Shown here: one piece after another, positions 1 to 64,000 of the stretch | Layout of the letters: every line of letters begins with the position of its first letter | Numbering within the stretch: position 1 is the first letter of the stretch | Sequence record: MF327009 | DNA: 64,000 nt | Reading direction: 5' to 3' (one strand) | Source of the DNA: Shigella phage Sf25 | The notes under the pieces: generated by a model | Told to the model about the DNA's origin: nothing | Seen by the model: only the letters and a program-made list of their open reading frames with translations | The model's database searches: none | Program-made: the position numbers and the translations under genes

Positions 1-270
1 CAGTATCTAAAATTCGCTGATATAATCTTTGTGTGTCTACGTCAGGCTTAACATGTTTAACTTCTATTTTATTAAACCAAAACTTGCGTGGAGTCTCAAC
101 TAGTCTTGGAATTCCCATACCTAAAGCTAGTTTATATTGGTCTTTGAGAGTAGTAAAAACTCTATCAGCAATCTCTCTTTCAAAAAACACAGCAGGACGA
201 TGTTCATCAAGTGGAACTGGCGCCGTAAATCCGTCTTTGTCTCGGTAAACTATCGCATATACATAAACCA
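1..270 (-). CDS. hypothetical protein, partial (N-terminal ~90 aa; 3' end beyond window start)
   Basis: Open minus-strand frame from ATG at 270 (MVYVYAIVYRDKDG...) running off the window edge. Confidence 0.4.
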
Positions 271-272
271 TA

Positions 273-1019
273 TTATCCTCGGATAAGTTTAAAAATTGAA
301 CAATTTAGCGGGTATCCTCTTTTCAGTTTAAGTTTATCAATAAAAGACAAGTTTTGATACCGCTCTACACCTTGAATAATTTTATCACACATATCATATT
401 GCATTTCTGCTTCTGACAACTTTTTCACAATTTTCCAATCCGAGCCTTTAAGAAGAACGTTCAGTTTAACAACTTCTGCGCCTTCTGCTATGCGAGAACC
501 ATCAATACGAGCTTTAAGTGCTATAATCCTTAGCTTAATGTCAGAGGTCTGTTTTGATTTAGAAAGCTGAGAAATGTGTTCAATTCGATTTTCACGCTTT
601 TTCTGTATAGCTTTAATTTGATTATAAGTCTTTTTGATTTTAGCCCATTTCTTTTCATCTAAATTTAGTTTATGAACTTTTTTCGCAGATGAACGACCAA
701 TTCGCAAAGCAAATAAATCCCGTTTTTCAATCAACTCTTCTAAAGTATAATCAGAACGAAATGTATTATACTTTTTCTTAACAGGGATAACATTTCCTTT
801 AATATATCCAATGTCATTATTAAAACGTTCTAATGATAATTTCTCTCCTTCAATACGATTATCAAAAGGTTCTCCTGAATAGGCACAAACTTTTTGATCT
901 AAAATGTTCTTAATGTAATTGAAGTCTAAGTTAAAATCTTTAGAACGTCTTTTTGCAGATGCCTGAGTGTGCTCTAAACGACGTTTAATTTTACGAATTT
1001 GGTTATTAGACAGTTTCAT
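273..1019 (-). CDS. HNH-family homing-endonuclease-like protein (mob-type)
   Basis: 248 aa; motif CAYSGEPF...SLERFNNDIGYIKGNV resembles the phage HNH endonuclease core; basic C-terminal region. Confidence 0.5.
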   Translation of the reverse strand: MKLSNNQIRKIKRRLEHTQASAKRRSKDFNLDFNYIKNILDQKVCAYSGEPFDNRIEGEKLSLERFNNDIGYIKGNVIPVKKKYNTFRSDYTLEELIEKRDLFALRIGRSSAKKVHKLNLDEKKWAKIKKTYNQIKAIQKKRENRIEHISQLSKSKQTSDIKLRIIALKARIDGSRIAEGAEVVKLNVLLKGSDWKIVKKLSEAEMQYDMCDKIIQGVERYQNLSFIDKLKLKRGYPLNCSIFKLIRG

Positions 1020-1054
1020 ATTTTTCTCACATCTTACGGACGATTTAATACTTT

Positions 1055-1090
1055 ATTACTATAACATTTTTACTTCAGATTGTAAACAAC
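1055..1090 (-). promoter_or_regulatory. T4-type early promoter (GTTTAC -35, A/T-rich -10)
   Basis: gtaaac at 1082-1087 on plus strand, i.e. GTTTAC on minus, with -10-like hexamer 17-18 nt downstream, upstream of the HNH gene. Confidence 0.45.
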
Positions 1091-1143
1091 TTTATGCAAA
1101 ATGCTTTAAAACTTTCATGGTATAATGAATCTAAGTCCTTCCA

Positions 1144-1590
1144 TTATAGATTAAATCCTTCAAAATCAAGAGTATAGATAGTATATGTTGAATACTTTTT
1201 GTACTCATATCTATCTGCAATTCTAAATACACTTCCAGCTGGTATCATTACTTCTTGTTCATCTGAAACTAATTCCATATTACGATAACGATGACTATCC
1301 GGAAACTTAAAGTTTGGATTGTATTCTTTACAGCGTAGAGCTTTTATAGCATACTCCTGGAAATTGAATACCATAGGAGCTTTGAATTCAAAAATAACTT
1401 GTGTGTTATACTCTAAAATTTCATTTAACCAAGTATGGTCATCTGGTTTATTAGTAATACAATGAATTAAAAGTTCAATTTCAGATAAATTAAACCCTTC
1501 AGAAAGTAATTCTTCACGAATAGAAGCACGCACCGATGCATCCATTGATTTTATTTTAAAATCTTTTAGTTGCATTACTGAGTATTTCAT
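1144..1590 (-). CDS. Mod-family ADP-ribosyltransferase-like protein, possibly N-terminally shortened
   Basis: 148 aa; carries E-Q-E-V (ExE) motif matching the EQEW motif of the upstream paralogue but lacks an obvious upstream Arg/STS region; start overlaps upstream stop (ATGA). Confidence 0.4.
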   Translation of the reverse strand: MKYSVMQLKDFKIKSMDASVRASIREELLSEGFNLSEIELLIHCITNKPDDHTWLNEILEYNTQVIFEFKAPMVFNFQEYAIKALRCKEYNPNFKFPDSHRYRNMELVSDEQEVMIPAGSVFRIADRYEYKKYSTYTIYTLDFEGFNL

Positions 1591-2210
1591 TCAACTACCT
1601 CAATATCATAAACTTTAAATGTTCCAAATGAATCGTGTAATTTTTCTTTTGAAATAGAAGTTATTCTATACTTTCCAATTGGAATCATCCATTCTTGTTC
1701 ACGCACAATCATCATTAAGTTATCAGTACGCTCTGAATCTAGCCCATCAGTATCTTCATACGTGTACTTAAACTCAGTATTAGGAGAAGAAAGTATAATA
1801 TCGCTGATATGGTCAGAATAATTAAAAGCTTTATCAGTTTTTAAGCGAAATATTATTTCAGTGAAATACTCAACATAAGAAAAACCACATGCTGTGTGCA
1901 AACTAGTAGTAAATGAATCTACCCTATTCGTTGAAAACACTTCTCCAACTTGTAAATCTTTAATGAGTTCTTTTGTCGATTTTGATATACCACGATATAA
2001 CTGATAAGGTGATTTAGTTAAATGCTTTTTAACGATTTTATTCAACTGCCGATGAAGAGCTTCATTCTTTTTAGCTTCCATACATTGCCAAAGAACAGAC
2101 TGCTCAAAGTCAGTAAATTTTTCACAGACTTTTTTATACATATCATATTGAAAATCGACACTTTCAGCTTTTATAGATAACTGTTCAACATCTGCAAGAT
2201 TAATAATCAT
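1587..2210 (-). CDS. modB: ADP-ribosyltransferase, ModB-like
   Basis: 207 aa; Arg at position 73 (LYRGIS), S-T-N region, ExE (REQEW) - the R/S/ExE triad of T4 Mod/Alt enzymes; length matches T4 ModB. Confidence 0.5.
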   Translation of the reverse strand: MIINLADVEQLSIKAESVDFQYDMYKKVCEKFTDFEQSVLWQCMEAKKNEALHRQLNKIVKKHLTKSPYQLYRGISKSTKELIKDLQVGEVFSTNRVDSFTTSLHTACGFSYVEYFTEIIFRLKTDKAFNYSDHISDIILSSPNTEFKYTYEDTDGLDSERTDNLMMIVREQEWMIPIGKYRITSISKEKLHDSFGTFKVYDIEVVE

Positions 2211-2235
2211 GATAGCCTCCGTATACTTCAGAAGC

Positions 2236-2270
2236 TATCATATCATCGTTAGAAAGGAAAGTAAACAACT
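2236..2270 (-). promoter_or_regulatory. T4-type early promoter
   Basis: GTTTAC (plus gtaaac 2261-2266) plus TATGAT-like -10; a second identical copy lies at 2444-2478 because of the tandem duplication. Confidence 0.45.
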
Positions 2271-2653
2271 TTTTGAATTATTTTGCCCAGGGAGCCCAAG
2301 GCGGAGGGTCAAGATGGTATGAAGCTAGTTCTTCTAGAAGAGCATCTGGGGCTTCAATTCCATAATTCTGTAATACTATACGGTACTCTTTCTTATAATC
2401 ACTAGAATCATTCTGGTTATTCGTAGAATGATTATCTTCTAACATTCATATCATCGTTAGAAAGGAAAGTAAACAACTTTTTGAATTATTTTGCCCAGGG
2501 AGCCCAAGGCGGAGGGTCAAGATGGTATGAAGCTAGTTCTTCTAGAAGAGCATCTGGGGCTTCAATTCCATAATTCTGTAATACTATACGGTACTCTTTC
2601 TTATAATCACTAGAATCATTCTGGTTATTCGTAGAATGATTATCTTCTAACAT
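2238..2653. repeat. perfect tandem duplication, 2 x 208 bp
   Basis: 2238-2445 is identical to 2446-2653; the unit contains a small ORF plus an early promoter. Confidence 0.9.
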
Positions 2654-2668
2654 CTCAAATAAATCCAT
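2486..2668 (-). CDS. hypothetical small acidic protein (60 aa)
   Basis: ORF with ATG at 2668; lies in the upstream copy of the 208-bp duplication; the downstream copy lacks an intact start. Confidence 0.35.
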   Translation of the reverse strand: MDLFEMLEDNHSTNNQNDSSDYKKEYRIVLQNYGIEAPDALLEELASYHLDPPPWAPWAK

Positions 2669-2676
2669 ATTAATTC

Positions 2677-3159
2677 CTAGCGATAAAAACCAAATTGACG
2701 ATTAGCTTCAATAATCTTTCTTTCTTCTTCGGACATTCTCCAGCGTAGTCCAACATCAAAATGAGCCCAGACCATCTTAACAAATGCATTTATATCTTTA
2801 ATATCTTCAATAATGAATGTTTTACTTTTAGAAGGTTGACCTGCTAAATTAAGTGCTAATTTAACTTTATCGTCTTCAAACAGGGCAAAAAGACCATATT
2901 CATGAGCTCTTTTATAGCCTTTAATAGTTAAAGCTTCAGAAGAAGAAAACGGTGAATCAGTATTCTGTAAAATATCTTCAGTATGCTTTATAATTAGAAT
3001 AACATTTTCTGGATATTTTCTTTCTTTTATATCTTTAATTAAAATATCCGGATTTTCTGCTAAAGGAATAATTAATGAGCACTTTTTATCAAGTGTATTT
3101 ACCGATTTACCTTCTTTAGACATAAATTCTATTGAATAATGTTTTGCTACTTCAATCAT
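2677..3159 (-). CDS. hypothetical protein (160 aa)
   Basis: Minus-strand ORF tightly packed with neighbours. Confidence 0.45.
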
Positions 3160-3312
3160 GTGATTTCCTCTTGCCTACTAATGGGCCGTCAGGAATTTTG
3201 TTTTCCTGGATATATTTCTCATTTTCTTCCATCATTTTACTGCCAATTTTAAGAAGCAAATCCAATGCTTCATTTGCTTTAGCCTTGGCCTCTTCTAGCG
3301 TCATATCTCTGT

Positions 3313-3516
3313 TCACGATTTATCCCCATAGATGTCTCTCATCAATTTAAGCGCTGAGCGTTCTAATTTCTTTTCTTTCTCAACGCTAATCATTGATTTC
3401 ATCCATTCTTCTGATTCGTTCTGCATTTCTTTATTTGCTTGTTCAACCCAACCATCATCAATGTACATTGAGTTTGGTCTATTGAACCATTCAAACATTT
3501 TCTTCAGAACTTTCAT
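3313..3516 (-). CDS. hypothetical protein (67 aa)
   Basis: Minus-strand ORF, charged and helical-looking. Confidence 0.35.
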
Positions 3517-4009
3517 TTGTTTTACCTAAAACAACAGTAGGAGCATCATCAAATTCATGAATTTTTAGCAAATTTGGATGTAAACTATTCCATACAGAAG
3601 AAATAAAGTATGATAAAGCATCTTCACTCACAATTATAAATTTATTTCCTTTATCTATTTTCCAACTATATACTGAATCATACGAATAGAAAGATAAAGG
3701 TTTATCATTATAATGTTCTGTGCTAACATTAATGTATTCAGATTTAGTAAATGCTTCAATTGCTCTAAACGGAATATTTGGTACAGTTTCAATAATACCA
3801 ATCTTTTTAAGTTTTATTTCAGCATCTTCTGGAACTGGCATTGAAACAAAATTTTCTACGAGATACATTGGGTCACAATAACCCTTATCAATCATTACTG
3901 CTACGGTAATTGGAACGTCTTTAGCAAACGACATGCTATTACTGCTAATATACATTTCAAACAAAATCGCTTCCATATTTTTCCTCAATCGCAAGATGTA
4001 GATGAACAA
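3491..4009 (-). CDS. hypothetical protein (172 aa)
   Basis: Minus-strand ORF. Confidence 0.45.
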
Positions 4010-4326
4010 CTAGAATCGCAAGAACTTCCACACGAATCGCCCGTCCATACATGAACAGGAACATTAGTGTCATATGAATCAGAACTAGACTGTGTATTCT
4101 GCGTATTAGATGATGTAGTAGGTGTTGACCAGCGCCAAGGATTTTTATAATATTCTTGGGCTTCTTCATAAGTCATAGTAACTGCTTCTACTGTTCCATC
4201 TCCCATATAAACATATTCAACTACAGTTAAAGGAAGGTAGTCATTTGAAATAGGAACTACACCTTCCCCAGGAGTCGTAGAGAAAAAATCCGTAAAGAAA
4301 CTTTTAAACCAATTAAAGATAAACAT
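3985..4326 (-). CDS. hypothetical protein with Cys/Ser-rich C-terminus (113 aa)
   Basis: C-terminal [16 protein letters not shown] tail; start overlaps stop of upstream ORF. Confidence 0.4.
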
Positions 4327-4532
4327 TACAAAAAGCCTCTTTTGAATTCAACTTGTTTATCGCCATAATCATATCGAATCTCTGCATTAAATTCAACAGA
4401 ACCATCTGCGTACATCATAAATGAATGCACAACAACTTCTGTGGACCATGGCTGTAGTTCATATTTCTTCATTACATGTCGTGAAATGATAATATCTAAA
4501 TCTTCATTTGGTTTAATCCAGCGATTTAACAT
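4326..4532 (-). CDS. hypothetical protein (68 aa)
   Basis: Minus-strand ORF preceded by a strong early promoter. Confidence 0.4.
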   Translation of the reverse strand: MLNRWIKPNEDLDIIISRHVMKKYELQPWSTEVVVHSFMMYADGSVEFNAEIRYDYGDKQVEFKRGFL

Positions 4533-4554
4533 AGTGCTCTCCTCTATAAGATAA

Positions 4555-4590
4555 TTCTATTATACCATACTCATTTTGGAAAGTAAACCA
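4555..4590 (-). promoter_or_regulatory. T4-type early promoter (GTTTAC N18 TATAAT)
   Basis: Minus strand reads GTTTACtttccaaaatgagtatggTATAAT upstream of the 4326-4532 ORF. Confidence 0.55.
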
Positions 4591-4597
4591 TTTAAAT

Positions 4598-4622
4598 GAA
4601 AAAAGGACTCCCGAAGGAGTCC
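4598..4622 (-). terminator. rho-independent terminator downstream of soc
   Basis: Hairpin ggactcc-cgaa-ggagtcc followed on the minus strand by a run of U. Confidence 0.6.
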
Positions 4623-4628
4623 TTGAAT

Positions 4629-4874
4629 TTATTCACCAGTTACTTTCCACAAATCTTCATTTGCAGCAATCCATTCAGTACGTTGATTTTCTTCATATAC
4701 TGTAGAATATGCTGCTTTTTCTGAAGGGAATATCTGGTAATGAGCGCCAGAAATTTTATGAACGTCAGAATAAAGAGGGAAAGCTACAGAAATTTCCTTT
4801 CCTTCAATTTTCTTATTTCCATCTAATTTTTGCTCAAATGTTTTAATATTAACATAACCGCGAGTACTAGCCAT
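4629..4874 (-). CDS. soc: small outer capsid protein Soc
   Basis: 81 aa, MASTRGYVNIKTFEQKLDGNKK... near-identical to T4 Soc as recalled; late promoter upstream. Confidence 0.85.
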   Translation of the reverse strand: MASTRGYVNIKTFEQKLDGNKKIEGKEISVAFPLYSDVHKISGAHYQIFPSEKAAYSTVYEENQRTEWIAANEDLWKVTGE

Positions 4875-4904
4875 GTAATTCTCCTTTTATTTAAATTACA
4901 TGAT

Positions 4905-4912
4905 TATTTATA
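4905..4912 (-). promoter_or_regulatory. T4 late promoter TATAAATA for soc
   Basis: plus-strand tatttata, i.e. TATAAATA on minus, about 30 nt upstream of the soc ATG with an AGGAG RBS between. Confidence 0.55.
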
Positions 4913-4957
4913 ATAAATTCTCGCGGCTTTTAAGTCGTCGTTTATTTAAATGAGCTA

Positions 4958-5720
4958 TTAATAGCCTCGATCTTGACGAGCGAAGTTTTCAGCATTTTTC
5001 AGATAATAAAGTTTAAAGATTTCCTCAGCTGACATTCCAAGAGCAATGAATTTATTCATGAAAAAGTGAAATTGGTCAATCAGTTCAAATTTAATTTCAA
5101 GCTGATCTTCAGGAGATAAGTCTTGAATTTTCTTGGATTGCATTTCAGAATAACGTTTCTTCCAAGGTTTCCATACAGCAGAAGCTTCTTTTTCACCATT
5201 ACTCATACCACCAAGAGAAGTATATAGCTCGCGAGTTTCATCTGCGATATAATCGTCTTGGTTTCGCAACCAAGCAAGAACTTCTCCTGCAGTTTCAAGT
5301 GAATCAGGATGACGATTTGTTTCTGGTTTATCATTAGCCAAACGAATCTGTAAATGCCGCTGCATGTCAAATTTTCTTGGATTGCATTTCAGAATAACGT
5401 TTCTTCCAAGGTTTCCATACAGCAGAAGCTTCTTTTTCACCATTACTCATACCACCAAGAGAAGTATATAGCTCGCGAGTTTCATCTGCGATATAATCGT
5501 CTTGGTTTCGCAACCAAGCAAGAACTTCTCCTGCAGTTTCAAGTGAATCAGGATGACGATTTGTTTCTGGTTTATCATTAGCCAAACGAATCTGTAAATG
5601 CCGCTGCATGTCAAGCATAACCTGCAATGGGTCAATACTGTGCATAATATACTCAGCATATGCACGATTTGCTTTATCAACACCTTCGATCAAATGAGCA
5701 CATTCATTAAAGTGAGCCAT
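4958..5720 (-). pseudogene. 56: gene 56 dCTPase/dUTPase, frameshifted by an internal 244-bp tandem duplication
   Basis: Both ORF pieces (5367-5735 and 4958-5443) carry the same segment; N-terminus MAHFNECAHLIEGVDKANRAY and C-terminus ...KNAENFARQDRGY match T4 gp56; 244 is not a multiple of 3. Confidence 0.7.
5126..5613. repeat. perfect tandem duplication, 2 x 244 bp, inside gene 56
   Basis: 5126-5369 is identical to 5370-5613. Confidence 0.9.
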
Positions 5721-5780
5721 TATTTTTCCTTTCAATTCATTAATAAGTTAAATAATTATATCATTTGAGTATGTAAGCAA

Positions 5781-7120
<1,340 letters not shown>

Positions 7121-7139
7121 TATATCATCCTCAGCAATT

Positions 7140-7176
7140 TGTTTTATAATACCATAACAAGCTGAGAAAGTAAACA
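7140..7176 (-). promoter_or_regulatory. T4-type early promoter (GTTTAC N18 TATTAT)
   Basis: gtaaac at 7170-7175 on plus strand; -10 TATTAT; followed by GAGGATGA RBS and the ATG at 7120. Confidence 0.5.
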
Positions 7177-7213
7177 AATTTATGATAAATATTAATTTAA
7201 AGGAGGACGACGC

Positions 7214-7414
7214 ATGGTACAAAAATTAATGGCACTTGTTAATGCCATCAAAGGTAATAAAAAACGTATAGCTTTTACTATTTCTGCTATGGTAGGAATT
7301 TTACTCTGGAACTTTATTTTATCACCTGTTGCAATTGCACATGGTATTAATATTCCAGTAGTTACTCTTGATACATTCGTAGATTTAGCATTTGCTTTAG
7401 TTGGGTTAATTTAA
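7214..7414 (+). CDS. small hydrophobic protein (66 aa), plus strand
   Basis: AAGGAGGA Shine-Dalgarno 6-8 nt before the ATG at 7214; two hydrophobic segments; fills the gap between gene 61 stop and the next minus gene. Confidence 0.4.
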   Translation: MVQKLMALVNAIKGNKKRIAFTISAMVGILLWNFILSPVAIAHGINIPVVTLDTFVDLAFALVGLI

Positions 7415-8439
7415 ATCTTAGCATATTTAGATAACCTCATTTTAGCCATCAACCCCTGGGCAATATTATTTTTCATATATTCCATAATTTGTTCAGGGGT
7501 TGCACCTTCCTTTCTAATCATATCATTAACATCTTTTGATTTCCAGGGAGATTTATCCCAAAACATAACTCTTTCTCCTGCATCAACTAATTTAGTCATT
7601 CGTTTGATAGTGTCAGGGTGACGAGGTTCATTATCTAAAACCCACACTCGTCTATCTTTAAATGGAACAACTTCTAGGTCTAATTGACCACCCGTAATAG
7701 CTATACCATTTTCAATAAAAAGTGAATCTATAGGTCCTTCTAGAACATATACATCACCATCTTTAACTCGTTCAACACCGTAAATTTTTGTTGCCTCAGG
7801 ATAAGCTTTGATGGTGATATACTTTTGTGGAGCATCTTTCTTTAATGCACGACCTTGAAAAGACTCAGCTTTTCCGTTAGCATTATAAATTGGAATAACA
7901 AGACGAGGCTCAGAAATTTCCTTTTTGTATGTTCCCGGTGCTATGCTATTAACTAATTTAGGCCATTCGGTTGTAAACCAAAGATATTTCCATTTATCCT
8001 TTGGAATACAACGAGCTTTTACATATTTTATAATTGGATGGTCTTCCGCCAGTTTATCTAATCTAACGCATGACGGAAGAGATTTAATTATTTTCTTCTC
8101 AGGCTGTTTAGGAAGTTCTTTAGGTTTTTCTACTGGACGACTTTTACCTTTTTCTTTTCTTATTTCAAAGATATACTCACGATATAAATCAGGTTCAAAC
8201 TCCTTTAAATATATTCCGATTGGTGCATGATAGTTACAGTTATAACAATGAATATTTCCTTCATTATTATCACCATAATACCATCCACGGGCTTTATTTT
8301 GGTCGGTTTTTGAATCTCCACAAACAGGGCATCTAAACCGCAACTTAAAGGTTGAACTATTATTTACTTGTGTAAATTTAGGTAAATGAGCTAATGCACG
8401 GTATGCAAACTCATTATCAATCCAAGGTATTGATGACAT
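7411..8439 (-). CDS. 61: DNA primase gp61
   Basis: 342 aa; zinc ribbon CPVCGDSK...CYNC; length and position match T4 gp61. Confidence 0.85.
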   Translation of the reverse strand: MSSIPWIDNEFAYRALAHLPKFTQVNNSSTFKLRFRCPVCGDSKTDQNKARGWYYGDNNEGNIHCYNCNYHAPIGIYLKEFEPDLYREYIFEIRKEKGKSRPVEKPKELPKQPEKKIIKSLPSCVRLDKLAEDHPIIKYVKARCIPKDKWKYLWFTTEWPKLVNSIAPGTYKKEISEPRLVIPIYNANGKAESFQGRALKKDAPQKYITIKAYPEATKIYGVERVKDGDVYVLEGPIDSLFIENGIAITGGQLDLEVVPFKDRRVWVLDNEPRHPDTIKRMTKLVDAGERVMFWDKSPWKSKDVNDMIRKEGATPEQIMEYMKNNIAQGLMAKMRLSKYAKI

Positions 8440-8441
8440 TT

Positions 8442-8607
8442 TTACTCTTCTTTTTCTTTAGATTCCTCTTTCTTCTTTTTAGGAATCTGTTCAGGACCTT
8501 TATTTACTACAGCACCTGACGTTGTTCCAGTAGAGATATTTTCAGGATTACCACCTGAATCTCCAGCGACCATATCTTCTTTAATAAATTCTTTATATGT
8601 TTTCATA
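8442..8607 (-). CDS. small protein with internal-protein-like N-terminal leader (about 55 aa)
   Basis: Below the ORF-track cutoff; begins MKTYKEFIKE, like the capsid-targeting leader of T4 internal proteins; Lys/Glu-rich tail. Confidence 0.35.
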
Positions 8608-9234
8608 TTAACCTCTATTCATAAAAGCATTAAAAATTTGGTCATCAATAGAAACATTTACTTTAGACTGTTTTTCTGATGGTAATTCATATCCACATAT
8701 CACAATTTTATGATCAATATCAAAATACACAGAAGCAATATGATTAATGATATTTTCAGTGAAGTCTAAATCGACATCAATATCTTTTTGACCAAAGCCC
8801 AAAGGATAAATAATGCGAGTAATTCGATTATCTTTAACAAAGATTCCACCGACATACTCTGTACTGCGTTTAAAGTCTACACGCCGACGAAATGAAAAAT
8901 ATTCAGGCTCTTTATGAGCTCGGCTCATAGGACACAACGAATAACTAGAATAAGAGATGTCAAATCCTACGCCTTCAATATGAGCCAAAGTGTCATGATT
9001 AAACCAATTATAATCGTACGCCAAATCCATTAGATTATAATATGTAAAAGGCACCGGATTAACATCATTAGTCACAAGCATGTAATTAGCAACTGCTATA
9101 ATTTCATTGTTTTTAACGAATACAAACCGTGATTGATGCGAATGACCTGGACCCGCGTTTTCACGATTAATGATATAACACTGGGCACCTTTATATTTGT
9201 ATGTATCTTTGCACTTGTGCATTTGATAGAGCAT
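8608..9234 (-). CDS. hypothetical protein (208 aa)
   Basis: Minus-strand ORF between sp and gene 61. Confidence 0.45.
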   Translation of the reverse strand: MLYQMHKCKDTYKYKGAQCYIINRENAGPGHSHQSRFVFVKNNEIIAVANYMLVTNDVNPVPFTYYNLMDLAYDYNWFNHDTLAHIEGVGFDISYSSYSLCPMSRAHKEPEYFSFRRRVDFKRSTEYVGGIFVKDNRITRIIYPLGFGQKDIDVDLDFTENIINHIASVYFDIDHKIVICGYELPSEKQSKVNVSIDDQIFNAFMNRG

Positions 9235-9527
9235 TATTCACCTACCACTTCAGCGATGATATTTTTGTTATTAAAGTTTTTATCGCAATACAGAACATAA
9301 TTATACTGCATTACACCACCAGACTTAAGCTGTTTTTGCACTTCAGCTTTCATTTCAGGACGATCGCGCTCAACAATATTCATAATATCCGCTTCAATTT
9401 GAGTTTCAACCTCAGTCTGATCAGCAGTCATAGACCATTCGCACAAATCTTTATCATAACCTGCCATAGCAGGCTGAGCAGCACAAGAAGCTAAAGCAAA
9501 AATTGTAGCAAAGATAAATTTTTTCAT
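9234..9527 (-). CDS. sp: periplasmic superinfection-exclusion protein Sp (spackle)-like
   Basis: 97 aa with signal peptide MKKFIFATIFALASCAAQPAMA; size and position between 61 and 41 as in T4. Confidence 0.55.
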   Translation of the reverse strand: MKKFIFATIFALASCAAQPAMAGYDKDLCEWSMTADQTEVETQIEADIMNIVERDRPEMKAEVQKQLKSGGVMQYNYVLYCDKNFNNKNIIAEVVGE

Positions 9528-9554
9528 GATAATCTCCTCAGTAGTTTATGTTTA

Positions 9555-9588
9555 TATAGTATCTCAATTTCCAACAAAAGTAAACAGT
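9555..9588 (-). promoter_or_regulatory. T4-type early promoter
   Basis: gtaaac at 9580-9585 on plus strand with A/T-rich -10 downstream on minus. Confidence 0.45.
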
Positions 9589-9887
9589 TATTTTAAAACT
9601 TCTGTGTAATCACATGTTACAAACTGTTTCTCTAGCTTGACGATTTTACGAAAGTATCTTTTACATTGACGAATCTGTCGCTTAGTAGGGCGCACAGCAA
9701 ACTTAATAAATTCCACTCGACCAAATGGAGGGCTTTCTTCTGATGGAATATCTAACACCAATTCCCATGTATCTGCAATAAGTGCTTTGAATTGAGTATT
9801 TTTCCTAACGTTATACGGAGTAGGTTTAAATAAAACAATATGCATATTATCCTCGGCAATCCACTTCACATACTTTCTTGTCATCAA
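9588..9887 (-). CDS. hypothetical protein (up to 99 aa; true start probably internal)
   Basis: Longest ORF overlaps dmd by about 40 nt. Confidence 0.4.
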   Translation of the reverse strand: MMTRKYVKWIAEDNMHIVLFKPTPYNVRKNTQFKALIADTWELVLDIPSEESPPFGRVEFIKFAVRPTKRQIRQCKRYFRKIVKLEKQFVTCDYTEVLK

Positions 9888-10029
9888 TGAAAGCTTTAAC
9901 TAATGCTTTATTAACTTCAGCATACTGAGTAGTAGCCCATTGAACGTCATCTTTCATCATTGTGGTTTCTTTAGTAAACATGCTTTCATTCTTAAACCAC
10001 CCCATAAAAACTACCTTTACCAATTCCAT
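9847..10029 (-). CDS. dmd: Dmd antitoxin (inhibitor of host RnlA/LsoA toxins)
   Basis: 60 aa MELVKVVFMGWFKNESMFTKE...; size and position immediately downstream of gene 41 as in T4. Confidence 0.7.
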   Translation of the reverse strand: MELVKVVFMGWFKNESMFTKETTMMKDDVQWATTQYAEVNKALVKAFIDDKKVCEVDCRG

Positions 10030-10044
10030 AACAATCTCCTCATT

Positions 10045-10088
10045 TAACCAACAAGATTACTATACCATAGTCTTGTCAGCTTGTAAAC
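10045..10088 (-). promoter_or_regulatory. T4-type early promoter upstream of dmd
   Basis: gtaaac at 10083-10088 on plus strand with the ...gattactataccat... -10 block also seen at 46025-46045. Confidence 0.45.
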
Positions 10089-11515
10089 TAAAATTTTAAT
10101 TCATTTGCCAAAGCATCTAACTGAGCTCGAGTAGATTCATTTCTTTGATAGCGATTCTGCTCAGCCTGAATCTGTTGTGAACCTGCTACTTCGTTCACTT
10201 CAGTTGGAGTAGAATCTTGTTCAATTTCTACCCATTTCTGATTTCCTTTTTGAACACCCATCAAAAACTTATTCCATTTATTCTTATCGCCATATCGTGA
10301 TTTGATTTGCTTAATGAGTTGTTGTTCAGCAGCTGCTAGCTCCTCGGTTTCAATGACCGCAAGCATAAAATCAGCTGTTGCTGGAAGACCAGCAGATTCT
10401 GCAATATCGCTCATGTTAACATCGGAAGAGTCCCAAGCTTGTTTACCAACCTGCGCTGCGGTCCAAAGAACAGTTTCGGTTTCAACAGCAAGAGCACGCA
10501 ATTCCTCTGCAATAGCTTTAACAGTTGTGTAACTATTTTCTGAATAAACTCTAATGCGGCAAGATTTACAAATACCTAGATAGTCGACAATAATGATTGT
10601 TGGAACAAAATTCTTCTTGAGCTTCAATTCATTCAAGAGAGACCTGAATGTATTAGCGTCTGCTCCACCAGTAGGATATTGCTTAACGATTAAACGACCG
10701 AGAGTAGATTTCTCACGCCATTTTTCCATTTTTCCTTTATATTCGGCGTAAGAAATATGTCCATCATCAATATCGTCAAGAGAAACATCGAGCATGTTAG
10801 CATCAATACGTTTAGCACAGACTTCTTCTGCCATTTCCATGGAGATATAAAGAACGTTATGACCAAGCTGCAAATAATCTGCTGCTAATGAGCAAAGTCC
10901 TAATGATTTACCAACGTTAACGCCAGCCATTAAAACGTTCAGTGTTCCTGTTTCAGCTCCGCCTTTTGTAATTTTATTCAAAATACGAAGTTTAAATGGA
11001 ACCTTACGAGCTTTATTCATATAAGATAGCCAGCGTGCTTCGTAGTCATCCATCCAATCATGACCAACGTAGCTATCAAATGAAATTGATAATGCTTGGC
11101 GCATGATGTCAGGAATAGCACCTACATCTGGCATTTTCTTATTTCGTTTTTCCGGAGGAAGCTCAGCATTAGTTTGAATTTCGATTATTTTAGACGTAGC
11201 ATTAAACATCGCCCTTTGCTGAACATATTTTTCTGTTTCTTTTACTAACCAACTATGGTCTTCCGGAGAATCAGCTAGTTTTGAAATAAGTGTTTTTACA
11301 CCAGAATATTCTGTTTCAGTAAATGAACTATTTTCTAATGCAACATTTAACGCATTAATAGATGGAACGCTATGATACTCATTAACATGAGATTTAATTA
11401 ATTTGAATGTATTTTTAGCTGGACCACTTTCAAAATATTCTGAATCCATATATGGCCAAACTTTTGAAAAATAAGCTTGATCAAATATGAGATGAGAAAG
11501 AATAATTTCTACCAC
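10088..11515 (-). CDS. 41: replicative DNA helicase gp41 (DnaB-like)
   Basis: 475 aa; Walker A GVNVGKS; length matches T4 gp41. Confidence 0.9.
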   Translation of the reverse strand: MVEIILSHLIFDQAYFSKVWPYMDSEYFESGPAKNTFKLIKSHVNEYHSVPSINALNVALENSSFTETEYSGVKTLISKLADSPEDHSWLVKETEKYVQQRAMFNATSKIIEIQTNAELPPEKRNKKMPDVGAIPDIMRQALSISFDSYVGHDWMDDYEARWLSYMNKARKVPFKLRILNKITKGGAETGTLNVLMAGVNVGKSLGLCSLAADYLQLGHNVLYISMEMAEEVCAKRIDANMLDVSLDDIDDGHISYAEYKGKMEKWREKSTLGRLIVKQYPTGGADANTFRSLLNELKLKKNFVPTIIIVDYLGICKSCRIRVYSENSYTTVKAIAEELRALAVETETVLWTAAQVGKQAWDSSDVNMSDIAESAGLPATADFMLAVIETEELAAAEQQLIKQIKSRYGDKNKWNKFLMGVQKGNQKWVEIEQDSTPTEVNEVAGSQQIQAEQNRYQRNESTRAQLDALANELKF

Positions 11516-11524
11516 ACTTACTCC

Positions 11525-11881
11525 TTAAAAGAATTTAAATTTTTTCTTTGACCTTTTATTAAATGCATCTTGCAGTTGCATTGTAATACATTTTTCTACA
11601 TGAGGAGCTAACTCAGCTTTTCTTTCTTGGTCAAGAACAGCAAAGTCCATTACAACCTTTCCATCAACCCAATCCAGTTTAGTTACATACACTATATGTG
11701 TAGAACCATCTTCTAGTTTAATGACAATCTCCTGGATAACATTTTCCATAGCGGATTTAATTATCTTAAGAGACTCATTAAAAAGACGTTCTTTTCTTTC
11801 TTTTTCCCCCTCCGAAGAGGGGGATTCATCGATAATTTCTAAATCTAAATCATCTTTACTCATTAAATTCTTCCATATCAC
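11525..11881 (-). CDS. 40: gp40-like protein
   Basis: 118 aa between uvsX and 41, the syntenic position of T4 gene 40. Confidence 0.5.
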   Translation of the reverse strand: MIWKNLMSKDDLDLEIIDESPSSEGEKERKERLFNESLKIIKSAMENVIQEIVIKLEDGSTHIVYVTKLDWVDGKVVMDFAVLDQERKAELAPHVEKCITMQLQDAFNKRSKKKFKFF

Positions 11882-13037
11882 TTAACTGCTCGAGGTCAGT
11901 TTCTAAATCAGCTGCTGATTTACTTTTACTTTCTGGAGATTTAAATTTTTCAACCTTTGAGTTAATCAATTCATCAACTTCAGCTTCAACAATTTCATTA
12001 CTATCAATAGCACCTAACTGATAAGCACGTTTAATAGCATCTCGGAATGGCTGATGCTTAAATAAAGGACCCCAGAATGTAGTGCAGTTGGTATCTTTTG
12101 CACGCCAAGATTTTTCTTCGCGAATCATCTCACCGGTTTCTTCGTCAAGAAATTCACGAGCATACCAGCCATTTTTAGGTTTTACCACAAATCCTAATTC
12201 AAGAGCCATATCTAACAATCCAGAATAAGGATCGATGCCACCGTCAAATTTAACATCAATAAAGAATTTACTTTTTTCTTTAACGGTACGAGATTTTTCT
12301 ACATTTAGAACAAATTGATACCCCTGAAGATCAGAACCATCTTTAATCTGGCGCTTACCGATAATGAATACAGTATCAGCCGAATACATTACGCCTGTAC
12401 CACCTGTCATCACGGTTTTACTAAACATTTCAATTGTTTCAATTGTATGGTTAACCGCAACACATGGAATATTTTTAATGCTAAAGTAAGGAGTAACAAT
12501 ACGGAATAATGACTTCAGTGATTTAGCACGAGTCATATCTGCCACAGATTTTTCATTCAAGGCATCTTCAGTTTCTTTCTTAGAAGCCATATTACCGATT
12601 GAGTCGATGAATACAATAACTTTTTCACCGCGCTCAATAGCTTCAAGCTGATTCACCATATCAATTTTTAGCTGTTCAACTGACTGAATCGGCGTATGAA
12701 TTACTCGTTCTGGGTCAACCCCCATGGATCGCAAATAAGCTGGAGTAATACCAAATTCGCTATCATAGAATAGACAAACCGCGTCAGGATATTTGTTCAA
12801 ATATGCCGCAACCATAGTCAAAGACATATTTGATTTAAAGTGTTTAGAAGGCCCTGCGAAAATAGTTAAACCAGACTGCATACCGCCATCAATCGCACCA
12901 GAAATAGCAATATTAAGCATTGGAATTTTTGTACGAATTACATCCTTTTCATTAAAGAATTTAGATGTAGTCAGTTCAGCAGTCATTTTAGAAGTGGAAG
13001 CTTTAATCAAACGGGATTTTAAATCTGCAATAGACAT
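11856..13037 (-). CDS. uvsX: RecA-like recombinase UvsX
   Basis: 393 aa; N-terminus MSIADLKSRLIKASTSK...; Walker A GPSKHFKS; acidic C-terminal tail. Confidence 0.9.
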   Translation of the reverse strand: MSIADLKSRLIKASTSKMTAELTTSKFFNEKDVIRTKIPMLNIAISGAIDGGMQSGLTIFAGPSKHFKSNMSLTMVAAYLNKYPDAVCLFYDSEFGITPAYLRSMGVDPERVIHTPIQSVEQLKIDMVNQLEAIERGEKVIVFIDSIGNMASKKETEDALNEKSVADMTRAKSLKSLFRIVTPYFSIKNIPCVAVNHTIETIEMFSKTVMTGGTGVMYSADTVFIIGKRQIKDGSDLQGYQFVLNVEKSRTVKEKSKFFIDVKFDGGIDPYSGLLDMALELGFVVKPKNGWYAREFLDEETGEMIREEKSWRAKDTNCTTFWGPLFKHQPFRDAIKRAYQLGAIDSNEIVEAEVDELINSKVEKFKSPESKSKSAADLETDLEQLSDMEEFNE

Positions 13038-13114
13038 TCATTTTTTCCATAGGCATCATTATATTTTCCTCACTGGTTAAAGATAGAGTAATTATAACAC
13101 AATAAATTTAGGCA

Positions 13115-13963
13115 TTAATCAACTGCTATTGGATGAATAGCATTAAACTTATGAAATGCTTCTGATTTTTCTTTACGTGAAACGCACATGCGAAGAACCT
13201 TTAATGGTTCGTCTTCTTCACCCAACGATTTTCGTTTTTCAATATTAGAAGTTTTCCAACGAGCTTGCTCTGGAAACTCTCTATTGATTTGCTCAAGCGC
13301 TCTATTATGTTTAGAATTACTACGAATTGAACTGCACCCGCCAGGAGCTTGTGCTTTTCCAGATACAACCAGATATTTGAACAAGGCCAAATGCGGATAA
13401 CCTTGATTAATTAAATTGAGAAATGCATACATATCTTCGCACAAATCAATTTTTCCATACCCAATTTGTTCTGTCGTAAGTTTTCCAAGGTCATACCATG
13501 TATTCGTGAATCCATATGAATTTTCACGATAATTACCCCAAGATGAAGTAATTTTAAAAATTGGTAGGCGAGCATGACCATGATAATACCCGCAATCCAT
13601 GGCATCCTCAACGTATTGAATCAATTCATAGAACTGTTCACGGGTTAATTGATTGACTTTATCTACACAACGACGGTCATCTCTTTTTCGCATTGAACTC
13701 ATACGAATAGTAGTATCATCGTCAATCATCCAGATTCGTTGACCTGCATACATATCAGTAATTGCTTTACGAGTACCGGCAATTCCGTTTACATCATCAG
13801 GAATAGTTATAATTTTAGCTCTAGACCCATAAGCGTCATAATAAGCTTTTTCTTCATGTTCACGCACTACAATATGGGGTTCATAATCAGTCGGAAACAT
13901 ATCAAGGGCAGAAACTGCCCCGACACGCTGATAACTTGGAATTACGAATTGAATCATTTCCAC
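13115..13963 (-). CDS. putative DNA glycosyltransferase (GT-A-like) at the beta-gt locus
   Basis: 282 aa with IWMIDDDTTI (DxD-type motif); occupies the position of T4 beta-gt but does not resemble it as recalled. Confidence 0.45.
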   Translation of the reverse strand: MEMIQFVIPSYQRVGAVSALDMFPTDYEPHIVVREHEEKAYYDAYGSRAKIITIPDDVNGIAGTRKAITDMYAGQRIWMIDDDTTIRMSSMRKRDDRRCVDKVNQLTREQFYELIQYVEDAMDCGYYHGHARLPIFKITSSWGNYRENSYGFTNTWYDLGKLTTEQIGYGKIDLCEDMYAFLNLINQGYPHLALFKYLVVSGKAQAPGGCSSIRSNSKHNRALEQINREFPEQARWKTSNIEKRKSLGEEDEPLKVLRMCVSRKEKSEAFHKFNAIHPIAVD

Positions 13964-14808
13964 TCACCGTTATAATCTTTTTTCACAATATGAGTTTCGC
14001 CAGTATTCCACCAATGATCAACCAAGTAAAAATGACGAGAATATACATGAAGACTTCCAACATTCCATATAATAGAACCTGCTTTATACTGACGAGTTGA
14101 ATCGCCGGCATTCAAATCAGATACTAATTTATCTAATACGTATTTTTGCCATGCATAATCATTACGGAATCCGAAGACCACGTCATTTGAGCGCATGCTT
14201 ACTACTGCATTGACTTTCTTATCACGAATCAGGTACTGTACTGTATTAGTACACATGAAATCTGACATACCATCTTTATTGTAGTCAAATTGCATGGATG
14301 GACGAGTCATGCTTACTACTGCATTGACTTTCTTATCACGAATCAGGTACTGTACTGTATTAGTACACATGAAATCTGACATACCATCTTTATTGTAGTC
14401 AAATTGCATGGATGGACGAGTATAAATCATGATACCACGTCGAGAATCAGGATTTTGACCAAGTTCAGCTAAACACATATCATACTGGGCATAGTTATCT
14501 TCTGACCAAATAGCCCAACCATAATTCGAGTTAATTTCGCCTTTAGAAGATGCTACCTGCTGCCAAATCTTTGGTGTTTCGCCTGGAATATCTTTGACAA
14601 ACAGACTTTGAGACTTGTACCATTCAAGTTCACGCTGAATGTATTCATCATTAAGAGCGCCAAAAATAAAGGGTTCATCTGCTACAAATGATGCGCCAAT
14701 AATTTCAATAGTTTTAACACCGGTTTTATCAACTACGAAATCTTTTTCTTTTAATGCAAGCCCCAAATGAAGACGGATTTCTTCAACTGTCATAAAGTCA
14801 CTAATCAT
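13954..14808 (-). CDS. 42: dCMP hydroxymethylase gp42, with in-frame 38-aa internal duplication
   Basis: 284 aa, 38 more than T4 gp42 (246), exactly the duplicated block SMTRPSMQFDYNKDGMSDFMCTNTVQYLIRDKKVNAVV. Confidence 0.85.
   Translation of the reverse strand: MISDFMTVEEIRLHLGLALKEKDFVVDKTGVKTIEIIGASFVADEPFIFGALNDEYIQRELEWYKSQSLFVKDIPGETPKIWQQVASSKGEINSNYGWAIWSEDNYAQYDMCLAELGQNPDSRRGIMIYTRPSMQFDYNKDGMSDFMCTNTVQYLIRDKKVNAVVSMTRPSMQFDYNKDGMSDFMCTNTVQYLIRDKKVNAVVSMRSNDVVFGFRNDYAWQKYVLDKLVSDLNAGDSTRQYKAGSIIWNVGSLHVYSRHFYLVDHWWNTGETHIVKKDYNGEWK
14194..14421. repeat. perfect tandem duplication, 2 x 114 bp, inside gene 42
   Basis: 14194-14307 is identical to 14308-14421; in-frame. Confidence 0.9.
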
Positions 14809-14961
14809 TTAAACCTCAATTGATACATTCATATTTAACTTGTAACAGTAATAAGCTCCAACCTAAAATAATAGTCGGAATCATAAGAGGAACCGTTACA
14901 CTATAGTATATACTTATTATAATCATCAAGATTAAAAGCAACACTGTTATAATTTTGCTTT

Positions 14962-15213
14962 TCATTCTTTCTCTCTGATGATAATTACCTGATTTGGCTG
15001 TGCAGACTTTTTAGTTTCACCAGCAATTGACCAAATAAATGTAATAAACCAACCAATAATTGACCAGTTAAACAGTAAAGATGTGAAAAAGATTCCTACT
15101 GTCGATTTTGACCCACGCATCAAGGCGATAAACCATGGAAGCATGTATATAATAATAGCCAACACACCTGAAACTAAAACCATAAAAATTGAACCTGCTA
15201 CTAAAGTTTCCAT
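14962..15213 (-). CDS. imm: immunity protein Imm (superinfection exclusion, membrane)
   Basis: 83 aa, two hydrophobic segments, between 42 and 43 as in T4. Confidence 0.75.
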   Translation of the reverse strand: METLVAGSIFMVLVSGVLAIIIYMLPWFIALMRGSKSTVGIFFTSLLFNWSIIGWFITFIWSIAGETKKSAQPNQVIIIREKE

Positions 15214-15220
15214 GTTTTCC

Positions 15221-15601
15221 TCACTTAGTCAAATTTTTTACGCATGAATTATAAGAATTCACTACATACTCCATCGGAGCATTTTTACCAGTACGCCATT
15301 GGTAATTATTAGCCCAATTAGCCCAAAGCTCGGCGCAGTAGTTTTCAATTTTTTCTTCGCGTGTAATTACATCAGAATTACGATATGCTTGAGCAGATTC
15401 ATTTGGACGAATAGCTTCGTCAAAATTCGCCTGCATTTGTTCTACTGTTTGCTTTGGAGCTTCTTTATAACACTTGACATTAGGATTATAAAATTTGCTT
15501 GAACAGTTTACAATTTTTCCTACATCAGACTGATTTATTACCGGTCCTTGAGCTACACAACCAGTAAGACCTAATGCAATAACCAAAATAGCGATTTTCA
15601 T
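15221..15601 (-). CDS. putative lipoprotein (126 aa)
   Basis: Signal peptide with lipobox LTGC. Confidence 0.45.
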   Translation of the reverse strand: MKIAILVIALGLTGCVAQGPVINQSDVGKIVNCSSKFYNPNVKCYKEAPKQTVEQMQANFDEAIRPNESAQAYRNSDVITREEKIENYCAELWANWANNYQWRTGKNAPMEYVVNSYNSCVKNLTK

Positions 15602-15611
15602 AATAATTTCC

Positions 15612-15860
15612 TCAAATGCAAGTAGTAATTACTCCAGTAGTGCTTATGCAGGTATTACCCATTTGCACACCTAAAGATCCATTTGTATTCACATGAAGAT
15701 TATCATCAATTTTAACTGATATTTTACCATTAGTGTGAATAACGGTGCTAGATTCAATCACAGGTTGAGTATCATTTTCAACACTAACAAATGGAACTGC
15801 TGCTAATGCAACTAAACAAACTGCTAAGCATCCCATAACAATTTTCATTTTATTCTCCAA
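15612..15860 (-). CDS. secreted or membrane small protein (82 aa)
   Basis: N-terminal hydrophobic signal-like segment. Confidence 0.4.
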   Translation of the reverse strand: MENKMKIVMGCLAVCLVALAAVPFVSVENDTQPVIESSTVIHTNGKISVKIDDNLHVNTNGSLGVQMGNTCISTTGVITTCI

Positions 15861-15879
15861 ATCCGTATTAGTTGATAGT

Positions 15880-15913
15880 TGTATAGTACCATGGAAGAAC
15901 AGTCTTGTAAACA
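15880..15913 (-). promoter_or_regulatory. T4-type early promoter
   Basis: gtaaac at 15906-15911 on plus strand plus the conserved ...ggtactatacaactatcaacta -10 block shared with 41812, 43250 and 57937. Confidence 0.5.
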
Positions 15914-15993
15914 GTTTTGTGAAAATTTTTTAGGGAATTCTAAAGGTCCAGAATCATCTGTTTTTCATAAGTATAGATTTATATTACTTGTAT

Positions 15994-16016
15994 GAAAAAG
16001 GGACCCGGAGGTCCCT
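15994..16016 (-). terminator. rho-independent terminator downstream of gene 43
   Basis: Hairpin gggacc-cgga-ggtccc followed by a U-run on minus. Confidence 0.6.
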
Positions 16017-16028
16017 AGATTTATTCTA

Positions 16029-18872
16029 TCAGCCAAACAGGAAGTCTAACGAAGCTTTTTCTTCATAGTCCATACCAGCCGATTCACACATGCCTGCAAG
16101 CGGTTTAACAAACGATTTTTGGAACAAAGTTGAGTAGTCAATCCAAGACAGTACGTCAGAACGAATTTCTTTTGGAAGTTCTGTACCCGACGGCCAAGCA
16201 ATGCATTTGTCACCAAATGGATTTCCTTCACGCAATGGAAGAACCATTACTTTATTTCCATCCAAAATTGGAGCTACACCTAAACCGCTAACAGCTCGAC
16301 GATAAGTTAGCACACCACGAATATGGAACGGACATTTAAATCCTGGCCAACCTTTATCATCATATTTCGCTATATCGTTCGCAGTTTTTACTTCAGCAAT
16401 AACTTTATAGTCAAGTTGACGATATTCTTTCTCGAAGTTCTTGTAATATTCTTGGACAGACTCTTCACCTTCCTGAAGAATACGACGAATACTTTCTTCG
16501 AGAGCTTCTTGGACCGCTTTAGGCGTTGAACTCTGCTGAGTTTCCATACCCATGATTTTTAGATGCGGTTCAGCAAATCGCTTATCTTCCATATCATATA
16601 CGTTCAGAGCATAACGCTTTTTCGCTTTCCAAAATCCGCCAACGCCCTTTGAACCAAGTGGAGGGCAAGAAATAGCTTCACGGTCCATATGCATCAGATG
16701 CTCGCGGTTATTCATATAATCACATAACTCACGATATGCAACATCAATCATAGGTTCCATCTTTTTCTTACCGAACTGATTCATGAATTCAACTAAATCG
16801 TTCTGCTCTTTGAATCGGTCAAGACCAACTTTTTCAATAACTTTATCTACACAAACATATACCGAATCAGTATCACCTGCTGCAATGAAATCTTCGCCAT
16901 TAGTTCCGCATACTTTATTCAGATATTCATTAATTTTACGAGCAATCCACTGAATACCAACTTGGCCGAAAATTGTGATAGCAGTAGCATTTCGCAAATC
17001 ATAGTAACGGAAATGAATATTACCAAGAGCACCATAAAGACTGTTAATAAGAATTTTACGGTTCAGCTGATTTGTGTTAGCAAGTGTAGCTGCTTTTTCA
17101 CACTCTTCGATCAAACTATTAAGAACAGATTCGGTGTAATTCGATAGTTCATTTAAGAAATCATCACTGAACTTAACATATCGTTCAACTTCTGGTTTAG
17201 TTGAGCAAGACCCTGCGCCTTTCATAATAATCTTTTTAATAGCTTCGGCATTCATTTCTTCAGCGAACATTTTCTTTTTCCAATCTTTACGCTGGAAAAA
17301 TACTTTAGCGATTTCCTTTGGAATGATACCTTCTTGATGCTTATCATACATCCATCCATTCGGAGAACAAGAATATTCATCACTCGGTTTAGGAGCTGTT
17401 CCTGCGATATATTCATGAATTGGATGAACTTTAAACTGACCACGAATAGTCTCAGGACTAATGTTAACCTGACGAATAATGCTCGGATACAGAGACGTCA
17501 AGTCAAAACTCATAATATATCGACGAGCAATTGGTTTAGGTTCAAACACAAATGCACCCGGAAAACTCTGTTTAACGTGCGAACCTTGTTGAGGAATAAC
17601 CTTATGTTCACCTTTCAATGAGTTAAAAATAATAGCATCCCAAGTTTTAATAGGACTCATTACACCGGAAAAAGGCATTTTAGCGTAATAAGACATACTT
17701 AAAACTAGATCGATAAACCCGCGAATTTTATCAATTGCTTGAACTGATTCTACGTCAATGATGTTATAACTAATGTATCGTTGATGATTAGTCTCACGAA
17801 GTTTATTAATAGGACCGTCGTATGGTAATTTACCTTTTTTGGTTTCATGTTGAGCAACTGATTCCAAAGAGAATGACGGCAAATTAGTAAAAGCGAATTT
17901 CTTGTACAAATCTAAATAATCAAGAATAGATACGCCATCAATAGAATAAATTTCTTTGCTGCCGTACATATTTTGAATTAGTTTGGATTTTACCCGACCG
18001 ATTGGAGAGAAACGTTTCATACTGCGTTCGCCTAGAATCATTTTAACACGATTCATGATATATGGAACGTCAAACCCCTCAATATTCCAACCGGTAAAAA
18101 TAGCAGGTCGTTTCTGTTCCCAGAGATTGATATATTCCATGAGCATATCACGCTCATTATCGAATGGCATATAAATTACTCGGTCAAGAATTTCTTGAGG
18201 AACTTCATCACCACCTTCACAGTCAAGCTTAGCAGCTAACTTTGCATCCCATTTTGATACTGAACCGTACATTGAATTCAAAAGGTCGAAAACATAAAAA
18301 CGATCGTCAATTGAATCGTAATGAGTGATAGCATCAATTTCATATTCAGCTTTCATTGGGTCAGGAAATTTATCACCAGTAACCTCAATGTCACAGTTAG
18401 CTACACGAACACCGTACATTGAATTCAAAAGGTCGAAAACATAAAAACGATCGTCAATTGAATCGTAATGAGTGATAGCATCAATTTCATATTCAGCTTT
18501 CATTGGGTCAGGAAATTTATCACCAGTAACCTCAATGTCACAGTTAGCTACACGAACAAATTTTCGGTCATAAACAATTTCTGAACCATATGTATCACTG
18601 ATATAAGCGAGTTTAAAATCGTTCATACCGAGAGCTTCGAGACCGATGTCTTCCATTCGCTTCATCCAATCTCGAGCATCTTTCATTGATGGAAATTTTT
18701 GAGGAGCGCAGTTTTTACCATAGATGTCTTTGTACTTTGACTCTTCCTTACAATGCCTAAACATAGTTGGAAGATATTCTACTTCACGAGTACGTTCCTT
18801 TCCATTTTCATCAATATAACGTTCAACAATATTATTTCCGACTGTTTCAATAGAGATATAAAATTCTTTCAT
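16029..18872 (-). CDS. 43: DNA polymerase gp43 (family B), with in-frame 49-aa internal duplication
   Basis: 947 aa, 49 more than T4 gp43 (898), exactly the duplicated block VRVANCDIEVTGDKFPDPMKAEYEIDAITHYDSIDDRFYVFDLLNSMYG; exonuclease and polymerase motifs present. Confidence 0.9.
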   Translation of the reverse strand: MKEFYISIETVGNNIVERYIDENGKERTREVEYLPTMFRHCKEESKYKDIYGKNCAPQKFPSMKDARDWMKRMEDIGLEALGMNDFKLAYISDTYGSEIVYDRKFVRVANCDIEVTGDKFPDPMKAEYEIDAITHYDSIDDRFYVFDLLNSMYGVRVANCDIEVTGDKFPDPMKAEYEIDAITHYDSIDDRFYVFDLLNSMYGSVSKWDAKLAAKLDCEGGDEVPQEILDRVIYMPFDNERDMLMEYINLWEQKRPAIFTGWNIEGFDVPYIMNRVKMILGERSMKRFSPIGRVKSKLIQNMYGSKEIYSIDGVSILDYLDLYKKFAFTNLPSFSLESVAQHETKKGKLPYDGPINKLRETNHQRYISYNIIDVESVQAIDKIRGFIDLVLSMSYYAKMPFSGVMSPIKTWDAIIFNSLKGEHKVIPQQGSHVKQSFPGAFVFEPKPIARRYIMSFDLTSLYPSIIRQVNISPETIRGQFKVHPIHEYIAGTAPKPSDEYSCSPNGWMYDKHQEGIIPKEIAKVFFQRKDWKKKMFAEEMNAEAIKKIIMKGAGSCSTKPEVERYVKFSDDFLNELSNYTESVLNSLIEECEKAATLANTNQLNRKILINSLYGALGNIHFRYYDLRNATAITIFGQVGIQWIARKINEYLNKVCGTNGEDFIAAGDTDSVYVCVDKVIEKVGLDRFKEQNDLVEFMNQFGKKKMEPMIDVAYRELCDYMNNREHLMHMDREAISCPPLGSKGVGGFWKAKKRYALNVYDMEDKRFAEPHLKIMGMETQQSSTPKAVQEALEESIRRILQEGEESVQEYYKNFEKEYRQLDYKVIAEVKTANDIAKYDDKGWPGFKCPFHIRGVLTYRRAVSGLGVAPILDGNKVMVLPLREGNPFGDKCIAWPSGTELPKEIRSDVLSWIDYSTLFQKSFVKPLAGMCESAGMDYEEKASLDFLFG
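18264..18557. repeat. perfect tandem duplication, 2 x 147 bp, inside gene 43
   Basis: 18264-18410 is identical to 18411-18557; in-frame. Confidence 0.9.
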
Positions 18873-18874
18873 AG

Positions 18875-18910
18875 ATATTCCTTAGTTTATAGCCCGAGTT
18901 ATTAGGCTCT
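18875..18910 (-). promoter_or_regulatory. putative gene 43 translational operator (hairpin adjacent to RBS)
   Basis: Minus-strand RNA gAGCCuaauaacucGGGCUauaaacuAAGGAAuaucuAUG: short hairpin just 5' of the SD, as described for gp43 autoregulation. Confidence 0.4.
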
Positions 18911-18931
18911 TGATATATTATACTCCAAATA

Positions 18932-18947
18932 AGGGGCCGAAGCCCCT
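18932..18947 (-). other. RNA stem-loop with UUCG tetraloop
   Basis: aggggc-cgaa-gcccct on plus strand; no clear U-run. Confidence 0.4.
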
Positions 18948-18950
18948 TGC

Positions 18951-19214
18951 TTAAATTAGTACTATTTGTCGGTGAAAAATTGTCATTCCATCTGCATTAA
19001 TTGACTTAACGACTGCAGTAAAGTGTTTTTGTTCTGGATGAATTAATTTTTGAAATTCTACCTGAAATTTTAGTTGAAGGTTTTCTGGTAAATCAAAAAG
19101 TGTTTCTGTTGCAGAAAGATTATATTTTTCTTTAAGAGACGTCATGTATTCTTGTGGAGTTATAGCAGTCATATTAATTACCAATCGTATATTTAGGAAC
19201 GAGTTTCCATTCAT
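18951..19214 (-). CDS. hypothetical protein (87 aa)
   Basis: ORF overlapping the regA 3' end. Confidence 0.3.
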   Translation of the reverse strand: MNGNSFLNIRLVINMTAITPQEYMTSLKEKYNLSATETLFDLPENLQLKFQVEFQKLIHPEQKHFTAVVKSINADGMTIFHRQIVLI

Positions 19215-19542
19215 GTTTTTGTTTAAAAGAAATAACTCGGAAGTTATTAGTTAAATCTTTCATAAAAGTTCTTTGACCAGGAACGATTTCAATCAATCCC
19301 CAATCTTCTAACAACCATGCAATCGAATCACGACGAACTTCATCTTCTTCTGCCATTTCAACTTGACGACCATCCATACGAAGCATTTCTTTAAAATGAA
19401 CGATATAGTATAGTCCTTTTTTCTGAAGAATATGACAGGACTGATACAGAACTTTATCTTTATTATTAGCAATTCCCATACGAGTCAAAGTTTCTTTTAC
19501 TTTCAGAAAATCTTCAGGTTTTTTAAGAGTAATTTCAATCAT
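19174..19542 (-). CDS. regA: translational repressor RegA
   Basis: 122 aa, equal to T4 RegA; position between 62 and 43. Confidence 0.8.
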   Translation of the reverse strand: MIEITLKKPEDFLKVKETLTRMGIANNKDKVLYQSCHILQKKGLYYIVHFKEMLRMDGRQVEMAEEDEVRRDSIAWLLEDWGLIEIVPGQRTFMKDLTNNFRVISFKQKHEWKLVPKYTIGN

Positions 19543-19605
19543 TTTACCATTCCAATGCTAGTTTTTTGAGTTGTTTCTGTTCTTTTACGTTCTTAGTCAC
19601 TTCTT

Positions 19606-19989
19606 TCAAAAAATCATATCTTCGACCAGTTTTGCCCATTTACCATATCTTTTACCACGAGGAACTGCAGCCATCAGATAATTAAAATGAGCTTCATCAC
19701 TTAAGCCTGATCCAATTAAATTCATAGCATATACAGCTGGCATGCACTCTGGAAATTGTGATAATGCATTTTCAACCATGAATTTTGAATAATCTTTTTG
19801 AGCAATAGAGCATTTAGTTTTATTATTAATAGCTCCAATTATTTCAAAAAATTCATTTTCAGCTTTTTCTTTAAAAGAATCAGCAGCAGATTGGACAGCT
19901 GTCCAATCTTTTGAATACCAAGCAACTTGATGCTCGTTTAATTGAATATCATCTTCAAATAAGCTCATATCACTTCCACTGCATTTCAC
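19606..19989 (-). pseudogene. 62: clamp-loader subunit gp62, truncated (apparent internal out-of-frame deletion)
   Basis: 127 aa versus 187 in T4; ends ...[11 protein letters not shown]; the short stretch before regA encodes, out of frame, KEVTKNVKEQKQLKKLALEW* which resembles the T4 gp62 C-terminus as recalled. Confidence 0.55.
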
Positions 19990-20929
19990 ATGCTAATTGA
20001 ATGAAAAGATAAGCTAAATGTAATTCAGTGTTAGCTGCAATACCATGATACTGATTATTTTCACCAACAATTTCGTACATACGAATAATACTTTGCGGAG
20101 TTACACGTGAATAGATTTCTTCGGCAAGTTTACCCACGAACCACGAATAATCAGCTGCATATTTTGGTGCTAAAGCTCTGAGTTGTTTAACATCTTTATT
20201 TTTGAGAGACTCAAGAACATCATCAATAGCACCACGATCGTTAGTAACCAGTGATAAAATACCAGCATCCAAAACACCTTTAGATGAATAACTATCGAGC
20301 TCACCAATAGTTTTACGAAAATCAGGAAAATTCTTTTTAACCAAAGCTGCTACAACTTTCATATCAGCTATAGCAATTCCTTCATGCTTGCAGATTTCAG
20401 TCAATCGACGAATCATCTGCTTCATCATTTCAATTTTATCTTCATCGGTCGGTTGACCGAATGTAATAACTCGGCAGCGTGACTGGAGAGGTTTAATAAT
20501 ACCATCAATATTGTTAGCAGTAATAATAATACTACAGTTTGAACTATAAGCTTCCATAAAGGAACGAAGATGTCGCTGAGACTCTGCTAACCCTGAGCGG
20601 TCAAATTCATCAATAACGATTACTTTTTGACGACCATCAAATGAAGCGGCGCTGGCAAAATTAGTCAAAGGACCACGAACGAAATCAATTTTACAATCTG
20701 ACCCATTCACAAACATCATATCAGCATTTACATCATGACACAATGCTTTCGCTACAGTTGTTTTACCTGTTCCTGGAGAAGGAGAATGAAGAATAATATG
20801 TGGAATTTTACCTTTACTTGTAATAGATTTAAAGGTTTCTTTATCAAAGGCGGGAAGAATACATTCATCGATAGTAGATGGACGATATTTCTGTTCAAGA
20901 ATGTGTTCTTTTTCATTTACGGTAATCAT
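19970..20929 (-). CDS. 44: clamp-loader ATPase gp44
   Basis: Walker A GTGKTT, SRC motif; start taken at MITVNEKEH (319 aa as in T4). Confidence 0.9.
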
Positions 20930-20963
20930 AATTTCCTCATACAAGTTTTAGTGTAAATTATAA

Positions 20964-20977
20964 AGGGCCGAAGCCCT
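20964..20977 (-). other. intercistronic RNA stem-loop (UUCG tetraloop) between 45 and 44
   Basis: agggc-cgaa-gccct on plus strand. Confidence 0.4.
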
Positions 20978-20980
20978 CTA

Positions 20981-21667
20981 TTAAAAATCGTGGGTAGAAT
21001 CAGCTTCAAGAGCTACTACATAATTCGCATGTTCACCTTCAAATTTAGCAGCGCCTTGTTTACCTTTTGCCCAAAGCAGAAGTTTATAATTTCCTGGTTG
21101 CATTTTCATATTTGCCATATTGATAATGAAATTAAATGTATTTTCACCATCATAATCACCAAGAGTCAAAGAATATTTAACACGGGTAAGAGCAGAATCT
21201 TCTACTTTATTAAAACCGTTAATTACGATTTTACCTTCTTTTACCGTGATAGCAATTGTATCAATTTGCAGACCACGAGATACACGCAACAGCTGTTGAA
21301 GGTCTTCAGCTTTAATTTCAGTAACAACAGATGCTACCGGGAATGGAATTGGTTTATTAGGAGCAACTACTGTACTCGGATCGGCTGCTGGCCAAAAAAT
21401 TGTTGAACGAGCATCAGCAATTTTAATATTTCCATCTTCTGACTGGGAAATTTCTGCATCATCATTAACTAGAGACAGAATACCGAGAAAACCGTTCAAA
21501 TCGTAAATTGCTACATCAAAATCAATAACGTCAGAAATATTTGCTTCCGCATAAGTTGTACCATTAACTGCGCGAGTCATAATAAATTGACCGGATTTAA
21601 GCATAATACCGGAGTTAATAGTAGCGAAATTTTTAAGCAGAGCAGTAGTATCTTTAGACAGTTTCAT
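20981..21667 (-). CDS. 45: sliding clamp gp45
   Basis: 228 aa, same length as T4 gp45; position. Confidence 0.9.
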   Translation of the reverse strand: MKLSKDTTALLKNFATINSGIMLKSGQFIMTRAVNGTTYAEANISDVIDFDVAIYDLNGFLGILSLVNDDAEISQSEDGNIKIADARSTIFWPAADPSTVVAPNKPIPFPVASVVTEIKAEDLQQLLRVSRGLQIDTIAITVKEGKIVINGFNKVEDSALTRVKYSLTLGDYDGENTFNFIINMANMKMQPGNYKLLLWAKGKQGAAKFEGEHANYVVALEADSTHDF

Positions 21668-21722
21668 GTAATTTCCTTCAATTCAAATGAGATTTAATTT
21701 TATAACTAATTTAATAAAGCAA

Positions 21723-22112
21723 TTAACGATTAAAATCAGCCGCAATTGTTTCAGCAACAATTTGAGCAGCAACAATTAGGCGTTCATCTGCATTACCGCA
21801 ATATTCATCTTCTAAACGTTCACCGCATGAAGTCATAATAAATTTAGCACCGGCGTTTAGGGATTCTGCAGTATGTTTGCGCATTAGTTCAATCCATTTA
21901 TTACTTACTTCACGATCGATAGCTTCATAATACGCATGACGAGCAGGTGCAGATTTAATTTTGTTCTGAATAACTTCCATTGCGTTATCAGAAAGAGACA
22001 AAACCCATGCGCGACGAATTTTATTTTGGTTTTGCGGATTTGAGTCAGAACGCACGTGTTTTGGCTGAATATCTTTTACATCAACAGTATAATTCACAGT
22101 AATTTTAGTCAT
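21723..22112 (-). CDS. rpbA: RNA-polymerase-binding protein RpbA
   Basis: 129 aa, same length as T4 RpbA, between 46 and 45. Confidence 0.6.
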
Positions 22113-22121
22113 AATACACCT

Positions 22122-22310
22122 TTAGTCATAATAATCAGTAACAGTCCAAGCTTCATTTCTATTGGACATTATTTTTGTATATTCTGCTTTAAATGCATTC
22201 CTAAGCATAGATTCAGTAACTATATGCTCTTCATTAGAAAAATTATTTCTCAGAATATATCGTTTTATTTCAGGAAAAGTTAATAGATGCTGTCCAGTTG
22301 AATATTCCAT
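22122..22310 (-). CDS. hypothetical protein (62 aa)
   Basis: Minus-strand ORF; a 10-bp inverted repeat lies upstream at 22321-22365. Confidence 0.4.
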   Translation of the reverse strand: MEYSTGQHLLTFPEIKRYILRNNFSNEEHIVTESMLRNAFKAEYTKIMSNRNEAWTVTDYYD

Positions 22311-22365
22311 GTTTTTCCTCCATAGAGATTATACTCTAATAAATTAAAGCATAATCTCTTATAAA

Positions 22366-24048
22366 TTAAACCATTACAGTAAATCGACCAACTTTCTTCA
22401 TTTGAAGATGCTGACCATATTCTTGCGGGTCATGGTCTTTATGCGAAATTATAAAAACATTAGTGTTTTTCATTGAATTTATAATATTAGCTACACCTTT
22501 AATACCTTCGGCATCAAATGACCCATCAAACACTTCATCGAGTATTAACGTACTAATACTAACACCAGATACAATAGAAGCAATATCACGCCAAGTAAAT
22601 AAAAGAGCAATATCAATTCGTGCTTTTTCACCTTCACTAAATGAAGCATAACTAAAATCTTCACGACCACGGGATTTAATTGTCTCATTAAATTCTTCAT
22701 CTAATGTAAACACATAATCCGCTTCCATTATTTTAAGATAATGGTTAATCTGCTTATTAAATAATGGAACGTACTTTTTAATAATAGCACCTTTAATACC
22801 AGAATCTTTGAGCATATCAGTCAAAATTCCTCGGTGGTATTTTTCCATTACTAAATTAGTTTTTGTCTTAACAATTTTATCAAGTTCTTCTTGAAGCAGT
22901 GCTATTTCATCAGCATGGTCAATAAACTCAGAAGATGCTTTTTCTATAGCTGCTTTAACTTTTTTAGCTTTATCTACCGTCGTGATTAGAGATTGCTTTT
23001 TATTGCGAATATCATTTGCCAACGACTGCTGAGTTTTAATATTATCTCGGTATTCATCAACAAGAACTTTTAAATTATCACGGTGTGTTGAAAGCTGTTC
23101 AAACGAATGCGTACATTCAGAAACTTTATCTTTAATTTTAGAAACAACTTTATCACCGGAACTTAATTGTGACAAACAGGTTGGACATAATCCACCTTCG
23201 TGATACATATTAATGACTTTATTATACGAGTCAATTTTTGATTTAATTAAAACTGCTTCTTGACCGATTTTATTAAATGCATCAGTCGGGTCTTCATCCA
23301 AAACAATATTAACTAATCTTTCGTTAGCTTCTTCTATTTCCGATTTTAGCGTTCTAGCTTCTTTTGCCAAATCATCATACATATTTTGTAGACGTGTAAG
23401 GTTGTCACCCGTTAATTTTTTCTGGCGTTCAACGTTATCATTATATATTTTAATTTGTTGGATAATACTATCTTTTTTAACATCAAGCACTTGGTTCTGC
23501 GAATTTAATTCACGTATTAGTGCTTTATTAAGCTTATCCATTTCAGCTAATGTTCCTACCTCAAGCAGGTCTTCCACAAGCTTTCTTCGCGCAGGGGTCG
23601 ACAAACCCATGAAAGGGGTATACCCTGCTGTACCAAGGACAACAATCTGCTTGAAACTGGCATATGACATTCCGATAAGCTGTTCAAATTCTGCTTGGAA
23701 ATCTTTACTGCTGGCAGATTCATTAAGACGTGTACCGTTAACGGTGATTTCGAAAACGTTTGGTTTTTGTCCTCTTTTGATATAGTACTTTTTCTCATCA
23801 TATTCCATCCACAGTTCAACTAAAAGTTCTTTCTTATTTGTGCTGTTTATTAATTGACCTTTCTTTACATCACGAAATGGCTTGCCAAAAAGCCCAAATG
23901 TGATGGCTTCTAACATAGTAGACTTACCACCGCCATTTCGGCCAGTAATAAGAGTTTTTTGAACCTTATCTAATTGAATGTCAATAGGATTTCCACCTAC
24001 TGACATTATATTTTGATACCTAACTCGGTTTAGTTTAAAATTCTTCAC
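22366..24048 (-). CDS. 46: recombination nuclease subunit gp46 (Rad50/SbcC-like ATPase)
   Basis: 560 aa; Walker A GRNGGGKST, central coiled coil with CPTC hook, signature and Walker B LILDEVFDG. Confidence 0.9.
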   Translation of the reverse strand: MKNFKLNRVRYQNIMSVGGNPIDIQLDKVQKTLITGRNGGGKSTMLEAITFGLFGKPFRDVKKGQLINSTNKKELLVELWMEYDEKKYYIKRGQKPNVFEITVNGTRLNESASSKDFQAEFEQLIGMSYASFKQIVVLGTAGYTPFMGLSTPARRKLVEDLLEVGTLAEMDKLNKALIRELNSQNQVLDVKKDSIIQQIKIYNDNVERQKKLTGDNLTRLQNMYDDLAKEARTLKSEIEEANERLVNIVLDEDPTDAFNKIGQEAVLIKSKIDSYNKVINMYHEGGLCPTCLSQLSSGDKVVSKIKDKVSECTHSFEQLSTHRDNLKVLVDEYRDNIKTQQSLANDIRNKKQSLITTVDKAKKVKAAIEKASSEFIDHADEIALLQEELDKIVKTKTNLVMEKYHRGILTDMLKDSGIKGAIIKKYVPLFNKQINHYLKIMEADYVFTLDEEFNETIKSRGREDFSYASFSEGEKARIDIALLFTWRDIASIVSGVSISTLILDEVFDGSFDAEGIKGVANIINSMKNTNVFIISHKDHDPQEYGQHLQMKKVGRFTVMV

Positions 24049-24308
24049 AAAAGATTCCTTTTAATGTATCTTTTAGACCATTCTATCATATCATCATAAT
24101 CTAAAAAGTATTCATCAAATTCAGCCATGCAAACAACACCTTGTACTGTTTTTGATGTAATATAAATTATTCCAACATATCTGGAATCTTCTTCGGTGTA
24201 ATCAATATTTGCTACGAATTCATCGTTAATGTCAAATGTCGAAAACTTCACAGTATGCATCCTTAATACAAGATACAGCCATATCTCGTAATGATTTAGG
24301 TGTGTCAT
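24045..24308 (-). CDS. hypothetical protein (87 aa)
   Basis: Minus-strand ORF between 47 and 46. Confidence 0.4.
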   Translation of the reverse strand: MTHLNHYEIWLYLVLRMHTVKFSTFDINDEFVANIDYTEEDSRYVGIIYITSKTVQGVVCMAEFDEYFLDYDDMIEWSKRYIKRNLL

Positions 24309-24495
24309 TATCTAAAATGTTGAAGTTAAAAGATACAGCCCAGTCAGTGCAGACCGTAACCTTTTTAATACAATCATCTTCAACCTCTAGCGGTTCAAAC
24401 CAATATTCAATAATTTCTTTATTCCCAATATCATCTTTTACTTCGCATTCAAAATGCTGACTCATCATAACATTTTTAAATTCATCAAAAGTCAT
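24232..24495 (-). CDS. hypothetical protein (87 aa)
   Basis: Minus-strand ORF between 47 and 46. Confidence 0.4.
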   Translation of the reverse strand: MTFDEFKNVMMSQHFECEVKDDIGNKEIIEYWFEPLEVEDDCIKKVTVCTDWAVSFNFNILDNDTPKSLRDMAVSCIKDAYCEVFDI

Positions 24496-25511
24496 TGTGT
24501 TGCCTCTACATATAACTGATTTGCATATTGAATAAGTGCTTCGCGATCAGAATCAGTGATGTCTGGAATTGCATTAATGTATTCTTCCATCAACGTCTGA
24601 AGAGATTGAACTTCCACTTCTTCGCTATCATCTGACTCAACAGAGTTATCAATCTTTGACACAACTCGTAATGAATGCACAACTTTTTCTAGTTCAGATT
24701 CGAACTTCGTTAAATTTTTGTCTACTTCAGTTACTATAACACGCACTGATAGATTTGTAAAATCTTTATAGTCAATTTTTCCCTTAAATGGATATTGAAT
24801 TCGACGATGCCAGGTAGTGTTGTTTGGAATAAATTCCATTCGTTCTGTTTCTGTATCAAACATCCAGAACCCGCGAGGGTCATTCTCGTCACCTGCAGTT
24901 AGTGTCCATGGTGTCCCAATATATCTGACGTTAGCAGCCTCAGAGATAGTATGGAAGTGACCAGACCACACTTCTTTATAAGTCTTAAGGAAATCAGGTT
25001 CAAGACCATGAGATTTCATTCCTTTATAAAAATAAAATCCGTTCAGTTCCCAGTGACCAACGCAAAAAGAAGCAAATGAAGTTTTGATGTGTTCAAGAAT
25101 TTCACCAGTATTTTCTTCGCACATCCAAGGAATTAAATCAATCAAACATCCGTCAAAATCTACTGTAGTAGGCTTATCATATACTTTAACATTAGAATAT
25201 TTAGCCAAAAGCTCAGTAGAAGCATTTGGAGTTAAAGTATTTTTAAAGTGCATATCATGGTTTCCTACAACAGTATGTAGGGTAATACCAGCATCATCAA
25301 GCATTTGAACTATTTCACGGGCGAACTCCATAGTTTTATGTGTGATTGCTTTTCGCACATCAAAAATATCGCCGTATTGAATCCATGTAGTAATTCCATT
25401 TTTCTTAGAATATTCTATTGCTTGTTTAATTCCATCCAACTGAATGGATTGAACCCACTCATCATCGGCTTTAACACCTAAATGCCAATCACCTAAATTT
25501 AAAATTTTCAT
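24492..25511 (-). CDS. 47: recombination nuclease subunit gp47 (Mre11/SbcD-like)
   Basis: 339 aa; phosphoesterase motifs GDWHLG, GDIFD, GNHD. Confidence 0.9.
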   Translation of the reverse strand: MKILNLGDWHLGVKADDEWVQSIQLDGIKQAIEYSKKNGITTWIQYGDIFDVRKAITHKTMEFAREIVQMLDDAGITLHTVVGNHDMHFKNTLTPNASTELLAKYSNVKVYDKPTTVDFDGCLIDLIPWMCEENTGEILEHIKTSFASFCVGHWELNGFYFYKGMKSHGLEPDFLKTYKEVWSGHFHTISEAANVRYIGTPWTLTAGDENDPRGFWMFDTETERMEFIPNNTTWHRRIQYPFKGKIDYKDFTNLSVRVIVTEVDKNLTKFESELEKVVHSLRVVSKIDNSVESDDSEEVEVQSLQTLMEEYINAIPDITDSDREALIQYANQLYVEATQ

Positions 25512-25670
25512 ATATCAAGAACCGTCATTGAAATGCAAAATAAAATTATTGAAATAAATCCATCTGGAGTGCTAAAGAACCCAATCCAACATGCTCTAGT
25601 GAATAGATAAAATGCGAGAAAAAGTATCACATATCCAAGAAATATCATTATATCAAACTCCGTATAAAGC

Positions 25671-25688
25671 TAAAGGGCCGAAGCCCTT
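25671..25688 (-). other. RNA stem-loop (UUCG tetraloop) at the 3' end of alpha-gt
   Basis: aaagggc-cgaa-gcccttt on plus strand. Confidence 0.4.
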
Positions 25689-26890
25689 TATTTTGTAATA
25701 ATGTCAAACTGTTCTTTAAAGCAGAAGCTTGAATCTTGATGCTGATACAAAAATTCATAAGCTTTTTCGCGTTCACGGTCATAAAGAGTTCGGTCAGATG
25801 ACAGTTCTTTAATACGCTCAAATGTTGATTCCATGTCATTTTCATCAAACCAAACGATACCGCTATCATGAGAAATTAACGGAGTATTATCAACACGGAA
25901 TTTTAAATTTTCGCCAGTAGATTTCCAAAATACCGGAATTGTTCCACATGCACCAAGCTCGAGATGAGTATATTCTAAAGAACGTTGTAGATATTTTTTG
26001 TCCAACTTACTCAGCTGATAACCAAATCCGGATTTACTCATGCGTTCAAGCATTTCGCTATTTACATAACGGTCAAGAATTTGCGTTGGCAAATTAGGAG
26101 CAATTTTAATTTGGTCTACTTGATGAAGACGATAATACTCGTATGGAATTCCTTTTTCTTTAATAGGAATGAACGCTGGAGAACGTTCCAGACCTTCCAT
26201 AATAGTACTTAGTCCTGCAGGTTTAAGATGTTTTTCATGAAAATCAAACATCTGATAAAAACCTTTCCATGTAGTCGTACGACCAATCCAACGGTTGATA
26301 TTCATGTTAATTTCAGAAACATCTTTCCAGTAGGTTGACCGAACCTTCGCAATATCCATAGGAGGCTGAAAGTTATATACTGTCGGTGCTTCTTCAATAT
26401 CATCAAACAGAGAAACTGTTTCAGGATACCATTCTTTCATCAGAACTTTATTAAAATCACCATTATCAGAATGGCTAAAAATAACATCAGCTCGACGAAC
26501 AGTTTCTTCTAATCCCAAATTTCGGCGCAAAGAAAGAGAAGAATGGTCATGTTGATAAACTACAACACGAACAGAAGGTTTAATGTTATCAATAATTTTT
26601 TTATAGTTATTAATAGTGTCTTCTTCAACCGAAGTAGCAGGAACTGAATTGATAATTAGAATATCACAATCATTTACCAGCTTAAGTGTTTTATCATATT
26701 CTTTTGCCAATAAAACCGGAATTGAAAATGATTTATAATCATGCGCGCAATTACGAGTAAATGATTTATCTTTAGCATAAACCAAAGTTACTTCATGACC
26801 ATTCTTAATAAACCAATCACGTTGCTCAAGAGAAAATTTAGTTACACCACAACCTTCAAGACCTCGAGCCATAAAAATACATACTTTCAT
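25688..26890 (-). CDS. agt: DNA alpha-glucosyltransferase
   Basis: 400 aa; N-terminus M-x-CIFMARGLEGCGVTKFSLEQRDWFIKNGHEVTLVYAKDKSF matches T4 alpha-gt as recalled. Confidence 0.8.
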   Translation of the reverse strand: MKVCIFMARGLEGCGVTKFSLEQRDWFIKNGHEVTLVYAKDKSFTRNCAHDYKSFSIPVLLAKEYDKTLKLVNDCDILIINSVPATSVEEDTINNYKKIIDNIKPSVRVVVYQHDHSSLSLRRNLGLEETVRRADVIFSHSDNGDFNKVLMKEWYPETVSLFDDIEEAPTVYNFQPPMDIAKVRSTYWKDVSEINMNINRWIGRTTTWKGFYQMFDFHEKHLKPAGLSTIMEGLERSPAFIPIKEKGIPYEYYRLHQVDQIKIAPNLPTQILDRYVNSEMLERMSKSGFGYQLSKLDKKYLQRSLEYTHLELGACGTIPVFWKSTGENLKFRVDNTPLISHDSGIVWFDENDMESTFERIKELSSDRTLYDREREKAYEFLYQHQDSSFCFKEQFDIITK

Positions 26891-27133
26891 TTAATATCCT
26901 CTTTGTTTTGGTTTATTTTACCAAAAATTTATAAAGCAATATAGGAGCCGAAGCTCCTATCCACATAATACGCCATACAGAGGCTCATTAGAACTTTTAA
27001 ATTTTATGCGCTTATATTTTATAGTTCCTTCTGCTTTAGCTTTATCATGAGACGCTTTAAAGAGTCTCATCATTTCCTCTTTAGAGGAACGAATTTTATT
27101 ATAATCTATTTCAGAAGTCTGGGTGTTCATCTT

Positions 27134-27340
27134 TCATAACTGCCACCATTTTTTGACTTGATAAGAATCAACCCACACTTTCATATTAGGGTCTGCTCTT
27201 ACAATAGGAGGATTAACTTCTTTAATTGAACTATCATGGTATTCTTTTTCAGAAATTTTCACACAAAGATGACCATTCAAAGATTCAGTAAATCCTGCAT
27301 TAATTTTAAGACGCTTGAATTTTACGTGTGTAAGCATCAA
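27134..27340 (-). CDS. hypothetical protein (68 aa)
   Basis: Minus-strand ORF. Confidence 0.35.
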   Translation of the reverse strand: MMLTHVKFKRLKINAGFTESLNGHLCVKISEKEYHDSSIKEVNPPIVRADPNMKVWVDSYQVKKWWQL

Positions 27341-27623
27341 TCATATCCTCAATTTGCGATCTAGTAGTCTTCCAAAGAATACTGATGAGTTCATCGTTAT
27401 ATGGCTGTTTTAGAATATCCCGACTTTTCTTGATAGCATATTCGTATTGAGCAAAATTATTATTTTCAGCTGCGATCTGAGCGTGCTTATAAAGACGATT
27501 CAGTTCGCGTTTGTTTTTAGACAATAACTTATTTGCTTTTCTTTCTGCTTCAAGACGGTTCTTTTCTTCAATAGAAGAAATAAGCTTTTCCACTTCATCA
27601 TTAATTTCGGGTTTATCAGTCAT
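27306..27623 (-). CDS. hypothetical protein (105 aa)
   Basis: Minus-strand ORF. Confidence 0.4.
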   Translation of the reverse strand: MTDKPEINDEVEKLISSIEEKNRLEAERKANKLLSKNKRELNRLYKHAQIAAENNNFAQYEYAIKKSRDILKQPYNDELISILWKTTRSQIEDMIDAYTRKIQAS

Positions 27624-27624
27624 A

Positions 27625-27843
27625 TTATTTCTCTAATATAAAATAAAAATCATCATCTGTTAAATGATACCGATAGTTTAATTCTACACCATTAGATTTA
27701 AAAGCGGTATCATACGGATTTTCTGGATCAATATCAATGTCAAGAGCTAAAACTTCCCTGAGATACATTTTAAGTAAATAGGGAATAGCTTCAACTTCAG
27801 GTATTTCTTCCAAGAATCCGGAGAGGTTAATCGTTAGCCTCAT
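27625..27843 (-). CDS. hypothetical protein (72 aa)
   Basis: Minus-strand ORF immediately downstream of gene 55. Confidence 0.4.
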
Positions 27844-28384
27844 ATAAAAAATCCAAACTAGGAGAATCGTCTACAACACTTTTCTTTTCAGCCCCCGGTG
27901 TTCTATAGGTTGATTCTTCGTAATGCGTCATTTTATCATAGATGTCTTGAATAAAAGTTTCATCTACTAACGCAACCATATCGTCGTCACGACTGTCATA
28001 GACATTGTGAACGAAGTAACTATATTTCTTTGCAACTTCCTTACGTTCTTTTTTAATACGCTGGACGAATGCATTAAAACAAGCTTGAGTTATATACGCA
28101 TGTGGGTTTTTATATTTCGTTTCATCAAAATTATGAAGCCCCTTAATAGAAGCTTCTATACCATCTGCAATCATTTCTTGTTTCCAAGACTGGGTGTATC
28201 CTGAAAAGTTGAAACGTTTAGATAAGCCTTCTGCAATAAGCATAATGGCTAATCCAATAGTATCATTTTGACGAACTACTTTATTTGGGTCTTTATTATT
28301 TGCTAATTCTGTTTTCCAATCAATAATAGCTTGTAAAAGCTCTTTATTGTTTACGTAATTATATTTAGGCTTAGTTTCTGACAT
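27827..28384 (-). CDS. 55: late-transcription sigma factor gp55
   Basis: [25 protein letters not shown]-terminus and 185 aa length as T4 gp55. Confidence 0.8.
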
Positions 28385-28462
28385 TTTCACCTCTTAGCTC
28401 AATTCATAGATCTATTATATCATAATATTTGAAGATCTATCTTAAAGCATAGAGGATATCAG

Positions 28463-28732
28463 TTATCTAAGTAAACAGTATGCTTGGAATACTTTTTCCA
28501 TCATCTTTTTAAATTCATGAATATCTATATAATGACTAGTTAAATCAGCATGATATAAAAAGTCTAAAAACTTTTCATGTGTACTAACATATTCGCTTTC
28601 ATTTAATTCAGAAACATGGCTTTCCCAATATCCAACACCAGTCTTATTTGGGAAAAATGAAATTTTCATGTATTGGTCAACATAGAAAATGCCATAATTT
28701 TCAATAGTAATAGAAATATTAATAAATTTCAT
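28463..28732 (-). CDS. hypothetical protein (89 aa)
   Basis: Minus-strand ORF. Confidence 0.4.
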   Translation of the reverse strand: MKFINISITIENYGIFYVDQYMKISFFPNKTGVGYWESHVSELNESEYVSTHEKFLDFLYHADLTSHYIDIHEFKKMMEKVFQAYCLLR

Positions 28733-28944
28733 ACATTCATCAACTTAGCCGCTTCAAGAGCTGCATCTAGTGAATCAAATTGGTCAACATATTCAATCAA
28801 TTCGCCATAATTGGCATATAACCACCATTGGCTAAATTCATACTCAAGGATGAATCCATTTCCTTCAATTTGAGTTAAACCATTGCCGTTTGTATTTACT
28901 TCATATCCGGCAAGACGCAAATCGTTAATAAGAGCTTCGTTCAT
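28729..28944 (-). CDS. hypothetical protein (71 aa)
   Basis: Minus-strand ORF; start overlaps upstream stop. Confidence 0.4.
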   Translation of the reverse strand: MNEALINDLRLAGYEVNTNGNGLTQIEGNGFILEYEFSQWWLYANYGELIEYVDQFDSLDAALEAAKLMNV

Positions 28945-28946
28945 AA

Positions 28947-29273
28947 TTATACCTTAGTAATTTTCAGGTCTGCAAATTTTTTCTTGCGTTGATTTTTCAT
29001 ACGACGAATAGTTTTATCGGAAATTTCATGTTTTTGATAAGCTTTAGATTCTACACCAAAAGCTTTAACATCAAATTCTGACAAGATATATTGAACCAAC
29101 AATTCACGGACAGTATTTCGTCCAATCTTCTGATCATTCTGTTTCATCGTCTGATGAAGCTCTTTTTCCCATTTATCCAAAATTTGAGGAGTTACAATAT
29201 CGCCTTTTTCTAGCAAAGAAACTACTTTATCATATGCGTAAGAATTGATGGCGTTTTTAATTTGAATAGTCAT
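28947..29273 (-). CDS. hypothetical protein (108 aa)
   Basis: Minus-strand ORF, basic C-terminus. Confidence 0.4.
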   Translation of the reverse strand: MTIQIKNAINSYAYDKVVSLLEKGDIVTPQILDKWEKELHQTMKQNDQKIGRNTVRELLVQYILSEFDVKAFGVESKAYQKHEISDKTIRRMKNQRKKKFADLKITKV

Positions 29274-29300
29274 ACATTATCCTCAATTGCGTTAAAATTT

Positions 29301-29328
29301 TATTATCCAAAAAGGGCCGAAGCCCTTA
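29301..29328 (-). terminator. rho-independent terminator
   Basis: agggc-cgaa-gccct hairpin followed by UUUUUGG on minus. Confidence 0.5.
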
Positions 29329-29526
29329 GCTAAACTTTTTGGCACCCTTCCAGCCTTCATACATCATTGCGGCTGATATTAATATTGCTCCTGAGCATTT
29401 TGAATATTTGGTATTCCAAAACCAGTTTAGAAAAACTTCGTCATCAATACCTTGGGCTATCATGTTTTCAAAGAACTGACGACGAGCTTCAGCAATTCGT
29501 TGTGATAATTTAGATTCAGGATTCAT
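29326..29526 (-). CDS. hypothetical protein (66 aa)
   Basis: Minus-strand ORF. Confidence 0.35.
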   Translation of the reverse strand: MNPESKLSQRIAEARRQFFENMIAQGIDDEVFLNWFWNTKYSKCSGAILISAAMMYEGWKGAKKFS

Positions 29527-29664
29527 TTAAATTTTCCAGTTACCGTTTTCATCAATAAATTCAATCCAGTCATTTACTGACCACTTAGTTGTATCGCCTT
29601 TGGGGCAGAATTTAAAGTGTATAACCCCTGCTTAAAAAGCATTCGTTTGATATTCATATTTTCC

Positions 29665-29997
29665 TCAACTGTAACGATAACATTTGTTTGATTTACGTTT
29701 TGCAACACGATGAGAAGTATTGTAATCCAAATCATCCTCAACGTATACATCTTTTTTCAACTGACGAACTTCTTTACGCAGTTGACGATTCATCTCATTC
29801 TTGACTTCTGAATCAACGCCATAAAAACGTTTCCATTTGTCCGAACGGAAGATATTTTTATTCAAAGTTTCTTCTGATACACCGTCAGGTGCTTTACGTC
29901 TAGCCATGCAATTAAAATCTTTAGAAGACAATTCTTTACGACGATACGTTTTACCCATGGAGTTTAATTTCCTTAGCAACTGAACTAAATGCAGCAC
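29665..29997 (-). CDS. hypothetical basic protein (110 aa)
   Basis: Minus-strand ORF, Lys/Arg-rich. Confidence 0.4.
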   Translation of the reverse strand: MLHLVQLLRKLNSMGKTYRRKELSSKDFNCMARRKAPDGVSEETLNKNIFRSDKWKRFYGVDSEVKNEMNRQLRKEVRQLKKDVYVEDDLDYNTSHRVAKRKSNKCYRYS

Positions 29998-30133
29998 GAT
30001 CGCAAATCATGCGTTTATGTAACTTGAGTATAATATAGCAAACTTCAAAACTATTTACATGAGTAACACGAACAGCATTACCATTAATGAGATAATACTG
30101 TCCCTTTTTAATTTCTTTATCAACCACAACCAT
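29951..30133 (-). CDS. hypothetical protein (60 aa)
   Basis: Minus-strand ORF preceded by an early promoter. Confidence 0.35.
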   Translation of the reverse strand: MVVVDKEIKKGQYYLINGNAVRVTHVNSFEVCYIILKLHKRMICDRAAFSSVAKEIKLHG

Positions 30134-30159
30134 ATCAATTCCTCAAAGGTAATTCATAT

Positions 30160-30195
30160 GTTAATAATACCACGGTTTGAACTTGTTGTAAACAA
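30160..30195 (-). promoter_or_regulatory. T4-type early promoter
   Basis: gtaaac at 30188-30193 on plus strand with an upstream A/T-rich tract on minus. Confidence 0.45.
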
Positions 30196-30261
30196 CTTTG
30201 TGAAAAATATTTTAGGGAATGATAAGAAAGGAACGATAGCTTAGAATGGTAATATACAGAA

Positions 30262-30290
30262 TGCGAGAAAGAAAGGCCCAGAGGGCCCGT
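30262..30290 (-). terminator. rho-independent terminator downstream of nrdH
   Basis: ggccc-aga-gggcc hairpin followed by a U-rich run on minus. Confidence 0.5.
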
Positions 30291-30291
30291 C

Positions 30292-30600
30292 TTAATCTTC
30301 TATGATATCTCTATCATATCCAAGTGAAATGAGAGTTTCTTTGAAGTGTTTAATGTTCTTTTGTCTAGAATCATTAATGAAAATGACTGGATAACGAATG
30401 TTAAGAGATGTGAATCCAGCGCGTTTAGCAAGAGATACAATCAGTGGACGATCATACTCAATCTTACCGTTATTTGTAAGAACTTTATAGAAAGTAAAAG
30501 GAGCATTGAGCTCCTTTAGAAGTTTTGTAACTGATTGACATCCAGGACAACGACCTACTTCATCTGGAATTCCATAGACTTCAATCTTATTTTGTTTCAC
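30292..30600 (-). CDS. nrdH: glutaredoxin-like protein NrdH
   Basis: 102 aa with CPGC redox motif, adjacent to nrdG and nrdD. Confidence 0.65.
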   Translation of the reverse strand: MKQNKIEVYGIPDEVGRCPGCQSVTKLLKELNAPFTFYKVLTNNGKIEYDRPLIVSLAKRAGFTSLNIRYPVIFINDSRQKNIKHFKETLISLGYDRDIIED

Positions 30601-30602
30601 AA

Positions 30603-30839
30603 CTATTCCTTACTAAGAGCAGCATTCAGCTTGTTAGTAATTTTATCCAGACGCTCATTGAACTCACTAGAAGATAGTCCTTTTTCTGGAGAAATCAAAC
30701 TAATCACGAAAAATATAGCAATAAAAGGAATAAGGAAAATAGCTCCAACTGCCATAAACAAAAAGAATGTTACAGTTGTAAGAAAATCAGCTAAACCTTT
30801 ACGAAATTTATACATATTTACCCTTAATTGATTAACCAA
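30603..30839 (-). CDS. small membrane protein (78 aa)
   Basis: Long central hydrophobic segment. Confidence 0.4.
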   Translation of the reverse strand: MVNQLRVNMYKFRKGLADFLTTVTFFLFMAVGAIFLIPFIAIFFVISLISPEKGLSSSEFNERLDKITNKLNAALSKE

Positions 30840-30929
30840 GCATTGATAAGCACTAAACTATATTGCGAATAAAATTCTGGACCAAAATGAAAAATCATAT
30901 CATTTATAGTGTCCATAATATAATTCAAT

Positions 30930-31400
30930 TTAATCATGTTTCCACACCCCATCGGTATTTGACCAAAGTCGCTGATTATCTGATCCTCGCCACAGCTTTT
31001 TGGTCGGAAGATTTTTCTCATACTTCCCATCAATAATAACATCAACATATTTAAGCATTTCTAGTTGTTTAATATCTTCAAATTTATATCCTGTCCACAA
31101 CCAAATGCTTTTATTGGGATAAAGATTTTTTACTGTTTGAACAATGCAATGAACAACATCTCGGTTATCAGGATAGAGAGGGTCTCCTCCAGTTATAGTT
31201 AATCCTTCTATATAATCATTATTCAAACATTCAATTAATTGTTCTAGTGTTTCACCAGTGAATGGAACACCGTTTCTAGCGTTCCATGTTGATTTATTAT
31301 AACACCCTTCGCATTTATGCAAACAACCTGTAACGAAAAGAACGACCCTGCAACCAGGGCCATTCACAAAATCACAAGGATAAAATCTATCATAATTCAT
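30930..31400 (-). CDS. nrdG: anaerobic ribonucleotide reductase activase NrdG (radical SAM)
   Basis: 156 aa; cysteine cluster CLHKCEGC. Confidence 0.85.
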   Translation of the reverse strand: MNYDRFYPCDFVNGPGCRVVLFVTGCLHKCEGCYNKSTWNARNGVPFTGETLEQLIECLNNDYIEGLTITGGDPLYPDNRDVVHCIVQTVKNLYPNKSIWLWTGYKFEDIKQLEMLKYVDVIIDGKYEKNLPTKKLWRGSDNQRLWSNTDGVWKHD

Positions 31401-31654
31401 TGATGCTTAACCCTATGCATGATTTCTTTATTTTTACCGAGATTAAATCCGCGCTCGTTAGGATTTCCCAAATAACCAACACCCTTCGCATTTATGCAAA
31501 CAACCTGTAACGAAAAGAACGACCCTGCAACCAGGGCCATTCACAAAATCACAAGGATAAAATCTATCATAATTCATTGATGCTTAACCCTATGCATGAT
31601 TTCTTTATTTTTACCGAGATTAAATCCGCGCTCGTTAGGATTTCCCAAATAACC
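31301..31654. repeat. perfect tandem duplication, 2 x 177 bp, spanning the nrdD 3' end, intergenic region and nrdG 5' end
   Basis: 31301-31477 is identical to 31478-31654; leaves a nrdG 5' fragment (ATG at 31577) between intact nrdD and intact nrdG. Confidence 0.9.
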
Positions 31655-33391
31655 GCATGTTCTTCTTATAGTATTCATCTTTTTGGGATCAGTTTCTCCA
31701 CAAATAGAACAAACAAATCCGTTTTCAGTAGGAGTCATTTCATGGGTGCTTCCGCATGTAAAACATTTATCTACTGGCATATTAACACCAAAATAATCTA
31801 AATGTTGTGCAGCATAATCCCATACGGCCTCAAGACCTTTTAAGTTATTTTTCATATCAGGAAGTTCAACATAAGAAATGTGACCGCCTGTCGCAATGAA
31901 ATGATATGGGGCTTCGCGAGAAATCTTTTCAAACGGAGTAATATTTTCTTCTACTGAAACATGGAAACTGTTAGTGTACCAACCTTTATCGGTAACATCT
32001 TTTACGCTTCCATATTTTTCTGTATCGAGTTTACAGAAGCGATAGCACAGGTTTTCAGCGGGAGTAGAATACAAGCTAAAAGCAAATCCAGTTCTTTCAG
32101 TCCACTGTTTAAGATGAGCATTCATTTTAGTTAAAATTTCTCGTCCAATATCACGACCGACAAGAATATTCAATTCGTGAATACCAATGTATCCTAAAGA
32201 CACTGAACTTCTACCGTTTTTAAATAACTCAATTATGTCGTCATCAGGTTTAAGACGAACCCCGAATGCACCTTCTTGGTAAAGAATAGGAGCAACAGTA
32301 GCTTTAACTCCTTTTAAGGAACTAATTCTACACATCAAAGCTTCAAAACATAAATCCATTCGTTCATTGAATAATTCAGCAAATTTCTGTTCATTGAACT
32401 GTGTTCCAATATAAGAATCTAACGCGATGCGAGGAAGATTCAGTGTTACAACACCAAGATTATTACGTCCATCAAGAATTTCATTACCAGTCGAATCTTT
32501 CCATACGCTCAAGAAACTACGGCAACCCATTGGAGAAACAGGAACAGATGAACCAGTGATAGCTTTATTGTTCTTAGCTGAAATAATATCAGGATACATC
32601 CTTTTGCTTGCACACTCTAGAGCAAGCTGCTTAATATCATAGTTCGGATCGTCTTTGTAAAGATTAACGCCTTCTTCGACGAACATAACAAGCTTAGGAA
32701 AAATAGGAGTTATCCCATCACGACCGAGACCTTTAATACGATTTTTCAGAATTGCTTTCTGAATCATTCGTTCAGTCCAGTCAGTTCCCGTACCAAATGT
32801 AATTGTTACAAAAGGCGTTTGCCCGTTTGAACTAAAGAGAGTATTTACTTCATATTCATAAGCTTGAAATGCATCGTATACGTCTTTTTCTGTTTTAGAT
32901 TGAGCATAATTCAACGCATCAGCGATTTGCCATTTTTCTGCATCCTCAATATGTTTTGCATAGGTGCGTTTAACATAAGGAGAAAGTACTTTATCTACAT
33001 TCGCAAAAGTCGTTCCGCCGTATTGGTGAGAAGCAACCTGTGCAGTAATTTGTGCCATAATTGCAGTAGCAACGCCAATTGATTTAGGAGTTTCAATCTG
33101 TGCATTACCAAGCTTAAATCCGTTCTCAAGCATTCCTTTTAAATCTACTAAACAGCAATTAGTAAATGGAAGAGCAGGGGAATAATCAATATCGTGGAAA
33201 TGGATAATTCCGCTTTCATGTGCTTTCATAATAAAAGACGGGACCATATTTTTGGCAATGTGTTTAGACACAATACCAGCCATAAGGTCCCGTTGAGTTG
33301 GAAAAACACGAGAATCTTTATTAGCATTCTCGTTTAAAAGGTCTTTATTAGTTTTATGAATCAATCCTTCAATTTCTTTTTCAATTGTCAT
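31574..33391 (-). CDS. nrdD: anaerobic ribonucleoside-triphosphate reductase NrdD (intronless)
   Basis: 605 aa; glycyl-radical motif RRTCGYLG near the C-terminus; no intron interrupts the frame. Confidence 0.9.
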   Translation of the reverse strand: MTIEKEIEGLIHKTNKDLLNENANKDSRVFPTQRDLMAGIVSKHIAKNMVPSFIMKAHESGIIHFHDIDYSPALPFTNCCLVDLKGMLENGFKLGNAQIETPKSIGVATAIMAQITAQVASHQYGGTTFANVDKVLSPYVKRTYAKHIEDAEKWQIADALNYAQSKTEKDVYDAFQAYEYEVNTLFSSNGQTPFVTITFGTGTDWTERMIQKAILKNRIKGLGRDGITPIFPKLVMFVEEGVNLYKDDPNYDIKQLALECASKRMYPDIISAKNNKAITGSSVPVSPMGCRSFLSVWKDSTGNEILDGRNNLGVVTLNLPRIALDSYIGTQFNEQKFAELFNERMDLCFEALMCRISSLKGVKATVAPILYQEGAFGVRLKPDDDIIELFKNGRSSVSLGYIGIHELNILVGRDIGREILTKMNAHLKQWTERTGFAFSLYSTPAENLCYRFCKLDTEKYGSVKDVTDKGWYTNSFHVSVEENITPFEKISREAPYHFIATGGHISYVELPDMKNNLKGLEAVWDYAAQHLDYFGVNMPVDKCFTCGSTHEMTPTENGFVCSICGETDPKKMNTIRRTCGYLGNPNERGFNLGKNKEIMHRVKHQ

Positions 33392-33861
33392 TTTAAACTC
33401 TTTCTAAGCTGCTTCTTAAATGAAGCTATTAACTGTGTTTTAGTGTCAGATTCATTATATTCAAATCCTCTTTGAAGCATCTCGGCCATCATTTCCTCTT
33501 TTCCTAAACGAGAAAATTCCTTTGATTTATCTCCAACAAAGTTAGGGTGAATATTATTTTGGGTGTAATCGGATTTTAAATAAGTAAGTAAATTTTCTAA
33601 CCATTCAAGATAATCAACACCTTGTCCCTTTAAGCCAGAACGATTAAATTTGTGCTTCATTTGACCTTCTGTGGCATTGCAGAGATTACAAAGCAATCCA
33701 CGTACTTTTCCTGCTTTTGGTCCATTTAATTCATGGTCATGGTCGAGGTGATTAGCTTGAACGTCAGGATTTAGTTCTCGTTGGCAAATTAAGCATTTAC
33801 CGTTTTGTGCATCATAAAATTTCTGTTTTTCTTCTTTATATAATTTGCCAGTCAATAACAT
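33388..33861 (-). CDS. 49: endonuclease VII (gp49), Holliday-junction resolvase
   Basis: 157 aa with zinc-binding Cys pairs and His-rich HNH-like core (NHLDHDHELNG). Confidence 0.8.
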   Translation of the reverse strand: MLLTGKLYKEEKQKFYDAQNGKCLICQRELNPDVQANHLDHDHELNGPKAGKVRGLLCNLCNATEGQMKHKFNRSGLKGQGVDYLEWLENLLTYLKSDYTQNNIHPNFVGDKSKEFSRLGKEEMMAEMLQRGFEYNESDTKTQLIASFKKQLRKSLK

Positions 33862-33903
33862 AATAAAACCCTTACCTTAAATAGATAAGGGTATTTATTA
33901 TTT

Positions 33904-34407
33904 TCAAGTATTGTAAAACATTTGATTCAATCGCTTATATTGCCGAATCTTTTGGTCAGAAAAAGAAATTTGAGTTTCAAGCCATTCAATATATTCTGCC
34001 GCAGCTTGCATCAAATTTCCTTCATAGCCATCGTTATTTTCTTGTGCAGCTAATTTAGCTAATGCATATGAAATACGTTCACCTTGAAAATCGGCTTTAG
34101 GCTTCTGAACAACTTGATTAGTTCGCTCTACAACTTCTTCAATTTCGCCATTTTCGACTGATTCAGTATTCCACAAGCACCAATACGTAATTGGCTTATC
34201 GTAGATGTTAATAATCTTTCCATCAGAAAGTTCAATTTCAATAATTCCAGTGTCAGGCTCTATATCATCTTCACATTCTTTTGCAAGTTCACGAACTTTA
34301 AAGACAGTACCTGCACTAAGTTCCGGCCAGTAATTACACAGCCCTTTATCAGCACGATTAATTCTAAACCACTTATTTACTGCAATCATGTCCCATCTCC
34401 ATATCAA
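33904..34407 (-). CDS. hypothetical protein (167 aa); possible Pin-like by position
   Basis: Sits where T4 has pin, but the sequence is not recognised with certainty. Confidence 0.35.
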   Translation of the reverse strand: MIWRWDMIAVNKWFRINRADKGLCNYWPELSAGTVFKVRELAKECEDDIEPDTGIIEIELSDGKIINIYDKPITYWCLWNTESVENGEIEEVVERTNQVVQKPKADFQGERISYALAKLAAQENNDGYEGNLMQAAAEYIEWLETQISFSDQKIRQYKRLNQMFYNT

Positions 34408-34512
34408 TTAAGTCATTTATTGTTGGTTCATTATATACTGTTTCTTCATCAGTGTAAACCGGTTCTTCCGGCTCTGGCTCTACAGTTTCCCATCTAGCCG
34501 CCCACCAAGGTT

Positions 34513-34833
34513 TTATAGCGTAATCCATTCTCGTACTGTCTGAGTTACTACACGTTCACGGGGCTCGACTAGTTCAACAGTCGGAACTGCATAATACCAG
34601 TCAGAATGATAAGAACCTGAGCGAGTTTCATTTACGGAAACATGTACATTGTGTTTTGGACTAAAATAAACACACTGACGATATTGGCATTTACCATCTT
34701 GCACCCAGTCTTCTATTTCGATAGGTTTAAGATAATCCGAAAAATCGAAATCATAATTTTCTGAAAATGCATCATGGTCTTCGATGATTTCACTCAGAAC
34801 TGCATCAACATCTAATTTATTTTCAATATTCAT
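34513..34833 (-). CDS. hypothetical acidic protein (106 aa)
   Basis: Minus-strand ORF. Confidence 0.4.
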   Translation of the reverse strand: MNIENKLDVDAVLSEIIEDHDAFSENYDFDFSDYLKPIEIEDWVQDGKCQYRQCVYFSPKHNVHVSVNETRSGSYHSDWYYAVPTVELVEPRERVVTQTVREWITL

Positions 34834-34843
34834 TTTTCACCAA

Positions 34844-35053
34844 TTAATTTCGCAATTTATTAAGTTCTTCATAATCAATCCATGATTCTAGTCCTGATGG
34901 CAAATCAGATTCAATTTCCCAAAGAAGTTCTTCAATTTTCTGAAGACGATCTAGTTCTTCAGCAGGAATAGTAACCATTGACGGAGTTCTTGATACGCTA
35001 ATATCGTAAATCATATTTACCCCAGTTTGACCATACAATCGCCGTATTTCCAT
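34844..35053 (-). CDS. hypothetical protein (69 aa)
   Basis: Minus-strand ORF. Confidence 0.35.
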   Translation of the reverse strand: MEIRRLYGQTGVNMIYDISVSRTPSMVTIPAEELDRLQKIEELLWEIESDLPSGLESWIDYEELNKLRN

Positions 35054-35232
35054 TTAGAAATAGACTTTTCACCATTAGAATAATAAACTTCGAGTTTAGC
35101 ACGGTTATTTTTAATTTGAATAACTTTGGCTGTCATCAAAGTTCCATAACCATAGTAAACTGCGACTTCATCACCTACATATACCGCGCTTCCGCGGTAG
35201 TCATGGATATAATCAGTTCCTTCGAGCATCAT
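35017..35232 (-). CDS. hypothetical protein (71 aa)
   Basis: Minus-strand ORF. Confidence 0.35.
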   Translation of the reverse strand: MMLEGTDYIHDYRGSAVYVGDEVAVYYGYGTLMTAKVIQIKNNRAKLEVYYSNGEKSISKWKYGDCMVKLG

Positions 35233-35492
35233 TTAAAGTATTCCCGCAATTGGTCAAATCCACCAATATGACTTCCATCAGGAGCAAATACTTGTGGCAT
35301 CGTCAAACCAATTTGAGTATCACGACCTAGTTTCGTCAGAAGCTCAGCAATTTTCTCATCATCAAAAACACCTTTTTCCGGCATAATGTTGATAAATTCA
35401 AACGGCTGTTTCTTTACAGTCAAAAGACGTTTTGCATTATCGCAATACACACATTTATGGATGTTGCTATTATAACCATATACTTTAAACAT
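35229..35492 (-). CDS. nrdC: thioredoxin/glutaredoxin NrdC
   Basis: 87 aa, CVYC active site; matches T4 NrdC as recalled. Confidence 0.8.
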   Translation of the reverse strand: MFKVYGYNSNIHKCVYCDNAKRLLTVKKQPFEFINIMPEKGVFDDEKIAELLTKLGRDTQIGLTMPQVFAPDGSHIGGFDQLREYFK

Positions 35493-35493
35493 A

Positions 35494-35736
35494 TTATTCC
35501 TTAATTCCTAGTACTTGTTTAAAAGTCTCGTCGTAATCAAGACTTTGACCCGTTTGTTCTTTATGTTTGTATATAATATCACTTACTTCTGATAGCATAT
35601 TTTTATATGAACGAGTTAAAGCAGATTTAAGCACGCTGTATCTATCAGGAAATTTACCATGTTCATTATAATAAGCTATTGCTAATTCACGGACTGCCTT
35701 TTCAGCAGCCTCCATATATTCTTTACGCTTGGTCAT
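35494..35736 (-). CDS. hypothetical protein (80 aa)
   Basis: Minus-strand ORF. Confidence 0.4.
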
Positions 35737-35738
35737 TT

Positions 35739-36128
35739 TTAATCCAAAATATTATTAGGCATTGGTTGAACACTCACAAGTTCTTTAAAGAACTCAGTAG
35801 AGTCAGGCAATTTAACCATTTCCGGAGCATGCTTACTGAATTTATGTTTACATTGACGGCATTTATATTCAAGCTCTGGTTTACGCCAGTTAATCAATTG
35901 AACTTGTTCAGTACCGCATTCAGGGCAATTAGGAACGTTTTTAGAAGCCCTTTCACGACGTTCAACCATAACCATAATAGCATCCCATGCTGGAGGTTTA
36001 AAATCTAAATCGTCGCAGCCGTGAATCTTTCCACGCATTTCCATATCATCTTCCTCACCAGCCATAATAATTTTAATTAAACTGGAATTACTTGAAGCTG
36101 CAATGTCTTCTAATAAACGCTTTTTCAT
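35739..36128 (-). CDS. zinc-ribbon protein (129 aa)
   Basis: CPEC...CRQC four-Cys zinc-ribbon motif. Confidence 0.45.
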
Positions 36129-36874
36129 TTCAATACCTCAATAGCATTACGTAAACCATTTGCTTTTGCATTAAGAGCTTTTAACAATTTGGTGTGTTCT
36201 GCAATTTGGGCTTCAACTTCAATCAAACGGGCATTGAGATATTCACGTTCTTCACTCAGATTATCAACCTTTTCTACTTTAGGCTCTTTTACAACTGTCT
36301 TATATGTATTAGGGTTCTTCAGTTTAATTAGAATGCGTGAACTGTATAACATTGAACCATTATCTTCGGTTTCGTCATACATTTCCACTACGTCCATAAT
36401 TTTTAACATCATGCGGAGTTTATAAGACAACGAACGAATAGTTTTGTTGTGCTTATTAATTTCTTTAGCTGTCATGGTGCCAAGATTACGTGAGTAATAA
36501 TAAGGAACCTGGATATTAATTAATACTGATGAACCACCTGGCTTGTGTGTTACTTCATCAGCAATAACCCAGTCCTTAACATGAACTGTATTTGTACGGT
36601 CATCGCCCGCGGTAAATAGTTTGCGAGCATGCTTAAAAAGCATATTCACTTGGTCATTGAATTGACAAGCAAATTTATCAGCAAATTTAGTTTCAGGAAT
36701 GGTAGAAAACCAATCAGCCAAATGAGTCTTTTTAACATCATTAACAATAGTAAATTCAACCAAATCGGTTATAGATGTCTCAGATTTAATGAAGCTCGGC
36801 TTCATAAAGTTTTTAATGTTCTCATGAGCTACAGTAGAAGATAACATACGAGAACGTTTAAACCATTCAAGCAA
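36125..36874 (-). CDS. hypothetical protein with C-terminal coiled coil (249 aa)
   Basis: C-terminal 45 aa heptad-like ([42 protein letters not shown]). Confidence 0.45.
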   Translation of the reverse strand: MLEWFKRSRMLSSTVAHENIKNFMKPSFIKSETSITDLVEFTIVNDVKKTHLADWFSTIPETKFADKFACQFNDQVNMLFKHARKLFTAGDDRTNTVHVKDWVIADEVTHKPGGSSVLINIQVPYYYSRNLGTMTAKEINKHNKTIRSLSYKLRMMLKIMDVVEMYDETEDNGSMLYSSRILIKLKNPNTYKTVVKEPKVEKVDNLSEEREYLNARLIEVEAQIAEHTKLLKALNAKANGLRNAIEVLK

Positions 36875-37059
36875 ATTGCCTAACGAATGAGAATAAGCGT
36901 TTTGAGTATCTTTACAGATATGATTTTCCTGACCAACATATTGAAGGAAATCACGAAGAATATTATTGATTACTGCTCTGTGTCCTATCTGATAATTACG
37001 ATGTTTAGTAATAAGACTGTGGTTAATGGTTTATACTCCGAGCCATACTTGGCTTTAAA

Positions 37060-38361
37060 TTACTTAATTAACTGTAAAGCTTGTTCAAGACGATCAAGAC
37101 GATTAACGGATTCTTCCCAAATCTTTTTAGCACTTTCATATTCTTTTTCTGCTTTATTTTTAATTTCTAAAGCTTCTTTATAAGCTTTTTCTAGTGCAAT
37201 AACTTCTGGACGAATTTCTATTGGCTCAGGAGAATCATCGAGCCAATCCATCAATTCTTCAAGTGTGGTTTCTTCTTTAGGAGCATTCACAATTTCTTCA
37301 CATTTCTTCTGATGAATTTCTTTATCTGTTAGTGAATAAGCACATTTCACTTCACGAAGACTAATTACAATTTTATATCCTTCCCATCCGCATATATTCT
37401 TAAAAGGATATGTATGAATATTTTCTACTGTTTCCATACAAAGTAATGCAGTCTCTAACTGACGAGTTATAGTGCTAGCAATTGAGAAAAATTTATTAAT
37501 ATTCTTTTGGTTAGCGTTTGGTGTAAAAAATCCATAATTCACAAAAATAGCTACTTTATTTTCATCAAGCTCATATTCTAGTGAATAAGCACATTTCACT
37601 TCACGAAGACTAATTACAATTTTATATCCTTCCCATCCGCATATATTCTTAAAAGGATATGTATGAATATTTTCTACTGTTTCCATACAAAGTAATGCAG
37701 TCTCTAACTGACGAGTTATAGTGCTAGCAATTGAGAAAAATTTATTAATATTCTTTTGGTTAGCGTTTGGTGTAAAAAATCCATAATTCACAAAAATAGC
37801 TACTTTATTTTCATCAAGCTCATATTCTTTTACGATAATCATATCAGAAGCCAAAGGATGAATTTGACGATAATCGCCATAACATAATTTAGAAGCTGAT
37901 TTTAGAATTTGTCCTTTGAAAAGTCTGAAATTACTAATCCAACGACGAGTAAAAATATTCTCAGGGTCTTCTTTATTATTAAGATGATAAGAATTAACAT
38001 CACCGAACCAATTATATCCTACTACATCTTTGGTTCGTTTAATTTCTTTCCCAAAATTACCAAGAATATCCCGATTAACCAAATATGAAAGAAGACGAGA
38101 CTCTTTAAAGGTTTTCTTGATATTATCTTTATCTACACGGCTAGAAATTTTACGAATTTCATGAATAAATTTAGTAGAAGAAACAATACTTGCATCAACA
38201 CTATTGAGCCATTGATTGATAATGGAAAGAACGATATTTTGACCAAACATCGGTATAGCTTTATCATCAATAACGCTATTGAATGATTTGATATATTCGT
38301 TACGAGTCATATTAATCTCCTCAGTAGAAAGTAAGAACATTATACCACATCCTTGTGGCAA
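37060..38361 (-). CDS. hypothetical protein with C-terminal coiled coil and in-frame 83-aa internal duplication
   Basis: 433 aa as given; block YELDENKVAIFVNYGFF...REVKCAYSL occurs twice; likely real start MTRNEYIKSF. Confidence 0.45.
   Translation of the reverse strand: MPQGCGIMFLLSTEEINMTRNEYIKSFNSVIDDKAIPMFGQNIVLSIINQWLNSVDASIVSSTKFIHEIRKISSRVDKDNIKKTFKESRLLSYLVNRDILGNFGKEIKRTKDVVGYNWFGDVNSYHLNNKEDPENIFTRRWISNFRLFKGQILKSASKLCYGDYRQIHPLASDMIIVKEYELDENKVAIFVNYGFFTPNANQKNINKFFSIASTITRQLETALLCMETVENIHTYPFKNICGWEGYKIVISLREVKCAYSLEYELDENKVAIFVNYGFFTPNANQKNINKFFSIASTITRQLETALLCMETVENIHTYPFKNICGWEGYKIVISLREVKCAYSLTDKEIHQKKCEEIVNAPKEETTLEELMDWLDDSPEPIEIRPEVIALEKAYKEALEIKNKAEKEYESAKKIWEESVNRLDRLEQALQLIK
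37331..37828. repeat. perfect tandem duplication, 2 x 249 bp
   Basis: 37331-37579 is identical to 37580-37828; in-frame. Confidence 0.9.
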
Positions 38362-38367
38362 AGTAAA

Positions 38368-39642
38368 CTAGTTCAGTGCATTTAGTGCATTGTTCAGTTT
38401 AGAACGTTGCTTCGTGAGATTTTTGACTTTTTCTTGTGCTTTTTCTAGCATCTTTTCAGCTTCTAACACTTCATTGGTCGCTTTAACGAGTTCATCATCT
38501 ACTGCCTTAAGGGACTTCTCAATCGCATCCGCGTGCCATTTTTCAACAGGTTTAAGACTCGGATTTTCAATAGGAAGAAAATTCACTTTATTGAATTTCC
38601 ATGCATCTTTATTACCTGAACTATACATCCAAAATTTAGGATCGTTTGATGAGTAATTGGATAAATTTAAATTTAAGTTATCTTGCACTTCTTGCTTTTT
38701 CTCTTGCGTGACTTCGTCCTTTCTCAAAAAATCGTATTTAAATGAAACGATCATATCAAGTTCATATGTTGTTGTGTCTAATTTAAATCGTTCGAAATGC
38801 TGTGAAATCTTAGACTGAATAGGAAGAAAATTCACTTTATTGAATTTCCATGCATCTTTATTACCTGAACTATACATCCAAAATTTAGGATCGTTTGATG
38901 AGTAATTGGATAAATTTAAATTTAAGTTATCTTGCACTTCTTGCTTTTTCTCTTGCGTGACTTCGTCCTTTCTCAAAAAATCGTATTTAAATGAAACGAT
39001 CATATCAAGTTCATATGTTGTTGTGTCTAATTTAAATCGTTCGAAATGCTGTGAAATCTTAGACTGAACAGCAGCAACAACATCCATATACTTAAATGCT
39101 TCTGTCAACTGTGATTTAAGACATTCGCAAATTGAAAGAGAATTTTTTGTATTAGGTTTAAAGCTAATTCGTGCAGTTCTATTATTTTCTTTTAATGGTC
39201 TTACTTCCATCTGAAGAGTATAACCATCAAATTTCAGGTTCTTTAAGTTAATATCAGAACCTTTTAATCGACTCGCAGTTGATAAAATTTGCTTTAATTG
39301 TCTACGGAATAGAGCAATAAATCTCCATTCAATACGATAATGATTTGGATTGAAAAATCCAGATGATAAATCGACCTTACTTTGACCAACGCCTTGAACA
39401 AATAGAGGATTTTTATAATCAATAGTTTTACAGAAATCGGTTAGCTGCTCACGAGCAGTCATTTGTGTAATATACCCCGCTTTACTAAAATGACGTAACC
39501 ATTCACTGCTATTCATATATTTAAAGTGAATATCACGATTAACTTTATCAGGGTCTAAATTATTTTGGCACAAAAATGTCATAACATCACGAGTATAGCT
39601 GGCATTACGAATCATATCTTCAATTTGAGAACGAGTTTTCAT
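38368..39642 (-). CDS. hypothetical protein with C-terminal coiled coil and in-frame 83-aa internal duplication
   Basis: 424 aa as given; block ...SKISQHFERFKLDTTTYELDMIVSFKYDF...KVNFLP occurs twice. Confidence 0.45.
   Translation of the reverse strand: MKTRSQIEDMIRNASYTRDVMTFLCQNNLDPDKVNRDIHFKYMNSSEWLRHFSKAGYITQMTAREQLTDFCKTIDYKNPLFVQGVGQSKVDLSSGFFNPNHYRIEWRFIALFRRQLKQILSTASRLKGSDINLKNLKFDGYTLQMEVRPLKENNRTARISFKPNTKNSLSICECLKSQLTEAFKYMDVVAAVQSKISQHFERFKLDTTTYELDMIVSFKYDFLRKDEVTQEKKQEVQDNLNLNLSNYSSNDPKFWMYSSGNKDAWKFNKVNFLPIQSKISQHFERFKLDTTTYELDMIVSFKYDFLRKDEVTQEKKQEVQDNLNLNLSNYSSNDPKFWMYSSGNKDAWKFNKVNFLPIENPSLKPVEKWHADAIEKSLKAVDDELVKATNEVLEAEKMLEKAQEKVKNLTKQRSKLNNALNALN
38569..39066. repeat. 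perfect tandem duplication, 2 x 249 bp
   Basis: 38569-38817 is identical to 38818-39066; in-frame. Confidence 0.9.
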
Positions 39643-39650
39643 GGTGTTCC

Positions 39651-40808
39651 TTAAGATTTAAGTAAATCAACAATTTTAATTAACTTTTCACGCTCGGATT
39701 TAGCTTTACTACTCAGTCCAGATAGTCTGAAAATTTCATCATCATATTGTTGAATAGAAATATTCAGCTCTTCAATCTGTTTATTAAAATAATCAATTTG
39801 TTCAGAATGTTTTTCGTTACTACGAACTGGTACAGGTTTTGTAGGCAATTTAGTTGAACTGGATTCATCCGGGCGATAAATTAAAATACAACTTGAACCA
39901 ATAGGGCATTTTGCACCAGATGAATATTCTAATGTTCCAGCTTCTTTTAAAACTTCAAAAGCTAAACAGAGATGATGCCCCATATTAACATAATCTGTAG
40001 AGTGAGCTCTGATCAGCTCTTCAATCTGTTTATTAAAATAATCAATTTGTTCAGAATGTTTTTCGTTACTACGAACTGGTACAGGTTTTGTAGGCAATTT
40101 AGTTGAACTGGATTCATCCGGGCGATAAATTAAAATACAACTTGAACCAATAGGGCATTTTGCACCAGATGAATATTCTAATGTTCCAGCTTCTTTTAAA
40201 ACTTCAAAAGCTAAACAGAGATGATGCCCCATATTAACATAATCTGTAGAGTGAGCTCTGATGTAATAATCATCTCCACGAATACTAAATTTAAAGCATT
40301 TAAGGTCTTCTGTATTATTGGTCTTAAAAATCATTTGTTTATCTAGACCTTTAGCTAATCGAGCGCCTAATGCTAATAATCGTCGTTGATTTTCCCACAA
40401 ATCCGCAATCATTTGATCGAATGATAATTTCGGCATTAGTCGACCATAAAGGTCATATCCTTTATTATAATTGCGAAGGATTTCACTCGCATTAATACGA
40501 GACAACGCTCCAATTTTATTAAGGGCTTTCATGATGCGATTAGATAAACCCATTCCAGACCCGTTTGTTCGTTGTAAATGTTTATCTAATCCAAACCCAA
40601 TATCAACTTTAAATTTATCTAAAATTTCAGCATGAACATCTCTGTCAATAACATTCAAATCCAAAGTTTGGTTAAATCTATGAAAAAATTTATCTGGCTC
40701 TCCACGACGAAGTACAGTCCATTCATTCAATTTTTTATTAACTAAAGATTTAATTACTGCATTGACATTATTAATTACTACTGACATATTTTCCTCACTC
40801 AATTTCAA
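39651..40808 (-). CDS. hypothetical protein with C-terminal coiled coil and in-frame 83-aa internal duplication
   Basis: 385 aa as given; block RAHSTDYVNMGHHLCLAFEVLKEAGT...NKQIEEL occurs twice. Confidence 0.45.
   Translation of the reverse strand: MKLSEENMSVVINNVNAVIKSLVNKKLNEWTVLRRGEPDKFFHRFNQTLDLNVIDRDVHAEILDKFKVDIGFGLDKHLQRTNGSGMGLSNRIMKALNKIGALSRINASEILRNYNKGYDLYGRLMPKLSFDQMIADLWENQRRLLALGARLAKGLDKQMIFKTNNTEDLKCFKFSIRGDDYYIRAHSTDYVNMGHHLCLAFEVLKEAGTLEYSSGAKCPIGSSCILIYRPDESSSTKLPTKPVPVRSNEKHSEQIDYFNKQIEELIRAHSTDYVNMGHHLCLAFEVLKEAGTLEYSSGAKCPIGSSCILIYRPDESSSTKLPTKPVPVRSNEKHSEQIDYFNKQIEELNISIQQYDDEIFRLSGLSSKAKSEREKLIKIVDLLKS
39765..40262. repeat. perfect tandem duplication, 2 x 249 bp
   Basis: 39765-40013 is identical to 40014-40262; in-frame. 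Confidence 0.9.
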
Positions 40809-41202
40809 TTTTACTAAATATACAGAATAAGATGGAACAGACTATATAAGCACCACACACAGATTGAACTAATACCATTCCAAAGAACCAAACAATATTA
40901 TCAAACAATGTCTGTTTTACGTCGAAAGGACGTAAACTTACAGTAATATTATCGCCTTTTTCTATTGATGAATACATCTCTGGTGAAATATATTCGCTAA
41001 ATCTATAACCGTCTTTGAGTTCATATACGGCAATAAACGATAAACTAGACCCCTTTACTTGAGTTCCTGTAAGGGTATTAACTACAGTAACATCATAATC
41101 TTTATAATGCATATAATCATTAATTGCGTAATAACCATATGCAACTACTACACATAAACAACATATCAATAAATTCAATCTTTTAATTATCAACTGTTTC
41201 AT
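40795..41202 (-). CDS. membrane protein (135 aa)
   Basis: N- and C-terminal hydrophobic segments. Confidence 0.45.
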   Translation of the reverse strand: MKQLIIKRLNLLICCLCVVVAYGYYAINDYMHYKDYDVTVVNTLTGTQVKGSSLSFIAVYELKDGYRFSEYISPEMYSSIEKGDNITVSLRPFDVKQTLFDNIVWFFGMVLVQSVCGAYIVCSILFCIFSKIEIE

Positions 41203-41257
41203 AATAATCTCAGTTAAAAGGGCTTAGAACCATTATACCATCCTTGGTATAAAGCTG

Positions 41258-41785
41258 TTATGCGAGTACCGTCTTTAACCGTTCTTCAAACTTCCGAAGA
41301 GTATTCTGGCGTTCAGCTCTTTGCTTTTTATAAGTTTCAATACGCTCTGAAATGAGAGTGTATCGTTCATTTACTGATTCTTTCATAAAATCAGGAATTT
41401 CACGAGAAGCTTTAATCTCGTCAAATTTATCAATAACAGCTTGCTCTTCAGCAATTAAGTTATCATACATCAAAATATCTTTCTTGATGAACTCAATATC
41501 TTCTTGAGTTACACGAGATAATTTAGATGCTTTATCCTTTTTGTACTGTTCGTTAGTATCACGAGACCAGTGTAATGTACGATTTTTATTCGTATTCTTG
41601 TAAATTTCTACAATACCAATCTCATCAATAATAACGATCCAATTCCAACGTGATTTGTAAATTTGTCCTCCATCAACAGTGATTTCACCTCCGATTGAGA
41701 TGTCGTTAAAGAACTTGCTTTGTGCTTCAGATTTAAATTTACCATCGTTGTAATTTACCAAGTTGAAAATATCTTTAGCGTTCAT
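41258..41785 (-). CDS. hypothetical protein (175 aa)
   Basis: Minus-strand ORF preceded by an early promoter. Confidence 0.45.
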   Translation of the reverse strand: MNAKDIFNLVNYNDGKFKSEAQSKFFNDISIGGEITVDGGQIYKSRWNWIVIIDEIGIVEIYKNTNKNRTLHWSRDTNEQYKKDKASKLSRVTQEDIEFIKKDILMYDNLIAEEQAVIDKFDEIKASREIPDFMKESVNERYTLISERIETYKKQRAERQNTLRKFEERLKTVLA

Positions 41786-41811
41786 TTTCTGTTCCTCCGT
41801 AGTTGATAGTT

Positions 41812-41845
41812 GTATAGTACCACAGAGGAACAGTCTTGTAAACCA
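41812..41845 (-). promoter_or_regulatory. T4-type early promoter
   Basis: gtaaac at 41838-41843 on plus strand plus the conserved -10 block. Confidence 0.5.
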
Positions 41846-42160
41846 CTAAAAGAAACTTCTTTCACAATTTTTTCCACTGAACCATGCACTTACCGCTTTC
41901 TTAGTCTCAGGAGCAGTGTTATCCATAAACCATTCAAAGGCAGCCTTTTTATGATTCTGGAGGGCTTCTCGGGCTTTAATCTGCTCACGGTCTATTAACA
42001 CTAACATATGAGCCTTTCTTGTCACCATGGGCTTCTTATGATTTTTTGAATACTCCCAGTCATTTGTCCATCGCATTGTCGTTGCGAACTGAAATACTGC
42101 TTCTTTAATTTTAGTTTCGTAAATTTCACGAGCCTTTGAGTATAACATCATTACCTCCAT
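41846..42160 (-). CDS. hypothetical protein (104 aa)
   Basis: Minus-strand ORF. Confidence 0.4.
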   Translation of the reverse strand: MEVMMLYSKAREIYETKIKEAVFQFATTMRWTNDWEYSKNHKKPMVTRKAHMLVLIDREQIKAREALQNHKKAAFEWFMDNTAPETKKAVSAWFSGKNCERSFF

Positions 42161-42249
42161 TCACCGGTTTAATTCTAGTCATCTTTTTAATGGCAGTCCA
42201 TATAATCTATTTCTGAACTGCCTTTTTGTCATAGAAGTCCTCTTATGAA

Positions 42250-43284
42250 TTATTTCAGAAGAGTAACCTCAGCAATTTCTTCCCAACCGTTTTTGTCGGT
42301 CATAATAAAGTCAGCAAGATAAAGAGCAGTACGCAGTGAAACATTGCGTAAACGATTAACATTAACTTTCATCCATGATAATGCTTTATAAGTTTCTTCA
42401 TCAGAAAGACCGCGCTTTTGCATCATGTCAGTTGAAAGAATAACATCTTCAACCCTGACCATAATTTCTTCATTAGTGTGAACACCCAAATCTAAATAAA
42501 CCGAGCGGGACACTAATGCTTGTAAATGTGGAGCAAGTTTAGTACCACGGTCTAATTCGCGGTCAATGTCAACGTTTGTGATAAAAACAATCGTTCCTTT
42601 AAATTCAAACTCACGCTCAATGCCTTTTTCTTCTAAGTAAGAAGACGCAGTGCTCCAGCAGACTTTACGGGTCTCTCCAGTGTCCAGAGCGGCTTTTAGA
42701 AGATTAAGAATGTCCATATCAGAGAAAACATCCACATCATCAATCAAAAGGACAGAATTCTCTTCACGATTATTCCAAAGCTGTTCATAAAGACCGATAC
42801 CAGAGATTTTACCATTAATGCTTTTATATTCAATGTATCCAATATCATTTGCTTTATTTAAAGCTTTATCTAAAGAATACGTTTTACCAATACCTGCTGC
42901 ACCAGAGATAATTAATGAACGAATGTTTCCGTTAATAATACCATTCGTCATCATTCCCATAACATTAAATCTTTTATTAATGCGGGTTTTCATATCTTCA
43001 TACGATTCTTTAACTTCTTCAACTTTTACACCATCATATGAAATGTCTGATTTGTAAACCCAAACACCGCGACGCTTACCGTCAATTTCAACAAAAACTT
43101 TACCATCTCCTTGCGCATCTACTGGAGCATTATCAGGGAACCACTCACCTAAGAGTTCAAAAGTTCCAGAGATTTCTTTGCCAAAGTAGATACCCTTATT
43201 GATAGTTACAGTTTTCATTTTATTCTCCAAATCCGCATCAGTTGATAGTTGTATAGTACCATAAAGCTTTATGCTTGTAAACAA
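42250..43284 (-). CDS. P-loop NTPase (344 aa)
   Basis: Walker A GAAGIGKTYS and Walker B-like VLLIDDVD; about 110-aa N-terminal extension of unknown fold. Confidence 0.5.
   Translation of the reverse strand: MFTSIKLYGTIQLSTDADLENKMKTVTINKGIYFGKEISGTFELLGEWFPDNAPVDAQGDGKVFVEIDGKRRGVWVYKSDISYDGVKVEEVKESYEDMKTRINKRFNVMGMMTNGIINGNIRSLIISGAAGIGKTYSLDKALNKANDIGYIEYKSINGKISGIGLYEQLWNNREENSVLLIDDVDVFSDMDILNLLKAALDTGETRKVCWSTASSYLEEKGIEREFEFKGTIVFITNVDIDRELDRGTKLAPHLQALVSRSVYLDLGVHTNEEIMVRVEDVILSTDMMQKRGLSDEETYKALSWMKVNVNRLRNVSLRTALYLADFIMTDKNGWEEIAEVTLLK
43250..43284 (-). promoter_or_regulatory. T4-type early promoter
   Basis: gtaaac at 43277-43282 on plus strand plus the conserved -10 block; just upstream of the ATPase ATG. 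Confidence 0.5.
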
Positions 43285-43304
43285 CTTTGTGAAAAAATTT
43301 TGAA

Positions 43305-43331
43305 ATAAAAAAGGGAGCCCGAAGGCTCCCT
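43305..43331 (-). terminator. rho-independent terminator
   Basis: gggagcc-cgaa-ggctccc hairpin followed by UUUUUUU on minus, downstream of the 43333-44346 gene. Confidence 0.6.
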
Positions 43332-43332
43332 A

Positions 43333-44346
43333 TCATTTATAATAACTTCGGTGGTTTTCAAGATAAACCCTCTCAAGGAAGTCATCCCAAAAACTCATGT
43401 CTACTTTTTGCTGCATACCGTTCTTAGAAGCTTCAGTAGATGCTGCTTCTACTTGATCGACCACATCTTCCAAAAACTCTTGAACTGTTTTAAATGGATG
43501 TTTACCCAACTTCACGTCGAGAATAAATGGAGCATCTTGGAGTGGATAGACTAAGTCACCAGTTTTGTAAATTTCCAATAGTTGAAGTCCACCACGACAG
43601 GCATGGCTCAGAGCTTTCCAGTCAATGCCCTCATTCGCTTCAGCCTTACGAGCACGTTCGCCGTATTCAGCATCAAGTTTATTCAAAGACTGCTTAAGCT
43701 CAATAAGAGAAAGTGTTGTCTGATATTTACGACCCAACACAGTATAGAACGTTTGCGGCCCTGTTTTCTCATGATTATGGAATACCCATTCGCAGAATTC
43801 GTTTTCTGGAAGACGATGCTTAATATCTTCAACTTTAGTACGACGCTGCTTAATAGAACCATCTTCTTGGTAATCAATCCACTGCTCAGGAATTTGATTA
43901 ACTACTTTCAATACATCACGTAATGCAGCCAAACGAGAACCCTTGACACCGTATTTAGAAGCTTGCTTGCGAACATATCCTAAATAGGATTTCATGTTAG
44001 TCGTATAAAAACGAGAACGGTTGTCTTGAATAAACTTCCACACATCAGGCAAATCAGATTTAACCACTAGTTCAGGTGGAGTGTGAAGCATATCCAACGC
44101 TACAGTTTCACCATCTGCTGCTAATTTAAAGAAATATTTAAGACTGTATAGTTCATGGTCAATATCATCTTTAGTGTTTTTAGATGATGTATTGTTGGTA
44201 TTTTTACTCATATGCTCTTTAACATTTCCGATAAGAATATCACGAGCAGGAGGAACAAAGATTTCTTTAAAATCTACATCAGATTCTGGGGTAGAAGTTC
44301 CATAAAGATGACTACCAAAATAGCTTTTCATTACTGTTTTCATCAT
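43333..44346 (-). CDS. putative nucleotidyltransferase-fold protein (337 aa)
   Basis: N-terminal GSHLYGTSTPESDVDF fits the Pol-beta superfamily G-S-x(9-13)-D-x-D signature. Confidence 0.4.
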   Translation of the reverse strand: MMKTVMKSYFGSHLYGTSTPESDVDFKEIFVPPARDILIGNVKEHMSKNTNNTSSKNTKDDIDHELYSLKYFFKLAADGETVALDMLHTPPELVVKSDLPDVWKFIQDNRSRFYTTNMKSYLGYVRKQASKYGVKGSRLAALRDVLKVVNQIPEQWIDYQEDGSIKQRRTKVEDIKHRLPENEFCEWVFHNHEKTGPQTFYTVLGRKYQTTLSLIELKQSLNKLDAEYGERARKAEANEGIDWKALSHACRGGLQLLEIYKTGDLVYPLQDAPFILDVKLGKHPFKTVQEFLEDVVDQVEAASTEASKNGMQQKVDMSFWDDFLERVYLENHRSYYK

Positions 44347-44804
44347 TCAGCCTTATATTCAATAACAGGACATACTTTAGCTTTACGCGCTTTTAAAAAT
44401 TCGACGATAATAGATTTCTTGGGTTGAATAGGAGGTAAACCTTTATACGCTCTATCAATATTTTCTACATGTAAAGCATAATCCTTTTTCCATTTATAAT
44501 CTTTATATTTTTCATGCAGTTGTGCAGGAATAACAAATGAACCAATAATAAGTAAAACAAGCAAAATGGCAAGTATAAATGCTGATGGAATAAGAGTCCA
44601 TAAACTACCAAAAATAAGCCATTTCTGTATGATTTCTGCACAGATAATAGTTAGACCTGTGAGTATAGTACATCCGAAAAAAGAAACGAAAAATGTAGGG
44701 ATAACAATAGACCAAAAGTATGCACACAGTGTCTTAGGTCGTTTCCATTCATCATTAAACAGTTTGAATAATTTATAGTGCCAAGAGTTTTCATTAATAA
44801 TCAT
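44343..44804 (-). CDS. polytopic membrane protein (153 aa)
   Basis: Three to four hydrophobic segments. Confidence 0.45.
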   Translation of the reverse strand: MIINENSWHYKLFKLFNDEWKRPKTLCAYFWSIVIPTFFVSFFGCTILTGLTIICAEIIQKWLIFGSLWTLIPSAFILAILLVLLIIGSFVIPAQLHEKYKDYKWKKDYALHVENIDRAYKGLPPIQPKKSIIVEFLKARKAKVCPVIEYKAE

Positions 44805-44806
44805 AA

Positions 44807-45328
44807 TTATCCTTTCATTGAAGGTGTAACAGTTGTTAAATACTTAATCATAGCTTCAGCTTCTGATTTTGATAATGAAATTTCTCCATTGTTTTGACGA
44901 ATAGAAATAAAATCCGGATGACGGTCACCACCAGCTTTTAAAACACACATATAAGTATCAGTTTCATCTTCAATATCTGAAATGATTGAAGCAGTTCCAC
45001 ATGAATGTGGTTTTTGATAAATCAATGCAGCTTTTCTTCCACCGTTTGACTGTTCATAAACTTTTAACACATCAAACAAATCGCTTCTTTTATCAATAGC
45101 TAAGATGTTGTTTTCATCTTCAATGTTAAATCCTTCGGATACTTCATAAAGTGTCACCCATAAATCACCTATATCGATAGTAGCATTTCCTTTTCCACGA
45201 CTTTCAAGAATATGACAAATTTTCTTGATTTCGTCATAACTCATTTTAATAATATCATCTCCTTGAATAAGGAAGATGTCATTTTTAAATTCAACACGAA
45301 TTAAACCACTTCCACTTGAAATAAACAT
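44807..45328 (-). CDS. hypothetical protein, paralogue of the 45335-45892 gene
   Basis: Shared C-terminal motif (K-S/D-EA-x-A-x-x-YL-x-x-V-x-P-x-M). Confidence 0.45.
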   Translation of the reverse strand: MFISSGSGLIRVEFKNDIFLIQGDDIIKMSYDEIKKICHILESRGKGNATIDIGDLWVTLYEVSEGFNIEDENNILAIDKRSDLFDVLKVYEQSNGGRKAALIYQKPHSCGTASIISDIEDETDTYMCVLKAGGDRHPDFISIRQNNGEISLSKSEAEAMIKYLTTVTPSMKG

Positions 45329-45334
45329 ATTTCC

Positions 45335-45892
45335 TCACTTTGAAATCATAGTTGGAATGACAGAATCAAGATAAGTCTTTAGCGCAATAGCTTCGTCTTT
45401 GGTAAATGTGACAATATGCGATCGAAAATCATCAATTTGACGAATAGTTAAGACATCACCATCTTCATAGCATTTTGATACGTTTAAAACAGTTTCATCA
45501 TTCTGATTGCAAGCGTTAGTAATAATAGCATTGCAATTTTTGAGCCATTTTAAACTATGTTTTCTTTCATTAGAATAATAAAAATATTTAATCTTATCTA
45601 TAAAACTATCCCAATGGATAACTGATAAACACATTGACTCACTTTTAATATTAAATCCTGGGCATGAAGAATAAAAATGAATTTTGTGCTCATCATTGAT
45701 GCTTACTATTTTATCAGTATAAGGATATTCAATTTGGGTTAAATGAATGATTTCGCTAGGAGTAAAATATAGCATATCATCTTCTTGCGTCAAACGATAC
45801 ATATTATTTACTTTTTCTATAGCCAATTCGCCAAAAAGCGGACTAACTTCTAATACTAATCGTTTCATATTGATTCTCTTCGACTCACTCAC
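45335..45892 (-). CDS. hypothetical protein, paralogue of the 44807-45328 gene
   Basis: Shared C-terminal motif with neighbour. Confidence 0.45.
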   Translation of the reverse strand: MSESKRINMKRLVLEVSPLFGELAIEKVNNMYRLTQEDDMLYFTPSEIIHLTQIEYPYTDKIVSINDEHKIHFYSSCPGFNIKSESMCLSVIHWDSFIDKIKYFYYSNERKHSLKWLKNCNAIITNACNQNDETVLNVSKCYEDGDVLTIRQIDDFRSHIVTFTKDEAIALKTYLDSVIPTMISK

Positions 45893-46024
45893 AATTACAT
45901 ACTCCTTTGAATAATATCAATAATGTTGTTCACCAAATTATACGTAAACATTGGGTAATTATATTGAATCATCACATACACAACAAACAAAACTTTCATT
46001 CTCTTCTCCTTAGCAGTTGACAAG

Positions 46025-46060
46025 ATTACTATACCATAACCTTGCCAACTTGTAAACCAT
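46025..46060 (-). promoter_or_regulatory. T4-type early promoter (GTTTAC N18 TATAGT)
   Basis: gtaaac at 46052-46057 on plus strand; AAGGAG RBS and small ORF downstream on minus. Confidence 0.45.
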
Positions 46061-46222
46061 TAAATGACGTTTTCAATAAAATTCTGAAGCTTTGTGTGAG
46101 CATCAACCATGATTTTCATTTCTTCCTTTGCGAAAGCTGTACCTCTTTCCCTAGCAGAATACTCATAATCAGAAACTGCATTAGCATATTCTTCAATTAG
46201 CTTCATTAAAAACATCTGCTTT

Positions 46223-46417
46223 TCAGTTTTCATTATTCCACCTAATCATTTCAAGATATTGAACTAACTTAGCTTTGGATTTATCCAAATCTCTTTTAGC
46301 TGCTTCTATACCATCGTATGAGTATCCTTCACAATGCTCAACTGCCAATTGGTATGAATCTATTTCAATATCACGTGCTAATTTAATGATTTTTTCAAAC
46401 TGTTCGCGTGTTAACAT
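46223..46417 (-). CDS. hypothetical protein (64 aa)
   Basis: Minus-strand ORF. Confidence 0.35.
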   Translation of the reverse strand: MLTREQFEKIIKLARDIEIDSYQLAVEHCEGYSYDGIEAAKRDLDKSKAKLVQYLEMIRWNNEN

Positions 46418-46419
46418 AC

Positions 46420-46638
46420 TTAAACTCTCGTATTATGATCGATAATTTCATCAAGAAACATATCTAAAGCTTCTAAAGCATTATCAACTTTAGCTTCAAA
46501 TTCTTCAATACCTGATAAGGCAAAGTTAACGCGTTCCTCATCTGCTTTGCGAATTAAAGCTACCAATTCTTTAATTTTATCTGCTTGTTCGATACTAATC
46601 ATTATTCCACCACATATGAAAGAGAGAATATTGCACAC
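46420..46638 (-). CDS. hypothetical protein (72 aa)
   Basis: Minus-strand ORF. Confidence 0.35.
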
Positions 46639-46790
46639 GCCATGTGAGTTGCAACTTCATCACACATATTATAACGTTTCTTAAGAAATTCTACAAGTTC
46701 TTCACTAGTAACTTCATCCATGTCGACGAAAAAATCACCATTAATGATGACGTAGATATTTCCTTCTTGATTGAGTGCTTCAATTTTCAT
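46602..46790 (-). CDS. hypothetical protein (62 aa)
   Basis: Minus-strand ORF. Confidence 0.35.
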
Positions 46791-46803
46791 GATGTTCTCC
46801 TCT

Positions 46804-47127
46804 TTATCCGATAGTTGTATAGTACCACAGAATGCTGTTAGATTGGTCTAGTATGTGATCAATCATTTTAATTGTGTCGGTAGGAAGTTTACTGGCATCT
46901 GGAATTGAAGGCGTGTATTTTCTACCAGAATACCCCAAATATTGCTCACCAAATTTATCAATCAAATCTGGCAACTCGGAGAAAATAAAATCGTATGCTT
47001 TGTGTCTAGCATAACTTTTAGTTTCAAAATGCGCAGAATGAAAATAAGCTTGTGCAGCCATTAATAAACCTAAGTATTCATCTGCCTTTGAAGGTTTTCC
47101 ACTTTGTGAAAAGTCGCTGAATTTCAT
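46804..47127 (-). CDS. hypothetical protein (107 aa)
   Basis: Minus-strand ORF downstream of rI; stop-start overlap. Confidence 0.4.
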
Positions 47128-47417
47128 TCAGTCTCCAATTTAATGTTCATAATTCTAGCGTATGATTGTGCCATCTCCGCGCCTCGCTCTATACATTCAA
47201 AATCGGAAGAGCACGGGTCATTTTTATAAGTCGTTCGCATAAAACTATAGAACTGTTCAGATGATTCTACGCTTTTATTTTCAAAAAGCATATAAACGTG
47301 TCTAATACCAGATTCCATAAATTTATCAAAATGAGGATCGACATTCGCTTCAATCGGTGGAGATAAAGCAAACGCTAATCCTAGCATGGCAAATAGTGCC
47401 GTTGCTTTTAAGGCCAT
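47124..47417 (-). CDS. rI: lysis-inhibition regulator RI (periplasmic antiholin)
   Basis: 97 aa, signal-anchor N-terminus MALKATALFAMLGLAFALSPPIEA; matches T4 RI as recalled. Confidence 0.75.
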   Translation of the reverse strand: MALKATALFAMLGLAFALSPPIEANVDPHFDKFMESGIRHVYMLFENKSVESSEQFYSFMRTTYKNDPCSSDFECIERGAEMAQSYARIMNIKLETE

Positions 47418-47429
47418 AAAGGCCTCCTA

Positions 47430-47642
47430 TCATTTTTGTCCTGTATTTACTTTATGCCGATGCACGGCCTTAACTTTATCAAGGTATTTTTCAAAATTTC
47501 GCAATCTAGTATAGTCTGCCGGAGATTGGTTGAGTGATACTTCTCGACGCAAAGCTGAAATGATATTTCCAACTTCCCTACGAATTTCATCTAATTGAAG
47601 AACAGTAAGATTGCGAAGTTGCTTTTCAGTTAATTGTAGCAT
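47430..47642 (-). CDS. hypothetical protein (70 aa)
   Basis: Minus-strand ORF between tk and rI. Confidence 0.4.
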
Positions 47643-47684
47643 ATATACCCCTTTAGTTAGATAAACCTATTTATAACTTTTGCA

Positions 47685-48266
47685 CTAACCGAGCTTTTTA
47701 GTTAATTCATTCCAATGTTTTCTGCACAAAGAAACATAAATTTCATCACCAATACAGATTTGATTACCTTCTTTAACTGGTGTTCCATCTTCCATTAATC
47801 GAGCTGTCATAATAGCTTTTTTACCACAATGACAAACTGCTTTTAGTTCAATAAGTTTATCTGCAATCGCCAAAAGTTCTTTAGAACCTTCAAATAATTT
47901 TCCAGCGAAATCAGTCCTTAGTCCATAAGCCATAACAGGAACATTATATGTATCAACAATTCGGCTTAATTGATGCACCTGTTCAGTTTTTAAAAACTGA
48001 GCTTCATCTACAAATACACAATGAATATCTTTTTGTGCTTCAGCCCATTTATAGAACTCAAAAATATCCATATCATCCGTAATAATATTCGCTTCCTGCT
48101 TAATTCCAATGCGAGAAACGACTTCACAGACAGAATCGCGAGTATCAATAGCAGGTTTAAGAACTAATACACCCATTCCGCGTTCTTTATAATTATGCGC
48201 AGCAGTCAAAAGAGAAGCAGATTTTCCAGCATTCATTGCTGCATAAGTAAAAATTAAACTCGCCAT
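47685..48266 (-). CDS. tk: thymidine kinase
   Basis: 193 aa; P-loop AMNAGKS and C-terminal zinc-binding Cys pairs. Confidence 0.85.
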   Translation of the reverse strand: MASLIFTYAAMNAGKSASLLTAAHNYKERGMGVLVLKPAIDTRDSVCEVVSRIGIKQEANIITDDMDIFEFYKWAEAQKDIHCVFVDEAQFLKTEQVHQLSRIVDTYNVPVMAYGLRTDFAGKLFEGSKELLAIADKLIELKAVCHCGKKAIMTARLMEDGTPVKEGNQICIGDEIYVSLCRKHWNELTKKLG

Positions 48267-48275
48267 ATCACCTTC

Positions 48276-48461
48276 TTAAAGCGTATTCACATAAGCTATT
48301 AATTCGTTTTCTTTCTTATCAAACCGGTCAGCAAATTCTTCTTGCTGTTCGGGAGATAGCGGGCCGTATTCATCATAAAAGGTGTTTGCTTCTGTATGCT
48401 CATCTAGAAGTTCATGGATAAGCTCAAACAATTTATCTTTTTGTTCTTTGCTTAGGCTCAC
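48276..48461 (-). CDS. hypothetical acidic protein (61 aa)
   Basis: Minus-strand ORF. Confidence 0.35.
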   Translation of the reverse strand: MSLSKEQKDKLFELIHELLDEHTEANTFYDEYGPLSPEQQEEFADRFDKKENELIAYVNTL

Positions 48462-48630
48462 AGTATGTCAATCCCCAAAAGTTTTAAAATGACTCGTTTC
48501 TGATTCATAACCGCTACGATTGAATGACCGTTGGGGTCTTTTTGACCTGATCCAATTATAAATCCTTTTTGCGCAGAAAGTTTAATCAAAACATCAAGTT
48601 CACGTAATAATTGATATTTTAAATCATCAT

Positions 48631-48858
48631 TCATTTTGGTTTACCTTCTTTAACGAAATCAGGATAAGGATAAAATCCTGAATAAAATCCTTCACCTTTA
48701 TGATTGATGCATCCTTTATTAGAACAATAGCACCAATAATCGAAATCACAAGCCATTTCATCGTTGCATAAAGCAAAAACAACCGGCCACTTACACTTTT
48801 CACAGTGGGCATTTTTAAGAATACTAGTTTGGCTCATAACCATGTAACCTTTAAGCAA
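48631..48858 (-). CDS. Cys-rich small protein (75 aa)
   Basis: Nine or more Cys residues (CEKC...CNDEMACDFDYWCYCSNKGC). Confidence 0.4.
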   Translation of the reverse strand: MLKGYMVMSQTSILKNAHCEKCKWPVVFALCNDEMACDFDYWCYCSNKGCINHKGEGFYSGFYPYPDFVKEGKPK

Positions 48859-49046
48859 TATTCTTCTACATGTTGTTTACGACCTTTCTTATCAATAAAG
48901 GTATATTCAACGAATGTTCCAATGTAGTCTTTATCTACATCATGTGGACTATTAATTGGACATTTAGTACGGCAAATGCGTTCCCATTGACGAATAATTA
49001 CTGCTTTGTTTTTAGGATCAAACGGATGTGGGTAATGCACTTTCAT
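48834..49046 (-). CDS. hypothetical protein (70 aa)
   Basis: Minus-strand ORF. Confidence 0.35.
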   Translation of the reverse strand: MKVHYPHPFDPKNKAVIIRQWERICRTKCPINSPHDVDKDYIGTFVEYTFIDKKGRKQHVEEYCLKVTWL

Positions 49047-49497
49047 AATCCACCGCTATTAAATCAATATCAGGAGTAAACATGTCGATTAATTTAGAAA
49101 CCTTATCCCAATCGCCGCCAGCAATACCACAACCTATGCGTGGAATGTAAATTACCGGTTTAAACAAAAGGGTTTCTGCCTGTAGATTTAATTCTATCAT
49201 GCAGTTTACTAAAGCACCATAATCAAGATTAGGACCTGGTTCGTATTGCGTATACAGGTTATAGCATATACCAAATCCCGTAGGACTATGTTTAAAAACA
49301 ATAGACATATCGCCTAATTTATCGCGAGAACCGTACTCAGTAGTGGTTTTATCTATTTCTAAAATTTTGGGATAGGCTCTGGCTAATTGACCCGCTACAC
49401 CTGAACCCATAGTATGAAAACAATTGCACCCGTGCGCAATAATATTACCTTGAAGAAATAGGGCGACAATATCGCCCTTGATATATTTTACAATCAT
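49018..49497 (-). CDS. macro-domain-like protein (putative ADP-ribose binding or hydrolase)
   Basis: GDIVALFLQGNIIAHGCNCFHTMGSGVAGQL and IPRIGCGIAGG resemble the macro-domain GDI...GGGV and P-x-I-S-T-G-I-Y-G motifs. Confidence 0.45.
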   Translation of the reverse strand: MIVKYIKGDIVALFLQGNIIAHGCNCFHTMGSGVAGQLARAYPKILEIDKTTTEYGSRDKLGDMSIVFKHSPTGFGICYNLYTQYEPGPNLDYGALVNCMIELNLQAETLLFKPVIYIPRIGCGIAGGDWDKVSKLIDMFTPDIDLIAVDYESALPTSV

Positions 49498-49835
49498 CTA
49501 GTACTCAATCCTCGATTATAAGAATCTACCAAACGGTCAACCATTGAATGACAAGCGGCTTTATCTTTTTCCTCCGCAACTGAACATTCTAAGGTATTCC
49601 ACTTTTTAGCATATCGTTTTAACAATGTATCATTTTTGTATCTGCTTGATTTATCTCTTTCTCCGTCTTTATATGCATATATTAATTTCTGTGCAAATTC
49701 AGCTTGGCATGCTTTATTTTTCCCGCAATAATCCGCTGCAGTACGGTTTACATACTCTCTAATTTCAGTATATGATGTATCTGCTAACGCAGAAAATGAA
49801 ATTAATCCTATACATAAAACCAAAATTTTAGTCAT
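49494..49835 (-). CDS. secreted protein (113 aa)
   Basis: Signal peptide MTKILVLCIGLISFSALADT; four Cys. Confidence 0.45.
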   Translation of the reverse strand: MTKILVLCIGLISFSALADTSYTEIREYVNRTAADYCGKNKACQAEFAQKLIYAYKDGERDKSSRYKNDTLLKRYAKKWNTLECSVAEEKDKAACHSMVDRLVDSYNRGLSTR

Positions 49836-50373
49836 TTACTATTTCCAAAAGTTTATTATTTTTAAGGTAATTAGCCTTTTCTAGGACTTCAGAAGCATAT
49901 TTAGAACCAGCTTTAACATTCCATCCCGAATTATAAGAGGATATTGCTTTTCTTATATCGCCCTTATGTATATTTAACCAATAAGAAAGTTCAATGTACG
50001 CCCAGGAAGCTGAATTGGACCGTTTATTCAACATTCTTTTTATTTCAGCATCGGTCATATTATAACCAAGTTCCTTAACTCTTGCTCGCATAGTAGGCAA
50101 ATAATTTTGGAACATTCCATAAGCGTGATGCTTTGGTTTAGATTTTAAATTAACTCCGCCAGAGCTTTCTTGCCATAAAATAGCAGCCATTATATGACCT
50201 AATCCGCTCTTGTGGATATTTTTGTGTGTTTTATATTTTCCATCCTTAGAAAATTGTTCCCCGAATTGATACGCGTAACGCATGTTATCGAGTTGGACAT
50301 TACTGAAAGTATGCTCGGAGCTATGTGCCATCATTGAAATGGCCAATAGACCAGCGAGTAGTGCTTTTCTCAT
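49828..50373 (-). CDS. secreted lytic-transglycosylase-like (SLT-domain) protein
   Basis: Signal peptide; WQESSGG (Glu-Ser catalytic motif), GMFQ and SYNSGW resemble SLT motifs. Confidence 0.45.
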   Translation of the reverse strand: MRKALLAGLLAISMMAHSSEHTFSNVQLDNMRYAYQFGEQFSKDGKYKTHKNIHKSGLGHIMAAILWQESSGGVNLKSKPKHHAYGMFQNYLPTMRARVKELGYNMTDAEIKRMLNKRSNSASWAYIELSYWLNIHKGDIRKAISSYNSGWNVKAGSKYASEVLEKANYLKNNKLLEIVND

Positions 50374-50380
50374 GCTTACC

Positions 50381-50842
50381 TCATTGAGTTTTAATTACTG
50401 CTTTAGAAGCCTTTCCTGGTAAACGACGACTGTTGATAATTGCCATCCTGCATTGAAGTGACGGGTTTTTAAACTTCTCATTAGGCTTACAAACTGTAAA
50501 TCCAAGCCAAAGATTTCCATCTGTGATTTCTAAACGTCCAGGACGATATTCAACCCCATCAATAAAATCCTCGTCAATGTCAGGACGCGGAGGCATACTC
50601 AGGAATTCATTAACTTCTAAAACATGGTCTTTTATTTTATGGAATAATTCAAAAACATATGTCTCATCAATCTCCCGTTGAATTGCACGATCAAGAAGAT
50701 GCTGAGAATATTTTAGATGAAACGATGAGACCCCTGCTGCTTTTGATGCCTCACGAATCTCATTGTTAATTTGACGAAACTCCGACTCAAAATGACGACG
50801 AAGCTTATTTCGACGGATAAAAACTTCTGTATTGATAGTCAT
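50381..50842 (-). CDS. regB: site-specific endoribonuclease RegB
   Basis: 153 aa, same length as T4 RegB, own early promoter upstream, position between tk and e. Confidence 0.65.
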   Translation of the reverse strand: MTINTEVFIRRNKLRRHFESEFRQINNEIREASKAAGVSSFHLKYSQHLLDRAIQREIDETYVFELFHKIKDHVLEVNEFLSMPPRPDIDEDFIDGVEYRPGRLEITDGNLWLGFTVCKPNEKFKNPSLQCRMAIINSRRLPGKASKAVIKTQ

Positions 50843-50867
50843 GTTATTCTCCTCTTAACTGATAGAA

Positions 50868-50900
50868 AAATTATACCACAGTCAAGAGGAAAAGTAAACA
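50868..50900 (-). promoter_or_regulatory. T4-type early promoter upstream of regB
   Basis: gtaaac at 50894-50899 on plus strand. Confidence 0.45.
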
Positions 50901-50901
50901 G

Positions 50902-51222
50902 TTATTCTTTAAATCTAATCAATTTATTCATAGACTTTGAAACTTCTGCACGAACCTCATGCAAGTTTTTAAGCTGTTCAAGACGCTGTTCATAGTAAGC
51001 AATTTCATCTTCTTCGAGACAGTCCTGTGAATCTTCTTTAAGATAATGTGCATAGTCCTGAAAAGCTTTACGGACTACTTCCTGGAAGTCATCAAGACTT
51101 TGAATTTTCTTAGGAGCGGCAGATACACGACGAGGTGCAGTATAATACTCATAACCAAACCCTGCACTTAATTGAGCCATTAGTATTTTTCCTCTGGTTG
51201 GAACACTGCACGACAAGCCCAC
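50902..51222 (-). CDS. hypothetical protein (106 aa)
   Basis: Minus-strand ORF. Confidence 0.4.
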
Positions 51223-51482
51223 ATACTGGCTTCTTTGAGTTTCGTTTTAGCAATAGTTAACTGATCGAGGCTTTCAGCATAATTCTTCGCGAGTTCATCG
51301 TCTTCACAGCTATCAAATGCTTCCCAAAATTCATCGTATAAAGCATCAAAGATAAGTCCTAAACGAACTTCAGCGTCTTTAATAGCATTTACTTTACCGA
51401 TTTTTTCGTCGGTATGTGGCTTATAACCTTTAATATCTTCAATCATATTTGACTTCCTCGCCAGTACATAAATCGTATTCAA
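51180..51482 (-). CDS. hypothetical protein (100 aa)
   Basis: Minus-strand ORF. Confidence 0.4.
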
Positions 51483-51660
51483 CTAAACGAATAGGTTCAT
51501 GAATGCCATATCCTTGAACAGAAATTTCTGTCGTAGGATAAATTCCATCAATATCACCCATATTCCAGGCTTCATTAAATTGCTGTTCGCCTGAATTACT
51601 AAACCACTCGGCGAAAGCATTTAGCACATCTTTAGAACCTTCAATAATTATCTTTGCCAT
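51439..51660 (-). CDS. hypothetical protein (73 aa)
   Basis: Minus-strand ORF. Confidence 0.35.
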   Translation of the reverse strand: MAKIIIEGSKDVLNAFAEWFSNSGEQQFNEAWNMGDIDGIYPTTEISVQGYGIHEPIRLVEYDLCTGEEVKYD

Positions 51661-52022
51661 TACAAACTCTCAGTAAAGGTACGAGCGATAACGTCGCGCT
51701 GCTGTTCCGGAGTCAGAGAGTTAAAGCGAACTGCATAACCAGATACACGGATGGTCAGCTGCGGATATTTTTCCGGATGCTTAACTGCATCTTCCAGAGT
51801 TTCACGACGCAGAACGTTAACGTTCAGGTGTTGACCACCTTCAATTTTAACTGTAGGTTGTGTTTCAATTTCAATTTCACGGGCATGCAAACCATAGAAA
51901 ATTTCTGGGTCTACAAAGGAGTCTTCTTTAAAAGTTTTAGAGACAATAATTCGTGCTTGAATACCATCTTCAAAATAAATAGTACCTTTGTGTGTGCCTT
52001 CAAGAATTTGATATGCTTTCAT
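51660..52022 (-). CDS. autonomous glycyl-radical cofactor (GrcA/YfiD-like)
   Basis: 120 aa; C-terminal half [56 protein letters not shown] carries the RVSGY glycyl-radical motif and closely resembles E. coli GrcA. Confidence 0.8.
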
Positions 52023-52029
52023 ATAAACC

Positions 52030-52410
52030 TCAATTAGAAAATAAATTTATCCAAGATTGTTCTTTAATTAAAAACGGCTCAGAATCATATGCCATTAAAC
52101 TCTGTGTGATTAGTCCTTTAAAAGGCCCATCAATAAATTCCATGGTAAAATATGGAATTTTATTCATTAATCTTGCATTAGGAGCAGTGCACAAAACTCT
52201 GCATCCTTCGAATACGCCTTTTTGTAATTTGTATTGCTTAGGATAAAATTCGCTCAAGACGTTGTTATTTGCCAAAATTTCAAAATGATTCACCAATTTA
52301 TTTTTAATAGTTTTTGGCGAAAAATAAAGATATTCGAAAAGTTGCGTGTCTGTCATCATTGCATTCCGATTATGAAAAACTGTGGACGAGTAATACCACC
52401 AATGCAACAT
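52030..52410 (-). CDS. hypothetical protein (126 aa)
   Basis: Minus-strand ORF. Confidence 0.4.
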
Positions 52411-52895
52411 TTACTATTGCAGCAGTGTTGCACAGTTTCAATATGAATATCGTAAATTTTATCCATATCAGGAGATTTAACAGGCTCATCGATTATATAC
52501 AAAATCCGTGAAAGCGATAAACCTCTGAACTTGCTTCCTTTATTACCGATAAAACTACGGACAGAATCGGTAAATAAACGGAATCGAATATCATCGCTAG
52601 AATAACGAGAAAATTCTTTTTTAATGTGGCCTGCAGAAATTTTAGCGTAAGCTGAAGTATTAGAAAGAACAATAACTGTTCCACCATCATACAGCCAATT
52701 AGCAGCAAAGTTAGTCACAGCAGTTGATTTACCGGATTGTCTGCCACCATCTAATCGAAGTGTGCAATACTGCTTGAGTAAGTCTTCAAATGGTGGGATA
52801 TAATCGTTTTTACAAATTTCTTCTACTCTAGCATCAGAATGGTGTGTAAAAGCATTCATCAGGGATAGATAAGGACCAGTTAAAAATGTTCTCAT
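52356..52895 (-). CDS. P-loop-containing protein (179 aa)
   Basis: Walker-A-like GGRQSGKST. Confidence 0.4.
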   Translation of the reverse strand: MRTFLTGPYLSLMNAFTHHSDARVEEICKNDYIPPFEDLLKQYCTLRLDGGRQSGKSTAVTNFAANWLYDGGTVIVLSNTSAYAKISAGHIKKEFSRYSSDDIRFRLFTDSVRSFIGNKGSKFRGLSLSRILYIIDEPVKSPDMDKIYDIHIETVQHCCNSKCCIGGITRPQFFIIGMQ

Positions 52896-53035
52896 TTCTT
52901 CTCTCTAAGTTTGGGCCATTCCATGGCGCATGAATTGTCCATTTCTGTATTTACCCATTACCGCACTTGGGCTCGACCTTATTACAGGTTGGCGGGAATC
53001 CCTCATAGAATCATGAGGTCCAGTTTGTTCCCATA

Positions 53036-53509
53036 TTATTTGAACGATTTAACGTACTGAATAGAACCTTTACTATTTACAAAGGCAATTTTACCATTTT
53101 TATTATACATTGTAGCAGTACGTTGATAGCCATAAGTTTGTTTACCAGATTGATAACCAACTAATGCAAAATTATCTTCACCCATTTTATTCTGTTTAGC
53201 GCGAATGCGTTCATGACCATGTGCCATAAGAACCTTAGCATCACCAGTTGCAATGGATCGACGAGTTTTTTCATCTTCAACTGTATTAACAAAGTCGTCA
53301 AATGAATCAAATTTAGCATGAGATTTATTATACAATTTTCCATCTACTGCATAATTATATCCCTGTACATCCATCTCAACTTCTGTACCATCATCCAATA
53401 CAGCAGTAATTTTCTGTCCTTTTTTAAATTTCAAAAGATCAGTAAAAGATTCAGCAATAATTTGAGAATTAATAGCTGCTTCAGTGATAAATTCTTGATA
53501 TGTTTTCAT
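53036..53509 (-). CDS. internal protein (IPII/IPIII family) with capsid-targeting leader
   Basis: N-terminus MKTYQEFITEAA (leader cleaved by the prohead protease in T4 IPs); position next to e. Confidence 0.6.
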   Translation of the reverse strand: MKTYQEFITEAAINSQIIAESFTDLLKFKKGQKITAVLDDGTEVEMDVQGYNYAVDGKLYNKSHAKFDSFDDFVNTVEDEKTRRSIATGDAKVLMAHGHERIRAKQNKMGEDNFALVGYQSGKQTYGYQRTATMYNKNGKIAFVNSKGSIQYVKSFK

Positions 53510-53525
53510 GTGTATCCTTTAATTT

Positions 53526-53843
53526 TTATTCTTTAGGGAAGTTTTTAGAATATGCATCATAAAGCTTATTTCCAATACGGCGGAAAACTCTAGCCGCAAA
53601 ACGATTTTCTGGGTTTTTAATCATGATTTGCATCATATAAGTACCCGCGTCAGAAAGAGCTTCTTCATAGTACCCGTTAATTTCTTTAAGAGTCCTACGT
53701 TTACCGCCAGGACCATCAACAGTGATTTTCCATTTACCTGTAGAAGTGCGACTTGGCGGCTCAACTTGTTCAATCCAGATATAACCGCCTTCTACACGTT
53801 GTCCTGCAGCAGATTCTGCAATAAATTCTTGATAGGTTTTCAT
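53526..53843 (-). CDS. internal protein (IPII/IPIII family) with capsid-targeting leader
   Basis: N-terminus MKTYQEFIAESAA; basic. Confidence 0.6.
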   Translation of the reverse strand: MKTYQEFIAESAAGQRVEGGYIWIEQVEPPSRTSTGKWKITVDGPGGKRRTLKEINGYYEEALSDAGTYMMQIMIKNPENRFAARVFRRIGNKLYDAYSKNFPKE

Positions 53844-53895
53844 GTGTTTCCTTTAAATATTTTAATTAGTAATTTGTCTCTTCAAGCAACTGTGA

Positions 53896-53928
53896 ATATA
53901 CTATCACAATTCTAGGAGAAAGTAAACA
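53896..53928 (-). promoter_or_regulatory. T4-type early promoter
   Basis: gtaaac at 53922-53927 on plus strand. Confidence 0.4.
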
Positions 53929-53931
53929 ACT

Positions 53932-54462
<531 letters not shown>

Positions 54463-54918
54463 TTAAAAGAGGCTGTTCATTATTCGGTAAAGTGAAGGAC
54501 CCATCACATATTGCCACTGAGTACGAGGAATAAGAGCAAAAGCATCCATCTCTGGAATCATAACGCCATCTTTATTTTCAAAATAAGACTCACAACGGCA
54601 ATTTCTGAACATCTCATGCTCTACTGGAATCGTATAATAAAATAACTGTAAGTCTTTATTACTAGAATATTTAAATACACCTAGGTCTTCTAGAAGGTCT
54701 GGATTATAATTGTTAAAACCAGTCTCTTCTGAGCATTCTCTTCGTGCTGCATCTAATGCGCTTAAATCAGAATTTTCTACACGCCCCTTTGGAATATCCC
54801 AGCGATGTGCCATCATTCCAGGCTTACGAGAACCAGTAACTCGTCCCATAAATAAATCTTTATCTTCTGTCATAAAGATAATACCAGCTGATAATGTTTT
54901 CATTTTAATTTCCTGCAT
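54463..54918 (-). CDS. nudE: Nudix hydrolase NudE
   Basis: 151 aa; Nudix box GRVENSDLSALDAARRECSEETG. Confidence 0.8.
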   Translation of the reverse strand: MQEIKMKTLSAGIIFMTEDKDLFMGRVTGSRKPGMMAHRWDIPKGRVENSDLSALDAARRECSEETGFNNYNPDLLEDLGVFKYSSNKDLQLFYYTIPVEHEMFRNCRCESYFENKDGVMIPEMDAFALIPRTQWQYVMGPSLYRIMNSLF

Positions 54919-55388
54919 TCAGTGATAAAATTATTTAAATTTTGAGTATATTTCTTTTCATCAAAAATCTTTTGCTGCCTACGTAACCGCCATGGCATTT
55001 CAATGAACACGCACCATATTCCTGATAGTACTGCTGCTGTAAAAATATTAACAAGTATAATTAAAAGAATCCAATCTTCCGTTCTGCCTACTGGACTTTC
55101 TCCAAAGAAGCAAAATACAAATGATGTCACAGGAAAACTAATAATATACCACAGAATAACCTTCTTATCTGTGAACCAATCAGCGTTCGTTAACTTAGCA
55201 CGACCATTTTGAATACACACGAATTTATCATCTGTTACAGTAGATGGCTTAACTGCTTGATATCCCATTCTAAACTCCCTAATTAATCGTTTCTTTGTAT
55301 CTTCAGAACAGCCGCTCCAGTCAACTCTATCGACTGAAATGCCATCGTCCCCATCATCTAAATCATACCAGCGAGTTTTTAAAATCAT
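54900..55388 (-). CDS. membrane protein, member of a three-gene paralogous set
   Basis: Hydrophobic core plus conserved Cys-containing basic C-terminal tail (..ECRKLK). Confidence 0.45.
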   Translation of the reverse strand: MILKTRWYDLDDGDDGISVDRVDWSGCSEDTKKRLIREFRMGYQAVKPSTVTDDKFVCIQNGRAKLTNADWFTDKKVILWYIISFPVTSFVFCFFGESPVGRTEDWILLIILVNIFTAAVLSGIWCVFIEMPWRLRRQQKIFDEKKYTQNLNNFITECRKLK

Positions 55389-55759
55389 TTGATTTTCCTA
55401 CAATCATTCACGAATTCTTTCATTGATTCATTTTCAATATAAGACATGTAGTTATTATATTCTTTTAATTGTATTTTGTAATCCTTTTTTCTTTGCCAAT
55501 TTATTTTAAAATTATCATAATGAAAATATAAAATGATACTAAAGAATGAAAATAATGAAATTGCTATAGTATAATGAAGTTCACTCCAAACTTCTATTAT
55601 ATCTACTATACCGCTGACGTTACTGCGGATGTTTAAAATAATACAGTCAATCATTAATCCAATAAGACTACCAGCAAGAGCTGCAGCCAACGCCACAGCA
55701 AAAATTAAAAATGACTCAGAAAAAGAATATTTGACTTTATTTAGTTTTGGCTTTTGCAT
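55385..55759 (-). CDS. membrane protein, member of a three-gene paralogous set
   Basis: Tail ..DCRKIK similar to neighbours. Confidence 0.45.
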   Translation of the reverse strand: MQKPKLNKVKYSFSESFLIFAVALAAALAGSLIGLMIDCIILNIRSNVSGIVDIIEVWSELHYTIAISLFSFFSIILYFHYDNFKINWQRKKDYKIQLKEYNNYMSYIENESMKEFVNDCRKIK

Positions 55760-56154
55760 CGTGATTCCTTAACAAATTTCATAATTTCATTAAATTCATA
55801 CATATTTAGTTTAAGCTGGTGTTCCTTTTTAATCTTTTTACACTGAGCTTTCCATTCACGTACACGTTTACGATAATGCCTTCCTTGATACCAATATCCT
55901 ACCCAATTTACAGGTACCAATAAAAATGGAACTACTAATGGAAGAATTAATACTAACAAAAATATTACGCCAGATTCAATATCAGTCATAAAGTCTATAA
56001 CCATTCCAACAATCAATAGAATTACAAATGATATAGCTGTCACAGGACCTATTAATACATCAGTAGGAATTAGCTGACGCTTTAGTTCATACTTCACAGG
56101 TTCACTTGGAAGGTATAGTGATGGCTTTGACATATTCTCTACATTCCTTAACAA
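55741..56154 (-). CDS. membrane protein, member of a three-gene paralogous set
   Basis: Tail ..ESRCKSQN; hydrophobic core. Confidence 0.45.
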   Translation of the reverse strand: MLRNVENMSKPSLYLPSEPVKYELKRQLIPTDVLIGPVTAISFVILLIVGMVIDFMTDIESGVIFLLVLILPLVVPFLLVPVNWVGYWYQGRHYRKRVREWKAQCKKIKKEHQLKLNMYEFNEIMKFVKESRCKSQN

Positions 56155-56707
56155 ATTTTTCTAATAATAAATCGCTTTCAAAATTAGGATTTTCTACGAA
56201 TTTATCAAAAAGATCATCAACAATAGTTAAGATATTCTTTTTACTAAGAATACGTTTATTTTCATGCTTTGTTTCAGAATCAACTATAAGAGTAAAGAAA
56301 TATTTCTTTCCCTGAAATTTTACCGTAGTATCAATATAAAATAAATTTGACTTTTGTAAATTACGTTTAAACCATGCGTCGCTTAAACTATAAACGCCAA
56401 GATAATCATAATCGTCGTTTAAATAACAAACCGTCCATTCAGGAGAAATGAAATCAGTAAATTCAACATCAAAATCACATGTCAATGAATGAATTGATTC
56501 AATACTTTTAATGAGTATTCCAGGACGTATTAAAGACTTTTTACCTTTATAAAATCCAGAAAGACTTTCATCAGTTTCATATGAAGACCCCCAATAGTAA
56601 TTACGTCCTTCTGCCATACGTTTAAGAGCATTTAGTAATTGATCTGGAACATCAACCTGTCTTTGGAACTCTTCAAACATTGAATTGAAATCACTTTGCA
56701 TTTTCAT
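56102..56707 (-). CDS. hypothetical protein (201 aa)
   Basis: Minus-strand ORF. Confidence 0.45.
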   Translation of the reverse strand: MKMQSDFNSMFEEFQRQVDVPDQLLNALKRMAEGRNYYWGSSYETDESLSGFYKGKKSLIRPGILIKSIESIHSLTCDFDVEFTDFISPEWTVCYLNDDYDYLGVYSLSDAWFKRNLQKSNLFYIDTTVKFQGKKYFFTLIVDSETKHENKRILSKKNILTIVDDLFDKFVENPNFESDLLLEKFVKECREYVKAITIPSK

Positions 56708-56727
56708 TCCTATTTACTCCAAGTAAT

Positions 56728-56743
56728 AGGGGCCGAAGCCCCT
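56728..56743 (-). other. RNA stem-loop (UUCG tetraloop)
   Basis: aggggc-cgaa-gcccct on plus strand, between two genes. Confidence 0.4.
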
Positions 56744-56748
56744 TATCA

Positions 56749-57342
56749 TTATTTCAGAGAATTAATGTATTCCTGAACATCGGCAGAGGTAGTTTCAACC
56801 CCAGAAATATTGCCATTAAAGGTTTCAACTCGAGCAAGGGTATCTTCAATATCAACCTTAGTCAGTGCTGCAATTTCAACTACATCATCGGCAGTACTAA
56901 TTCCAAGGGCATTTGCCGCACGAGTTTCACGGATATATTCCAATTTAACTGCAAGTTCTTGGCGAGCATCATCTAACTCAACTACTTTCTTGGCAATTTC
57001 AATTCGCATTTCAGCATAACCATCAGCTTTAGTAGTCAACTGCTCAGCTGTTCGACGATATAGTAAACCGAGTTTAGCATGCATTGTTACATCTTGACCT
57101 TCAGAAAGAAGCTTGCGAATTTCACGCTCTTTTGATTCGGCCTGTCGATTCTTTTCGACAATAAGTTCACGAATACGTTTTTCTTCATTAATAGATTTAA
57201 CAGAAGCAGTTTTTAGATCTTTAATCTTATCAAGTAGTTTTGCTGCCGCAGCAGTATACTGTTCTTCAACAGATAGATTTTTAGCCATAGCAGAACCAAG
57301 TTTAGTGCGAATAAACTCAACAATTTTCTTCAGTGTGTTCAT
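56749..57342 (-). CDS. coiled-coil protein, PspA/IM30-like (tentative)
   Basis: 197 aa, predominantly helical heptad-like sequence rich in charged residues. Confidence 0.35.
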
Positions 57343-57376
57343 AGTATTTCCTTAGGTTAATTAAGATTTAAAATCC

Positions 57377-57409
57377 ACGAGAGTATTATACTCCGGATAG
57401 TTTGTAAAC
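57377..57409 (-). promoter_or_regulatory. T4-type early promoter
   Basis: gtaaac at 57403-57408 on plus strand. Confidence 0.4.
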
Positions 57410-57631
57410 TATTTCAACATCGCCTTTTGCTGCTTTATAACCTTCAGCCCAAGATACAACCGAGTTTTTATCTGAAGATTCAAATTCTGGCATTGGGCTT
57501 TCGCCAATGTTCACGCAGTATGTTTCTTCATTTTCGTCAAACCAAATAATTAAAGTAGTCATTTATTTCTCCGTTTTCTGTATTTGTTTTGATAAGTCTA
57601 TAATAACACCGTCCTTGGTGTTTGTATACAA

Positions 57632-57958
57632 TTATTTCATATTATTGAAATATTCTTCTGCGATTTCGTCGTTATCATGGTAAACTTTAGAAGACAGTTT
57701 AACATAACCTTCTGCCGTGAACATATTAATCACAACCTTTACAGTATACCACTGACCATCTTCATTACCCATTACTGCGTAAGTTTCAAACATCGGATGA
57801 TCAGGACCGATAACTTTAATATCATTCACTGTACGACCAAAATCTTCTGAAACACATTTCATAAAGAAGTTGAACAGTTCGCCGTAATTATCCATTTCAT
57901 TCTCCAAGTTGTTTTCTGTATCAGTAGTTGATAGTTGTATAGTACCATGGAAGGACAA
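57632..57958 (-). CDS. hypothetical acidic protein (108 aa)
   Basis: Minus-strand ORF with early promoter upstream. Confidence 0.4.
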   Translation of the reverse strand: MSFHGTIQLSTTDTENNLENEMDNYGELFNFFMKCVSEDFGRTVNDIKVIGPDHPMFETYAVMGNEDGQWYTVKVVINMFTAEGYVKLSSKVYHDNDEIAEEYFNNMK

Positions 57959-57969
57959 GGATGTAAACC
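57937..57969 (-). promoter_or_regulatory. T4-type early promoter
   Basis: gtaaac at 57963-57968 on plus strand plus the conserved -10 block. Confidence 0.5.
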
Positions 57970-58099
57970 GTTTTGTGAAAAAATTTTTTAAAAAGTTTTA
58001 GGGAATTCTAGGGCAGGGAGGGGCAATTAAAAGATAGGATAATATATTATAAAGGGTATAAACTAAATGATGCCTAGAGAGGCCCGGAAAGGCCTAGAT

Positions 58100-58131
58100 A
58101 CCAAAAAGCCCCAACCTTTCGGCTGGGGCTA
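58100..58131 (-). terminator. rho-independent terminator
   Basis: agcccca-N-tggggct hairpin followed by a U-run on minus; near-identical copy at 58660-58691. Confidence 0.55.
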
Positions 58132-58137
58132 AGAATG

Positions 58138-58611
58138 TTATTTGATTTGTTTAGCAGACCAAATGCGGTCTTTAATAATTTTTTGGATGTCTTCAACATA
58201 TTCAAGAGAGTGAACATGTGGGTTATCTTTGAAACTATAAGCACGAGCTAGCTTTTGGCCTTCAGTTTTGATTACTAAAAGCTCTTTAAGGATAGCTTCA
58301 TATTTGGAGATAATTCCTTTAACGATATTTTTCTCTTGTGTGACTTTAGGATCTGCTTTAGGAGCAGGTTTATCTGAAGCCTTTGCAAAAGCAGCTCCAG
58401 TAGCAACTAAACTTTTCCAAGCCATACTAACTGCATTCCCTGTAAATCCTTCGGCTTTCATATCACGAGCAAATTGGAATCGTGATTCATCGGAAGCATC
58501 TTTATAGGAATATTTACCCGCGGCAATGGCTGCTTTTGCGACAGCTTGAATTTCGGTGCTAGATGCTTCATTTAGCACCGCTTCATTTAAAAATTGAGCA
58601 TATGATTTCAT
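58138..58611 (-). CDS. internal-protein-like capsid-packaged protein with CTS leader
   Basis: N-terminus MKSYAQFLNEAVLNE (CTS-like); preceded by late promoter TATAAATA and RBS; Ala/Lys-rich. Confidence 0.5.
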   Translation of the reverse strand: MKSYAQFLNEAVLNEASSTEIQAVAKAAIAAGKYSYKDASDESRFQFARDMKAEGFTGNAVSMAWKSLVATGAAFAKASDKPAPKADPKVTQEKNIVKGIISKYEAILKELLVIKTEGQKLARAYSFKDNPHVHSLEYVEDIQKIIKDRIWSAKQIK

Positions 58612-58651
58612 CTTATTTCCTGTTTTAATTCGTGGTTTTAATATACTACTA

Positions 58652-58659
58652 TATTTATA
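58652..58659 (-). promoter_or_regulatory. T4 late promoter TATAAATA
   Basis: plus-strand tatttata immediately after the terminator on minus, about 40 nt upstream of the ATG at 58611. Confidence 0.5.
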
Positions 58660-58691
58660 CCAAAAAGCCCCAACCTTTCGGTCGGGGCTAA
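58660..58691 (-). terminator. rho-independent terminator closing the tRNA/stable-RNA transcription unit
   Basis: agcccca-N-cggggct hairpin plus U-run on minus. Confidence 0.55.
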
Positions 58692-58694
58692 GCC

Positions 58695-58916
58695 TTGCGG
58701 CAACCTTGTCGGGGTTCCACCTGCTAAGGCAAGTGTTTGTACGAAACGCCGGGATTCGAACCCGGTTATCAAGCAGTTGACGCTACTCAATATTTTTAAA
58801 AGGCCATATCTCGACCATATCCGAACGTTCCGTCAAAAACGCTACTCGGCTTACGGCAAAGATATTTCCTCGAATCGATAATTCGGTGCGCCGTTTCTGC
58901 TGTGCGACCCGGTTTC
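58695..58916 (-). ncRNA. possible small stable RNA with tRNA-like T-arm (cf. T4 species 1/2 RNAs)
   Basis: Non-coding stretch distal to the tRNA cluster containing GGTTCGAATCC (T-loop-like) with flanking stem, but no full cloverleaf. Confidence 0.3.
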
Positions 58917-59267
58917 TTAATATTCTTTTAAAGCATCAATTTGTTCACGGCGTTTACGCCATAAATCAATTGCTTCATAAGCAGATTCAGCATTTCGAAT
59001 TAGCCGACATTTATGTAAAGACTTATGATTTTGATATTGTGTAGATAACGGAATTTTATCTAAAAGGTCTTTACGTTCAAAATATTCGTAACCATCTAAA
59101 CCAAATGAACGATTTTTGAGAAATTGCCAATGACCAAATTCGTTTTCGACATAAACATAATCTGCATGCTGATAAAGCAAATTAATTACACGTTCAGAAA
59201 TAACAGTATCATTATGATTAAAATAGAATGTTAAATCATGAACTACTAAGTAAACATTGCCTTTCAT
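58917..59267 (-). CDS. hypothetical protein (about 117 aa)
   Basis: Start taken at MKGNVYLVV (GAGGAAAAT RBS) because the longer ORF would overlap tRNA-Arg. Confidence 0.4.
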   Translation of the reverse strand: MKGNVYLVVHDLTFYFNHNDTVISERVINLLYQHADYVYVENEFGHWQFLKNRSFGLDGYEYFERKDLLDKIPLSTQYQNHKSLHKCRLIRNAESAYEAIDLWRKRREQIDALKEY

Positions 59268-59285
59268 ATTTTCCTCACTTATAAT

Positions 59286-59362
<77 letters not shown>

Positions 59363-59366
59363 TATT

Positions 59367-59441
59367 TGGCGGACATGCATGGATTCGAACCATGGACCAA
59401 TTGATTAACAGTCAACTGCTCTACCACTGAGCTACACATCC
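59367..59441 (-). tRNA. tRNA-Asn (anticodon GUU)
   Basis: Anticodon loop CUGUUAA (same as E. coli tRNA-Asn), T-arm GGTTCGAATCC, encoded CCA. Confidence 0.65.
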
Positions 59442-59445
59442 AAAT

Positions 59446-59532
59446 TGGTGGGGAGTGATGGAGTCGAACCACCCGAGTCGCAATGACAATGAATTTACAG
59501 TCCACACCGCTACCTCTACGGGATAACTCCCC
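59446..59532 (-). tRNA. tRNA-Tyr (anticodon GUA), class II with long variable arm
   Basis: Anticodon loop CUGUAAA and 13-nt variable arm, overall close to the E. coli tRNA-Tyr layout; encoded CCA. Confidence 0.6.
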
Positions 59533-59544
59533 TAATTCATAATT

Positions 59545-59619
59545 TGGTGGCCCTGGGTGGAATTGAACCACCATCTGGCGATTATGAGTCGCTTGCTTGA
59601 ACCTTCCAGCTACAGGGCC
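59545..59619 (-). tRNA. tRNA with CAU anticodon (Ile-lysidine type as in T4, or Met)
   Basis: Anticodon loop CUCAUAA; acceptor GGCCCTG/CAGGGCC; encoded CCA. Confidence 0.6.
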
Positions 59620-59620
59620 T

Positions 59621-59696
59621 TGGTGCTGATTGACGGAATCGAACCGCCGACCTTCTCATTACAAGTGAGTTGCTCTACCTACTGAGCTAAATCAGC
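59621..59696 (-). tRNA. tRNA-Thr (anticodon UGU)
   Basis: Anticodon loop CUUGUAA; T-arm GGTTCGATTCC; encoded CCA. Confidence 0.7.
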
Positions 59697-59701
59697 AAAA
59701 C

Positions 59702-59791
59702 TGGCGGAGGCGATAGGATTTGAACCTATGAGTCGCCGGAGCGACTGCCGGTTTTCAAGACCGGTGCATTAAACCACTCTGCCACGCCTCC
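59702..59791 (-). tRNA. tRNA-Ser (anticodon UGA), class II
   Basis: Anticodon loop CUUGAAA, long variable arm, encoded CCA. Confidence 0.7.
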
Positions 59792-59793
59792 AG

Positions 59794-59867
59794 TCTCCAT
59801 ACAAGGATTTGAACCTTGGACCTCCTGATCCCAAATCAGGCGCTCTACCAAACTGAGCTACACGGAG
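59794..59867 (-). tRNA. tRNA-Pro (anticodon UGG), CCA not encoded
   Basis: Anticodon loop UUUGGGA; abuts tRNA-Ser with a 2-nt spacer (dimeric precursor arrangement known in T4). Confidence 0.65.
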
Positions 59868-59877
59868 TAAATTAAAT

Positions 59878-59951
<74 letters not shown>

Positions 59952-59956
59952 AAATT

Positions 59957-60042
59957 TGGTGCGAGAAGTGGGACTCGAACCCACAAGGAAATCATTCCGC
60001 AGCATTTTAAGTGCTGTGCCAACTTGGCTAATTCCCAATTAT
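59957..60042 (-). pseudogene. chimeric tRNA remnant: 3' two-thirds of tRNA-Leu(UAA) fused to a 5' segment that looks like the start of tRNA-Gln
   Basis: Intact Leu anticodon arm (CUUAAAA), long variable arm, T-arm and acceptor 3' strand TTCTCGC-A-CCA, but the 5' side reads TTGGGAATTAGCCAAGTTGGCA, which cannot pair with the acceptor 3' strand and resembles a tRNA-Gln 5' end. Confidence 0.5.
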
Positions 60043-60123
60043 TAACAAAGGCTCTCAAGCAAGAACCCTTGATGATAGAGGGTATTAATCAGTGCGGTAT
60101 GAGTTAATAATAACAAATAATTC

Positions 60124-60648
60124 TTAAAGCAAATTAAACATTTTAACGGTCGGCAAAACAATTTCTTCTTCTATATAAGAGTATTTAACACTCTCAACTA
60201 CACGCAAGAAATCATAGTCATAATATTCAGAAGCATGACCAAGAATATCAATAAGGCCTTCAAATATCTTATTACCATTCACAAAGAATAAGTCAAATAC
60301 ACGTTCTTCATCTTCTTCGGATTTATTACCAAGGTCAACTTCTATATCAAAGACCTTTTTAATGAATTCTGGATAAAGTTGTTCTGAGAACAGTCCTTCA
60401 ACCAAGTATTCATAAATAAAAAGCGATTGCTCGCTGAACAAGCCATTACCACAATAACGTTCAGCTTTAGTACTAGAATGTCTGCTTTTAAACTTCTTTA
60501 AAAGATATTGGAACTGTAAGATTTCATGCTCTTCTACGCCAAACAGTGTTTTAGTTTTATAGTTGTCACCATCATTTTCCCAGGTAGTGACATCAATTAC
60601 GTAACCCTGCGGAATTGTAGTACCTAAACAAATATTCATTTTCACCAC
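60124..60648 (-). CDS. hypothetical protein (174 aa)
   Basis: Minus-strand ORF upstream of the tRNA cluster. Confidence 0.45.
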   Translation of the reverse strand: MVKMNICLGTTIPQGYVIDVTTWENDGDNYKTKTLFGVEEHEILQFQYLLKKFKSRHSSTKAERYCGNGLFSEQSLFIYEYLVEGLFSEQLYPEFIKKVFDIEVDLGNKSEEDEERVFDLFFVNGNKIFEGLIDILGHASEYYDYDFLRVVESVKYSYIEEEIVLPTVKMFNLL

Positions 60649-60932
60649 GCTGCATTAATATAAGTATATTTAATACATTCAAGACTTAAAGGATTCTTGA
60701 AAATATCATATTCAAGAGGACCTTTTTCTGTTTCAATAAAGAAATCAAAATTTACTGTATTAAATTTACGGTCTTCCTTCACTAATTTAACCTGAGAAGA
60801 TGAACGGTCAATGTAAACCTTTTCAACTTCAAAACATGTTAAAATGCCATAATCATCAATCAAGGCTTTAGCTGCTTCTTGATCATATTTATATCCATTT
60901 TCAATGGACGATACTTTAGCATAAAGAATCAT
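60642..60932 (-). CDS. hypothetical protein (96 aa)
   Basis: Minus-strand ORF. Confidence 0.4.
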   Translation of the reverse strand: MILYAKVSSIENGYKYDQEAAKALIDDYGILTCFEVEKVYIDRSSSQVKLVKEDRKFNTVNFDFFIETEKGPLEYDIFKNPLSLECIKYTYINAAW

Positions 60933-60934
60933 TA

Positions 60935-61354
60935 TTACCCTTCATCAACAATAGTATGAGTGTGGGCATTTACAATTTGCCACCAATCAAAGCGATTAGA
61001 ACCATACATCGGTTTGTTTTCATTTTCTTTGATAATATCACGAAGTTCATCTTCGGTAGCGGCTTTCGCGATTAAATCAGCATATCCACCGCGAGGATAA
61101 TAATTATCACCTGCAAAAAGTAAAAAGTTCGGTTTAATGTTATTGAACTCTTCAAGAGTAATAACCTTTCCTGACGGTTGAACAATCTCTACATATTTAT
61201 ATCCCAATTTTTGAGCAGCATCTACTGCTTCAAGCAAAGTATCATGAGCCCATCCAATTTGACAACCTGGCTTTTCAGATGGATTAGCCTGATAATCCGC
61301 ATACACTTTGTACATTCTATTCACCTTTAGAAATTTTATCCATAACGATAGCAA
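60935..61354 (-). CDS. hypothetical protein (139 aa)
   Basis: Minus-strand ORF. Confidence 0.45.
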   Translation of the reverse strand: MLSLWIKFLKVNRMYKVYADYQANPSEKPGCQIGWAHDTLLEAVDAAQKLGYKYVEIVQPSGKVITLEEFNNIKPNFLLFAGDNYYPRGGYADLIAKAATEDELRDIIKENENKPMYGSNRFDWWQIVNAHTHTIVDEG

Positions 61355-61562
61355 TTAAACCAATTAAAAATGCTACTACAAGTGAAAATACATTTTCTGC
61401 TGTAGTTAATAATCCGCATATAAATCCAACAAACATTGAAAAACTAAAAGCGGAAGCAGAAATTGCAATAGCAACATTTCGAATTAATTCACAACGTTTC
61501 ATTTTATTCTCCTCAGTAGTTGATAGGGTAATAGTATCACTACTAAAACCCCGTGTAAACAA
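61317..61562 (-). CDS. small membrane protein (81 aa)
   Basis: Hydrophobic C-terminal half. Confidence 0.4.
   Translation of the reverse strand: MFTRGFSSDTITLSTTEENKMKRCELIRNVAIAISASAFSFSMFVGFICGLLTTAENVFSLVVAFLIGLIAIVMDKISKGE
61528..61562 (-). promoter_or_regulatory. T4-type early promoter
   Basis: gtaaac at 61556-61561 on plus strand; near-duplicate of the promoter at 61860-61892. Confidence 0.45.
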
Positions 61563-61572
61563 CTTTGTGAAA

Positions 61573-61830
61573 TTATTTTAAATCTTCTAATCGTTTCTTC
61601 ATCTTAGAACCATTTTTAGCGATTTCTCCTGCGTCAGAGCATAATGCTAAAAGTGCTTTAACTTTAGTTTGGTCTCCTTTAAAAGACGAAGGATCGACTG
61701 CAGCAGCAAGTTCTTTAATACGAGAGAAAAGACGCTCAGCTTCGGCTAAAGCCATTCCAAGCTTTACTTCCATACCATGAGAAGATTCAGTGATAATAGT
61801 TTCTGTAGCAAACTCTTTATAAGTTTTCAT
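61573..61830 (-). CDS. internal-protein-like protein with CTS leader (ipI-locus position)
   Basis: N-terminus MKTYKEFATETIITES; located just upstream of 57B where T4 has ipI. Confidence 0.5.
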   Translation of the reverse strand: MKTYKEFATETIITESSHGMEVKLGMALAEAERLFSRIKELAAAVDPSSFKGDQTKVKALLALCSDAGEIAKNGSKMKKRLEDLK

Positions 61831-61859
61831 TTTATTTTTCCTAATTAATTTTGATGAGG

Positions 61860-61892
61860 TAATAGTATCACTACCTCATCAGTGTGTAAACA
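61860..61892 (-). promoter_or_regulatory. T4-type early promoter
   Basis: gtaaac at 61886-61891 on plus strand. Confidence 0.45.
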
Positions 61893-61903
61893 ACTTTGTG
61901 AAA

Positions 61904-62600
<697 letters not shown>

Positions 62601-62601
<1 letters not shown>

Positions 62602-63314
62602 TATAGTACCTTTAGTGTATTTTTAATTTTAGAAAAAAGTTCTTCAAGAGAACCATCGTTTGTAATTACTAAATCGCCATCACGAATTGGCAATCCAGCT
62701 TCTGTAATATGTGTATCATTGGATTTTTGACCAGGACGAACTACATGAATTACTGTAGCACCCATCGCCCTAGCCGCATCCATTTCATGATCTTGACGAG
62801 TATCAGGAACGATATAATAATCATAACCTGAGTTAAATTTATCAAGATAATCTAAAGCAAATAATTTTACCCAGTACATGCGGTCGAAGTTATTAACAAT
62901 CAAATCCGTACCTAGGGCTTGCATCAGACGACGGACTGACCATTGATCTTCAATATTATTTATAACGTCAGCAATCTTGTTAAATGCTACGAAATTAACT
63001 GCGTCATCAAAAACAAACACACCTTTAATTGGGCTTTTACTATTAAGATAGCAAAATGCTTGTTCCATAATCGTAATTACTTCTAATTTAGTCAGATTTA
63101 AATTAGTTTCACGATCATAGTCAATTCCTTCAAACTCTTTACGAGTTAAACAAGGATAGTCAGTGTTTGCTGCAAATACACCCCATGCATAAGCCAATGC
63201 ATCCTTAATAGGACCAGCAAGTTGATATTTAACTGCAGAATAATTATTCATAATAAAATCTGCAGTAGTATCTTTTCCACTACGCTTTACACCACTTAAA
63301 AAGATTAGTTTCAT
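62601..63314 (-). CDS. 1: deoxynucleoside monophosphate kinase gp1
   Basis: 237 aa; P-loop GVKRSGKDT; N-terminus MKLIFLSGVKRSGKDTTADFIM as T4 gp1. Confidence 0.85.
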
Positions 63315-63363
63315 ATGTTTCTCCTCAAATTTAGTTAAGATTATAACACATGAAACTGAAGCA

Positions 63364-63894
63364 TTAAACTTCTGCTATAATTTTTCCATCTTTTTCTACT
63401 TGAAAATACGTATAAGGAATCGTTGCTGTGCATACTAAGGCTGGGTCTGAATCTTCTGTGTAGCTAAATTCTACTTCAGACAGGTCAGAAACCCAAGGCT
63501 TATAAAAATTTATTGACATCACGATTTCAGTTTTACTATTATCTAAAATGTAAAGCGTAATGTATTCAGGACCTGTTTTTTGGGCAGTATTTTCGCCTGT
63601 AAGATAGTTACTAGTTCCTAGCATCCATTCATACATTCCTATCCATGACTTAAGCTCTTCATCAACTATAAATCTCACGATGAGTGGGTCGTACTCAAAT
63701 GTAACACCTGGACGTTGTGCTCGGCCTAGTCCAAACGGCCCAGTCACGGTATCAGTAACAGGTATCCTAATTCCCGGAATAGGAACTGACTGAGCATTTA
63801 AAGTAAAAGCAGATGTAGTATTACTATGCGGTATTGATACTACAAAGTTAGTTGTATTTGCTTGGTTAAAAATTTGTTGTAGTGCTTGCGACAT
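63364..63894 (-). CDS. 3: tail completion/sheath stabiliser gp3
   Basis: Start taken at MSQALQQIF (176 aa as T4 gp3); the longer ORF to 63975 probably over-extends. Confidence 0.6.
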   Translation of the reverse strand: MSQALQQIFNQANTTNFVVSIPHSNTTSAFTLNAQSVPIPGIRIPVTDTVTGPFGLGRAQRPGVTFEYDPLIVRFIVDEELKSWIGMYEWMLGTSNYLTGENTAQKTGPEYITLYILDNSKTEIVMSINFYKPWVSDLSEVEFSYTEDSDPALVCTATIPYTYFQVEKDGKIIAEV

Positions 63895-64000
63895 ATATTC
63901 CTCATAATGCTTCATAAATGTTGGTGGTATAATGGGTCTAAGTCCCTTCCATTCAATTCCAATTAGAACAAACAATAGAAAAGAATGGAAGATAATAGAA

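Follow-up and report, generated by a model that had tools for sequence, protein, structure and literature searches.

Internal proteins of T-even phages carry a short N-terminal leader, and the first 10 residues of IPIII are sufficient for packaging (PMC9026906). Within the T4 leader, residues 4 and 7 act in targeting and residues 8 and 10 in processing, and the prohead protease gp21 cuts after L/I-x-E (PMC9026906). Outside this leader, the internal proteins are not homologous to each other (PMC12373910; bioRxiv 10.1101/2025.11.20.689424). Three of them, Ip1, Ip2, and Ip3, block GmrSD enzymes, each a different one (PMC12373910), and Bas37_0260 blocks McrBC (bioRxiv 10.1101/2025.11.20.689424). 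Since 2025, every T-even internal protein of known role (Ip1, Ip2, Ip3, and Bas37_0260) is an inhibitor of a specific type IV restriction system. A second described system concerns the way in which accessory genes are bounded: in PeSL (promoter-early stem-loop) cassettes, two copies lie around an accessory ORF, compared to a single copy at the empty site (PMC2839356).

Here, we analyzed a locus of Shigella phage Sf25 (sequence record MF327009) in light of both systems. The whole stretch of DNA that was analyzed, hereafter the window, is 64,000 nt long and is a Tequatrovirus (T4-like) segment that is read against the direction of transcription. On its minus strand, positions 58138..58611 hold an ORF of 157 aa, which belongs to the RB32ORF133c family (PHROG 2280) and is a candidate internal head protein. 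We propose, with a probability of roughly 0.6, that this ORF and its flanks form an accessory, self-contained late module encoding an internal, injected head protein that is likely an inhibitor of a nuclease-type defence. The candidate is widespread (~400-plus phages, many of which were isolated for therapy), lacks annotation, and is missing from the model phages T4 and T2, and it is for these reasons that we consider it a lead to another pair of defence and counter-defence, as well as to host-range differences of near-identical phages.

Anatomy of a predicted late cassette downstream of the tRNA cluster

Reading along the minus strand, gene 1, 57A, and 57B are followed by the internal protein gene of the classical ipI locus (61573-61830, minus strand; its product differs from the cassette protein), four small ORFs, nine tRNA genes (59286-60038, minus strand), one ORF, and rnaC, after which come the cassette and the orthologue of e.8 (57632-57895, minus strand), which has its own early promoter. 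Beyond e.8 lie e.6 to e.3, nudE, e, and two further internal protein genes in the locus next to e (53526-53843 and 53036-53509, both on the minus strand). The homologue of rnaC (species 1 stable RNA; 58740..58878, minus strand) is the last gene of the tRNA/stable-RNA unit and, over its 139 nt, is 97.8% identical to T4 rnaC and 99.3% identical to the annotated rnaC of Kha5h. We found no match to T4 rnaD in the window, and the place of this gene between rnaC and tRNA-Arg (58879-59285) is taken by an ORF of unknown function (58917-59315, PHROG 3355). segB is absent among the window's tRNA genes, and neither ARAGORN nor Rfam finds a tRNA-Gln at 60039-60120; Kha5h, T4, and RB32 have one beside tRNA-Leu. 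The window's tRNA-Leu scores weakly (32 bits).

The cassette is bounded by a 36-nt direct repeat (58098-58133 and 58657-58692), the two copies of which are 559 nt apart and identical at 34 of 36 positions. A pattern search of the 64 kb that allowed up to three mismatches returned exactly two copies, compared to 0.00 expected from shuffles. Read on the minus strand, each copy has the sequence CTTAGCCCC(GA/AG)CCGAAAGGTTGGGGCTTTTTGGTAT and forms a 10-bp stem, seven of whose pairs are G-C, closed by a GAAA loop and followed by a TTTTTGGTAT tail; each was scored as a strong intrinsic terminator on this strand. Folding of each 51-nt segment gave -21.6 kcal/mol (z ~ -3.2 and -3.6). The stems of the copies differ only in the 5' arm, where one has GA and the other AG, a change that trades an A-U for a G-U pair and vice versa and leaves both stems intact. 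The upstream copy (58657..58692, minus strand), with its stem-loop at 58666-58689 and a U-tract, is the terminator of the tRNA/rnaC unit; this hairpin is also the terminator after rnaC in T4 and an annotated terminator in Kha5h. The downstream copy (58098..58133, minus strand; stem-loop 58107-58130) is an intrinsic terminator that closes the cassette. No further copies of the terminator were found in the window, in 24.6 kb of Bas43, or outside the locus in IMG/VR contigs, and BLAST reported a 'second place' in some genomes. An Rfam scan of the cassette returned no RNA family.

Directly behind the upstream hairpin, we found an exact late promoter core, TATAAATA (58652..58659, minus strand), of which the first three nucleotides (TAT) are the last three of the upstream repeat. 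The RBS, AGGAA (58617..58621, minus strand), is 5 nt before the ATG. Of 14 orthologous loci (three genera), 11 have the exact promoter core and the other three have TAATAAATA-like variants, and the spacer to the ATG varies among these 14 loci. The same order of terminator, TATAAATA, RBS, and leader-bearing ORF is found in these 11 loci, one of which belongs to a Klebsiella Jiaodavirus with an unrelated hairpin sequence. By number alone, the window shows no enrichment of the motif (8 found versus 10.9 expected), and the weight that we give to it therefore comes from where it lies and from its conservation at orthologous loci, not from its count. With TATAAATA at -10 and conserved in orthologous loci, the cassette has the sequence hallmarks of a T4 late transcription unit. 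All eight exact sites in the window are on the minus strand, and two of them stand in tandem (54440-54447 and 54453-54460) just upstream of the lysozyme gene e.

Together, these features predict that the cassette gene is expressed only late and is insulated on both sides. Early and middle transcripts of the tRNA cluster would stop at the first hairpin and, because the U-tract of this terminator runs directly into TATAAATA, transcription of the gene would be left to the late, gp55-dependent polymerase alone. At the second hairpin copy, late transcription would halt before e.8, for which a sigma-70-type early promoter (57939..57967, minus strand) would make expression independent of the cassette. 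An initial annotation of this DNA, made from its sequence, had described near-identical terminators, a late promoter, an RBS, and an ORF bearing a capsid targeting sequence, and this description is correct in every particular. Its view of a self-contained late cassette is supported by the order of the elements in the sequence (terminator, late promoter, RBS, ORF, and terminator). Two GenBank records already describe this anatomy: that of RB32 has the gene as 'flanked by 34 bp imperfect direct repeat', and that of fPS-90 marks two terminators and annotates the TATAAATA site as a 'predicted late promoter'.

Presence, absence, and probable exchange of the module in T4-like phages

We found that the cassette, which lies at the 3' end of the tRNA/rnaC unit, is an insertion/deletion module of 559 bp, since T4, T2, and PST carry a single terminator copy at the exact junction. 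In T4, the e.8 flank is joined to rnaC via one copy of the hairpin, and the alignment breaks exactly at the repeat. Using the cassette as a query, both of its ends map to one 52-nt site in T2, RB9, Sf24, and several T4 isolates. The gene itself is absent from T4, T2, RB9, and PST, and is therefore dispensable and variable among close relatives; the initial annotation had anticipated such variability, and the lack of the module in T4, T2, and PST bears it out. The whole unit is present in about 400 of the 510 records that match the cassette query, and overall in ~400-470 sequenced T4-like phages.

Four states of the locus were observed: empty, gene A (the 157-aa gene) alone, A with B (fPS-90), and B alone (Shfl2). 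Among these states, every breakpoint maps to the terminator or to the TTTTTGGTAT tail. In fPS-90, gene A is followed by the same hairpin, gene B, a different hairpin, and then the common TTTTTGGTATCTAGG flank. Gene B (e.g. fPS-90 g135c) encodes 187 aa, starts with MKTYAEFLTE/A (the slash marks the position after L/I-x-E), and is found in 165 phage records, with or without gene A. It is located at 856-1419 of the fPS-90 locus (L006) and at 1201-1767 of the Shfl2 locus (L007), and it is preceded by AATAAATA, which is one mismatch from the late promoter consensus. Homology between A and B was considered and is unsupported: BLASTP finds the 11-residue leader only, though both genes are in PHROG 2280.

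In addition, the two hairpin copies appear to have exchanged sequence. Specifically, the GACC and AGCC hairpin variants are in swapped positions in contig L010, and both hairpin copies of one Mosigvirus have the same variant, CCCCTTCC. These observations point to exchange between the copies and not to independent convergence. We infer from the observed junctions that gain and loss of the module would occur by homologous recombination between the duplicated terminators. For T4 and T2, loss is more parsimonious than repeated gain, given that other genera have orthologues at this site. It could be argued that strong GAAA-tetraloop terminators are alike only by convergence and have no part in gene gain and loss, and the downstream terminator is indeed a different sequence in L014, L016, L017, and KpV477. 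We consider this explanation very improbable, as the identity reaches past the stem (into CTT at its 5' edge and TTTTTGGTAT at its 3' edge), the empty site of T4 and T2 amounts to exactly one copy, and genomes with A only, A and B, or B only differ by hairpin-bounded units; the swapped variants of L010 and the shared variant of the Mosigvirus argue against it as well. A separate contig of 121,442 nt (L015) carries, at 1380-2090, a gene A and a CCCCTTCC upstream hairpin of the Mosigvirus type together with a downstream hairpin and a gene B of the Tequatrovirus type, and looks like a mosaic from exchange at the hairpins.

The 157-aa protein and its predicted capsid targeting leader

By its pattern of substitutions, the ORF at 58138..58611 is a real, constrained gene. 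We found a dN/dS of 0.05-0.09 against seven orthologues (dS 0.27 to ~1.9), which indicates strong purifying selection and, together with the conservation of the ORF across genera, rules out that it is not a gene. A tblastn search returned 511 phage records with the gene, one copy each. Most of these have ~93-99% identity and are largely Escherichia, Shigella, and Yersinia phages, and a second group, including Mosigvirus Shf125875, has ~70-80% identity; in Klebsiella/Raoultella phages, including Jiaodavirus KpV477, only residues 4-72 are matched. The Mosigvirus and Jiaodavirus orthologues occupy the identical site, directly after the tRNA cluster. Among 1.84 billion representative proteins, an HMM search gave only 13 hits, most of which are full-length or fragmentary relatives, the remainder being a few weak partial or chimeric matches. 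The orthologues RB32ORF133c, fPS-90 g136c, and bas43_0241 (PHROG 2280) are 95-99% identical to the window gene, and their records assign no function and leave the targeting leader unmentioned; in every sampled GenBank record, the product is a 'hypothetical protein'. The KpV477 orthologue (L009) has an in-frame TAA after residue 78 (~2029-2031), which may reflect recent pseudogene formation, a nonsense mutation, or an error of sequencing; the gene is intact (177 aa) in its close relative KP01.

The product is a basic protein of ~17 kDa (pI 9.4) with 21 Lys and 4 Arg. Pfam, NCBIfam, and PHROGs hold no functional family for it, the only assignment being PHROG 2280 of 'unknown function'. The AlphaFold2 model, which has a mean pLDDT of only 73.5 and is based on an alignment of 13 sequences, is all-alpha and consists of a three-helix N-terminal domain (18-71), a Pro/Lys/Ala-rich linker, and a long helical hairpin (88-154). 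Fold searches with this model gave generic helical hairpins only, with no informative match and no target-specific fold, and a profile search against PDB sequences gave designer helical proteins only; neither the fold nor the family searches suggest a target, and the structure gives no clue to function.

The N-terminus of the protein, MKSYAQFLNE (codons 1-10, 58582..58611, minus strand), is a predicted capsid targeting sequence that ends in the L-x-E prohead protease motif. The initial annotation had noted a capsid-targeting-type N-terminus, and these residues match the leader motif. Compared to the MKTYQEFIAE/A of T4 IPII and IPIII, MKSYAQFLNE/A keeps Y4, F7, L8, and E10, which are all four of the experimentally mapped positions and include both targeting positions. 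When the leader was aligned with those of T4 IPI, IPII, IPIII, and others, M1 and F7 were invariant, and K2, E6, and E10 were at least 90% conserved; residue 6 of the 157-aa protein is Q, and it is E in more than 90% of the aligned leaders. Codons 11-15 (AVLNE, 58567..58581, minus strand) are a 15-nt tandem duplication of the leader end and create a second L-x-E site, so that two cleavage sites for the prohead protease are predicted (L8-N9-E10/A and the duplicated L13-N14-E15/A). The duplication is missing in Mosigvirus-type alleles, and indels cluster directly after the leader. Relatives with as little as ~30% identity keep an N-terminal x-x-F/Y-x-x-F-L-x-E (MLKFNEFLAE, MINFSDFLNE, and MKSFSSFLNE), and in one allele (L013) the spacing of L/I-x-E is disrupted, the sequence being FLMTE.

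The motif MK[ST]Y.[EQ]F[LIVA].E has only five occurrences in the six-frame translation of the window, each of them at an ORF start. Among the four other ORFs with the motif, two are in PHROG families of internal virion or head proteins, and a third starts with exactly the leader of IPII/IPIII. The fifth occurrence is a 54-aa ORF (8442-8606, minus strand; MKTYKEFIKE/D) in early-gene surroundings, flanked by the primase gene (7411-8439) and a 208-aa ORF, at a position that we take to be that of T4 61.1. It falls in PHROG families of unknown function, including PHROG 1823, and is either an overlooked small packaged peptide or a sign that the motif is less specific than assumed. Given this early-context ORF, the Q at residue 6, and the FLMTE of L013, we consider the leader of the 157-aa protein to be good sequence evidence for functional targeting and cleavage, but not proof of packaging.

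Possible roles of the protein and likeness to described systems

The 157-aa protein has in common with the T-even internal proteins (T4 IPI, IPII, and IPIII; Ip4-Ip9 of RB phages; Bas37_0260) a 10-residue leader ending in L-x-E, and like them it is small, basic, dispensable, and found in some close relatives and not in others. It is without similarity to other internal proteins outside the leader, as is the case for the known internal proteins among themselves. Specifically, the comparison with known internal proteins that the initial annotation had called for, which here covered T4 IPI, IPII, and IPIII and the three other internal proteins of the window, brought out nothing in common beyond a leader of 10-11 residues. 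Homology to the window's Ip4-like protein, which is of equal length (157 aa), was rejected by comparison. The gene lies in neither of the described ip loci (57B-trna.4 and next to e), a difference that concerns location only and not mechanism. The initial annotation had assigned it to the hypervariable internal-protein locus near the tRNA genes; the gene is indeed in a variable locus beside the tRNA cluster, but the classical ipI locus lies beyond the cluster, at a distance of ~3 kb. The two genes also differ in the 110 nt upstream of them, where the 157-aa gene has only the exact late promoter behind a terminator, whereas the window's ipI-locus gene has a sigma-70-type promoter. The sources examined do not describe the rnaC/e.8 site as an ip locus, no sampled record names the protein as internal, and a literature search by accession and ORF names and by Ip numbering returned nothing on the protein family. 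The reading of this gene as an internal protein gene appears in none of the records and papers that were searched.

We propose that the gene probably encodes a protein that is packed into the head and injected with the DNA, and we infer both the packaging and the anti-defence role. MKSYAQFLNE would carry the protein into the scaffolding core of the prohead, gp21 would cut after E10 and/or E15, and the mature protein of ~16 kDa would remain in the DNA-filled head and be injected with the genome. By analogy only, the mature protein would then disarm a nuclease-type defence of the host at DNA entry; such a defence is the likeliest target because Ip1-3 inhibit GmrSD enzymes and Bas37_0260 inhibits McrBC. 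The leader of gene B and the Lys-rich, basic composition of the protein support the internal-protein reading. The very low dN/dS of the gene counts against it, since anti-defence genes often diverge rapidly.

This strong purifying selection, as well as the fixed site across genera, would suit a late accessory protein with a housekeeping-like role that is not packaged (e.g. a helper of assembly, lysis, or superinfection), in which case the leader would be vestigial or coincidental. The Q at residue 6 and the presence of the same motif in the 54-aa early-context ORF are consistent with such a protein, and our literature search found no virion proteomics covering the family. However, relatives that have diverged to ~30% identity elsewhere still keep the leader, all four of its mapped positions are retained, the adjacent variable gene B has the same leader, and the predicted late-only expression coincides with prohead building, which together make an unpackaged protein unlikely. 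Alternatively, the protein might be packaged and have a structural or DNA-related role in the head (charge neutralisation, or an aid to packaging or ejection) instead of inhibiting a defence. Lysines of internal proteins are reported to contact DNA phosphates (PMC3012670), and a Lys-rich, basic, helical protein with a low dN/dS and no target-specific match in fold searches would fit this role. We regard it as rather improbable, given that T4, T2, and PST do without the gene and that all four internal proteins of known function inhibit type IV restriction. The initial annotation had also named a reading that would count against packaging, namely that the protein is a conserved non-packaged T4 product; T4 has no copy of it.

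Extending the reading of the 157-aa protein as an injected inhibitor, we tentatively raise a broader scheme that we consider possible but doubtful: the rnaC/e.8 junction might be a third internal-protein locus, in which A and B are injected inhibitors of as-yet-unmatched host defences with folds unrelated to those of Ip1-3, and in which the junction of terminator and late promoter is the late-gene counterpart of the PeSL linker.

By its sequence, the cassette resembles PeSL but fails to show the early promoter that defines such cassettes. As in PeSL cassettes (PMC2839356; PMC4122927), an accessory ORF lies between two stem-loop copies, the empty site of a relative holds one copy, and the arrangement is consistent with transcriptional insulation; the repeat also contains a stem-loop terminator. 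A further hallmark of PeSL cassettes is their excision as mini-circles, through recombination of the two copies. The repeated element of PeSL holds a strong sigma-70-like early promoter; in contrast, no sigma-70-type site was found within the 36-nt copies or beside them on the strand of the gene, the repeat is 36 nt long compared to ~100 for PeSL, and the adjacent promoter is the late TATAAATA, of which only 3 nt are inside the repeat. The module suggests that duplication of a terminator alone, without an early promoter, can bound exchangeable genes. The window also holds a true PeSL pair: 69-nt direct repeats (61520-61588 and 61851-61919, 86% identical) flank the ipI-locus gene at 61573-61830, and each of them contains GTTTAC-17-TACTAT and a stem-loop over the -10 box. 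A related PeSL copy precedes e.8 (57921-57987).

Follow-up and report, generated by a model that had tools for sequence, protein, structure and literature searches.

The tRNA-like element at positions 59957-60038 of the stretch of Shigella phage Sf25 DNA analyzed here (64,000 nucleotides; the window) is a hybrid tRNA gene, in which the 5' part of tRNA-Gln is joined to the 3' part of the neighboring tRNA-Leu in the same orientation. The hybrid is a true string in the window, but it is most likely an artefact of contig joining rather than a feature of the phage. The loss of the DNA between its two parts is more likely to have occurred in the record than in the phage because the window contains 12 other anomalous junctions, two of which (in genes 56 and 62) are lethal frameshifts.

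The window is a segment of a Tequatrovirus (T4-like) genome, and many T4-like phages are approximately 96% identical to a 24-kb stretch of it. Its tRNA cluster is located on the minus strand at 59286-60038, where ARAGORN identifies nine tRNA genes: Leu(taa), Gly, Pro, Ser, Thr, Met(cat), Tyr, Asn and Arg. The eight genes downstream of the chimera (Gly, Pro, Ser, Thr, Met(CAT), Tyr, Asn and Arg; minus strand, 59286-59951) are intact in the ARAGORN output, and seven of them score 59.9-72.9 bits with the Rfam tRNA model. Shigella phage Sf24 is 99.7% identical to the window over 1.2 kb around the cluster, and approximately 1.8 kb of flanking sequence differs between the two by one substitution only (at 59427; 99.9% identity). 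This substitution affects nucleotide 15 of tRNA-Asn, for which the window has G15, the canonical partner of C48, and Sf24 has A15; several other relatives likewise do not match the window here. In Sf24, Kha5h and T4 the cluster starts with tRNA-Gln, followed directly by tRNA-Leu. The anticodon stem of tRNA-Gln exists as two alleles, CUGGA/UCCAG (Sf24; locus L001, 683-705) and UAGCA/UGCUA (T4 and Kha5h; loci L003 and L002), which differ by compensatory changes and have the anticodon UUG in common; the tRNA-Gln remnant of the window ends before this allele-distinguishing stem.

Read along the minus strand, positions 60037-60019 (TGGGAATTAGCCAAGTTGG) are identical to nucleotides 1-19 of tRNA-Gln, and positions 60020-59957 (GGCACAGCAC...CTTCTCGCACCA) are identical to the last 64 nucleotides of tRNA-Leu(UAA) in Sf24, Kha5h and T4. 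The two matches overlap by the GG at 60019-60020, which is common to both parents and constitutes the sole microhomology at the join (prefix/suffix comparison with Sf24: 19 + 64 − 81 = 2 nucleotides of overlap). On either side of it lie nucleotides 1-17 of tRNA-Gln (TGGGAATTAGCCAAGTT; minus strand, 60021-60037) and the tRNA-Leu(UAA)-derived part (minus strand, 59957-60018), which matches the Leu genes of Sf24, Kha5h and T4 exactly and comprises the anticodon arm (TAA at 60009-60007), the long variable arm, the T arm (GGTTCGAGTCC), the 3' acceptor strand TTCTCGC, A73 and CCA. After nucleotides 1-19 of Gln, the Leu sequence runs from (GG)CACAGCAC to CCA (Leu nucleotides 24-87). Alignment reveals that exactly 80 nucleotides, which encode the anticodon and T arms of Gln and nucleotides 1-23 of Leu, are missing in the window and are kept in Sf24, Kha5h, T4 and seven other relatives. 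With flanks of approximately 1.8 kb that differ from Sf24 by a single substitution, the chimera cannot be put down to chance similarity.

These comparisons bear out the preliminary description in its main points, namely the fusion of a Gln 5' end to a Leu body, with both parts identical to the parent genes of Sf24, Kha5h and T4, and the intactness of the Leu anticodon arm, variable arm, T arm and CCA, which match T4 and Sf24 without change. Alignment to the T4 genes likewise returned 19 identical nucleotides of Gln and 64 of Leu, with 80 nucleotides absent. The Gln-derived part had been given as 26 nucleotides, a figure that should be corrected to 19-20.

The Gln and Leu genes share a near-identical block of 12/13 nucleotides, TTGGTAA(A)GGCAC, at the site of the join. 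The join is 5-6 nucleotides out of register with this block, from which TAA(A)GG has been removed, and in-register homologous recombination between Gln and Leu is thereby ruled out. A scan for a sigma-70 promoter or terminator made or lost by the junction gave nothing above the shuffled expectation. Separately, a MotA-box reading of the upstream leader was dropped, as the box is not conserved in T4.

A query of 76 nucleotides across the tRNA junction was matched contiguously by none of 50,697 phage records in an E-value-filtered BLAST search; with the same filter, a neighboring 76-mer used as a control matched 511 records. Both halves of the query are present in at least 439 records (Tequatrovirus with the Gln-Leu pair), none of which has the junction, and among the 15 matches listed the span is 156 nucleotides, placing the halves 80 nucleotides apart. 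The exact junction strings were not found in viral, genome or metagenome contig collections, and the chimera was not found in ten loci that encode an identical 171-residue protein upstream of the cluster: eight of these have intact Gln and Leu genes, one is without the whole cluster and one has an ORF with a weak HNH match replacing Gln.

Comparison of the whole window with Sf24 places the tRNA junction among 13 junctions in 64 kb, comprising eight perfect (100%), exactly two-copy tandem duplications of 114-249 nucleotides that Sf24 lacks, and five clean deletions ranging from 80 to 156 nucleotides, the tRNA junction included. The duplications are 2 × 208 nucleotides at 2238-2653 (ModB/ModA.2 region), 2 × 244 at 5126-5613 (gene 56, dCTPase, with a frameshift), 2 × 114 at 14194-14421 (gene 42), 2 × 147 at 18264-18557 (gene 43, DNA polymerase), 2 × 177 at 31301-31654 (nrdG/nrdD boundary) and three of 2 × 249 at 37330-37827, 38569-39066 and 39764-40261 (homologues of nrdC.4, nrdC.5 and nrdC.6). 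The other deletions have removed 156 nucleotides between 1417 and 1418, inside the ModA homologue; 139 between 19617 and 19618, inside gene 62 (clamp loader), with a frameshift; 145 between 46830 and 46831, including the C-terminus of the MobD.6 homologue; and, between 58904 and 58905, 1116 nucleotides from the tRNA junction, approximately 83 that are present in Sf24 and other relatives. Microhomology at the five deletions amounts to 0, 0, 0, 1 and 2 nucleotides. With AR1 as a second reference, the three 249-nucleotide duplications and the 145-nucleotide deletion, which are those within the AR1-covered stretch, recur; for the 58904 and tRNA junctions, every other relative with sequence across the site (up to ten further loci) shows the same discrepancy. 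The NrdC.5-like protein with the duplication has no counterpart on record, and a search with a normal protein pointed to AR1 only, which is free of the anomalies. An origin of the window segments as copies of different known phages is ruled out, since the segments are only 97-98% identical to any record.

In tblastn searches with Sf24 proteins, gp56 (dCTPase) is split across two reading frames by the 244-nucleotide duplication, gp62 (clamp loader) has lost residues 118-164 and continues in another frame, and gp42, gp43 and NrdC.4-6 contain internal repeats of 38-83 residues. The gene 56 and gene 62 junctions were not found in any phage record searched. Genes 56 and 62 are essential in T4 and both are broken here; therefore, the record cannot represent a viable genome.

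The junctions also share a distance. At 12 of the 26 junction sides, a difference from Sf24 is exactly 248 or 249 nucleotides away, against an aggregate background of approximately 0.7 per distance; the length of the tandem duplications tops out at 249 nucleotides; and the 58904 junction is exactly 248 nucleotides past the resumption of Sf24 homology at 58657. Breakpoints at a set distance from a SNP are not biological, and are what read-length- or k-limited assembly produces. The tRNA junction itself has no Sf24 difference at ±248/249 nucleotides, which counts against the artefact and in favor of a genuine deletion. Positions 59771 and 60268, at which other relatives vary, are each 248 nucleotides from the junction when it is placed between 60019 and 60020; this match is weak, with an estimated probability by chance of approximately 0.05, and the same relatives also carry variants nearer to the junction. 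Site 59153/4, which the 248/249-nucleotide rule predicts, is not polymorphic in the relatives. Finally, the window and the Sf24 record end on the same base in the alignment, which together with the 99.9% identity of the flanks hints at reference-guided construction.

With 13 artefactual junctions in 64 kb set against none in at least 439 natural Gln-Leu pairs, we consider it probable that the hybrid gene arose in assembly, and unlikely that the phage itself carries the deletion. The anomalies, their conflict with viability, the regularity at 248/249 nucleotides and the uniqueness of the junctions are observed; a particular assembly scenario and the membership of the tRNA junction in the same class as the others are what we infer. 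In this scenario, the window would be a computationally stitched sequence, for which a sample of closely related T4-like strains would have yielded contigs or graph unitigs that were laid end to end, each extending only about one read or k-mer length (~250) beyond the last strain-distinguishing variant. Where neighbors overlapped, the overlap would have been kept twice, unmerged, giving perfect tandem duplications of up to 249 nucleotides; where a short intervening piece was dropped and its neighbors abutted, clean deletions of 80-156 nucleotides would result. The 80 nucleotides between Gln nucleotide 19 and Leu nucleotide 24 would be one such gap, and the true genome would have intact tRNA-Gln and tRNA-Leu genes, like its relatives. 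Consistent with an artefact, the junction is unique to the record and is accompanied by junctions that break essential genes, the tRNA loss (80 nucleotides) is in the size class of the other deletions (83-156 nucleotides), and the join bypasses the available 12/13-nucleotide homology that homology-driven recombination would have used. Two observations weigh against it, in addition to the missing Sf24 variant: the tRNA region is dispensable, so a real deletion at this site would be tolerated, unlike the lesions in genes 56 and 62, and natural loss of tRNA-Gln is seen in one relative (L015).

The principal alternative is a genuine 80-bp deletion in the phage, which would have fused nucleotides 1-19 of Gln to nucleotides 24-87 of Leu by illegitimate joining at the GG microhomology or by replication slippage, possibly after a SegB-type break. 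We regard this as unlikely. Natural losses of individual tRNA genes, or of the cluster as a whole, occur among the relatives, and hybrid tRNA genes produced by deletions in the T4 cluster are, reportedly, a published phenomenon. Each tRNA gene, Gln and Leu included, is a SegB target at its 3' end, with cleavage preferentially after CCAR (PMC2330249), and a site of this type (after CCAG at the Gln 3' end; ...TTCCCAG/CGCGAG) lies inside the missing 80 nucleotides; the tRNA genes are non-essential and the tRNA region is dispensable (PMC2330249). Against these points, the 64 kb contain 12 further junctions of this kind that are demonstrably non-biological, no example occurs in the Tequatrovirus records with the Gln-Leu pair, the available homology was avoided, and a tblastn search for a SegB homologue, as the source of the break, detected none in the 64-kb window. 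The preliminary description had proposed a deletion between adjacent Gln and Leu genes: the exact 80-nucleotide loss matches that proposal, but the 12 other anomalous junctions make it doubtful that the event took place in a phage. For a real deletion, the most likely origin would be a double-strand break followed by illegitimate joining. The more specific version, in which a SegB-type break at the Gln CCAG site was repaired through microhomology in a natural Tequatrovirus that expresses a cloverleaf-like RNA with a 3-nucleotide D-loop from its tRNA operon, is more doubtful still.

Whether or not it exists in a phage, the chimera can be folded in silico, and both RNAfold and ARAGORN draw a predicted four-armed cloverleaf for it. 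The acceptor strands TTGGGAA and TTCTCGC face each other as U.C (1-72), U.G, G-C, G.U, G-C, A-U and A-U, such that six of the seven positions are paired, two of them as wobbles, and a 7-bp stem with a 1-72 pair is not formed; the acceptor helix given by RNAfold has 5-6 bp. The statement that the 5' end cannot pair with the 3' acceptor strand was thus too strong. ARAGORN builds the 5' acceptor strand and a miniature D-arm, GCCA-AGU-UGGC, from the Gln-derived part plus T60038 (Gln position −1); this D-arm has a 4-bp stem, a 3-nucleotide loop and no free GG. The D-loop residues G18G19 and A20a are missing, and the linker between positions 8 and 9 is 3 nucleotides long (UUA) versus the canonical 2. 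The program still makes a weak call of tRNA-Leu(taa) here: the D-arm is stunted, 1-72 is unpaired and the anticodon is at position 30 versus 33-35, and the call vanishes when the thresholds are raised to 110%. With the Rfam tRNA model (RF00005) the chimera scores 32.2 bits, marginally over the gathering score of 29, compared with 59.3 bits for Leu and 67.4 bits for Gln in the intact Sf24 genes.

Leucylation by the E. coli LeuRS requires elements of the D-loop and T-loop, including G18G19 and A20a, whereas the anticodon and variable arms are dispensable (PMC9976931). In T4, tRNAs whose structure is disrupted are processed less by RNase P and give a lower yield (PMC11143913). As the modeled chimera has lost G18G19 and A20a and has no 1-72 pair, and as LeuRS needs the D/T-loop contacts, it would, if expressed, very probably be a non-functional, non-chargeable pseudo-tRNA, in agreement with the non-functional product anticipated from the sequence at the outset. 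A functional, selected tRNA-Leu(UAA) variant with a minimal D-arm, for instance one that evades a host tRNA-targeting nuclease, is highly improbable: the predicted cloverleaf, with its four arms, 6-bp acceptor helix, unaltered anticodon arm, A73 and CCA, and scores above the ARAGORN default and Rfam gathering thresholds, are outweighed by its absence from every other genome searched, the loss of D-loop elements essential to the E. coli enzyme, the 1-72 mismatch and 3-nucleotide 8-9 linker, the processing penalty that disrupted tRNAs incur in T4, and the fact that the event, if real, must be very recent, because the flanks are near-identical to Sf24.

As an artefact, the junction is mainly a warning: the window contains at least 13 stitching errors, and such errors presumably run across the whole record. 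The tandem repeats, the frameshifts in genes 56 and 62 and the pseudo-tRNA would then all be spurious and would mislead any annotation, tRNA census or repeat analysis based on the record. If the deletion is real, tRNA-Gln(UUG) and tRNA-Leu(UAA) are both lost and an uncharged chimeric RNA would be transcribed with the cluster, a modest addition to knowledge, namely a hybrid tRNA gene that occurs in nature and costs the phage two dispensable tRNAs. Were the SegB-break reading true, the hybrid would be the natural counterpart of the laboratory T4 hybrids, and homing endonucleases would erode tRNA genes as well as spread them.

The region around the tRNA cluster varies among the relatives in several further respects. 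In L015, an ORF of 202 residues with a weak HNH match (1860-2487) replaces tRNA-Gln, of which only the first 7 nucleotides are left; in AR1 (L008), a GIY-YIG/NUMOD3 ORF (3847-4497) takes the place of tRNA-Pro; and in L007 (4064-4546) and L011 (4066-4548), an ORF of 160 residues without a Pfam match replaces tRNA-Thr. One relative contig (L010) is without the whole tRNA cluster, and some relatives add a tRNA-His. In the window, a minus-strand ORF of 157 residues without a Pfam match (58138-58611) separates the tRNA cluster from the e.8-like gene; Sf24 lacks it, and a gene for 157 residues is present in L006-L008, L011 and L012. The window also contains a dispersed family of 63-69-nucleotide repeats, at 15869-15931, 30150-30212, 41800-41862, 43239-43301, 57925-57987, 61517-61588 and 61851-61919, which on the minus strand contain GTTTACA ... 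TGGTACTATAC and which we take to resemble the early promoters and promoter-stem-loop modules of T4-like phages.

Four known systems provide points of comparison. The first is the T4-type Gln(UUG)/Leu(UAA) pair, which forms a dimeric precursor: the chimera retains 19 nucleotides of the Gln 5' end, 64 nucleotides of the Leu 3' end, the upstream leader and the spacing to tRNA-Gly, but it lacks 80 nucleotides, its anticodon is at position 30 rather than 35, and its Rfam score is 32 bits as opposed to 59-67. The second is the set of hybrid tRNA genes in deletion mutants of phage T4 that McClain and Foss are said to have described in 1984; those hybrids reportedly formed through unequal recombination between homologous stretches and were confirmed in the DNA of the phages. 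The window resembles them in that two tRNA genes of the same T4-type cluster are fused, 5' portion to 3' portion, with loss of the intervening DNA; it differs from them in that its join is out of register, with GG as the only shared sequence, and is known from the sequence record alone. The third is the replacement of tRNA genes by homing-endonuclease ORFs in Tequatrovirus, which likewise shows that single tRNA genes are lost in nature, although in those cases an ORF is inserted, the neighboring tRNA is intact and no chimera is formed. The fourth is the stitched draft assembly, with untrimmed overlaps and unfilled gaps, which the window matches in its two-copy repeats capped at 249 nucleotides, its clean small deletions, its breakpoints at a fixed distance and its broken essential genes, and from which it departs in that the tRNA junction itself has no fixed-distance match to an Sf24 variant.
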